Source: Psychrobacter cryohalolentis K5 (GTDB taxonomy: Bacteria; Pseudomonadota; Gammaproteobacteria; Pseudomonadales; Moraxellaceae). Taken from it: 32,000 nucleotides of DNA. This document shows, piece after piece, positions 1-32,000 of this stretch. The stretch is from contig NC_007969.1 of NCBI RefSeq assembly GCF_000013905.1, forward strand, positions 1,560,001-1,592,000, written 5' to 3'. A program made the position numbers and the translations under genes. A model generated the notes under the pieces. The model was given only the letters and a program-made list of their open reading frames with translations. It was not told where the DNA came from and did not search any database. Each line of letters begins with the position of its first letter. Within the stretch, counting starts at the first letter, position 1.

Positions 1-99
1 ATTGCTAAGCCAAAAGGCAAAAAAAGTTCAAGTCCTTCTTTAAAAGAGTCAAATTAATGAGACATTGTACTACTGTCTTTTTAAAACAAGGCGATTTTT

Positions 100-1176
100 A
101 TGGTTGAACCGCAACTGAGCTGCTCATCTTCTATATCCTTAAAACCCCATATTGCAAAGCGCCCGATAATACGGGCGTTATTATGGTGTGGGTTATTGGT
201 CATTTTACTGATTGGCTGCTGGCAAGGGTTAACGGCATATTCAAAATTTGCCCTGTCGTTGACGGATTTATTTTCCTTATTGACGCAGCAAAATAGTCAA
301 GCGTCGCTAACTGCACAATTATTAATAGAGATTCGCCTGCCGCGCGTGCTCGTGGCGATTATAGTCGGTGCCAATTTGGCGGTGGCGGGGTTACTAATGC
401 AAGTGATGACCCGTAACTCACTGGCATCTCCTGCGGTATTGGGTATCAATGCAGGGGCAGCGTGCGTGGTTGCTTTATCTTCTATTGGTTTAGGATTTAC
501 CTTTTTAACCTCTACCTTTTTGCAAGCAATGGTTGGGGCAGTGCTCTCTTGTGCCCTCGTTGCAGGATTGGCGGGTTATTTTTCTGGGCGTCCGGTGCAT
601 CCTGTTCGTCTAATCTTATCGGGCGTTGCTATCAATGCGCTGCTGGTCGGCATGACACGAGCGGCGCTGATTACTACGGATGAGCAAGCTTATGGGGTAC
701 TGTATTGGCTAGCTGGCTCTATTGCCAATACGCGCTGGGAGTCCATTCCCATGCTAGCGGCTATATCGCTGCTGACCTTGGGTTATGGCTGGTGGCTATC
801 ACCTAAATTAAATGTCTTGGTGCTGGGCGATGATGTGGCAAGTAGCCTTGGGGTGAACCTGCGGGCATTACAGTGGTCATGTGGGGCATTGATTACGATA
901 TTGACGGCGATCAGTGTGGCGGTCGCCGGTCCTGTTGCCTTTGTCGGTTTGATTATCCCCCATGTTGCCAAGCGCCTGTTAAAGCAGGTATCGAATATGG
1001 CTTATGAGCAGATTTTGCCATTGTCTATGCTGCTTGGCAGTATATTGATGGTGTGGGCGGATGTCTTGTCACGGGCGGTTGCGTATCCAGCAGAGACACC
1101 AGTGGGCTTGCTAACGGCACTTATTGGGACACCTGTTTTTATTGCGCTGGCGTGTAGAAGACGACTCGATAGCTGA
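100..1176 (+). CDS. FecCD-family iron-siderophore/cobalamin-type ABC transporter permease (FepD/FecC-like)
   Basis: The 358-aa ORF is polytopic and hydrophobic. It carries family-typical blocks: EIRLPRVLVAIIVGANLAVAGLLMQVMTRNSLASPAVLGINAGA, and the C-terminal ETPVGLLTALIGTPVFIALACRR. It is followed by a second paralogous permease and an ATPase. Confidence 0.9.
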   Translation: MVEPQLSCSSSISLKPHIAKRPIIRALLWCGLLVILLIGCWQGLTAYSKFALSLTDLFSLLTQQNSQASLTAQLLIEIRLPRVLVAIIVGANLAVAGLLMQVMTRNSLASPAVLGINAGAACVVALSSIGLGFTFLTSTFLQAMVGAVLSCALVAGLAGYFSGRPVHPVRLILSGVAINALLVGMTRAALITTDEQAYGVLYWLAGSIANTRWESIPMLAAISLLTLGYGWWLSPKLNVLVLGDDVASSLGVNLRALQWSCGALITILTAISVAVAGPVAFVGLIIPHVAKRLLKQVSNMAYEQILPLSMLLGSILMVWADVLSRAVAYPAETPVGLLTALIGTPVFIALACRRRLDS

Positions 1177-1296
1177 TCGATAGCTAATACAAGCAAGTTT
1201 GAAATACTTTATAAATGACTGTCGAATATAAGTGACTGTTCAATGTGAAAGTCGGTTATATATGTTTTTATGGCTTATCAAGACCGCTAAGTTTGT

Positions 1297-2385
1297 ATGC
1301 ATGTTAATCAAAGGCGACTCAAAATCCTATCCAGCAACAAAAGTAAGCAACGAATGACGATACAAACTAAAGCTTCTTCATCGCGCTCAAACTCACTATT
1401 TGCTCGTAAATCGGCAAGTAGGGCGGTGGTACTGATTATTCTGATGCTATTCATCCTTAGTGTGAGCAGCATCTTTTTTGGTGCCAGTGAATTAACGCTA
1501 GCGCAAATCTGGCAGCATTTACAGCAAGGATTTGGCGGCGACAAAGACTTTATTGTGTGGCAGCACCGATTGCCGCGCACGCTATTATCAATTTTAGTGG
1601 GGGCAAGCCTTGGTCTATCAGGATCATTAGTACAAGGGGTCATTCGTAACCCGTTAGCATCTCCTGACTTGATGGGTATCAGTGCTGGCGCAGGGTTTTG
1701 CGCGACTTTGTTGCTGGTTATGCTTCCTGCGGCACCAACGTGGTGGCTATCTGTCGCAGCTTTACTTGGCGGATTATTGGCGTTTAGTTCTATCATGCTG
1801 TTGGCACAGATATCACAGCCTACGCCAGCACGTTTGGCATTGATTGGCGTTGCCATTAGTGCTTTTTTAGCCAGTGGGATTAATTTTCTATTGGTGATTT
1901 ATCCTGTAGAAATCAATACCGCAATGATTTGGTTAACTGGTAGCTTGTGGGGTCGCAGCTGGCAACATATTCCAATGTTAACGATAATATTTGCCGTATT
2001 AATGGTCATCAGTATGTATTTAGCATGGCGTTTAGATGTATTGGGACTTGGCGAGGAAACGGCATATCATCTTGGTGTGTCAGTCAAGCCATTAGAATTT
2101 ACTACATTATTTATCGCAGTGGTGATTGCGAGTTTGGCGGTGTCGGTGGCAGGGACAGTCAGTTTTATTGGTTTACTCGCGCCGCATATCGCACGATTGC
2201 TCTTTGGGCATCAGCACCGCATCTTGTTGCCAGCGTCAGCGCTGATAGGCGCGATCATTTTAGTCACCGCAGATGTATTGGCACGCAGTCTATTTGCGCC
2301 AATTGAGCTACCAGCTGGCGTCTTAACCTCAGTGATCGGTGCGCCTTATTTTATCTTTTTGCTATCGCGCTATAAGGGGTGGTGA
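1297..2385 (+). CDS. Second FecCD-family ABC transporter permease (FepG/FecD-like); start uncertain (ATG 1297 or ATG 1354)
   Basis: Family-typical blocks are WQHRLPRTLLSILVGASLGLSGSLVQGVIRNPLASPDLMGISAGAG and ELPAGVLTSVIGAPYFIFLL. The stop TGA at 2383-2385 overlaps the ATG of the next gene (TGATG), indicating translational coupling. Neither candidate start has a clear Shine-Dalgarno sequence. Confidence 0.88.
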   Translation: MHVNQRRLKILSSNKSKQRMTIQTKASSSRSNSLFARKSASRAVVLIILMLFILSVSSIFFGASELTLAQIWQHLQQGFGGDKDFIVWQHRLPRTLLSILVGASLGLSGSLVQGVIRNPLASPDLMGISAGAGFCATLLLVMLPAAPTWWLSVAALLGGLLAFSSIMLLAQISQPTPARLALIGVAISAFLASGINFLLVIYPVEINTAMIWLTGSLWGRSWQHIPMLTIIFAVLMVISMYLAWRLDVLGLGEETAYHLGVSVKPLEFTTLFIAVVIASLAVSVAGTVSFIGLLAPHIARLLFGHQHRILLPASALIGAIILVTADVLARSLFAPIELPAGVLTSVIGAPYFIFLLSRYKGW

Positions 2386-3152
2386 TGCTATCAGTGAATG
2401 AACTACAGCTTGGCTATCATGGCGGACAGACAGTTATCAAAAACTTGTCCCTTGAGTTGCCAGAAAATAAAGTCATTGGACTCATTGGTCCAAATGGTTG
2501 CGGAAAATCTACGCTATTAAAAGGCTTGTGCCGGCTGATTCAACCTCAATCGGGCAGAATCTTACTTAGACAACAAGATATGGCGCAATTGAATAATCGG
2601 CAGATTGCTCGTCAGATATCGGTATTGCCACAAGTACAGACCAATCCTGAAGGCTTGACTGTCAGACAGTTGGTTGAGTATGGCAGAACGCCCTATGTCT
2701 CACATTGGGGTAAGTTGAGCGCGACAGACAACCAGATAGTAGATAGCGTTATAAATGAGATGTCTATTCAATCTCTAGCTGAGACATCACTTGAAGCCTT
2801 ATCTGGCGGTCAACAGCAGCGCGCTTGGCTCGCGATGGTTTTAGCGCAGGATACGGATATTATCATGCTGGATGAACCAACTACCTATCTAGATATCTCT
2901 TACCAAATAGAGCTGATGCGACTCATACGAGAATTAAAAGACAACGGCAAAAGCATTATAGTTGTGCTCCATGACCTCAACCAAGCAGCGAGATATTGTG
3001 ATTTATTGGTGGTGCTAAAGTCGGGCGAACTGCAAATAATGGGCACCCCTTGTGAGGTGGTGACGGAGGGAATGCTTGCTGATATATTTGACGTGCAAGC
3101 CAAAGTGATTACAGACCCTGTAGCAGGTTCACCCATGTGTGTGTATTTATAG
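2385..3152 (+). CDS. ABC transporter ATP-binding protein (FepC/FecE-like)
   Basis: It has Walker A GPNGCGKST, a Q-loop, the ABC signature LSGGQQQR and Walker B IIMLDEPTTYLD, followed by an H-loop (VLHDL). AAGGGG at 2374-2379 lies 5 nt upstream of ATG 2385. The ORF track starts at GTG 2379, which is also possible. Confidence 0.92.
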   Translation: MLSVNELQLGYHGGQTVIKNLSLELPENKVIGLIGPNGCGKSTLLKGLCRLIQPQSGRILLRQQDMAQLNNRQIARQISVLPQVQTNPEGLTVRQLVEYGRTPYVSHWGKLSATDNQIVDSVINEMSIQSLAETSLEALSGGQQQRAWLAMVLAQDTDIIMLDEPTTYLDISYQIELMRLIRELKDNGKSIIVVLHDLNQAARYCDLLVVLKSGELQIMGTPCEVVTEGMLADIFDVQAKVITDPVAGSPMCVYL

Positions 3153-3380
3153 CATGCCTACGCCGCTATCTTTTATCAGCTGAGCACCAGTACATTTACA
3201 GCTGGCAGCAGGACTTAGAGCCTAAAACAACCAGACACAAAGCACCGACTAAAATGCCTAATGAAGCCTTACTAAAAAGATGTCGAGCAGTATCCTGACG
3301 ATTGTATGTATGAGCGTGCAAATCGTTTAGGTTGTAGTTAACTATAGTTCTTGCTTATTTCACATACACAAATTGATCAT

Positions 3381-3421
3381 TAAAAATTCTGATAAACGGA
3401 CAGCAATATTGTTTATCAGAA
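3381..3421 (-). terminator. Rho-independent terminator of the FAD-oxidoreductase gene
   Basis: A perfect 11-bp inverted repeat, ttctgataaac (3387-3397) and gtttatcagaa (3411-3421), encloses a 13-nt loop. Read on the minus strand, the stem is followed by TTTTTA. Confidence 0.6.
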
Positions 3422-3463
3422 TGAGTATAATGTTTGACTGAAAATTAACCTGCTTTAATAATT

Positions 3464-3522
3464 GCCTAAAGCCTAAAGCCTAAAGCCTAAAGCCTAAAGC
3501 CTAAAGCCTAAAGCCTAAAGCC
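3464..3522. repeat. Perfect heptanucleotide tandem repeat (GCCTAAA)x8 plus a partial GCC
   Basis: Read directly: eight uninterrupted copies span 3464-3519, followed by GCC. The array lies between the stop codon of the minus-strand gene (3527-3529) and its terminator (3381-3421), so it is in that gene's 3' UTR. Confidence 0.97.
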
Positions 3523-3526
3523 GCTC

Positions 3527-5143
3527 TTACTCTATCTTCAACATCGATTTCGCCACAGCTTCGGCCACTTTAATGCCATCAATCCCTGCTGATAATATGC
3601 CACCTGCGTAACCAGCGCCTTCGCCAGCTGGGAATAAACCTTTGGTATTAATACTTTGAAATTCTTTATTGCGTTTAATACTTATTGGTGACGATGTTCT
3701 GGTTTCTACGCCAGTTAGTAGACCGTCGTCAGATGAAAATCCTTGGATTTTTTTATTAAACGCTGGAATGGCTTCACGTATGGCATCCACGGCAAAATCA
3801 GGTAATGCTTTGCTTAAGTCAGTTAAGGTAATGCCCGGTGTGTAAGACGGGTTGACATCACCTAACTCTGAATTTGGTTTACCTTTTAAGAAATCGCCAA
3901 TGGTTTGCGCTGGTGCATTGTAGTTTTTGCCGCCTAATTCAAACGCTAAGGTTTCTAGTTGTCTTTGTAATTCGATACCAGCAAGAGGGTGGTTTGGGTA
4001 ATCTCGCTCTGGGTCGATGCCGACAACAATAGCACTGTTGGCGTTACGCTCGTTCCTTGAATATTGGCTCATGCCGTTAGTGACAACACGGCCTTCTTCT
4101 GATGCTGCGGCAACAACGGTTCCGCCTGGACACATGCAGAAGCTATAAACAGAACGACCATTTTTACAATGATGAACCAGTTTGTAATCCGCAGCACCAA
4201 GTATTTCGTTTCCAGCATTGTCACCAAAGCGTGCTTGGTCTATGGTTGACTGTTTATGTTCAATCCTAAAGCCAATTGAAAAAGGTTTTGCTTCAACATA
4301 CACGCCTTTATCATAGATCATTTGGAAGGTATCACGGGCGCTATGACCAACAGCAAGAACAACATGGTTAGTTTTTAAGGTTTCGCCACTATTAAGTGTC
4401 ACGCCAGTTACTTTTGAGTCAGTTATATGTAAGTCGTCTACGCGAGTAGCAAAACGAATTTCGCCACCAAGTTCTATAATCTCGGCACGCATTTTTTCTA
4501 CCATGGTGACTAATTTATAAGTACCTATGTGCGGTTTACTGACAAATAAAATCTCCTCTGGTGCGCCAGCTTTTACAAATTCAGTCATGACTTTACGGCC
4601 ATAATGATTGGGATCTTTCACTTGGCTATATAATTTTCCATCGGAAAAGGTACCGGCGCCGCCTTCACCGAATTGTACGTTTGATTCTGTGTTTAATTTG
4701 CGCTGACGCCAAAAGCCAAAGGTGTCTTTGGTGCGTTGTCTGACTTCATTACCACGTTCAATGATAATAGGTTTAAAACCCATTTGGGCAAGGGTTAGTG
4801 CTGCTAATAAACCGCAAGGTCCAAAACCAATAACAACAGGACGCTCAGTTAAATCTTTTGGCGCTGCACCTACATATTTATAACTGGTATCTGGTGTTGC
4901 TTTAACATGGTTGTCTGACTCAAATCGAACCAATAAATCATTGGTTAAATTCGAGTCGGCCAGTGTGATGTCTAGCGTATAAATTAATTGGATATTTCTT
5001 TTATTACGAGCATCATAACCACGTTTAAACATCACAAATGACGCCATTTGCTCAGCAGAAATTTTAAGTTTTGTCGTTATAGCAGTCGTTAAATCTTCAG
5101 GTGCATGATTTAATGGCAATTTAATTTCAGTTAAACGTATCAT
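3527..5143 (-). CDS. NAD(P)/FAD-dependent oxidoreductase (COG2509-type uncharacterised FAD-dependent dehydrogenase)
   Basis: The 538-aa ORF has a Rossmann dinucleotide motif, VVIGFGPCGLLAALTLAQMG...IIERG. It also has GGAGTFSDGKL and a C-terminal GLFPAGEGAGYAGGILSAGIDG block typical of this family. Confidence 0.85.
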   Translation of the reverse strand: MIRLTEIKLPLNHAPEDLTTAITTKLKISAEQMASFVMFKRGYDARNKRNIQLIYTLDITLADSNLTNDLLVRFESDNHVKATPDTSYKYVGAAPKDLTERPVVIGFGPCGLLAALTLAQMGFKPIIIERGNEVRQRTKDTFGFWRQRKLNTESNVQFGEGGAGTFSDGKLYSQVKDPNHYGRKVMTEFVKAGAPEEILFVSKPHIGTYKLVTMVEKMRAEIIELGGEIRFATRVDDLHITDSKVTGVTLNSGETLKTNHVVLAVGHSARDTFQMIYDKGVYVEAKPFSIGFRIEHKQSTIDQARFGDNAGNEILGAADYKLVHHCKNGRSVYSFCMCPGGTVVAAASEEGRVVTNGMSQYSRNERNANSAIVVGIDPERDYPNHPLAGIELQRQLETLAFELGGKNYNAPAQTIGDFLKGKPNSELGDVNPSYTPGITLTDLSKALPDFAVDAIREAIPAFNKKIQGFSSDDGLLTGVETRTSSPISIKRNKEFQSINTKGLFPAGEGAGYAGGILSAGIDGIKVAEAVAKSMLKIE

Positions 5144-5286
5144 TGGTTACTCATAAACTCGTGTAAAAAACAGTCTCGCATTTTACTGGTACTGATACAA
5201 ATAAGCGAATAAATATTTTACTTACGCAGGGTAAATTTACGGATTTGTATTGTAGTTTGAAAATGATCCGCCATCTTGAATTATAA

Positions 5287-5490
5287 ATGATAATTTTTAT
5301 CGCGTTCATCATTGGTGATAACTGCATTAAATGCAAATACACGGACTGTGTTGCAGTATGTCTCGTGGATGCATTTTTTGAAGGTCTTAACTTTTTAGCG
5401 ATAGATCCTAATAGTTGCATAGATTGCAGCTTGTGTGATCCTGAATGCTCAGCCAATGCTATTACACCAGTATCGAAACCAAGATTTTAG
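5287..5490 (+). pseudogene. Short fdxA-like (7Fe Azotobacter-type) ferredoxin ORF, probably a truncated or decaying copy
   Basis: [50 protein letters not shown] aligns with the canonical [50 protein letters not shown]. The ORF is only 67 aa, against about 107 aa for the family. It has an odd N-terminus (MIIFIAF) and no Shine-Dalgarno sequence. The three conserved prolines are replaced by L, L and S. Confidence 0.5.
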
Positions 5491-5604
5491 AAAAGACCTA
5501 TCGAAAAGCCATCTGCTAAAATAAATATCCATTCAGACGTTATATAAGATATAGATTTTTGCCATCACCATGGCGTGTAACTTTGTTGGATCTTAAGTAT
5601 TTTT

Positions 5605-5687
5605 CGGTATCGATGAATACCGTCTATGATACCGTTATTTTCACCGTGTACAAGTGGTAGATACCGTTATTAATCGGTGACTACCGT
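5605..5687. repeat. Array of ACCGT-core motifs with regular spacing
   Basis: Direct ACCGT copies occur at 5619, 5631, 5643, 5663 and 5683, with spacings of 12, 12, 20 and 20 bp. The exact 12-mer gataccgttatt occurs twice (5628-5639 and 5660-5671). Inverted half-copies are cggtat (5605-5610) and cggtga (5675-5680). Confidence 0.8.
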
Positions 5688-5692
5688 ATATT

Positions 5693-5734
5693 AAAAAACA
5701 AAAAACCCTTGCAGCGCTTGGCTTACAAGGGTTT
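5693..5734 (-). terminator. Rho-independent terminator downstream of tRNA-Arg
   Basis: An 8-bp stem, aacccttg (5705-5712) and caagggtt (5727-5734), is followed on the minus strand by TTTTTTGTTTTTT. Confidence 0.65.
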
Positions 5735-5758
5735 ATCGTGTCATATCGTTATGTTTGT

Positions 5759-5834
5759 TGGTGCGCCCACAGGGACTCGAACCCCGATCGATCGCTTAGG
5801 AGGCAACTGCTCTATCCTGTTGAGCTATAGGCGC
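5759..5834 (-). tRNA. tRNA-Arg (anticodon CCU)
   Basis: The reverse complement GCGCCTA-TA-GCTC-AACAGGATA-GAGC-A-GTTGC-CTCCTAA-GCGAT-CGAT-CGGGG-TTCGAGT-CCCTG-TGGGCGC-A-CCA folds by hand into a 76-nt cloverleaf. It has a GTTCGAGT T-loop, an encoded CCA and anticodon CCT. The anticodon stem needs two G-U pairs. Confidence 0.85.
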
Positions 5835-5847
5835 ATAATAGAGTGCT

Positions 5848-5876
5848 ATTGTAGAAAAAAGCACTTATAAAATCAA
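5848..5876 (-). promoter_or_regulatory. Candidate sigma70 promoter for tRNA-Arg
   Basis: On the minus strand, TTGATT (5876-5871) is followed by a 17-nt spacer and TACAAT (5853-5848). The promoter ends 13 nt upstream of the mature tRNA 5' end. Confidence 0.45.
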
Positions 5877-5906
5877 TTAATACCGAGTAAGTAGAGGGTT
5901 TTGTAT

Positions 5907-6716
5907 TTATTTAGCAATACTGATAGCGTCAGCGACATCTACTGTCAACTCGCCTGTTGCTTTTTTGCCTTGCGTATTTGACTTAAACAGGTTTGCCATA
6001 TCATTTTGATAGCCATCGATATTTTCATAATCGTGTCTACTTAATATATCTTGCCCTGTACTTGAGAGTAAAAAGTTTCGAAAGTTAAGTGCAATAGGAT
6101 TTTGAGTTAAGATGACACCGTCTACTTTTTTCTTGTCTTTTAAGGCATAACTAAACGATACAAGACTTCGAGTGTTTGTATTATCAGCTTCACCTTTAGC
6201 AGCGATTTCATCAGCATTACTATCTGCATCAATAGTATCTTCTACCATGCCATTTTTTGCCTTGCTCTGGTTTTGTTTATCTTGTGCTATTTTTAATTTT
6301 TCTTGTAATGGTGCTAAGCGCGCTGCCGATAAATTGCCATCAGCAATAATGATATCGGTATCAACAATAAATAAAGACGGCTCATCATCGGCTACTTTAT
6401 TATCCGATAGTGTCAAAAGTGCAACAGAGGCGACATAACTTGTCATGATTTCTACATTGGGATAACGAGATTGAAAACTTGAAATCACAGCGTCTAAAGG
6501 CGTTTGTAGTTTTTCTTCTGCTTGTATGTGCAAAGTGCTCTTGGCAACCGTCTCTCCATCTTCTTCCGCTGAAGCAGTTGATCCACTCTCATTTGACATA
6601 ATAGGCAATGGATCCATGTTTTTACGATTGCTGGTCCATAACCAAGTAAAGATGGCGATAAAAATAATCAGCAGCAGTAAAATGAGCCCAGCCAGTAGCA
6701 GCTTGTAGTCTTTCAT
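5907..6716 (-). CDS. Membrane-anchored protein of unknown function, possibly with a periplasmic-binding-protein-like fold and an acidic low-complexity insert
   Basis: The 269-aa ORF has an N-terminal signal anchor (LLLAGLILLLLIIFIAIFTWLW). A D/E/N/K-rich central segment follows. The flanking blocks (LHIQAEEKLQTPLDAVISSFQSRYPNVEI, VDGVILTQNPIALNFRNFLLSSTGQDIL) only vaguely resemble ModA-type binding proteins. Confidence 0.65.
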   Translation of the reverse strand: MKDYKLLLAGLILLLLIIFIAIFTWLWTSNRKNMDPLPIMSNESGSTASAEEDGETVAKSTLHIQAEEKLQTPLDAVISSFQSRYPNVEIMTSYVASVALLTLSDNKVADDEPSLFIVDTDIIIADGNLSAARLAPLQEKLKIAQDKQNQSKAKNGMVEDTIDADSNADEIAAKGEADNTNTRSLVSFSYALKDKKKVDGVILTQNPIALNFRNFLLSSTGQDILSRHDYENIDGYQNDMANLFKSNTQGKKATGELTVDVADAISIAK

Positions 6717-6753
6717 ATGGTACCGATCTTCTTATTGTTGGTTTAAATGTGGT

Positions 6754-7278
6754 TTAGAGCGGTTGATGCAGCACTTCATCTGCTAAATCCGCTAGCATAT
6801 CCGAAAAAATATCAGTTTGTTCTGGGTTTTTATGAGCAGTGGTATTATTGCTACTTGCCAGAGCAGAGAGGTAGTTTGAAGGGGAAGAGGGTTGATTGTC
6901 AATCATTTTTGTGGAGGTTTGATGCGCCGCCAATGGTGATTGTCCTGCACTTAGTTTGTCTTTAAGCCACTCAAAGCCGTGAGTTTCCCACCATGCCTCG
7001 AAGCGTGATAAGGTGCTTCCACGTACTGCCATAGGTAGATTTAGGGTCCGTAATTTTTGTGCCAAAATAGGGTCGCTTATGGCTTGATGAATACTCAGAT
7101 AGAGTCCACGACTGTCATCCTTATATGGCTGTCTATTTTGCCAAGATTGATGATCTATTTTCATGCGTGGCAATTGCCAAAGCTCACCGCGGTAGTATAC
7201 GACATATAAACGTCGTTTAGGGTGAATGAAAATGGCATCAATGGGACGCAAGGGCATAGTATTAAATTGTCTCATCAC
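6754..7278 (-). CDS. Hypothetical protein
   Basis: This is a 174-aa ORF starting at GTG 7278 or ATG 7275. It ends 37 bp upstream of the 5907..6716 gene on the same strand and is divergent from recC. I do not recognise a family. Confidence 0.6.
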   Translation of the reverse strand: MMRQFNTMPLRPIDAIFIHPKRRLYVVYYRGELWQLPRMKIDHQSWQNRQPYKDDSRGLYLSIHQAISDPILAQKLRTLNLPMAVRGSTLSRFEAWWETHGFEWLKDKLSAGQSPLAAHQTSTKMIDNQPSSPSNYLSALASSNNTTAHKNPEQTDIFSDMLADLADEVLHQPL

Positions 7279-7634
7279 TAAGAATTGAGGTAAAACGCAG
7301 CGACATCTATTGTCGCAGTGTGTTTTTATCGGTGGTTTATATGCTAGTAAACGTTGGCGAACAATGGCAAACTAATAGCCAGATTACTATTCGTCTTACA
7401 AGAGAGTCTGTAAGCGGATATACATGAGTGTTTACCAATGCAGTTTGATTTAACAGCGTCATGCTAGCAGAAATGTCATCCATTGACGACTGCTAAACAT
7501 GGATTGACAAGTATTGCCGCCTACAGCGTTGTTATTACACTCAAAATTTTACTATGAATGTTTGCGTGCTATCTCGAGCATGTATTCTTTATCAATTCCT
7601 TTATTCTCCTGCTACTTCAATCAGACGATTCTCT

Positions 7635-10600
7635 ATGTTTACCATTATACAATCCCATCGTACCGAAAATCTTGTTGATCAGCTTCTTGTGCAGTATCAG
7701 TCCAAAAGTCAGCCTGTTTTTGAGCCTTTTATTGTCATTGTGCCTTCAATGGTATTGGGTGATTGGTTGGATAAAACCATTGCCAGCCGTGCTGGTATTA
7801 GTACCTTGGTGCGTACTAAGTTTTGGGGACAGTATCAATGGACGCTGATGCAAGATGTATTGACTCGCCATAATGCGTACTTATTGGGGCAAAACCCTGA
7901 AGCGACAACTCTAAACGTGCCCGAAGTTGCGGTGTTGTCACCGACAGTAATGCAATGGCGATTGTTTGGGTATCTGACTTACTACCAAGAGTCGATTATT
8001 AAAGATGAAAAACATCCGGTGAATCCGCTGCTGGCGTCTTTGATTGATGAGCCACAAGCTGGAGTTGAGCAAGACAATGTACGACAAGATAAGTCGCAGC
8101 AAGATGCGCGTATTTGGCAGCTGTCAAATGATCTGGCGAGGGTGTTTAATCGCTATTTGACCCATCGTGAGGATTGGTTGGCATTATGGTCGCATAATAA
8201 ACCGCTGAATGTGAATGAGTTGATAGCGGATAAAGATGCCTTGTCACTGCGCTTTGATAAGTATGCGCGTGGCACGCCTGAGTGGTTAGTGGAGCATTAT
8301 GTTGAGTTAGAAGTTGCTCAACGCTTCTTATGGTCGCATTTATTTGCGGATGTGCATCAGCATCGTGTTGTATTGGAAGAGGTGTTTTGGCAAGCACTAA
8401 AGTCAAATAAGGCTGGCGAGCAAAGTCAGTTACCCAAAGTGCTGCGTATCTTTACCATCCAGCAACTACCACAGACCGAGCTAGATTTCCTACAGCGCCT
8501 GTCGCAATACATGAATATCACGCTATTGCATTACAATCCATCAAAGCTTTTTTGGGCCGATATCGTCGATAAATCATGGTTACAGCGTCAGCAGATTATC
8601 AATCCTGAAAGCGTGTTTCTGCGTGATTACGGCCACAGTTTGCTATCACGTTTGGGTAAGCAATCGCGTGATGCGTTTGCGATGCTGGCTAACTTGTCTG
8701 GTAATGAGCAGTACGACGATGCACTGGTTGAATGGCAAGATAATTTTGATGATACGCTGAGCATTGGTTCTAATCATAGGTTTGCTGCTGAGTATATCGA
8801 TGATGCTAGTAGCGCTCAGAATAGTCCAAGCTTACTTAGACGTTTGCAAAACGATGTGTTGATGCTTGATGAGCAATCTACCCAGCAAGCGACGGCTGCA
8901 AAAGTTTCGCAGGAGATGAGTAAGCAAATAGAGCTAGGCTTTGATCAAGAGCTGCATCAAACACCATGGTATGAAGATGAGGCATTAGAGAATAAGCGCT
9001 TTGAAAAAGACCGCTTTTGGGCAATGTCTGCGCAAGATAATAGCCTAAGCATCCATTCGTGCCATAGTTTACAGCGTCAGCTTGAAGTACTACGTATTAT
9101 GATTGGTCGTTGGCTAAATAAACCTATCAAGCCCGGTGAGAAAAAACGCCATATCTCCGACATTGTTGTGCTGCTACCTGACGTTGAGCGTCATCATGCA
9201 TTGATTGGCTCTATCTTCGTCAATGGTAAGGGTCAAGACGGTTTGACCTTGCCTGCGAAGGTAACTGGTGTTGTCGATGCCGACATTCGCCAGTTATGGG
9301 AAGCGATTATCGGTTTTTACAAACTATTGAGTAGCCATAGCGCCCGTTTTGAAGCAGCTGAAGTCTTAGATTGGCTCATGTTACCGCCTTTATTTGAAAG
9401 TTTTGGACTGACTCATGAGCAAATGAGCCGTGGTTGTGACTTGTTGGTAGAGGCGGGCTTCATTCGCGGTTTTGACGAGTTGCATCTTAAGCAAACTTTG
9501 GACAGTAACGATTACGACTATCGCTTTAGCTTTGCACAGGCATTAGATAGATTAACTTTAGGTCTAGTGATGCCAGAGGCTGAGCTAAGCAATTGTTTAT
9601 ATACTCTGAATGACGATGAATGGCCAAGTACAGCTTTACCAGAAATGACCTTACCGCTACCACAAGTGAGCCTAAATGATGCGCTGATTGTTGAAGCGCT
9701 TTGTCGTATTTATACTGGCTTGGTCGCACGACGTGATGATCATACACAAAAAAAGAAAGCAGAAGACTGGCTTGATCAGATTGAGACACAAGTCATTCAT
9801 CGTTACTTTGGCGATGTCGATCAAACACGCACCATGCGCGCCATCTATAATGCTATGAACGGCTTTAAATCAAGTTTACGAGCCAATCGCCATTATAGAC
9901 AGTATTCTAGTGGTGATAGCGCCAACAAAGAGGTAGAGCAAAGGCTGGCAGGTGTTGAGCAGTTACCGCTTAAACTAAGCTTTATGCTAGACAGTATCGA
10001 AGCAGAGCTTGAAAGCCAGCAGGTCAGTGCTGAGCCTACTGGTGTGATTACCTTTGGTAAATTTGGTGCATTAAGAAACGTGCCTTTTGAGTTGGTGGTG
10101 ATGCTTAATATGAACCTCTCTGAGTTTCCTGGGAGTGACCGTGATAACCGCTATGATTTGATGAAAGCGACCAATGCACGCCGCGGTGATAGAGTCAGCG
10201 AAGATGATGACAATGGCGCATTTTTAGATGCACTACTGTGCGCGCGCAGTGCTTGTTGGATGTTCTACAACGGCCAAAGCTTGACGGACACCCACGAGCA
10301 TCTGCCAGCCAATCCAGTGAGTGAGCTATTGCAGTTTTTGCAAGGCGAGGTGCAGTGGCAGGTGAACTCGCTGGAGACATTGCCTGAGAATATTGATCCC
10401 ACCACCGAGAGTCTCAAGCGTTATTTGCCTAAATTGATTAAGCAGTGGTTAGTAACTGAGCATCCTGCACTGCCTTTCCATGAGAGTCTGTTTGAAACGG
10501 CAATCGAAGGCGCTGATATTTTTGAGCAAGCGTCTACTAATCTTGTTGACAATGCCAACGTTAATATCAATGCTAAGGATTCTAGCCCTGTCGATATGAT

Positions 10601-12119
10601 TGATGAGCTGGATGCTATCTTAAATAAAGCCATGCGCAAAACCAAATTAGCGCAAAAAAAGCAGTTCCCGCCTGCGCCGCTTTGGCAAGCTGTGTTTGAT
10701 ACCTTGAAGGGTCGAGTATCTAGCGAGCATCCACAGCTAGTAGGCTTACCTACAAAAGGGCAATATGAATCTATTGCTCAGATTTTCGGTCAAGGTTTGG
10801 GGCAAATGGGACAAGTAGATAATCAAACATTCTCTGCATTGATTGAGATGCTAGCGCTAGATAATACTGCTGATGCCAGTGATAGTAGTGATATGAATGA
10901 GGCACTCATCAAGACCCTATTTGATACTATATTTAACATTGGAGAAATAGACGTTGAGGGAGTATTGGTCTATCAAGTGCGTCATCCTGCCAAAGCGTTT
11001 TTACGGTCTCAAAAAGTGCATGTAGTGCAAGGCGAGGAAGCGATGGCGCATCAAGAGCCACTGTTTCTAGACAGTTTGACCACCTATCAGATTAAAGAGC
11101 ATTTGATAAATGAATTGACCAACAATGCCACCAATAAGAATAGTGATGGGAAGGCTAAACAAGACAGTCAAATCTTGATGTATCAAAAAATCATGCCAGC
11201 CGGTGTGGCTCGCCAAACCACATTACCCAATCAACAAAAAAAACTGCAACAACAATGCTTGGAGTTCAAAGAGCAATTAATGGCTAATGGCTTTGATGAG
11301 AGCAGTATTCTCAACGAGAGTGGAGCAGATGTCGCTACAGTATTACAGCTATTGACGCCAACCGCCGAACATCCTGTTCAGATAGAACTAAAAAATATAC
11401 TGAGTAGTACTGACAACGAGTCAAGTAATCAGACGAATATAGAGGGTATAGAAACACTGTTTAAGCTGTTGCCGAAAGTCATTAAGATAAAGGGCTCAGT
11501 ACCAATATCAGCACCCATATCAGTTATTCAGGCAGGCGTGCCTTATGCTCAGCAATCGCCTAAGCAATGGTTAAATATACTGCCCAATTCTGCTAGCCCT
11601 AGGCATTTGCTCAAGTTTTGGTTATCACATTTGTATTGGCAAGTGGCCAGACGTACCACTGCCGAGCAAGTGGCATTAAATGATGGCGTAAGTATTTGGC
11701 GCTTCAATAAGGCCAGCTCACAAGTTGGTAACTATAAAGATGTAATCGCATTTAAACTAAGCCCAATTGTGTATGAAGACGCTGTGATTGAGCTGATAAA
11801 ATGGGCGTTTTTTGGCAAGTTAACGGGTCAAGTGCCTATTACATTACTGCCAGAATATGCACTTAATTACCTTGATAAGTATCTAAAGCCTGAAAAAGGT
11901 GACGATAATAGCTACTGGCCAAAACGTGCCGACTTCTCGGACTGGTTAAGACCTAACTACAATTCAGATACGGTATATGATACTTGTTCGCAGCATGCAA
12001 TTTGGCAATATGTACTGCGTGACCAAGATGCGTTTAAGGCTTTGTCAGCAGCTCTGACTACATTAGCGCAGCCACTGTATGAGCCGATGTTTAATGCGTT
12101 AACTAACTTAGATGGTTAG
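7635..12119 (+). CDS. recC: Exodeoxyribonuclease V gamma subunit RecC (expanded, about 1494 aa)
   Basis: The N-terminus MFTIIQSHRTENLVDQLL...FEPFIVIVPS aligns with E. coli MLRVYHSNRLDVLEAL...FEPEMILVQS. A conserved LSIHSCHSLQRQLEVL block is present, and recB and recD follow. I prefer ATG 7635 (Met28 of the tracked ORF) because it matches the homologue's start. ATG 7554 is not excluded. Confidence 0.93.
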   Translation: MFTIIQSHRTENLVDQLLVQYQSKSQPVFEPFIVIVPSMVLGDWLDKTIASRAGISTLVRTKFWGQYQWTLMQDVLTRHNAYLLGQNPEATTLNVPEVAVLSPTVMQWRLFGYLTYYQESIIKDEKHPVNPLLASLIDEPQAGVEQDNVRQDKSQQDARIWQLSNDLARVFNRYLTHREDWLALWSHNKPLNVNELIADKDALSLRFDKYARGTPEWLVEHYVELEVAQRFLWSHLFADVHQHRVVLEEVFWQALKSNKAGEQSQLPKVLRIFTIQQLPQTELDFLQRLSQYMNITLLHYNPSKLFWADIVDKSWLQRQQIINPESVFLRDYGHSLLSRLGKQSRDAFAMLANLSGNEQYDDALVEWQDNFDDTLSIGSNHRFAAEYIDDASSAQNSPSLLRRLQNDVLMLDEQSTQQATAAKVSQEMSKQIELGFDQELHQTPWYEDEALENKRFEKDRFWAMSAQDNSLSIHSCHSLQRQLEVLRIMIGRWLNKPIKPGEKKRHISDIVVLLPDVERHHALIGSIFVNGKGQDGLTLPAKVTGVVDADIRQLWEAIIGFYKLLSSHSARFEAAEVLDWLMLPPLFESFGLTHEQMSRGCDLLVEAGFIRGFDELHLKQTLDSNDYDYRFSFAQALDRLTLGLVMPEAELSNCLYTLNDDEWPSTALPEMTLPLPQVSLNDALIVEALCRIYTGLVARRDDHTQKKKAEDWLDQIETQVIHRYFGDVDQTRTMRAIYNAMNGFKSSLRANRHYRQYSSGDSANKEVEQRLAGVEQLPLKLSFMLDSIEAELESQQVSAEPTGVITFGKFGALRNVPFELVVMLNMNLSEFPGSDRDNRYDLMKATNARRGDRVSEDDDNGAFLDALLCARSACWMFYNGQSLTDTHEHLPANPVSELLQFLQGEVQWQVNSLETLPENIDPTTESLKRYLPKLIKQWLVTEHPALPFHESLFETAIEGADIFEQASTNLVDNANVNINAKDSSPVDMIDELDAILNKAMRKTKLAQKKQFPPAPLWQAVFDTLKGRVSSEHPQLVGLPTKGQYESIAQIFGQGLGQMGQVDNQTFSALIEMLALDNTADASDSSDMNEALIKTLFDTIFNIGEIDVEGVLVYQVRHPAKAFLRSQKVHVVQGEEAMAHQEPLFLDSLTTYQIKEHLINELTNNATNKNSDGKAKQDSQILMYQKIMPAGVARQTTLPNQQKKLQQQCLEFKEQLMANGFDESSILNESGADVATVLQLLTPTAEHPVQIELKNILSSTDNESSNQTNIEGIETLFKLLPKVIKIKGSVPISAPISVIQAGVPYAQQSPKQWLNILPNSASPRHLLKFWLSHLYWQVARRTTAEQVALNDGVSIWRFNKASSQVGNYKDVIAFKLSPIVYEDAVIELIKWAFFGKLTGQVPITLLPEYALNYLDKYLKPEKGDDNSYWPKRADFSDWLRPNYNSDTVYDTCSQHAIWQYVLRDQDAFKALSAALTTLAQPLYEPMFNALTNLDG
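9039..9050 (+). repeat. 12-mer AATAGCCTAAGC, copy 1 (in recC)
   Basis: Exact string read from the sequence. It is translated as N-S-L-S within DNSLSIHSCHS. Confidence 0.95.
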
Positions 12120-12195
12120 CTCATTATCTAAAGCAGCCCCTAATTAATTTTTGCTATCTTGTTTTAATAAATAATAATTAAAAGTATGCGCCCAT

Positions 12196-15100
12196 ATGAC
12201 AGACTTTACCGACCCAACCAATACTACTGACTCATTTACACAATCAGATTTATTTGATGAATATTCAGATGAGCTGACTTTATCTGCTGTGCCTGAACGT
12301 AAAAATGATGTTATACCGGCAGTCGATGTTGATCTGACGGGTAAACACCTGATTGAAGCCTCAGCGGGCACGGGTAAAACTTGGACGTTGACCGGTATTG
12401 TACTGCGCCTACTGATCGAAGCGCGACGTGCGCCAGAGCAAATCATTGCCACGACTTTTACTCGAGCTGCCGCTGCCGAAATGCGTCAGCGTATCCACGA
12501 TCGTTTGGTAGATTTTTATCAGCTATTACAATGGGTCAATAGCCTAAGTGCTGAACCCAATAACAAGGATGCTTTATATCCTGATGTACTACAGGTAATG
12601 CCTGAAAGTAATAAGGATAAACAAGCAGGTAAAGGTTCAAGCGTTGATTCAAATGCTGGGACAGGGATGGATGAGTTCAATAAAGACATTGCTGCTGATA
12701 GGCAAGCGGCGGCTGAGAAACGTAAACAAGTAAAAAAAGATCGTGAAAACTGGCTAGTTAATCAGGCTAAATATGCACGCTTAGACGCCGTTATGGACGA
12801 TCCCATTAATCTGCATTTGACTGGGTTTTTACTTGATCATGTCCACGGCTATCCAATGGCGGAGGCCATTCGACGCACTGCGCTAGTACTAACCACGTTG
12901 GATAAGCTGTTTGTAGGTACACTCGACAGTTTGGCGCAAAAGTGGTTGATTGAATACAGTAGCGAGACCGGTCATCAGCAAGGTATGGCTATTATTGAAG
13001 ACAGCAGTATTGAACAGGTGACTGACAGTATTATCCATGATGAGCTGCGTCAGTTTCAGAGCCGCTTATACTATGAGCAGCCTAAACTATATGCGCTAAT
13101 GGATCAGCAAGGCAAGCTGACTGCAGTTAGCGATCATAAAAAATATGTGACTCGTTCGCTTAAGTTTATTTCAGCGCCGATTGATGAGATAAAGCTGGAG
13201 CAAGGTTTTGACTTTGGTTTGTATGAGCGACTACTTAATGAGTTTGCTCAGTTAGATTTAGTAGATATCCAGCCTTATTTAAATCCTGATTATAGAAAGT
13301 CTCAAGGATTTCGTGGTGGTTCTAATTTAACCAAACAGTTTGATGCCATTATTGATGTGCATCAAAAGATATTAGAGTATCAGCTGACATTTAATAGCTA
13401 TTTAAATGAGAGCGAGAATAAGATTTTGACATCATTGCAAGATGCCAGATATCCAGATGAAGATGGCAAAATTAAGAACTTTAATAAGAATAAAGAAAAA
13501 GAGCATCAGACGCTTTTTGAGCTAGAAACCATTAGTAAGTTAATGGTTCTCTTAGATATGCTAGACAGTTTAAATCAGCATATATTGTTGGTATTAGCCA
13601 ACCTTAATCGCCATATCGTGCTTGCGGTACGTGACAGGCTACCAGTTATCTTAGAGGAGCGCGGTGAGACGACCTTTAGTTTACAAATGGTGCGCTTAAA
13701 CCAAGCATTGACTGGCCGCCAAGGAGATAAGCTGGCGCGTTATATTCGTCATCATTATCCTGTGGCATTGATTGACGAGTCGCAAGATATTAATGGCGAG
13801 CAAGCCATTATGATTGAAAGCATCTATTTGCCAAAGAATAAACGTAAGCAGTCGGACAGTGACAAGCAATCAACCACTAATAAAACCAGTCATGAGTTTC
13901 TGTTATTAGTGGGTGATCCAAAGCAGGCTATTTACGGGTTTCGTGGCGGTGATGTGGCCAACTACAACTATATGAAAGCCCAGTTTGAGAAAAGTAGCCT
14001 TTGGACGCTCGATATTAACCGTCGATCAAATGCTGGTGTGATTGATGCACTAAATTGCTGGTTTGGCATGCCAACGGAAACGGCTGCTGATAATAAATTA
14101 GCACAGCTAGGTAGCAGTATTTATTATCAGCATATCAAAGCTTCTAAACCAGAAAACCAGCTGTCTTGGTTTAATGAGCCAACTACTCAAAACAGTGCTT
14201 TAGTGACAGAAGTGCTTTCTGCTCAACCAGTGAGCTTGTTGCATCTACCTTATGATAAAGATAAAGAGCTTGAGTATGATGAGTTTGAAATCACCGCGCG
14301 TCATATTGCGACCTTGCTCAGTAGTAATCAGACCTTAAAAGGCAAACCGATTCAGCCTAGTGATATCGGTGTGCTGGCACGTACCAAAAAAGACTTAAAA
14401 CGGGTTGAGGATGAGCTGGTTAAGCTTAATGTACCGACCTTGACTACTAGTGATGTCAGTATCTTTGAAACCATCATGGCAGAAGATGTGGCGGCGCTGC
14501 TGAGTGCCATGCTATACCCATATCGTCATGACATGATCAATCGGGTGCTGACTAGCCATCTGTATGGCCTGAGTATCAAAGAAGTCAAAGCCATGATGAC
14601 TGACCATGAGTCAGGAGTGACAGAGGGTAGTTATTTAAGTAGCGCTAGTACGAAAGCAGTTAATAATAAAAAAAGCTATCAAGACTTTATTACCTACCTA
14701 AAACAAGCGGCTCAAAACTGGCAGCACTTTGGTGTTTTGTCAGCATTACATTACTTATTAGATAAAAACCCTGTGCAGCCGCAAGGCGTTTGGCAAGCTC
14801 TGGCAACTCATCCAGAAGGCGATCGTCACATTATGGATTTGCGTCATATGATGGATGTCTTGGCGCAGTATGGTATCGGCATGGGTGAGCACGAACTATT
14901 GGCGTGGTTTAGACAAAATATAGATGCTGCTCCTAGCAGTGATTGGGCTAAGCAATACCCGCTACCGACAGAGTCTGGCGTGCAGCTTATGACCATCCAC
15001 AAGTCCAAAGGGCTTGAGTTTCCCATTGTCTATGTATTGGGTATGGGCGATGCTAGTCGGAAGGCGGGCAATAATGAAAAGTTTGGGCTGTATCTATACA

Positions 15101-16650
15101 ACGCCCAGCAAGCTCCGTCGATTTTAATGCAGCAATCGGCAGAGAGTCAATCAACAGGCAACCAGCGCCGCTTCTCACCCGTAAGAGGCTCTGCCACCAC
15201 AGAAGATTGTTATACCGAAATCGAGACGAAAGAAGGCTTTGATGAGCTGCGACGGCTTGGCTATGTGGCATTTACGCGTGCCAGCGAGCAGCTTTATGTG
15301 GTGTTGCGAGATCCTAATAACAAAACAGGATTTGAGCTAAAGCCAGCGTTCTATTGGTTGGAATCACCAGAGGCAAAGTTTGATTTGCCTGATAGGCTCA
15401 AAGGCATCGTAGGTATGCTCAGAGGGCATAATGTCAATGAGTTCTATAATAATGACAGTAATGGTGCTAATGCATTGGGCTTAGCAGGTAACGCAACGCT
15501 TGCCACTGCTAAATCTATAACTGAGACTATTGAGTACGCGCCTTTTGCAGAAGTTATGAAAACCAATTATTTTTATGGTTGGGCCAAGACCAGTTTTACG
15601 GCTTTAGCCCGTCAGCTAGATGAATCTACGCAGGCGCTGGCTGTGGTAGATGAACGTATGGATGATGCCATAGACATTGATATGACAGAGTCGGTAGTAT
15701 CGTCCAGTAATAGTGGTTTTTTTAAACCAGTTAGTGAGTTGAGCCTCAAATCAGAGGATGATATCCGTTTTACTTTTGTCAAAGGCGCCAATGCCGGTAC
15801 GTTTTTGCATGAAATATTTGAAAAAATTGATTTCAATAATAAATCGCAGTGGTCTCAGGTGATTGATAGGGCCGTTAGTAGTTATCAGCTGCCTTTGGTT
15901 TATAGTAGTGCTGAACAGCAAAGTCGACTATTACAAGCAAATAATAGAGAAAATGGTCGTATACCTGACTTAGATTCAATGGATGCTACAAAGCATGAGG
16001 CATTACTTAACTGGTTTGAAGAGGTGCTAAAGGCGCCGTTATTAGCGTCCAATCAACCCTTACAGTCTATCAATGCAAGTCAACGGTTTGCTGAATTAGA
16101 GTTTAATATGGGGCTGTCAGAGCGCTTTAAGGCGCAAGATATTAATAGCCTATTTCAGCAGTATCTCCCGAATGAGGTGGACAAACACGTCAATCTTGTT
16201 CCACAAAACAAAACGCATTTGTATCGTTATCTGCGGGGTGAAATCGATTTGGTGTATGAGCATGCTGGCAAGTATTACGTTGTCGATTACAAAAGTAATT
16301 TTTTAGGTAATAGCCTAAGCGATTATGACGTAAGCACACTCAAACAAGCAATGTCAAAGGCAGGATATTGGTTACAAGCAGCGATTTATCAAGTCGCGTT
16401 ACATCGTTTCCTTGCAATGAGAATTAGTGATTATGCAGGTAATGAAGATAAGTATCTTGGCGCTGTTGAATATGTCTTTTTACGGGGCGTGTATGATCCA
16501 AATTCTCAAATAGCTGCTGATCTATTGCAAGATGTCAGAGAAGCTGATAATAGTCACTCAATGCCCAACGACCGCTATGGATTAGTCACGTGGGATATTC
16601 CAATTGAGTTCATTAAGGCCCTAGATGCGTTGTTTGGCCTGCCAGATTAG
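12196..16650 (+). CDS. recB: Exodeoxyribonuclease V beta subunit RecB (helicase-nuclease, expanded, 1484 aa)
   Basis: SF1 helicase motifs are present: IEASAGTGKTWTL, TFTRAAAAEMRQRI, ALIDESQD, LLVGDPKQAIYGFRGGD, MTIHKSKGLEFPIVYV and YVAFTRASEQLYVV. The C-terminal PD-(D/E)xK nuclease block is GEIDLVYEHAGKYYVVDYKSN. Confidence 0.96.
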   Translation: MTDFTDPTNTTDSFTQSDLFDEYSDELTLSAVPERKNDVIPAVDVDLTGKHLIEASAGTGKTWTLTGIVLRLLIEARRAPEQIIATTFTRAAAAEMRQRIHDRLVDFYQLLQWVNSLSAEPNNKDALYPDVLQVMPESNKDKQAGKGSSVDSNAGTGMDEFNKDIAADRQAAAEKRKQVKKDRENWLVNQAKYARLDAVMDDPINLHLTGFLLDHVHGYPMAEAIRRTALVLTTLDKLFVGTLDSLAQKWLIEYSSETGHQQGMAIIEDSSIEQVTDSIIHDELRQFQSRLYYEQPKLYALMDQQGKLTAVSDHKKYVTRSLKFISAPIDEIKLEQGFDFGLYERLLNEFAQLDLVDIQPYLNPDYRKSQGFRGGSNLTKQFDAIIDVHQKILEYQLTFNSYLNESENKILTSLQDARYPDEDGKIKNFNKNKEKEHQTLFELETISKLMVLLDMLDSLNQHILLVLANLNRHIVLAVRDRLPVILEERGETTFSLQMVRLNQALTGRQGDKLARYIRHHYPVALIDESQDINGEQAIMIESIYLPKNKRKQSDSDKQSTTNKTSHEFLLLVGDPKQAIYGFRGGDVANYNYMKAQFEKSSLWTLDINRRSNAGVIDALNCWFGMPTETAADNKLAQLGSSIYYQHIKASKPENQLSWFNEPTTQNSALVTEVLSAQPVSLLHLPYDKDKELEYDEFEITARHIATLLSSNQTLKGKPIQPSDIGVLARTKKDLKRVEDELVKLNVPTLTTSDVSIFETIMAEDVAALLSAMLYPYRHDMINRVLTSHLYGLSIKEVKAMMTDHESGVTEGSYLSSASTKAVNNKKSYQDFITYLKQAAQNWQHFGVLSALHYLLDKNPVQPQGVWQALATHPEGDRHIMDLRHMMDVLAQYGIGMGEHELLAWFRQNIDAAPSSDWAKQYPLPTESGVQLMTIHKSKGLEFPIVYVLGMGDASRKAGNNEKFGLYLYNAQQAPSILMQQSAESQSTGNQRRFSPVRGSATTEDCYTEIETKEGFDELRRLGYVAFTRASEQLYVVLRDPNNKTGFELKPAFYWLESPEAKFDLPDRLKGIVGMLRGHNVNEFYNNDSNGANALGLAGNATLATAKSITETIEYAPFAEVMKTNYFYGWAKTSFTALARQLDESTQALAVVDERMDDAIDIDMTESVVSSSNSGFFKPVSELSLKSEDDIRFTFVKGANAGTFLHEIFEKIDFNNKSQWSQVIDRAVSSYQLPLVYSSAEQQSRLLQANNRENGRIPDLDSMDATKHEALLNWFEEVLKAPLLASNQPLQSINASQRFAELEFNMGLSERFKAQDINSLFQQYLPNEVDKHVNLVPQNKTHLYRYLRGEIDLVYEHAGKYYVVDYKSNFLGNSLSDYDVSTLKQAMSKAGYWLQAAIYQVALHRFLAMRISDYAGNEDKYLGAVEYVFLRGVYDPNSQIAADLLQDVREADNSHSMPNDRYGLVTWDIPIEFIKALDALFGLPD
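12538..12549 (+). repeat. 12-mer variant AATAGCCTAAGT (11/12), in recB
   Basis: Read from the sequence. It is translated as N-S-L-S within WVNSLSAEP. Confidence 0.9.
16309..16320 (+). repeat. 12-mer AATAGCCTAAGC, copy 2 (in the recB nuclease domain)
   Basis: Exact string, translated as N-S-L-S within DYKSNFLGNSLSDY. Confidence 0.95.
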
Positions 16651-16726
16651 TGGGCCATAAATAGCGAATTAAATAAGAAAAAACCATGATAGCGACTAAC
16701 TGGATAAAAATAGAGACAAGCATACT

Positions 16727-18922
16727 ATGAGTAATAATAACAATAAGAGCAGAGCGGGCGTTAGCTTACAAGAAAGCTGGGCTAGTAACATCAGTGATTA
16801 TATATTGCTGCGCCGTCAGCAAACGCACTTAGCGTATAACGTCACTGAGGCAAAGGCTAATGCTGATAGTAAGCAAATCGATAAGACGGAACAAAATGGC
16901 TTATTTACTGCTTTATTCGTTATGTTGGCCACTCATTTAGAAGAGGGACATACTGTACTCACCATTGAGGCAGCTGAGCATGAACATCCAATACAAGGTC
17001 AAATCAATGGCGAGCTAGTCACCCTATATGCCTGGCAGCAGCAACTATTAGAGATGCTAGCAACACCAATCCTAGCACTGATTGACATTCAAACAGTTAC
17101 TCAGCAAGAGGATGATTCTACAGCTGGGTTATCATTATTTATCCTGCTAGACATCATGTTTGGTAAGCGAGCTCAGCTATGGGCACAGCTAGCACTCACC
17201 AATCGTGAAAAAGAGATACTCAGCAAACGCTTTGATGCGGTTGCTGCACTTTATCAGATAGTGAAAAACACGAATCTGAATTCCTTCATTCAGTCTATTC
17301 ATGAGCATACTTTGTTCGCTGACGCTAATTCTAACGTGAATAATAAAAATAGCCTAAGCAAAAATAATCAACCTATTGTGTATCAGCATATTAATGAACC
17401 AGAAGCTGATACACAAAATATTAAGATCACTTTTTGGTTACATCGAGCTTGGCAAGCAGAATTCAACTTAGCACAGCACATCAATACTATTTTGAACCAA
17501 CAGATAACCCCTTTAGAGATAGCGATACCGGAAAACCTACATGAGCAGCAGGTAATGGCTATTAATGTCGCTAATAACAATGCCTTTAGCATTATTACTG
17601 GTGGTCCCGGTACAGGGAAGACCTATACGGTTGCTCAATTAGTAATTGCTCTGCAACAAGCTGCAGAGAGTGGGGGTGATGAGCATGGAAAAATTCGGTT
17701 CAGTACAGACAGTGCCAGCCTAGCCTTAGCAGCACCGACTGGTAAGGCTGCCCAGCGAATGCAAGAGTCTTTGCAAGCGGCTCTAGATGGATCGAATGTA
17801 GAGCTACAACTGCAAGAAGCCAAGACCATTCATCGCTTATTAGGCATTGGTCGAACAGGTAGACCACGTTACAATGCAAATAATCCACTCGGCGAAGATA
17901 TTATCATTGTCGATGAGGCATCTATGTTGGGGGTGGAACTGGCTAATTACCTTGTAAGTGCGGTAAAACCGGGCGCAAGGCTTATATTGTTAGGAGATGC
18001 GAACCAGCTAGCCGCAGTAGATGCTGGGGCAGTATTGGCTGACTTATGCTGCATTCCATTGCTACAACCTATACATGCAAAGCTAACAGAGAGTCGCCGA
18101 TTTAGCGCAGACTCAGGGATTGGGAAGCTTGCCAATCAAATTAATAAGACAGAGGCAGATACTCAAGCTATTTGGCAGTTGTTAAGGCAGGACAAGGCAC
18201 TGAGTTTTCAATATGTAAATACGTTGCAAACAGAGATAGCTATAGATAATAAGATAAAAAATAGCCTAAGCAATTATAAAATTCTCTCGAACCTCACTTT
18301 AAGTTATCATCAATACCTGAATAGAGTTGAATCACTACTAAAGAATCCAATAGAAAAATCCGTGCCAGAATTAGTAAAAAGTACAATTACTTCATTAATG
18401 CAAACGTTTAATCAGTTTAGAGTCCTAAGTGCTGGTCATAATGGCGAGTGGGGTGATCACTACATTAATAATCATATCACTCAATGGCATCTTACTAAGC
18501 TAAAGCTACCGCTAGGTCAAAATACATGGTTTCATGGTCGTCCCGTTATGGTTTTACAAAACAACTATGAACTTGGATTATTTAATGGCGATATTGGTTT
18601 TTGCTTGCAAACAGGAGATGGAAGAAGCCGACTTGAGGTGTTCTTTGAGAATAAAGCACAGGGAATTGCTGTCAATCTGCTAAATGAAGACGTTATAGCC
18701 ACAGCATATGCAATGACCATTCATAAATCGCAGGGGTCTGAGTTTGATCATGTGGCCATTACTTTTGATAATAGTCATGCAAGGCTTTTGAGCAAAGAGC
18801 TTATTTATACGGCGGTAACCCGTGCTAAAAAACAGGTGACAATATATAGTACAAAACATGCTTTCGAAAAAGCCGTTCAGACACCGACTGAGCGCAATAC
18901 GGGTTTGGCATTGCAGTTTTAG
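16727..18922 (+). CDS. recD: Exodeoxyribonuclease V alpha subunit RecD (731 aa)
   Basis: SF1 helicase motifs are present: ITGGPGTGKTYTV, LAAPTGKAAQRM, IIIVDEASML, LILLGDANQLAAVDAG, MTIHKSQGSEFDHV and YTAVTRAKKQVTIY. Confidence 0.95.
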   Translation: MSNNNNKSRAGVSLQESWASNISDYILLRRQQTHLAYNVTEAKANADSKQIDKTEQNGLFTALFVMLATHLEEGHTVLTIEAAEHEHPIQGQINGELVTLYAWQQQLLEMLATPILALIDIQTVTQQEDDSTAGLSLFILLDIMFGKRAQLWAQLALTNREKEILSKRFDAVAALYQIVKNTNLNSFIQSIHEHTLFADANSNVNNKNSLSKNNQPIVYQHINEPEADTQNIKITFWLHRAWQAEFNLAQHINTILNQQITPLEIAIPENLHEQQVMAINVANNNAFSIITGGPGTGKTYTVAQLVIALQQAAESGGDEHGKIRFSTDSASLALAAPTGKAAQRMQESLQAALDGSNVELQLQEAKTIHRLLGIGRTGRPRYNANNPLGEDIIIVDEASMLGVELANYLVSAVKPGARLILLGDANQLAAVDAGAVLADLCCIPLLQPIHAKLTESRRFSADSGIGKLANQINKTEADTQAIWQLLRQDKALSFQYVNTLQTEIAIDNKIKNSLSNYKILSNLTLSYHQYLNRVESLLKNPIEKSVPELVKSTITSLMQTFNQFRVLSAGHNGEWGDHYINNHITQWHLTKLKLPLGQNTWFHGRPVMVLQNNYELGLFNGDIGFCLQTGDGRSRLEVFFENKAQGIAVNLLNEDVIATAYAMTIHKSQGSEFDHVAITFDNSHARLLSKELIYTAVTRAKKQVTIYSTKHAFEKAVQTPTERNTGLALQF
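17349..17360 (+). repeat. 12-mer AATAGCCTAAGC, copy 3 (in recD)
   Basis: Exact string, translated as N-S-L-S within NNKNSLSKNN. Confidence 0.95.
18260..18271 (+). repeat. 12-mer AATAGCCTAAGC, copy 4 (in recD)
   Basis: Exact string, translated as N-S-L-S within IKNSLSNYK. Confidence 0.95.
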
Positions 18923-18979
18923 TTAGTATTTATCGCATGTATTATCACACTCAAATATATATACTTATCAATAAGCAAT

Positions 18980-19006
18980 AAAAAAGCACCCATTGGATGC
19001 TTTTTT
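18980..19006. terminator. Probable bidirectional terminator between convergent recD and hpt
   Basis: aaaaaagcacccattggatgctttttt is an imperfect GC-containing hairpin flanked by an A-run and a T-run. Confidence 0.5.
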
Positions 19007-19035
19007 ACTATGCTATCAAGTCAATCAAAAACTGA

Positions 19036-19599
19036 TTAAATCTTGTCTTCTTTAATAGCGTAGATACCAGGCAGATGACGTAAATAACCATGGAAGTCCA
19101 TACCACAGCCATAAACATAGCGATCTGCAACATTAATACCAACGAAATCAACATCGAAACCTTTAACTTTACGATCATGCTCTTTATTAAGGAGAACACA
19201 TGATTCAATCGATAAAGGTTTTTCCTTGCTCAATTCTTCAACCACTGCTTTTAAGGTGATGCCTTCATCAAAAATATCATCGATCAATAAGACATGCTCG
19301 CCTTCAATGTTAACATCAGGCTTAAATTTCCAATCAAGCTCATTGGTTCCTTCGTTATCACGATAGCGTGATGCATGGATATAATGCATACGATGATAAA
19401 AAGTAAGGTGAGTCAATAATTGACCGGCTGGGATAAGCCCGCCATTCATAACGACCATAACAATCGGATTTAGACCAGCATAGTGCAGATTAAGCTGTGC
19501 AGCTAAACGCTCATAAGCGGCAGCAACTTCTATACTGCTGATTAGGCATTCTGAGTTACGTAATGTTTTTTCAATTTCTTGATTGCTGATTTGGGTCAT
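19036..19599 (-). CDS. hpt: Hypoxanthine-guanine phosphoribosyltransferase
   Basis: The 187-aa ORF has the PRPP-binding motif HVLLIDDIFDEGITL. Its C-terminal block YVYGCGMDFHGYLRHLPGIY parallels E. coli Hpt (VVGYGIDYAQRYRHLPYIG). Confidence 0.85.
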   Translation of the reverse strand: MTQISNQEIEKTLRNSECLISSIEVAAAYERLAAQLNLHYAGLNPIVMVVMNGGLIPAGQLLTHLTFYHRMHYIHASRYRDNEGTNELDWKFKPDVNIEGEHVLLIDDIFDEGITLKAVVEELSKEKPLSIESCVLLNKEHDRKVKGFDVDFVGINVADRYVYGCGMDFHGYLRHLPGIYAIKEDKI

Positions 19600-19701
19600 C
19601 GGACGTGCCTTTGGTAAAAAGTGCCGCTTATTTTAGCAAATTTTCGTGAATATGCCCAATGCCAACTGGCTTTTGAGGCAAAATTAATCAAATATTGGCA
19701 C

Positions 19702-20370
19702 TTATTCTGGCTTTTCTACGATAAAAGGGCGGTAATAGTTCGCCAAGCGATTCAATGAGCTGTCTGGCAAATCAGGTAACAACTTATTAAGTGCCATATT
19801 CATGCCTTTATCGATAGCTGCTTTGGCAACAGGTACAGATTTGCGTTTAATCATACCCAATTTTAAGGTTTCAGCAAAACGGCTAATAAAGTGAGTTAAA
19901 GTTTCTTCGTTCATGGTTTCGAGTGCGGTTTTAAATGTCTTGGTATCCACATGTTCAGGAGTAATGGCTGCAAAACCTTTTTGAATGATGGCAGTATGTT
20001 GTTCTGTGAGCTTAAAACCCACCCGTTTTAGACCGTCATTATCGATAAAGGTTGCTCGATCTCTTAGAAAATGGAAGCTTGGCAATACTTCTTCGTTATT
20101 TTCTTTACCCAGCAAAATATTAAGCAAGGTATCGGTCGCACGTTCAACAGTGACAACCACTTTACGCATGGACGCTTGGCGTTCAGGATTTGGGATAATG
20201 TCAACCAGACCAACCAATAAATTATCAATAAGATCACGCGCAGTCTGATGCGTTAAAGCATCGCGATATGGGTAGTATGGTACTTCCTCATTCGATGCAA
20301 TGATTTGCTCAGCTTCAACGATTAATGCTTTTAATTTATCTGAAGGTACAAATCCAAAATAATGCGCCAT
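19702..20370 (-). CDS. Hypothetical protein
   Basis: This is a 222-aa soluble-looking ORF with an ATG start, divergent from cstA. I do not recognise a family. Confidence 0.65.
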   Translation of the reverse strand: MAHYFGFVPSDKLKALIVEAEQIIASNEEVPYYPYRDALTHQTARDLIDNLLVGLVDIIPNPERQASMRKVVVTVERATDTLLNILLGKENNEEVLPSFHFLRDRATFIDNDGLKRVGFKLTEQHTAIIQKGFAAITPEHVDTKTFKTALETMNEETLTHFISRFAETLKLGMIKRKSVPVAKAAIDKGMNMALNKLLPDLPDSSLNRLANYYRPFIVEKPE

Positions 20371-20678
20371 TGTGCTTCCTTTATTTGTTGTTTTCGAGGT
20401 TTAACTAGCGTTACATTCTTCGTTAAATCGGTTAGTATTTAAATGGGTTGCCAACCAAAGATTCACCATATCATATACTGACTGATGACGTCTGCTAACT
20501 ATAAAGTTCAGCCGTATTAATGGATGATGATATGACAAAATTTCTATCAACTGCGTAATTGCGTATGGTCAGGTGCTCTGAGTCACCAGCCGAAGACTAA
20601 TTTAACATATTTTTTATATTCTAAATTAAAAAGCTTGAACTTATAAGGCTACCCATTACTTGTCTAAGGAGAGATAAG

Positions 20679-22358
20679 ATGAATAGTGCAATCGTGCTAT
20701 TGTTTGCTGTTGCCGCTATGCTTTGCGGTTATCTGTTTTACTCAAAATTTATCGCCACTAAAATCTTGGCATTGGATAATAGTATCCCCACGCCAGCACA
20801 TACTATGAAGGATGGGGTAGATTATATTCCCACTAATAAATATGTGTTGTGGGGACACCATTTTACTTCAGTCGCAGGGGCAGCACCGATTATTGGTCCT
20901 GCCATTGCGGTTATTTGGGGCTGGGTACCTGCTATCATTTGGGTGGTATTAGGTACTATTTTTATGGCAGGTGTCCACGACATGTCTGCCATTTGGGCAA
21001 GTATGCGCAATCGAGGTCAATCGATTGGCTCGATTGCCGGTACGGTCATGGGTACACGTGTGCGCAGCTTGATGATGATCGTCATCTTTTTATTATTACT
21101 AATGGTAAATGCGGTATTCGGCGTCGCTATTGCTAATATGATGATAAAAACCCCATCCGCTGTACTGCCAGTTTGGGGTGCTTTGATAGTCGCCTTTATC
21201 ATCGGTCAATGCATTTATCGCTATAAGATGAATCTGGTTTGGGTATCAATCATTGGGGTCACGGCTTTATATGGGCTTATCTATCTTGGTCCTATGTTCC
21301 CCATTGTGTTACCTGAGACATTTTTAGGCTTACCTGACAATGCTGTTTGGATTATTATTTTATTTGTCTATGCGGCAATCGCGTCTTTGTTACCAGTCTG
21401 GATGCTGTTGCAGCCGCGCGATTACATCAATGGCTTGCAGTTATTTGTCGGTCTGATTTTATTATATGCCGCTATCTTTATTGCGACTCCTAATATTGTC
21501 GCGCCAGCGATCAACACAGCATTGCCAATCGGTACGCCATCTATGCTGCCTTTATTGTTTGTGACCATTGCTTGTGGTGCAATCTCAGGCTTTCATGGTT
21601 TGGTAGCGACAGGTACGACGTCTAAGCAAATTGATAAAGAAGAAGATGTGCGATTCGTTGGTTACTTCGGTGCCATGGGTGAGGGCATGCTAGCACTCGG
21701 TGCGATACTTGCGGCAACAGCAGGCTTTGCAACCCTTGGCGACTGGCAAGCCGTTTATCAAAAATTTGGCGACGGCTCTATTGGTGCCTTTATCGATGGC
21801 GGTGCGACTATCTTGAATGCAGGTGTTGGCATTGATATGGTTTTATCGCAGACGATGCTGACGGTAATGGCAGCATTGTTCGCTGGTACCACGATGGATA
21901 CTGGAGTACGTTTGCAACGCTATATCTTCCAAGAATTTGGTGAAATTTATAAACTGCCTGTTCTAAATAAAAGTGTGGTGGCCACATTGCTTGCCGTTGG
22001 TAGCTGTTTGTTATTAGCATTCGGTGCTGGTGGCATCGATGGTGCTGGTGGTATGATTATTTGGCCGTTATTTGGCACGACGAATCAGCTCATGGCAGCA
22101 TTAACCTTAATGATTGTAACCGTTATTTTATTACGTAAAGGCAGACCAGTATGGTATACCTTAGGGCCATTGTCGTTCTTACTGGTCATGACGGTTTTTG
22201 CATTATTGATTCAGCTAAAAACCTTTTTCAATGACGGTAATTGGCTGCTTATTATTATGGATATCATTATCTTGATAGCCACAATTTTAGTGACGTTTGA
22301 GAGTTTATCAGTACTCCGTAAAGAATGGTCGATACACAGAGGCAAAAGCAACCTCTAA
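20679..22358 (+). CDS. cstA: Carbon starvation protein A (CstA) family transporter, short 559-aa form
   Basis: A strong Shine-Dalgarno sequence (aaggagag) precedes the ATG. The signature N-terminal block is GVDYIPTNKYVLWGHHFTSVAGAAPIIGPAIAVIWGWVPAIIWVVLGTIFMAGVHD. The protein is polytopic. Confidence 0.92.
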   Translation: MNSAIVLLFAVAAMLCGYLFYSKFIATKILALDNSIPTPAHTMKDGVDYIPTNKYVLWGHHFTSVAGAAPIIGPAIAVIWGWVPAIIWVVLGTIFMAGVHDMSAIWASMRNRGQSIGSIAGTVMGTRVRSLMMIVIFLLLLMVNAVFGVAIANMMIKTPSAVLPVWGALIVAFIIGQCIYRYKMNLVWVSIIGVTALYGLIYLGPMFPIVLPETFLGLPDNAVWIIILFVYAAIASLLPVWMLLQPRDYINGLQLFVGLILLYAAIFIATPNIVAPAINTALPIGTPSMLPLLFVTIACGAISGFHGLVATGTTSKQIDKEEDVRFVGYFGAMGEGMLALGAILAATAGFATLGDWQAVYQKFGDGSIGAFIDGGATILNAGVGIDMVLSQTMLTVMAALFAGTTMDTGVRLQRYIFQEFGEIYKLPVLNKSVVATLLAVGSCLLLAFGAGGIDGAGGMIIWPLFGTTNQLMAALTLMIVTVILLRKGRPVWYTLGPLSFLLVMTVFALLIQLKTFFNDGNWLLIIMDIIILIATILVTFESLSVLRKEWSIHRGKSNL

Positions 22359-22389
22359 GCCATGTTGAATAATTAATGAAATGTCAGAT

Positions 22390-22420
22390 AAAACGCTAGC
22401 AGCAATTGCTGGCGTTTTTT
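22390..22420 (+). terminator. Rho-independent terminator after cstA
   Basis: aaaacgctagcagcaattgctggcgtttttt forms a GC-rich stem (acgc..cagc / gctg..gcgt) followed by T6. Confidence 0.7.
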
Positions 22421-22470
22421 GTCTCATATAGGCATGATAGATAATAAGCATACGCAAAATAAGGGTCATT

Positions 22471-22764
22471 ATGGAAAAGGCAGATATCACAAAACCTATA
22501 AAAAATATTGAGCCATGGTGGCAACGGTTTGCGGCTGGGTTAAACGAGTTTTATCATGCGCCGTATCGCCAGACGATGGCACGCGCCGCGCGTGATGAGG
22601 AAGATTTTTTTATGCTACTCATGTTTGCGGAAAGCTTAGGCATCGATAATCCGGCAAGCTTTTATACGCTAGAATTGCAGCCTTTGTTTTTAGAAAATTT
22701 CCATGAATGGCATACACGCATGGGCATGGATAGATGCCCTTTTGACCATGTTGGTTGCTGCTAG
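22471..22764 (+). CDS. Small CstA-neighbourhood protein ending in Cys-Cys-stop (resembles the family PGAP labels cory-CC-star protein)
   Basis: The 97-aa ORF has AAGGG 5 nt upstream of the ATG. The C-terminus reads ...RCPFDHVGCC followed by TAG, seen directly. It lies between a CstA-family gene and an ArsA-like ATPase gene. The family name is from memory. Confidence 0.75.
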   Translation: MEKADITKPIKNIEPWWQRFAAGLNEFYHAPYRQTMARAARDEEDFFMLLMFAESLGIDNPASFYTLELQPLFLENFHEWHTRMGMDRCPFDHVGCC

Positions 22765-22797
22765 TTTCCTTTGAATTAATTAAAACGAGATAAAAGT

Positions 22798-23814
22798 ATG
22801 GCATTACATCCATTGCCTGCATTGGTAGAGCAATTAATGACACAGCCGATTATATTTATCGGTGGAAAGGGCGGTGTCGGTAAAACTACCACTGCCGCTG
22901 CACTTGCCAGCTATTATGCCAATCAAGGTAAAAAGACACTGATTGTCTCGACCGATCCAGCACACAGCTTGGGCGATGTATTAAACGTCCCGCTCAAAAA
23001 CCAAAAAACAGCAGTAACTTCTTATCTAGATGCTATTGAACTAAACCCTGATATCATCGTCGATGAGCATTTTGCCCAAGTTGAACGCACCATTACTTCC
23101 TATGCAAACCCAGACATGATGCCAAAAATTCGCGAGCATCTACGGCTATCAAAATCAGCACCTGGTGCACAAGAAGCCGCGATGCTCGAATCCATGTGTC
23201 ACCATCTAGTCGAAGCAGCAGATGCCGGCTATGAGCACGTTATTTTTGATACCGCACCGACGGGACATACACTGCGTTTATTAGTGCTGCCTGAGATGAT
23301 GGGGGCATGGACGGATGGATTGCTAGCGCAGCAGCGAAGGCAAGCAAAACTGCGCTCAGTGGCAAATCATTTGGGCAGTCATGAACAAGACAATAATAAA
23401 AACGACTTAGCCAATCCGTTTGCCGCAAAAAAAACCGACCGCTGGGAGCAAGCAGTATCCGTACTAGAAAAACGCAAACAGCTGTTTCGTCAGGCAGGGT
23501 TGCTGCTTCATGACCGTACACAAACCGCCATTGTATTAGTGATGACGGCTGACGTATTGCCACTGGCTGAAACAAAGCGAGCGATAGAGCAGTTAGAAGA
23601 CAGTAAACTTATGCCAGCCGCAATCGTTATCAATCAGTTGATATCTCCGACGCAGTCCGATACGTTTTGGCATCGTCGTGCTGAGCGCCAACAGCAATTA
23701 ATGCAAGATATTGAAAAGAATTTTTCCGAGTATCCGCTATACCCAATATATCTGCAGCAAACCGACGTACGCGGTACTGATGCCTTAAGTGCATTAGTAA
23801 GCCCGGCATCATAA
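22798..23814 (+). CDS. ArsA/GET3/TRC40-family ATPase (single-domain, 338 aa)
   Basis: It has the deviant Walker A IGGKGGVGKTTTAAALA, STDPAHSLGDVL, and the ArsA-family signature DTAPTGHTLRLL. It starts 33 bp after the CC-terminal ORF. Confidence 0.9.
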   Translation: MALHPLPALVEQLMTQPIIFIGGKGGVGKTTTAAALASYYANQGKKTLIVSTDPAHSLGDVLNVPLKNQKTAVTSYLDAIELNPDIIVDEHFAQVERTITSYANPDMMPKIREHLRLSKSAPGAQEAAMLESMCHHLVEAADAGYEHVIFDTAPTGHTLRLLVLPEMMGAWTDGLLAQQRRQAKLRSVANHLGSHEQDNNKNDLANPFAAKKTDRWEQAVSVLEKRKQLFRQAGLLLHDRTQTAIVLVMTADVLPLAETKRAIEQLEDSKLMPAAIVINQLISPTQSDTFWHRRAERQQQLMQDIEKNFSEYPLYPIYLQQTDVRGTDALSALVSPAS

Positions 23815-23855
23815 AGCCCGTCAGTAAGAGATATTATCTTTAACATGTTTATGCA

Positions 23856-25472
23856 TTATTGCTGACCCTGATACGACGACAGCTTACTTGCCAGCGACCA
23901 TGCCATATCTGCGCGTAATAACTGCGCCTGCTCAGACTTGCCACTACTGAGTGATGACCACTGCGGTTTGCCACGAGCTTTTTTCAGCTCACTGGGCAGT
24001 TTGTGCGTTGCCCATGGCGTTATAGCATTATTATTCCCAGCGTCAGTATCACCAATTGAGGCCTCACCCTTATATATCAGCTGCGTAGCATCTGTTGCTG
24101 CATGCCCACGGTGACGTAGCGCAGTGAGCAAATCTATCGCTCGAGTGGCTAGCAGGGTCAATGTTGCAGGGTCGATATATAACCGCTTAACCCCTGATAT
24201 TTTATCGGCGATACTGCCAGTATTGGATAGCAATCCACCTGCGATGCCACCGATGGCAGCACCCAATCCCAAGGTTGTACCAAGAGCCGCCGCATCAATA
24301 CCCAATCCTAGTAACGCGCCAGCCGCAGCGCCTGATGTGGTGCGAATACCATAACTTTTTAGCAGCTCAGGGTCGAACGGGTCTTGCTGATAGGCCTGTA
24401 GCTCAAGTGGCGTTGCCGCTACATCATTGTCATAAAATTTGTATAAACTCAGCAAATTATGCTGCATTGCTCGTTCGCTCTGTCTAACCGCTTCTTGCAT
24501 TTGCTGTAATACTGGCATGGGATCATCATCTTCGCCAATTTCACGGACAAATGCTGCGACGTTTAACAAGAAATCTGCAATGATAATATTGGCTTCATCA
24601 TATAACTGTGCCCAGTTTTCAGTGCGGCGCGCCATTAATTGCTCAAGCATCTCAGAGTGGGTAAGCATGGTGGCTAAATTCTTCCATAAACGCATCTCAT
24701 CGTTAAATTCAAATGCCACTGAATCAAAGCGCGTCGAGATATGTAAGTTACGTCTTGCCAGCATAGTCTGCCAGTCATCAATATTGGCATCCTGAGCATC
24801 AGTGAAATTAAATACCGGCATAACAGGAATCGCGGCCCAAGATAAAATAGCCAGCTCATCTCTATATTTACCGAGTACCGGCTCACGTGCATCGACAACA
24901 TAAATAGCCATATCACTTGCTAACAGCTGACGAATCACTTTGGCTTCCTGGCTATAGTCCTCATTGCTACTTAGCGCATCACTACTTTGAGCAATATCAG
25001 ATGCCAAAAACTGTTGCAGGCGCTCAATACCATCACGGCGACTGGCGGTATTATCCTCAAGCCAATCCATCAGCCCTGATGCGTCCTCCAAACCTGGCGT
25101 GTCATATAGAGCCACCAATATTTCACCCGTTTGACTATCCGTCAGTTGGGCGCGCTCTACATGACGGGTAGTTGCGGCTTCATTTTTTACTTCACCGAAG
25201 TAAACGTCACGCAATAGAGTACGTAATATAGAAGTCTTACCCGTATTGGTATGACCAACGACCGCAAGCTTTAATGCCTCACCACTAGCGATGGTTTTTT
25301 TAGCTGTCCTGTAGCTAGTCTCTGGTTCACTTGATGACTGTGGGGCTAATCCAGACGATGATGCTTGAGGATTGACCTCATGCGCTTTATCAGCAAAAAG
25401 CCCTGCAGGCTTATCGGTTTTTTGCAGACTGTTCTGCGCATTATTTCCTTGATTATTATTGTCGTTATTCAT
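23856..25472 (-). CDS. GTPase with C-terminal glycine-zipper membrane segment (GTPase/DUF3482-like)
   Basis: G1 is GHTNTGKTS, G3 is LYDTPGLED, and a possible G4 variant is FNFTDA. The N-terminus is N/Q/S-rich and low-complexity. The segment SGAAAGALLGLGIDAAALGTTLGLGAAIGGIAGGLLS is typical of DUF3482 proteins as I recall them. Confidence 0.82.
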   Translation of the reverse strand: MNNDNNNQGNNAQNSLQKTDKPAGLFADKAHEVNPQASSSGLAPQSSSEPETSYRTAKKTIASGEALKLAVVGHTNTGKTSILRTLLRDVYFGEVKNEAATTRHVERAQLTDSQTGEILVALYDTPGLEDASGLMDWLEDNTASRRDGIERLQQFLASDIAQSSDALSSNEDYSQEAKVIRQLLASDMAIYVVDAREPVLGKYRDELAILSWAAIPVMPVFNFTDAQDANIDDWQTMLARRNLHISTRFDSVAFEFNDEMRLWKNLATMLTHSEMLEQLMARRTENWAQLYDEANIIIADFLLNVAAFVREIGEDDDPMPVLQQMQEAVRQSERAMQHNLLSLYKFYDNDVAATPLELQAYQQDPFDPELLKSYGIRTTSGAAAGALLGLGIDAAALGTTLGLGAAIGGIAGGLLSNTGSIADKISGVKRLYIDPATLTLLATRAIDLLTALRHRGHAATDATQLIYKGEASIGDTDAGNNNAITPWATHKLPSELKKARGKPQWSSLSSGKSEQAQLLRADMAWSLASKLSSYQGQQ

Positions 25473-25585
25473 AATAGAATCTTATATTGATTGGTAGTAT
25501 CCAAAAACATCATAGCTTTTATTGTAGAACAAATTGATCTATCTTTCGGTATGAGTTCAATAATCCATCGTCTAAAAAAAGATTT

Positions 25586-26992
25586 TCAGTTATTAACCAA
25601 ACCGATTTTTCGAGCAGATAGGGCGGTTTGCCATTGCTGATAACGAACATGTTGTTTTTCTAAATTCGAGTCTGAACCAGCATTTAACACATCATTGCCC
25701 GTATTATGGTGCTCTGTCAGACTCAGGCTATTGTCCTCTAACAGTTGTACAATCAGTCCATGTTTGGCGTGATTGGCGATCTGATCAAGTTTACGCAATG
25801 TACCACGGTCAGGCAGCGCTTTAAAATGAATACCAAGCAATACCTGTACCGGATTTGCATCTAGGTAAGCCTTTAGCCGTGCCATATCTTCACGGTCATC
25901 AAGAATACCAAAATTCTCAATATCAGTCGTATCAGTAATGCCTGTAACGAAACCCGACTGCCACCATTGGTTTTGCTCCGCTGGATACTCTAATAGCGCA
26001 ACCAGTTTTTTGCCCGCACTGACTTGGGCTTTTGGGGCGATAGGCGCGGGGGCTTCTTTAAAGTCATCAGCATCCACCACATGACGCTGCCAAAAATTCA
26101 AAATCTTTTGATAATAAGGCAGCTTAATATCCAAACGCATCTTTTTACGACGGAACATCAAGGCACAAAATGCCCAAGCAATCGCGCGTGGGACAATCCC
26201 GTACATCAGTAAACTACCAACCAACAAGCCTGCCCATTGCCGTGCGACAGACAAAGGCATAGCATCAGTCACTAATCGGCTCTGTACGATAGCCGTACTG
26301 TCCGGAACATCGAATCCAACCATACTTGGTAACCATCCAAGTACTTGCGTCAAAGTAATTAGCGCCTGATCTGACAGCAGCGTTGACTCCCAGCTAAAGC
26401 TGTATTGACGCACAATCAACAGAAAAATAATCGCAAGCAGCATACCGGTCAGTGTGGCAAGCCATAACTGATGACTAAATCTGCCTAAATACCAACGCAT
26501 ACCGCTGTGTTGCAGCTGCCGCTCATATAAATTCACCGCTGCCTGAGTTACATCATCTTTACCACGTATCAAATAACTGGGACTGACAAAGCTGGCAAAC
26601 CAATTTGAAGACTGCTTGCCTTGATTGATAAGCGTCATGACTAGCCAGCCCAGAAGCATAAGACTATGAAAACCCAATAAGCATACCAAGACGTAAAAGA
26701 AGTTCACCACATTGGTCTGCAATAAGGTAAATAATCCCAAAAATCCTGAGAGACACCAAATCACGCTCATGACAACCATGATGCCTTTGATGCGACCATC
26801 AATCTTACCAAGCACGCCTGCCAGCGCGCCATTGCTGTCTATTCGTGACGCTCGTCGATGCAGTTTTTGCAGTGGCGAACCTTCTTCATTTTGCAGCTTT
26901 TCAGTAATGAGTAGCGGGTCAGTAGCAAAGACGTGCTGCTGCGTCTCAAGAGTACGTACCAGCTCAGTCAATTGGTCTTGGGGCGATAGCAT
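25586..26992 (-). CDS. Polytopic membrane protein (DUF2868-like), upstream partner of the GTPase
   Basis: The 468-aa ORF has several predicted TM helices (IMVVMSVIWCLSGFLGLFTLL, FFYVLVCLLGFHSLMLLGWLVMTL, LWLATLTGMLLAIIFLLIV, WAGLLVGSLLMYGIVPRAIAWAFCALMF). A soluble C-terminal half follows. It is on the same strand as the GTPase gene, 113 bp upstream. The family name is from memory. Confidence 0.75.
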   Translation of the reverse strand: MLSPQDQLTELVRTLETQQHVFATDPLLITEKLQNEEGSPLQKLHRRASRIDSNGALAGVLGKIDGRIKGIMVVMSVIWCLSGFLGLFTLLQTNVVNFFYVLVCLLGFHSLMLLGWLVMTLINQGKQSSNWFASFVSPSYLIRGKDDVTQAAVNLYERQLQHSGMRWYLGRFSHQLWLATLTGMLLAIIFLLIVRQYSFSWESTLLSDQALITLTQVLGWLPSMVGFDVPDSTAIVQSRLVTDAMPLSVARQWAGLLVGSLLMYGIVPRAIAWAFCALMFRRKKMRLDIKLPYYQKILNFWQRHVVDADDFKEAPAPIAPKAQVSAGKKLVALLEYPAEQNQWWQSGFVTGITDTTDIENFGILDDREDMARLKAYLDANPVQVLLGIHFKALPDRGTLRKLDQIANHAKHGLIVQLLEDNSLSLTEHHNTGNDVLNAGSDSNLEKQHVRYQQWQTALSARKIGLVNN

Positions 26993-27145
26993 GGTCTGAT
27001 GTCCGTATAATCAATGGTGAAATGAGATATTAAAATGTGTGGAAAATTATAATTATAAAAGCGTATTTGTTAATGCAATTATTACTTTATTTCTGAAGGT
27101 TATAGATGTCAATTTTAACAATATTTATGTTGCTAACAAAAAACC

Positions 27146-27159
27146 TGACCATATGGTCA
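27146..27159. promoter_or_regulatory. Perfect 14-bp palindrome TGACCATATGGTCA (candidate operator), followed by inverted repeat ataataac-N5-gttattat (27160-27180)
   Basis: Read directly from the 482-bp intergenic region between the divergent DUF2868-like gene and the NCS2 permease. No binding protein is known to me. Confidence 0.4.
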
Positions 27160-27474
27160 ATAATAACTGGCAGTTATTATAAATAAGCGGTATGCTAAAA
27201 ACACATTAGAATCCTGATTTAAATGTTTTATCAAATATTCATCCCTATTCTAATGTCAAATTCAGATTATACACAGCGCTATCTGCCGCTATAAACAAAA
27301 GTGGCGCTATAGCTGACCAATAATAAAGATTGATGAATAAAAGGGTGATACGCCTTTTTAGCAATGATAGGTAGAGTATTTGGTTTTATAACAATCTTGA
27401 GTCCCACTCTAGGAGTTGTCGAAGAACAAGCCTAGAACATATCAACAACAGAACACGAAGGACGGCTATTTAAT

Positions 27475-28956
27475 ATGGATATTAAATCTACTTCTCAATC
27501 GGCAGTTGCCCGCCCAGAAGATGAAAACTTGGGTATTGGTGCCAATATTGCTTATGGCTTTCAACACGTACTGACCATGTACGGTGGTATTATTGCGGTT
27601 CCATTAATTGTGGGACAGGCAGCTGGATTATTACCCGCTGAAATTGGCTTGTTAATTGCCGCCTCATTATTTATCGGTGGTCTTGCGACTTTATTACAAA
27701 CGATTGGTGTGCCATTCTTTGGCTGTCAGCTGCCACTCGTACAAGGTGTATCATTTGCGAGTGTGGCAACCGTGGTTGCGATTGTGACAACGGGGGGCGG
27801 ACTACCTTCTGTGTTTGGTGCTGTCATTGCCGCCTCTGCTTTGGGTTTTTTGATCACGCCTATTTTCTCCCAAATTATCAAATTCTTCCCGCCATTAGTG
27901 ACTGGCACCGTCATTACTACTATTGGTTTGACCTTGATGCCAGTCGCTGCCCGCTGGGCAATGGGCGGCAACAGCAACTTACCTACCTTTGGCAGTATGA
28001 CCAATATTGGTCTTGCTGGCTTCACGCTAGCGATGGTGTTATTACTAAGCAAGCTTGGTAATGCGGCGATCAGTCGCCTATCGATTCTATTAGCGATGGT
28101 CATTGGTACTTTTGCTGCTTGGGCATTAGGCTTGGTTGATTTCTCTGGTATTACGACAGGCTCTATTTTTGCTTTCCCATCACCGTTCCATTTTGGTATG
28201 CCGACCTTTGAGATTGCGGCAATTATCTCTATGTTTATCGTGGTATTGGTTATTTTGGTTGAAACGTCAGCAGATATTTTGGCGGTTGGTGATATCATTG
28301 AGACAGATATCGATTCAAAACGTTTGGGTAATGGACTACGAGCTGATATGGCAGCCAGTATGATTGCCCCTATATTTGGCTCATTTACTCAAAGTGCTTT
28401 TGCACAAAACGTAGGTCTAGTTGCCGTAACGGGTGTTAAAAGCCGTTTTGTAGTCGCTTATGCCGGTATTATTTTGGTTATTTTGGGCTTGATGCCGATT
28501 ATGGGTCGTGTTATCGCTACCGTTCCTACCGCCGTACTTGGCGGCGCCGGTATCGTATTGTTTGGTACGGTTGCAGCCAGTGGTATTCGTACGCTTGCGC
28601 AAGTCAGCTACACCAATAATATGAATCTAATCATCGTTGCGACCTCCATCGGTTTTGGTATGCTACCGATTGCCGCGCCAGCATTTTATGATCAATTTCC
28701 AGACTGGTTTGCCACGATTTTCCATTCAGGTATCAGCTCTGCTGCCATCATGGCCATTGCCCTAAACTTGTTGTTTAACCACTTAAAAGTAGGTAATTCA
28801 GACCAACAGTCCGTATTTGTTGCTGGTACAGAAGACCGCTCGGTACGTCCTGTAGTGATGATTGATCTATATGAAGGTGATTATTTTACTGAAGGCAAAT
28901 TGTTTGATTGCGACGGTAAAGAGATACCTATATCAAAAGAACCAGCGCATCACTAG
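27475..28956 (+). CDS. Nucleobase:cation symporter-2 (NCS2) family permease (xanthine/uracil/purine permease)
   Basis: The 493-aa polytopic ORF has typical blocks: GFQHVLTMYGGIIAVPLIVG, QGVSFASVATV, and FAQNVGLVAVTGVKSRFVV (the NCS2 signature region). It has a C-terminal soluble tail of about 50 aa. Confidence 0.9.
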   Translation: MDIKSTSQSAVARPEDENLGIGANIAYGFQHVLTMYGGIIAVPLIVGQAAGLLPAEIGLLIAASLFIGGLATLLQTIGVPFFGCQLPLVQGVSFASVATVVAIVTTGGGLPSVFGAVIAASALGFLITPIFSQIIKFFPPLVTGTVITTIGLTLMPVAARWAMGGNSNLPTFGSMTNIGLAGFTLAMVLLLSKLGNAAISRLSILLAMVIGTFAAWALGLVDFSGITTGSIFAFPSPFHFGMPTFEIAAIISMFIVVLVILVETSADILAVGDIIETDIDSKRLGNGLRADMAASMIAPIFGSFTQSAFAQNVGLVAVTGVKSRFVVAYAGIILVILGLMPIMGRVIATVPTAVLGGAGIVLFGTVAASGIRTLAQVSYTNNMNLIIVATSIGFGMLPIAAPAFYDQFPDWFATIFHSGISSAAIMAIALNLLFNHLKVGNSDQQSVFVAGTEDRSVRPVVMIDLYEGDYFTEGKLFDCDGKEIPISKEPAHH

Positions 28957-29005
28957 AAGCTAAAATCAGAGGCTAGAAAAATCTGGACAATTAAAGCAAA
29001 CGTAT

Positions 29006-29036
29006 AAAAAGCTGCCTGTTATGGCAGCTTTTTTTT
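29006..29036 (+). terminator. Rho-independent terminator after the NCS2 permease
   Basis: aaaaagctgcc-tgttat-ggcagctttttttt has a 7-bp GC-rich stem extended by A/T pairs, followed by T8. Confidence 0.8.
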
Positions 29037-29210
29037 GTATAACCTGTTTTATCAAAATAATAAGGCTGCAAAAATTTATCACATGATCAGCGTTCAAGAT
29101 AAGTGACACACTCCCCCTATGGTAAATAGGTTTACATTGAATCAATATAGTAGAAGTAGTTTTAATATTGCGTTATAACCCCTATAAATACTCACAAGGA
29201 TGAACGCCTT

Positions 29211-30002
29211 ATGAATACTAAAAATTATTTTATCATTGGTGGTACAGGCGGTATCGGTAAAGCCATGGTTGAACAATTGGTCCACACTGCCGCCAATGAA
29301 CACGCCAGCACCCTTACGAATAATGATATGCACACCAATACTGACATCCGTGTCTTTGCCACATACCATAAAAGCGTGCCTGATTTTGAAGCAGAAAATC
29401 TGTATTGGATAGCGATGGATATCTGTGACGAGCAAAGTATCAAACAAGCAGCTGATGCGATTAAGCAGCAAACCACACATATAGATTGGGTGATTAATTG
29501 TGCTGGACTACTGCATACCAAGACGCGTCAGCCAGAAAAATCACTACAACAGATTGAAAGTGAGTTTTTTTTACAGAATATGCAGGTTAATGCTTTGGCA
29601 AGCTTGCTCATTGCCAAGCACATCAAGCCGCTATTGGCGAAAGCTGAACGAAGCGCAGACAAACCGGCGATTTTTGCGACGATATCGGCAAGGGTAGGTA
29701 GTATCAGTGACAATCAACTTGGCGGTTGGTACAGCTACCGCATGAGTAAGGCGGCGCTTAATATGGGTATGAAAAACCTGAGTATTGAATGGAGTCGATC
29801 GCTTAAAAACGTCTGCGTGGTAGTGATGCAGCCCGGCACTGTCAACACCCAGCTATCAGCTCCGTTTCAGGGCAACGTAGCTGACGGGCAGTTATTTTCG
29901 CCAGCCTATAGTGCTGAATGCTTGCTTGAGGTACTCAGTAAGATGGGTGCTGCCCAATCAGGGAGTTTTGTGGATTGGGCAGGGGAATCTATACCGTGGT
30001 AA
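29211..30002 (+). CDS. SDR-family oxidoreductase (C-factor/CsgA-like short-chain dehydrogenase)
   Basis: It has the cofactor motif IIGGTGGIGKAM, the catalytic YSYRMSKAALN (YxxxK) and PGTVNT. Confidence 0.88.
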   Translation: MNTKNYFIIGGTGGIGKAMVEQLVHTAANEHASTLTNNDMHTNTDIRVFATYHKSVPDFEAENLYWIAMDICDEQSIKQAADAIKQQTTHIDWVINCAGLLHTKTRQPEKSLQQIESEFFLQNMQVNALASLLIAKHIKPLLAKAERSADKPAIFATISARVGSISDNQLGGWYSYRMSKAALNMGMKNLSIEWSRSLKNVCVVVMQPGTVNTQLSAPFQGNVADGQLFSPAYSAECLLEVLSKMGAAQSGSFVDWAGESIPW

Positions 30003-30049
30003 GTTTTAGAATGAGTCTTACTTCATTAGAAATTGACGAGTTAAGGCGA

Positions 30050-31552
30050 TCAATAGGCGACAAATAAATCCATAAATTCGTTTACTGGTGTTTGCTCTAA
30101 CCGCTGTTGGTCGCTACACAATGCAAAAATCTCTGTACAGCGACTGTCGATAAACCGCGTGGCAAGACTGGCACGGAACTTTGCCTCCAATATCGGCAAA
30201 CCCTCAGTACGGCGGCGTTTATGACCGATAGGGTATTCAATCGCTACCTTATCGGTACTACTGCCATCTTTAAAGAATACCTGTATCGCATTGGCAATCG
30301 AGCGCTTGCTTGGATCATGATAGTCTTTTGAATAACCGGCATCTTCTTCAACGACCATCTTATGACGCAGACCATCAATCAAAATATGATGCTCGGCATG
30401 ATAATCATCTTCATAGTTTTCAGCCATCAAATCACCGGTGAGTAAAGCCACTGCGACCATATATTGCAAACAATGATCGCGATCTGCAGGATTGGCCAGC
30501 GTCCCTTCCTTTGAGATGATCCGAATAGCAGACTCATGAGTCGTTAGGATGATTTTTTCAATGTCTTCCATGCGGTCATCAATACGTGGATGCAAGATAA
30601 CGGCCGCCTCACAAGCCGTTTGCGCATGGAACTCGGCAGGGAAGCTTATCTTAAATAAGATATTCTCCATCACATAGCTGCCAAACTCGCGCTGGAAGGT
30701 AAAGCACCGCTCGTTTTCAGGCTTAAGCGCCAAATCCTTATTAGTATGGCTAAACAGCACATCATAAAAGCCCCATTGCGGCGCTGTCAATGCAGATGGA
30801 ATGCCCATCTCGCCGCGGCGCGTGATATCGACCAAACGTACGGCTCGACTGGTCGCATCCCCTGCAGCCCATGATTTGCGACTACCAGCATTGGGTGCAT
30901 GACGATAGGTACGTAGCGCTTGACCATCGACGATAGCTTGAGAGATGGCAGCCATGATACGCTCATGTGGCAGTTTATAAAGTTTGGCAACGACAGCGGT
31001 CGATGCCAACTTCACTAAAAATACATGATCAAGACCCACACGATTAAAGGAGTTGTCTAATGCCAACACCCCTTGAATCTCATGTGCCATAATCATAGCT
31101 TCTAGTACGTCTTTCATAATAAGAGGTGCATGCCCCTGACTGACGTTTTGCTGGCTGATATAATCCGCCACTGCCAAAATCGCCCCTAAATTGTCAGAGG
31201 GGTGACCCCATTCGGCAGCGAGCCATGTATCATTGTAATCAAGCCAGCGCACGATACAGCCAATGTCAAAGGCAGCTTTAATAGGGTCTAGTCGATAGGA
31301 GGTGCCGGGGACACGCGCGCCATTAGGAGTAATTTGATCGGCGCAATCAGGACCTAAATGCTTGGTACATTCAGGGAAACGTAATGCCAGTAGTCCGCAG
31401 CCAAGCGTATCCATCAGGCAGTAGCGAGCAGTATTCCAAGCATCAGCGCTATTGGGTGAGTCGTTATCTATAGAGTAATTGAGTACATAATCGGCGATTT
31501 TTTCAATCTCGCTATCATACTCCGGTCGTACATTGCTTTCCACAGTAGACAT
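30050..31552 (-). CDS. prpD: 2-methylcitrate dehydratase PrpD
   Basis: The ORF is near-collinear with E. coli PrpD as I recall it. Matching blocks are NDTWLAAEWGHPSDNLG, HEIQG..ALDNSFNRVGLDHV, LRTYRHAPNAGSRKSWAAGDATSRAVRL, MENILFKISFPAEFHAQTA, NPADRDHCLQYMVAV and EYPIGHKRRR. A good Shine-Dalgarno sequence (GGAAGAGG) precedes the start. Confidence 0.93.
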   Translation of the reverse strand: MSTVESNVRPEYDSEIEKIADYVLNYSIDNDSPNSADAWNTARYCLMDTLGCGLLALRFPECTKHLGPDCADQITPNGARVPGTSYRLDPIKAAFDIGCIVRWLDYNDTWLAAEWGHPSDNLGAILAVADYISQQNVSQGHAPLIMKDVLEAMIMAHEIQGVLALDNSFNRVGLDHVFLVKLASTAVVAKLYKLPHERIMAAISQAIVDGQALRTYRHAPNAGSRKSWAAGDATSRAVRLVDITRRGEMGIPSALTAPQWGFYDVLFSHTNKDLALKPENERCFTFQREFGSYVMENILFKISFPAEFHAQTACEAAVILHPRIDDRMEDIEKIILTTHESAIRIISKEGTLANPADRDHCLQYMVAVALLTGDLMAENYEDDYHAEHHILIDGLRHKMVVEEDAGYSKDYHDPSKRSIANAIQVFFKDGSSTDKVAIEYPIGHKRRRTEGLPILEAKFRASLATRFIDSRCTEIFALCSDQQRLEQTPVNEFMDLFVAY

Positions 31553-31693
31553 AATCGTTACCTCTTCCTTGAGTCAGATATATAAGTGACTTATCAATCC
31601 TATTACGAATCAATAAACCTGCTATCAAAAATAGCATACTCACAATCTAACCACAGTGAAGTAGTGTAAGACCTGCCTTGATTGGAAAAATCT

Positions 31694-32000
31694 TTAGACC
31701 ATCAAATACAGTAAACCAATAATAAATAACACTGCTAATATCAATAGCAAAAAGCTAAGAATACTGCTTGTCGTACCTGAGCTTTCTCTTTTTACTTTGA
31801 CCTTTTTAATAATAGGTAGCACCATGATGACATGCTCAATACCGTCTTCAAGATAATGCTCGCCTTCAGGGATAAACCCAAGAGATTGGTAAAAGTTTAA
31901 TAGATAAGTCTGGGCTGAGATGATGATAGGTTTTTTACCGTATTTTTTACGGCAATATTTGATAGCTTCTAGCATCATTTGACGGGCGACACCATCACCG
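31694..32000 (-). CDS. ElaA-like GNAT N-acetyltransferase, 3' portion (the frame stays open to the window edge) with a C-terminal hydrophobic tail
   Basis: GDGVARQMMLEAIKYC...IIISAQTYLLNFYQSLGFIPEGEHYLEDGIEHVIM parallels E. coli ElaA (GAQAHLQNFYQSFGFIPVTEVYEEDGIPHIGM). The reading frame continues upstream of the tracked ATG to position 32000. Confidence 0.8.
   Translation of the reverse strand, partial: GDGVARQMMLEAIKYCRKKYGKKPIIISAQTYLLNFYQSLGFIPEGEHYLEDGIEHVIMVLPIIKKVKVKRESSGTTSSILSFLLLILAVLFIIGLLYLMV

Follow-up and report, generated by a model that had tools for sequence, protein, structure and literature searches.

Short words repeated in the target transcripts are found in the CsrA/CsrB system, in the Hfq-Crc/CrcZ system of Pseudomonas and in the control of recB by Hfq in Escherichia coli. 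The seeds by which small RNAs (sRNAs) pair with their targets typically cover 11–12 nt, and a seed match can lie inside a coding sequence, as in the case of MicC and ompD. In E. coli, RecB is limited by an Hfq-dependent post-transcriptional mechanism (PMC12342828), and A-rich (AAN) motifs of the Hfq distal face have been cited for sRNAs of Acinetobacter baumannii and Pseudomonas aeruginosa (PMC12802169). The recBCD operon of Psychrobacter cryohalolentis K5 carries a repeated word of 12–13 bases, written (A)AATAGCCTAAGY, which has the look of a recognition signal, as yet undescribed, that is shared by the family and read in nucleic acid.

Copies of the word in the window

The window, i.e., the whole stretch of DNA analyzed here, is 32,000 nt long. 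Exact copies of AATAGCCTAAGC were found in it at 9039, 16309, 17348, and 18260, all on the + strand, and nowhere else, including the other 20.7 kb. The four copies reported in recC, recB, and recD by the first-pass annotation are therefore real, apart from the start of the third, which had been given as 17349. With one mismatch or less, the window contains six matches, as against 0.26 expected from shuffles, the additional ones being located at 12538, where a weaker 11/12 copy had been noted in recB, and at 11554. The host genes and the copies are as follows:

7554..12119, + strand: recC host gene, ORF of 1521 aa, with Pfam RecC_N and RecC_C in the source record and 298 residues identical to E. 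coli RecC
9039..9050, + strand: recC word copy, codons 496-499, N-S-L-S, in a conserved block
12196..16650, + strand: recB host gene, 1484 aa, based on the source record and comparison with E. coli
12538..12549, + strand: weaker or decaying site AATAGCCTAAGT in the N-terminal insert of recB (recB-115)
16309..16320, + strand: word copy in the nuclease domain of recB, codons 1372-1375
16727..18922, + strand: recD host gene, 731 aa, based on the source record and comparison with E. coli
17348..17359, + strand: recD word copy 1, codons 208-211, in a variable Asn/Lys-rich insert
18260..18271, + strand: recD word copy 2, codons 512-515, in a second variable insert

The five best copies are all read AAT-AGC-CTA-AGY (N-S-L-S) and share this codon spelling, as had been claimed; given the codon usage of the window itself, the chance of NSLS being spelled in this way is about 0.005 for each. 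The sixth NSLS of the window, which lies outside recBCD (25586-26992), is spelled AATAGCCTGAGT. Alignment with the E. coli proteins agrees with the placing of two copies in conserved blocks and three in lineage-specific inserts: the recC-496 and recB-1372 blocks align without gaps to DSSITFHVCHS and LGEDSSAY, respectively, the recB-115, recD-208, and recD-512 sites lie in inserts, and the recD-208 segment is missing from E. coli RecD. The degenerate relatives listed at 11554, 9584, 14947, 18424, and 16144 turned out to be ordinary coding sequence, unconserved as the word in 75 species. The earlier count of the 7-mer core AGCCTAA also took in the unrelated heptamer array at 3464-3522, and the suggested link between the word and this GCCTAAA array found no support: a count over the recBCD flanks of the 74 other species puts AGCCTAA at Markov expectation.

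Conservation of the recBCD sites in Psychrobacter

We compared the recBCD operons of 75 Psychrobacter species, the RecB proteins of which are 64–83% identical, using 80 fetched loci. All 75 species carry 3–5 sense-strand copies per operon, and the 80 loci contain 264 exact copies in the sense and none in the antisense orientation. In the DNA flanking recBCD in the 75 species, no exact copies were found in 948,531 nt (about 949 kb), the effective independent sample being smaller since the flanks are orthologous between species; the 6–10-nt subwords of the word are all at Markov expectation there, without skew.

One mismatch or less was recorded at the recB 16309 site in 75/75 species (exact in 65, with CTA in 100%), at the recD 18260 site in 75/75 (the sole variation being C to T at position 12), at the recD 17348 site in 74/75 (the neighboring codons being variable, with indels), and at the recC 9039 site in 73/75 (exact in 60). 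The N-S-L-S peptide is approximately 100% conserved at these four main sites, and the codons around them vary freely, including indels, while the site codons are frozen. In each gene, these four sites are the top-ranked four-codon windows across the 75 species, and motif windows fill the top 6 of 510 high-degeneracy windows; none of the 325 conserved Leu control columns reaches a modal-codon share of 0.95, as compared with 0.92–1.00 in the CTA columns of the motif. The recB-115 site is an internal control for protein-only conservation: it shows one mismatch or less in only 38/75 species, and elsewhere N-[SN]-L-S is spelled AAC AGT TTA AGT, AAT AAC CTG AGT, and in other ways. In these orthologous alignments the nucleotides are kept beyond what the amino acids need, and the word is under selection at the nucleotide level; the substitution spectrum fits wobble tolerance and synonymous constraint alike.

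Orientation and copies in other genera

In Moraxella, recBCD carries 3–4 sense copies, some of them at positions non-homologous to those of Psychrobacter; the new positions include the recC/recB junction, and two of the copies supply the stop codon of recC. Every Psychrobacter and Moraxella recBCD examined keeps 3–5 coding-strand copies, the copy number being maintained with turnover of the positions. About 2 Mb of loci from Psychrobacter and Moraxella yielded no antisense copies. The coding copies occupy at least 12 non-homologous positions in recC, recB, and recD (Psychrobacter, Moraxella), yejF (twice), an Acinetobacter ORF, and a phage-like primase, and all of them are sense. Since the antisense strand of the word has two open frames and the sense strand one, an orientation-neutral element would be expected to be mostly antisense. 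In 80/80 Psychrobacter recBCD loci, the G-rich strand is the one that carries the word. At locus L244, the GC skew is negative on the recBCD sense strand, yet four sense copies are present, including one at recB aa 582, a position unseen in other operons; the orientation of the word follows transcription. As to chromosomal position, the source genome has the operon at about 0.26 of 3.07 Mb and M. osloensis at 1.28 of 2.45 Mb.

Restriction of the word to recBCD, as claimed earlier, holds within the window and is wrong at the family level. Acinetobacter recBCD contains no copies, and a conserved intergenic cluster of three copies occurs at another locus in this genus, in most species antisense to both neighbors (nuclease and LysR). 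A two-copy cluster is located downstream of a trmB-like gene in Psychrobacter, and yejF of M. osloensis carries two in-frame copies. The clustered copies are direct repeats spaced 31–86 bp apart, and the sequence of the spacers is not conserved. A nuclease gene lies downstream of some copies, some intergenic ones lie between convergent genes, and many are non-coding or overlap stop codons. Of the 33 non-recBCD loci, about 30 have the word on the G-rich strand, including the Acinetobacter cluster, the neighbors of which are on the opposite strand. Beyond the ascertained clusters, about 250 kb of other Moraxellaceae loci yielded only two further distinct single copies (one in the orthologous L203 and L226, the other at position 4764 of L207). 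The unconstrained flanks are A-rich, with A at -1 in 97% of the copies and at +12 in 82%. The word itself is invariant family-wide, and its distribution is regulon-like: one word, with different host loci in Acinetobacter, Moraxella, and Psychrobacter.

The sole match in the searchable literature was the listing of the word as a spurious two-repeat CRISPR in A. baumannii; a CRISPR identity was rejected, as was every Rfam family.

Possible functions of the word

The reading we tentatively prefer, while rating it as somewhat short of probable, is that a conserved trans-acting factor, either an Hfq-assisted sRNA or an RNA-binding protein, recognizes the word on the sense strand, in the transcript, and would tune recBCD and a small, genus-variable set of other transcripts. 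What we infer here is that recognition takes place in RNA, which factor is responsible, and in which direction it regulates. The word (A)AATAGCCTAAGY would act strand-specifically in cis, as mRNA or nascent RNA, and its reader would be a trans-acting factor kept across the Moraxellaceae, the candidates being an Hfq-assisted sRNA with the seed CUUAGGCUAUU and a sequence-specific RNA-binding protein. In Psychrobacter and Moraxella, where recC, recB, and recD together carry 3–5 copies, the three cistrons would come under a single post-transcriptional control, most plausibly one that limits or coordinates the synthesis of RecBCD; the non-coding clusters of 2–3 copies, like the copies in yejF and other genes, would be additional targets of this factor or decoys for it. 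Since frame +1 of the word contains TAA and frame +2 TAG, it can be read inside genes only as N-S-L-S, hence its placement in tolerant loops or Asn/Lys-rich inserts. The A-rich flanks, which match the AAN motifs of the Hfq distal face, were counted in favor of this reading, and the Hfq-dependent limitation of RecB in E. coli is a precedent for it.

The first-pass annotation had likewise proposed that one trans-acting RNA or RNase coordinates the three cistrons through a site common to all of them; the evidence favors this proposal, but no complementary RNA or binding protein partner was found in the fetched DNA. It also counts against a site in the transcript that the predicted accessibility is only moderately high (mean percentile 0.66), with pairing often predicted at the recB-1372 site, and that, to our knowledge, sRNA or RNA-binding-protein regulons offer no close parallel to multiple invariant 11–13-nt sites inside coding sequences. 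The Acinetobacter cluster, being antisense to its neighbors, would need a transcript of its own, and promoter and terminator scans at this cluster revealed none. If the word is indeed recognized in RNA, a cellular factor should bind an AAAUAGCCUAAGCAA oligo RNA-dependently.

It is rather unlikely that the word is instead a transcription-elongation signal (non-template DNA strand or nascent RNA) of the ops, boxA, or pause kind, recruiting or halting a factor on RNA polymerase. Its effect in recBCD, an 11-kb operon with weak expression, would be to attenuate transcription or to modulate Rho-dependent polarity; between convergent genes without hairpin terminators, it would help to end transcription. 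The sense-strand restriction supports this alternative and a recognition site in the transcript equally; the word resembles ops in being 12–13 nt long and in being read from the sense (non-template) strand within a long operon, the copies are spaced over the entire operon, and several clusters lie at gene 3' ends with no visible + strand intrinsic terminator (the trmB-like gene of Psychrobacter, the MBL hydrolase gene of A. baumannii). However, the ops consensus GGCGGTAGnnTG shares only TAGC with it and boxA is unlike it, the copies lie outside any 5' leader, the antisense position of the Acinetobacter cluster does not fit, and a role within operons would call for the opposite effect to a role at 3' ends, unless one "pause" logic served both.

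Somewhat more doubtful is a role in double-stranded DNA, where a conserved sequence-specific protein would bind the word as a roadblock or in nucleoid or chromosome organization, or where the word would be a recombination hotspot for RecBCD, which is unusually large here. Clustering would then make for high occupancy. The clusters resemble binding-site arrays in their direct repeats and non-conserved spacers, and the copies upstream of a nuclease gene and the preference for the G-rich strand inside and outside recBCD also fit. On the other hand, a duplex site would not be expected to keep a strict sense orientation in all the coding hosts, the L244 copies follow the negative-skew strand, the chromosomal position of the operon is not conserved, and the word is non-palindromic. 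It is also too rare for a general Chi, and the Chi-like element proposed earlier is refuted as such by the empty flanks, the unenriched subwords, and the one-strand orientation, as well as by the absence of the word from Acinetobacter recBCD.

It is improbable that the word is a footprint left where in-frame insertions recurred or a small mobile element (such as the Rickettsia palindromic element) integrated, lengthening recB, recC, recD, and yejF. Most of the copies do lie in lineage-specific, low-complexity, indel-rich inserts; RecB and RecC of Psychrobacter and Moraxella are about 300–400 aa longer than those of E. coli, and RecD about 50–120 aa longer, and the subunits are shorter in Acinetobacter, where recBCD lacks the word. 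The insertion scar put forward in the first-pass annotation is nevertheless unsupported, as the conserved stretch covers only 12–13 nt, without flanks in common, inverted repeats, or target duplications, two sites arose in blocks aligning to E. coli without insertion, and copies occur in non-coding DNA too; a scar would, in addition, decay synonymously as recB-115 does, and the main sites are held genus-wide.

Even less credit can be given to a DNA uptake signal (DUS/USS-like) or an over-represented genomic word enriched in genome-maintenance genes. The Moraxellaceae are naturally competent, the word has the 12 nt of the Neisseria DUS, and copies occur in repair genes and between convergent genes, but this suggestion, also made earlier, is already close to refuted by the lack of exact copies in the flanks and the rest of the window, the subwords at Markov expectation, the 264 to 0 orientation, and the two single copies in the other Moraxellaceae loci.

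That N-S-L-S is a protein-level motif with incidental nucleotide identity, as the conservation of the peptide at four sites might suggest, is already refuted by the codon data, since the codons are frozen despite 432 synonymous spellings, other spellings occur elsewhere (recB-115 in many species, AAT TCA CTA TCT in RecD of A. wuhouensis, the NSLS at 25586-26992), and many copies are non-coding or lie over stop codons; the earlier preference for a DNA- or RNA-level signal is strongly supported by these frozen codons and the intergenic copies.

Comparison with known systems

Like Chi, the word is polar, linked to RecBCD, and mostly on the G-rich strand, but it is longer than any known Chi, infrequent, not over-represented, and missing from the flanks and from Acinetobacter recBCD. 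With the Neisseria DUS and Pasteurellaceae USS it shares a length of 12 nt, conservation across a naturally competent family, presence in genome-maintenance genes, and coding copies forced into particular peptides; it is orders of magnitude rarer, however, and occurs in a single orientation and in locus-specific clusters. RfaH ops is also a 12-nt strand-specific element of long operons, but its sequence differs, and the present word is not in a leader, has many copies, and forms 3' intergenic clusters as well. MicC-ompD type sites are similar in length (11–12 nt), sense-strand restriction, and A-rich Hfq-type flanks; the present word differs in that there are multiple identical sites per operon and conservation is family-wide, and none of the fetched DNA revealed a complementary sRNA. 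In Csr- and Hfq-type systems, the words are degenerate, 3–8 nt long, and mostly near ribosome-binding sites, whereas the present word is invariant, 11–13 nt long, and mostly deep inside coding sequences. It nevertheless shares with these systems the repetition of a short word within target transcripts, clusters in short non-coding stretches which may be decoys, an A-rich context, and a constant word with genus-variable regulon membership; RecB, moreover, is known to be limited post-transcriptionally.

Distribution of the Word in the Window

The recurrence of an exact 12-mer in recC, recB, and recD, reported by the first-pass annotation, stands: when both strands of the window were scanned, AATAGCCTAAGC was found at four positions (9039, 16309, 17348, and 18260), all of them inside the recBCD operon, and it is absent from the 20.7 kb of the window outside these genes. 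The three genes form one operon:

7554-12119, + strand, recC
12196-16650, + strand, recB
16727-18922, + strand, recD

One-mismatch copies are present at 12538 and 11554 and nowhere else on either strand, so that six matches with at most one mismatch were obtained versus 0.26 expected. The copies are not embedded in any larger repeat. The further look-alikes listed by the same annotation are not conserved in other Psychrobacter species and were not retained as relatives of the word.

Five of the copies read AAT-AGC-CTA-AGY (N-S-L-S). The codon usage of the window gives any one NSLS a chance of about 0.005 of being spelled in this way, and the single NSLS occurring outside recBCD in the window is spelled differently. 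In the word itself, frame +1 is interrupted by TAA and frame +2 by TAG, and the uniformity of the frame is therefore due to N-S-L-S being the only reading available within a gene.

The window matches a Psychrobacter chromosome (CP022043.2) at approximately 257-289 kb, and its only Rfam 15 match is a tRNA at 5762-5834 (- strand). A perfect (GCCTAAA) microsatellite of 8.4 units, which has GCCTAA in common with the word, lies at 3464-3522 between two convergent genes, directly 3' of the gene of a FAD-dependent protein (3527-5143, - strand), and could be a length-variable tract. In the DNA flanking recBCD in the 74 remaining Psychrobacter species, the 7-mer AGCCTAA, counted over the flanks as a whole, occurs at its expected frequency.

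Conservation in the recBCD Operons of Psychrobacter

A RecB-guided scan with one genome per species yielded 80 Psychrobacter loci (RecB 64-83% identical), and codon alignments were built from the 75 complete operons. The 80 loci carry 264 exact copies of the word, all on the sense strand and all within recC, recB, or recD, and no antisense copies at all. The exact word does not occur in the flanks of the 75 complete operons (948,531 nt), these flanks being orthologous between species. Each operon harbors three to five copies of AATAGCCTAAGY.

The four sites are occupied, with at most one mismatch, in 73-75 of the 75 species, and are the best-conserved four-codon windows of their respective genes; when the 510 windows allowing 100 or more synonymous spellings are ranked, motif windows fill the first six places. 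The motif leucine is encoded by CTA in 92-100% of the species, while a modal-codon share of 0.95 is reached by none of the 325 conserved leucine columns used as controls. The codons around the sites vary freely, and indels occur in recD, where the context is AAA AAT AGC CTA AGC AAA. Within the word, the variation consists almost only of C to T at position 12, which defines a core, AATAGCCTAAG, followed by Y. In the alignment of orthologous recBCD genes, proposed by the first-pass annotation as a check, the nucleotides are frozen beyond the needs of the peptide while their flanks vary. The weaker one-mismatch site at 12538, in the N-terminal insert of recB, gives the picture of protein-only conservation: it is kept in 38 of the 75 species, with spellings such as AAC AGT TTA AGT.

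The recBCD Genes of Moraxella and Acinetobacter

Since the first RecD homologue search returned Psychrobacter only, Moraxella and Acinetobacter were reached via a library of representatives at 50% identity combined with cluster look-ups. The recC, recB, and recD genes of M. osloensis and of two Moraxella-like contigs carry three to four sense copies, several of which occupy positions that are not homologous to the Psychrobacter sites, and the flanks of these loci are devoid of the word. Two Moraxella-type copies overlap the stop codon of recC, which is ended by the TAA of the word in one Moraxella-like genome and by its TAG in the other. The chromosomal position of recBCD differs between genera, and in one Moraxella-type locus (L244) the sense strand has a negative GC skew; as this locus keeps its sense copies, the orientation follows the gene and not replication. 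No copies were found in the recBCD genes of Acinetobacter, where the NSLS of RecD is spelled AAT TCA CTA TCT in one case.

The RecC, RecB, and RecD proteins of the window (1521, 1484, and 731 aa) are 20-36% longer than those of E. coli (1122, 1180, and 608 aa), due to lineage-specific inserts which are partly Asn/Lys-rich. Long RecC and RecB proteins are also present in Moraxella, and the Acinetobacter proteins are shorter than those of both genera (RecC about 1236-1276, RecB 1263-1335, and RecD 600 aa). The length of RecC depends on the start chosen: the NCBI gene call gives 1494 aa (909 in L001, a fetched locus), and the longest ATG reading frame 1521 aa (7554 in the window). Some RecD proteins clustering with that of M. 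osloensis are labeled Streptomyces cinereus and Leucothrix sargassi at the NCBI (P0429 and P0452), and these entries probably reflect contaminated assemblies.

Occurrence of the Word Outside recBCD

A metagenome scan for two copies of the word 45-75 nt apart returned 37 loci: two are recBCD, a few are unrelated tandem repeats, and the remainder fall into conserved classes, the genus of which was determined by exact protein look-up. In the Psychrobacter class, two copies lie 3' of a trmB-like gene; beyond them comes the terminator of the ubiB-like gene that converges on it. In the Acinetobacter class, a LysR or IclR gene has three copies beside its 3' end, which are antisense to the neighboring genes in most species. 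In the Moraxella osloensis class, yejF contains two in-frame copies, of which one lies within a conserved block and the other within an indel-rich insert. All the clusters outside recBCD are direct repeats, and between species each class keeps only the word. The unconstrained copies widen the consensus to AAATAGCCTAAGCAa and have A-rich flanks. In ten cluster loci, no Rfam 15 family reached its gathering score, and the neighboring genes without any known function gave no family matches.

In several loci, the out-of-frame stops of the word serve as real stops:

Copies whose out-of-frame stops are used (positions within the fetched loci)
L242, 5155-5166
L244, 4932-4943
L221, 4064-4075
L220, 2701-2712

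The Psychrobacter trmB-like gene is ended by the TAG of the word, and the Acinetobacter LysR gene by an antisense TAG. A short linear NSLS protein motif was rejected in view of the frozen codons and of these non-coding and stop-overlapping copies, on which grounds the claim that the word is a nucleic-acid signal rather than a protein motif is strongly supported.

A scan of the collection with the 12-mer gave at least 120 matches, mostly chance ones in viral contigs. One phage- or plasmid-like contig (L013, IMG/VR UViG 2554235076_000003; 39% GC; ParA, DNA ligase, primase, and DnaB-type helicase) has sense copies at 4893 and 10459, one located in a primase-like gene (GIGG-NSLS-NKE) and one overlapping the stop of a nucleotide-kinase-like gene. 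A contig of the A. baumannii group (L207, 4590-4775) carries a single copy, AATAGCCTAAGT, at 4764, about 30 nt past a strong terminator-like hairpin (AGGCTCAT...ATGGGCCT, then a T run), and a small transcript may end there, some 100 nt ahead of a lipoprotein gene. In L078, a "viral" metagenome contig of 73 kb, a separate repeat family that includes the word lies at 9200-9400 beside (GGGTGT)n telomere-like tracts and probably has nothing to do with the element of Moraxellaceae.

In the searchable literature, the word was found only in a list where "AAATAGCCTAAGC" is given as a CRISPR in A. baumannii (PMC8891609), a false call explained by the three-copy cluster of the A. baumannii group. The element is real and strongly selected, and apparently has not been described so far.

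Proposed Recognition in the Transcript and Candidate Readers

The nucleotides of the word are under selection, the word is strand-specific, the number of copies per operon is maintained while their positions turn over, and the word is invariant in three genera (Acinetobacter, Moraxella, and Psychrobacter) with different host loci. Taken together, these features are those of a site that is recognized by a conserved trans-acting factor whose targets vary between genera. Since all the coding copies are sense despite the larger number of open antisense frames, and since the orientation in recBCD tracks transcription, we infer that recognition acts in the transcript. The leading candidate readers are an Hfq-assisted sRNA or an RNA-binding protein, in the light of the A-rich flanks and of the fact that RecB is limited via Hfq in E. 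coli (PMC12342828). As in the targets of Hfq-dependent sRNAs, every coding copy is sense, apart from the intergenic cluster of Acinetobacter, and the A-rich flanks of the unconstrained copies correspond to the adjacent ARN/AAN motif bound by the distal face of Hfq.

Two alternatives are live, namely a signal for transcription elongation and a DNA-binding site read in the duplex, and several observations weaken the case for reading in the transcript. The cluster of Acinetobacter runs antisense to the genes on either side and would need its own transcript there, which scans for promoters and terminators did not bring out, and the predicted RNA accessibility of the sites is unremarkable. The searches for a partner gave no 11-12-nt match in the 16S, 23S, and 5S rRNAs of E. 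coli, no match in the few tRNAs of the fetched loci, and no local antisense word; the complement of the word is present in the Psychrobacter recBCD loci as fragments of 8 nt at most, in ordinary coding or terminator sequence. The sRNA99/ABUWs076 of A. baumannii, which has three A-rich motifs and acts as an Hfq hub, is not the RNA of the cluster, as its probe sequence is absent from the A. baumannii loci examined.

If recognition does take place in the transcript, a partner sRNA would be expected as a conserved CTTAGGCTATT between genes, with a promoter and a terminator close by, and the non-coding clusters would be additional targets or decoys of the same factor. Selection to place the word inside essential coding sequence would freeze the codons, Asn/Lys-rich loop insertions might have been favored mainly as carriers of the word, and the architecture of RecB, RecC, RecD, and YejF might have been shaped partly by a nucleic-acid signal. 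The full combination, in which an undescribed Moraxellaceae regulator (a protein or a guide RNA) reads the 11-13-nt word and the word has shaped codons, inserts, and protein architecture, is rather unlikely to be correct in all its parts.

If the word is the site of a trans-acting factor, it provides a direct handle on a new regulatory system in a family to which A. baumannii and pathogenic Moraxella belong: one oligonucleotide (AAAUAGCCUAAGCAA as RNA) would suit pull-down, and four synonymous recodings make a clean genetic test. It bears on the control of RecBCD levels, which is an open question outside E. coli. The word also illustrates with unusual clarity how a signal in nucleic acid constrains the sequence of a protein, its codon choice, and apparently the content of its inserts, which matters for dN/dS analyses, the codon-optimized expression of word-bearing genes, and annotation, where the word is already a source of false CRISPR calls.

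Comparison With Known Systems

The first-pass annotation had suggested an uptake-signal-like or over-represented word, a Chi-like element, or the scar of a repeated insertion, none of which is borne out. DNA that carries a DUS or USS is taken up preferentially, and genomes contain such sequences hundreds to thousands of times (about once per kb), far above the compositional expectation, and in both orientations; Neisseria often has them as inverted pairs that form terminators. Our word is absent from the 948,531 nt of flanks and shows 264 copies on the + strand versus 0 on the - strand. A DNA uptake sequence thus fails in terms of both copy number and orientation, as assessed in the recBCD loci and the window. 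Chi, at which RecBCD turns from degradation to the loading of RecA, occurs about once per 5 kb, over-represented and with a genome-wide leading-strand skew, whereas the exact word is absent from the flanks and the L244 copies lie on the strand with negative GC skew; the paper on Chi evolution does not cover Moraxellaceae. In the orthologous flanks, the 6-10-nt subwords are present in Markov-expected numbers without any strand skew, which rules against a word of the uptake type and also against the core of a Chi sequence. Inserts resembling the Rickettsia palindromic element conserve at least about 100 nt, each copy being an insertion, whereas the copies here have only 12-13 nt in common and two of the sites align to E. 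coli without gaps, which argues against any in-frame mobile insert.

CRISPR arrays have 23-50-nt repeats and spacers of similar size, and the word, with its 12-13 nt, its two or three copies, and an orthologous cluster conserved across Acinetobacter species, is not one of them; a partial CRISPR/Cascade target was also rejected, as nothing is conserved downstream of CC. The RfaH ops element (consensus GGCGGTAGnnTG, non-template strand, operon leader) has only TAGC in common with the word, the copies of which lie within coding sequence or in 3' regions, and the word does not match a recruitment site of this type for RfaH or a NusG paralogue. The site of the DNA-damage regulator DdaA (WYL; CGWCA-N5-TGWCG) is unrelated, the context for a -1 frameshift on A-AAA-AAT is limited to some recD copies, an internal Shine-Dalgarno sequence or a promoter -10 element was dropped because the flanks are inconsistent, and two likenesses were treated as coincidences: the antisense strand recalls the Ty1 CUU-AGG-C heptamer, and the word recalls the tmRNA resume region.

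Decoy RNAs of the Csr/Crc type carry clustered target words, and the putative counterparts here would be the non-coding clusters of two or three copies, in which only the word is conserved.

Follow-up and report, generated by a model that had tools for sequence, protein, structure and literature searches.

The locus of Psychrobacter cryohalolentis K5 analysed here may encode a three-component CstA-type uptake system, a cstA-cstX-arsA-like module in which a single-domain ArsA/Get3-family ATPase is coupled to the permease via the small protein CstX; we give this reading a probability of roughly 45%. The three genes lie on one strand of the 32,000-nucleotide stretch of DNA that was analysed (hereafter the window; Table 1). 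The module is not new: it received a bioinformatic description in 2010, and curated family models exist for the small protein. Castillo and Saier (Int J Microbiol 2010:187373; PMC2963123) described 26 cstA-cstX-arsA-homologue clusters, reported congruent trees for CstA, CstX and ArsA, and put CstX forward as the link between CstA and ATP hydrolysis. Their ArsA cluster 18 includes Psychrobacter arcticus 273-4 (339 aa), Idiomarina baltica OS145, P. stutzeri and others. Identity between the window ATPase and P0172, the 339-aa protein of P. arcticus 273-4 (Par3 in PMC2963123), amounts to 92% at 100% query coverage, and I. baltica OS145 corresponds to locus L068 of the present set.

A preliminary description of the window had presented the trio as a conserved-looking module of unknown function. 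The module had already been recognised: the same operon, the P. arcticus orthologue and the adaptor idea all appear in PMC2963123. Its statements on the sequence itself all hold, namely the open reading frames, the terminator-like hairpin, the Cys-Cys-stop ending, the 33-nt gap between the small-gene stop and the ATPase start, the motifs GGKGGVGKTT and DTAPTGHT, and the single Cys in ESMCHH. None of the outcomes that it named as able to overturn it was encountered: the small ORF is conserved in relatives, the terminal CC is kept in them, and the three genes occur together well beyond this genome. A literature search retrieved no experimental work on the mode of action of CstX, and the accessible parts of the 2010 article contained no mention of the C-terminal Cys-Cys. 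To that account the present analysis adds that CstX is predicted to be a soluble helical hairpin and not a membrane protein, that the Cys-Cys tail with H78/H81 is specific to one clade, haloarchaeal homologues keeping the trio without CC, that the partner ATPases share no conserved cysteine, and that homology between cory-CC-star proteins and E. coli YbdD/YjiX is not detectable at the sequence level.

Table 1. Positions of the module features in the window
Feature	Position	Strand	Remarks
cstA-family permease gene, short CstA subfamily	20679..22358	+	559 aa; Pfam PF02554 CstA
Terminator-like hairpin (22391-22417) plus T-run, 3' of cstA	22391..22425	+	RNA folding
cory-CC-star / DUF7990 / 'CstX' gene	22471..22764	+	97 aa, ends Cys96-Cys97-TAG
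Codons for C-terminal Cys-Cys and stop, TGC TGC TAG	22756..22764	+	Read from sequence
Single-domain ArsA/Get3-family ATPase gene	22798..23814	+	338 aa; TIGR00345, Pfam ArsA_ATPase
Deviant Walker A P-loop of ATPase, G22-GKGGVGKT-T31	22861..22890	+	Read from sequence
Switch II / ArsA signature of ATPase, D151-TAPTGH-T158	23248..23271	+	Read from sequence

Distribution and organisation of the module

Gene-neighbourhood counts confirmed that the trio is a conserved module, as had been supposed from the window. The ATPase gene directly followed the small gene in 79/79 informative loci, 63 of which had CstA immediately upstream of the pair. These loci span Gamma- and Betaproteobacteria, Actinobacteria and Acidobacteria, and the combination DUF7990-ArsA-like-CstA was found in four genera of haloarchaea, with a different gene order (CstA upstream in Bacteria, downstream in haloarchaea). 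The small gene often overlaps the ATPase gene: some 30 loci have the ATPase P-loop beginning 36 nt after the small-gene stop. In several loci there is also a 4-nt overlap between the cstA stop and the small-gene start; such overlaps imply co-translation. Among the related loci, no other gene recurred beside the small-protein/ATPase pair, and no metal-efflux or metal-regulator genes recurred near the module. The 16 loci in which the genes adjacent to the pair did not include CstA all belong to one Pseudohongiella-like lineage. They contradict the 2010 statement that CstX is never found without CstA, and they allow a CstA-independent role.

The permease matched Pfam PF02554 with 449.6 bits; the E. 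coli CstA equivalog model NF011590 (pyruvate/H+ symporter) gave 227 bits, far short of its cutoff of 1188. Downstream of cstA, the hairpin AAACGCTAGCAG-CAATT-GCTGGCGTTT has an 11-bp stem (-14.8 kcal/mol) and is followed by the T-run TTTGTCTC; it was missed by a consensus terminator scan because its A-tract pairs with the T-tract. An equivalent hairpin was present 3' of cstA in 18/18 Psychrobacter loci examined, and there it may lower or separate the expression of both accessory genes. Most loci outside Psychrobacter leave no room for such a structure, since there cstA overlaps the small gene or is separated from it by no more than 56 nt.

The small protein CstX

Membership of the 97-aa protein in the cory-CC-star family, raised earlier as a possibility, was established by HMM search (NCBIfam NF041419, 131.4 bits, cutoff 80), residues 19-97 corresponding to model positions 2-80 of 80. 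Its homologues carry the precomputed Pfam assignment PF25952 (DUF7990), and neither model bears a function label. The protein ends in ...DRCPFDHVGCC-TAG. Its conservation extends over several phyla (57% mean identity per alignment column), the invariant residues including H78, W80, H81, R83, M84, P90, C96 and C97, and CC-stop was found in 80/80 related loci. In the wider family, 84 of the 148 representatives examined ended in this way, the others being mostly fragments or members of a distant CC-less subgroup. Within the CC-star clade the aligned sequences show no variation at C96, C97, H78 or H81; the third cysteine of the Psychrobacter protein, C89, is Ser elsewhere. The haloarchaeal DUF7990 homologues end in QYHF and have neither CC nor H78/H81, and they retain their ATPase and CstA partners. 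The core of this strongly conserved protein is common to the CC-less homologues of the superfamily.

An AF2 model (pLDDT 76.6) comprised a helix (8-55), an LGIDNP loop, a second helix (66-83) and a coil tail. No transmembrane (TM) segment was found in the protein, the maximum of the 19-residue Kyte-Doolittle mean (KD19) being 1.07 compared with about 1.6 for typical TM helices; a conserved hydrophobic stretch (FFMLLMFAESLGI) is nevertheless present. CstX is thus a genuine protein of some 90 residues, predicted to be soluble and entirely helical.

Two other assignments were rejected. Membership in DUF466 (PF04328) was discarded on the lack of a Pfam match at E <= 0.01 and on an hhalign probability of 0.3% between the CC-star profile and YbdD. 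Identity with the metallochaperone ArsD, characterised by a thioredoxin-like fold with Cys12-Cys13-Cys18, was likewise discarded, as there was no Pfam match of any kind, the model is all-helical and only the terminal CC is conserved.

The ATPase

The ATPase scored 232.8 bits with TIGR00345 (GET3_arsA_TRC40, cutoff 135) and 223.5 bits with Pfam ArsA_ATPase, and its alignments with archaeal Get3 (3zq6, E 2.5e-46) and Chlamydomonas ArsA1 (5zme, E 1e-56) span the whole protein. Its catalytic motifs are, judged by sequence, intact: the deviant Walker A GGKGGVGKTT, switch I STDPAHS and switch II DTAPTGHT were at least 90% conserved among 42 partner ATPases, as was each of D151, T152, A153, P154, G156, H157 and T158. 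Its only cysteine, C134 in ESMCHH, is not conserved. Among the same 42 proteins, no alignment column contained Cys in 20% or more, 16 had no Cys at all and a CxxC motif occurred in none, SDCEFCN of 3zq6 aligning to SDTFWHR of the window protein.

As the preliminary description had expected, this is not the ATPase of an arsenite pump. The ArsA equivalog model TIGR04291 gave 154.5 bits for a cutoff of 650, and this candidate was rejected: the protein has one domain (338 aa, compared with two tandem domains of about 580 aa), no Cys triad and no ars neighbours, arsB/acr3, arsD and arsR being absent from the 32-kb window and none of them recurrent in related loci. The usual annotation of the ATPase is nonetheless 'arsenical pump-driving ATPase'. 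A 2026 Psychrobacter genome paper counted arsA among the heavy-metal resistance genes of its strain, in which the orthologue of the window ATPase bears the arsenical-pump name. On present evidence the window gene should not be taken for an arsenic-resistance determinant. The roles of single-domain bacterial ArsA/Get3-like homologues were still called unclear by Farkas et al. (2019), and genomic clues to what such ATPases do in Bacteria and Archaea are few, the module being one of them.

Coupling and alternative explanations

In the preferred reading, coupling of the ATPase to CstA via CstX, the ATPase would act as an ATP-dependent homodimer, like deviant-Walker-A (SIMIBI) ATPases, and CstX would bind it stoichiometrically through a conserved amphipathic core (D.F.LL.F..LGIPNP.SYYTLELLPY...W.RRM). 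Docked at the cytoplasmic face of CstA, the complex would couple ATP binding and hydrolysis to permease activity, uptake being energised or gated much as ArsB, a secondary carrier, becomes an ATP-driven pump through ArsA. The free Cys-Cys terminus with H78 and H81 would be a clade-specific addition and not part of the core mechanism, most likely a metal- or redox-sensitive contact. The putative role of CstX in linking the ATPase to the transporter is plausible. The linkage counts, the haloarchaeal trio, the gene overlaps, the conservation of the ATPase motifs (>= 90%) and the conserved, soluble helical CstX all argue for coupling, as do the congruent CstA/CstX/ArsA trees and the identical proposal of 2010 in PMC2963123. 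There is also a precedent for a CstA that needs a small subunit, since E. coli delta-ybdD phenocopies delta-cstA, which shows genetically that CstA-dependent uptake of pyruvate needs ybdD, and a complex of CstA with YbdD is predicted by AlphaFold-Multimer. Against coupling stand the 16 Pseudohongiella-like loci with the pair but no adjacent CstA, and the terminator-like hairpin between cstA and the pair in Psychrobacter. CstA permeases also need no ATP intrinsically, because E. coli CstA and BtsT are pyruvate proton symporters that have no ArsA-like ATPase.

A chaperone or biogenesis function of the Get3 type, in which the ATPase dimer would capture the hydrophobic helix of CstX or segments of CstA and aid membrane delivery or assembly rather than each transport cycle, is considered unlikely. 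The full-length alignments with 3zq6 and with the chloroplast TA-targeting ArsA1 speak for it, as do the hydrophobic stretch of CstX and the conserved hydrophobic residues L164, M168, W171, L175, L223 and F230 in the helical subdomain of the ATPase. So does the observation by Farkas et al. that there are single-domain bacterial Get3 homologues which lack CxxC and are similar to the TA-binding Get3 of Archaea. Against it, the window protein has no CxxC where 3zq6 does, the part corresponding to the TRC40 insert (residues 171-230) contains no Met and has a polar stretch (GSHEQDNNKNDLANPFAAKKTD) when read from sequence, CstX offers neither a TM segment nor a tail anchor, and it would be unusual for a chaperone dedicated to one permease to be kept all the way from Archaea to Actinobacteria.

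Ranking behind this is a thiol-based metal, metalloid or redox module resembling ArsD-ArsA or the SIMIBI metallochaperones, which we hold to be rather improbable. Here the tail ending in CC-COOH, together with H78, H81 and H93, would bind metal or form a reversible disulfide. The ATPase dimer being free of cysteines, the tails of bound CstX proteins would supply the ligands in trans, making ATPase or transporter activity metal- or redox-dependent. SIMIBI relatives do place metals on interface cysteines, as in the ArsA Cys triad, the Get3 CxxC zinc site and the COG0523 CxCC motif. The invariance of C96, C97, H78 and H81 across the CC-star clade would fit such a role, and so would partner ATPases without a conserved Cys of their own, the occurrence of non-homologous proteins with a CC- or CU-COOH end next to CstA paralogues and to other transporters, and the COG0523 metallochaperone-type GTPases that adjoin the module in haloarchaea and are also present at the E. 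coli counterpart locus. However, the replacement of C89 by Ser outside Psychrobacter means that no three-thiol As(III) site is conserved, and ars, metal-efflux and metal-regulator genes do not recur nearby. The handover of As(III) to the ATPase in the manner of ArsD, considered earlier, would find no acceptor because the partner ATPases lack a conserved Cys. Moreover, haloarchaeal homologues keep both partners without CC or H78/H81, which excludes thiol chemistry as the ancestral core, and the thiol-centred mechanism envisaged earlier fails as the basis of the module.

Least convincing is a CstA-independent function of the CstX/ATPase pair with adjacency reflecting co-regulation, for example in starvation, which would suit the Pseudohongiella-like loci, the Psychrobacter hairpin and the tighter linkage of the pair (79/79 compared with 63/79), but which is hard to reconcile with CstA adjacency in at least four bacterial phyla or classes plus Archaea under differing gene orders, with the lack of any other recurrent gene beside the pair and with exceptions confined to one lineage, in whose genomes CstA may lie elsewhere.

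A broader generalisation, which we regard as a long shot, is that CstA permeases are generally multi-subunit systems in which a small cytoplasmic subunit arose at least twice (DUF466 and DUF7990), often together with a SIMIBI NTPase (ArsA/Get3-like ATPase or COG0523 GTPase). In the CC-star clade, the free Cys-Cys termini of two bound CstX proteins would then give the cysteine-free ATPase dimer thiol ligands in trans, forming a nucleotide switch that responds to metal or redox state and by which uptake is gated or energised. Were coupling via a small adaptor correct, a second example, next to ArsAB, would exist of an ArsA-class ATPase that drives or gates a carrier of the secondary type, and this would change the view of the CstA 'carbon starvation' transporters.

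Comparison with known systems

At family level the window protein does not differ from NF041419 / PF25952: it is a full-length member with the CC-stop ending, encoded ahead of an ArsA-family ATPase gene. PF25952 is broader than NF041419 and takes in the CC-less haloarchaeal proteins. The operon of Castillo and Saier likewise consists of a CstA permease, a CstX of roughly 90 aa and an ArsA homologue with one domain and roughly 330 aa (559, 97 and 338 aa in the window), without ars genes, but differs in that CstX was taken for a protein with a single TMS, whereas it is predicted to be soluble here, and was said never to occur without CstA, which one lineage does not carry next to the pair.

The E. 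coli systems share the succession of a CstA-family permease and a small soluble protein with a Cys-Cys-COOH end. YbdD and YjiX, encoded after cstA and btsT, both end in RCC (GCC in the window), in line with the preliminary description; Sec does occur in some lineages, but in the order Cys-Sec (Lys-Cys-Sec in Campylobacter/Helicobacter relatives) and not Sec-Cys as stated there. The btsT locus continues with YjiA (COG0523), a P-loop NTPase of the SIMIBI class. This is a GTPase and not an ArsA/Get3 ATPase, and the E. coli permeases have about 700 aa as opposed to 559 aa. The parallel drawn earlier with CstA-YbdD/YjiX is therefore sound as an analogy of architecture and unsupported as common ancestry, given the negative Pfam and hhalign results.

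With Get3/TRC40 the window ATPase shares the single-domain, homodimer-type organisation, the full-length alignment with 3zq6 and a TIGR00345 score above the cutoff; it differs in the missing CxxC zinc motif, an insert region that reads as polar and Met-free in the sequence, and a partner without tail anchor. ArsA-ArsB(-ArsD) combines a homologous ATPase fold with DTAPTGHT, a secondary-type permease and a small accessory protein with vicinal cysteines (ArsD). The window ATPase has one domain instead of two, no Cys triad and no arsR/B/C/D neighbours, and its small partner is, by prediction, all-helical and has no ArsD family match. By analogy, ArsA-ArsB is nonetheless the best precedent for an ArsA-class ATPase that makes a carrier ATP-coupled.

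Organization of the trio in Psychrobacter cryohalolentis

The three open reading frames matched the preliminary description exactly in their coordinates, the Cys-Cys-TAG end of the small gene, the 33-nt gap before the ATPase gene and both ATPase motifs (GGKGGVGKTT and DTAPTGHT). The observation is thus real and correctly described, and curated family models already exist for the parts of the module. Each of the three products had its closest relatives in Psychrobacter. The terminator proposed to follow cstA was recovered by RNA folding as a hairpin with a T-run, and an equivalent hairpin was present in 18 of the 18 Psychrobacter loci examined. It escaped a consensus terminator scan, since its T-tract is paired with the flanking A-tract. 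Between this hairpin and the small gene, a simple scan of the plus strand gave no consensus sigma-70 promoter. When the window was scanned in full at Rfam gathering thresholds, the sole match was a tRNA, and none fell in the intergenic regions of the trio. In-frame read-through from the small protein across the linker into the ATPase is interrupted in the window by two stop codons, and a product so joined would lose the free C-terminus of the small protein.

The DUF3482 GTPase and DUF2868 gene pair was syntenic in nearly all Psychrobacter loci and absent from loci of other taxa, and so probably does not belong to the module. The 222-aa protein encoded divergently from cstA was kept at the same position in nearly all Psychrobacter loci. 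Two further unassigned open reading frames (269 and 174 aa) and the tRNA lie between the gene of an FAD-dependent protein and recC.

Features around the trio in the window and in related loci (L, loci carrying relatives of the small protein)
Feature	Positions	Strand	Match or remark
CstA-family protein, 559 aa	20679-22358	+	Pfam CstA
Hairpin, 11-bp stem, then T-run	22391-22417		3' of cstA; RNA folding, -14.8 kcal/mol
Small protein, 97 aa	22471-22764	+	NF041419; C-terminus ...DRCPFDHVGCC, then TAG
ATPase, 338 aa	22798-23814	+	TIGR00345; start 33 nt past small-gene stop
GTPase with DUF3482 domain, 538 aa	23856-25472	-	convergent with ATPase gene
DUF2868 protein, 468 aa	25586-26992	-	paired with DUF3482 GTPase gene
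222-aa protein	19702-20370	-	no Pfam or NCBIfam match; divergent from cstA
tRNA	5762-5834	-	Rfam gathering scan
269-aa ORF	5907-6716	-	no Pfam match; beside tRNA gene
174-aa ORF	6754-7278	-	no Pfam match; beside tRNA gene
Haloarchaeal COG0523 + trio, L083	3164-8998
Haloarchaeal COG0523 + trio, L085	3614-8941
Haloarchaeal COG0523 + trio, L086	3537-9098
Haloarchaeal COG0523 + trio, L087	3072-9025
Pseudohongiella-like locus, L053	5601-12014
Psychrobacter locus, L039	7226-8004		insertion or COG0523 gene
Psychrobacter locus, L040	15602-16288		insertion or COG0523 gene
Psychrobacter locus, L041	6070-7908		insertion or COG0523 gene

Linkage across bacteria

With each species represented by one genome, a scan yielded at least 583 loci with a relative of the small protein, and the best 80 of these were fetched. 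Conservation of the terminal cysteines and co-occurrence of the genes beyond this genome, on which the preliminary description depended, were both found in this set. Cys-Cys followed by a stop codon was encoded in 80/80 (TAG 41, TAA 27, TGA 12); among the 79 informative loci, the next gene was always that of an ArsA-like ATPase (79/79), and cstA lay upstream on the same strand in 63, nearly always directly adjacent. These 63 included all Psychrobacter-type loci and those of Luteimonas, Pseudoxanthomonas, Stutzerimonas and Pseudomonas, Idiomarina, Microbulbifer, Oligella and Lautropia, the Actinobacteria Kocuria, Yaniella and Zhihengliuella, and a Vicinamibacteria MAG.

Outside Psychrobacter the genes were packed as in an operon: the cstA stop overlapped the start of the small gene by 4 nt in several loci and lay at most 56 nt from it in most others. 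In about 30 loci the P-loop of the ATPase began 36 nt past the small-gene stop, and the two coding regions therefore overlap. No other gene, COG0523 included, recurred near the module in diverse bacterial loci; a COG0523 gene was seen in one Psychrobacter locus only, about 7 kb downstream. A few Psychrobacter loci carried 0.8-1.8 kb inserted between cstA and the small gene.

Family and predicted fold of the small protein

The small protein belongs to NCBIfam NF041419 "cory-CC-star protein" (131.4 bits over the full model length, cutoff 80), a family that the preliminary description had named. It had no match in a Pfam scan, DUF466 and ArsD included; its homologues carry PF25952, named DUF7990. 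An AlphaFold2 model (pLDDT 76.6) comprised a helix at residues 8-55, an LGIDNP loop, a second helix at 66-83 and an unstructured 14-residue tail holding the two cysteines. Its most hydrophobic 19-residue segment averaged 1.07 on the Kyte-Doolittle scale; from sequence and model, the protein is predicted to be soluble and not a membrane protein. Sequence search gave no relative of solved structure (best E 0.9), and Foldseek of the model against the PDB gave 0 hits.

The family is small, yet it spans two domains of life: 1.8 billion representatives, searched exhaustively with a profile, yielded 165 clusters. All full-length members of the CC-star clade end in Cys-Cys. A distant subgroup had only the core D.F.LL.F.D.LGIPNP.SYYTLELLPY...W.RRM in common with this clade, and G57 and W80 alone were invariant across the superfamily. 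Two database relatives (P0279 and P0315), from Campylobacter pinnipediorum and the Pasteurellaceae Ursidibacter, Bisgaardia and Otariodibacter, replace ...GCC by ...FENFPCSCCC, in which four of the last six residues are cysteine, including the final three. Several CC-star proteins (P0063, P0075, P0523-P0527) bear the legacy name 'DNA helicase'.

Fusions were rejected as evidence of interaction. A CstA segment runs in frame into CC-star in P0299 (184 aa) and P0245 (461 aa), the former a contig fragment and the latter garbled in its middle as in a frameshift; these joins are probably artefacts, rare true fusion being the alternative. P0373 is repeat junk.

The permease and the ATPase

The permease scored 449.6 bits on Pfam CstA. 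On the equivalog model for E. coli CstA it reached 227 bits, far below the cutoff of 1188, and the substrate is therefore not transferable. Sequence search gave it no PDB relative.

The ATPase exceeded the cutoff of the family-level model TIGR00345 GET3_arsA_TRC40 (232.8 versus 135 bits) and fell below that of the ArsA equivalog (154.5 versus 650 bits). Together with the lack of any conserved cysteine and of ars genes in the neighbourhood, this agrees with the earlier view that it is probably not an arsenite-pump subunit. The window ATPase has one cysteine (C134), 16 of 42 partner ATPases have none, and no conserved Cys or CxxC was found among the 42, no alignment column reaching 20% Cys; their nucleotide motifs were intact (conserved at ≥90%, n = 42). 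A homologue search returned Psychrobacter orthologues only, all at least 87% identical, and the alignment was thus too shallow for useful structure prediction.

Misannotation of the ATPase gene as a determinant of arsenic resistance is widespread. Its relatives P0167 and P0172 are called 'arsenical pump-driving ATPase' or 'arsenite efflux ATP-binding protein ArsA', and the Psychrobacter SC65A.3 genome paper (2026) places arsA among the strain's heavy-metal resistance genes.

Previous description of the module

According to Castillo and Saier (2010; PMC2963123), a protein of about 90 aa, named CstX, is also present in 24 of their clusters, and the CstA, CstX and ArsA trees are congruent. Their ArsA cluster 18 includes Psychrobacter arcticus 273-4 (339 aa; the window ATPase is 92% identical to it), Psychrobacter PRwf-1, Alcanivorax, P. 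stutzeri, Brevibacterium linens, Idiomarina loihiensis and I. baltica, whose strain OS145 is locus L068 of our analysis. The names "Par1/Par2" in that paper, which suggested extra Psychrobacter paralogues, belong to Pyrobaculum arsenaticum; that reading was rejected, and with it a second module copy in the window. The adaptor role suggested in the preliminary description repeats their proposal that CstX couples CstA to ATP hydrolysis. In the literature searched, no paper used the terms cory-CC-star, PF25952 or DUF7990, and we found neither functional work on these or on YjiX+YjiA nor experimental follow-up on CstX. Conservation of this uncharacterised module had therefore been published before, in 2010.

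Possible mechanisms

By analogy with deviant-Walker-A/SIMIBI ATPases and ArsAB, the ATPase may form an ATP-dependent homodimer with the small protein as stoichiometric partner, and the complex would act on the CstA permease from its cytoplasmic side, energising or gating uptake. We give this reading a probability of about 0.45.

A Get3-like assembly or chaperone role is a doubtful alternative. The solved structures closest to the ATPase in a sequence search were archaeal Get3 (3zq6), aligned over its full length at E 2.5e-46, and Chlamydomonas ArsA1 (5zme, E 1e-56); the alignment with E. coli ArsA was confined to the N-terminal half of the query; however, the Get3 CxxC (SDCEFCN in 3zq6) lines up with SDTFWHR in the window ATPase.

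A thiol-based metal or redox module seems unlikely, and could also be a clade-specific layer over the main mechanism. Vicinal-thiol chemistry, emphasized in the preliminary description, is weakened by haloarchaeal homologues of 98 aa that end in QYHF and lack both Cys-Cys and H78/H81. The DUF7990-ArsA-like-CstA block is nevertheless kept in Halorubrum, Haloferax, Natronorubrum and Halomarina, which argues that the helical core is ancestral and that the His and Cys-Cys features are clade-specific additions, invariant within their clade.

That the pair of small protein and ATPase functions independently of CstA is quite improbable. The 16 informative loci without adjacent cstA represent one Pseudohongiella-like lineage, in which the pair is inserted in a conserved housekeeping block, smpB-ratA-rnfH ... 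fur-bamE-recN-grpE. In L053 and the 15 related loci, an SNF-family Na+ symporter gene, ratA and rnfH lie upstream and a TonB-dependent receptor gene downstream, with fur next; the receptor's long loops are rich in His and Glu (HEEEGHDEEE repeats), and this flank may reflect a metal link or simple synteny. ArsD-like handover of As(III) to the ATPase is unlikely, since a thiol acceptor is missing from that protein and ars genes from its surroundings.

Through this module, what single-domain ArsA/Get3-like ATPases do in prokaryotes should be open to study.

Comparison with the E. coli CstA systems

No kinship with YbdD/YjiX (DUF466), the small proteins named in the preliminary description, was detectable: besides the negative Pfam scan, hhalign gave a probability of 0.3%, the DUF466 side being a single YbdD sequence, and homology was rejected, apart from a slight chance of a very remote relationship. 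YbdD and YjiX both end in RCC, CstA-dependent pyruvate uptake genetically requires ybdD, published work has modelled CstA and YbdD as a complex with AlphaFold-Multimer, and Haft has noted a theme of CC- or Cys-Sec-COOH proteins next to transporters. In haloarchaea, the trio has a divergent neighbour encoding a COG0523 (CobW) GTPase in 4/4 genera, which puts two NTPases of the SIMIBI class next to a single CstA permease; a DUF8052 gene follows CstA convergently in the same four. The GTPase gene, not recurrent in bacterial module loci, echoes yjiA, which encodes the COG0523 P-loop GTPase of btsT-yjiX-yjiA. The E. coli gene orders cstA-ybdD and btsT-yjiX-yjiA parallel the module, and the likeness is one of architecture.
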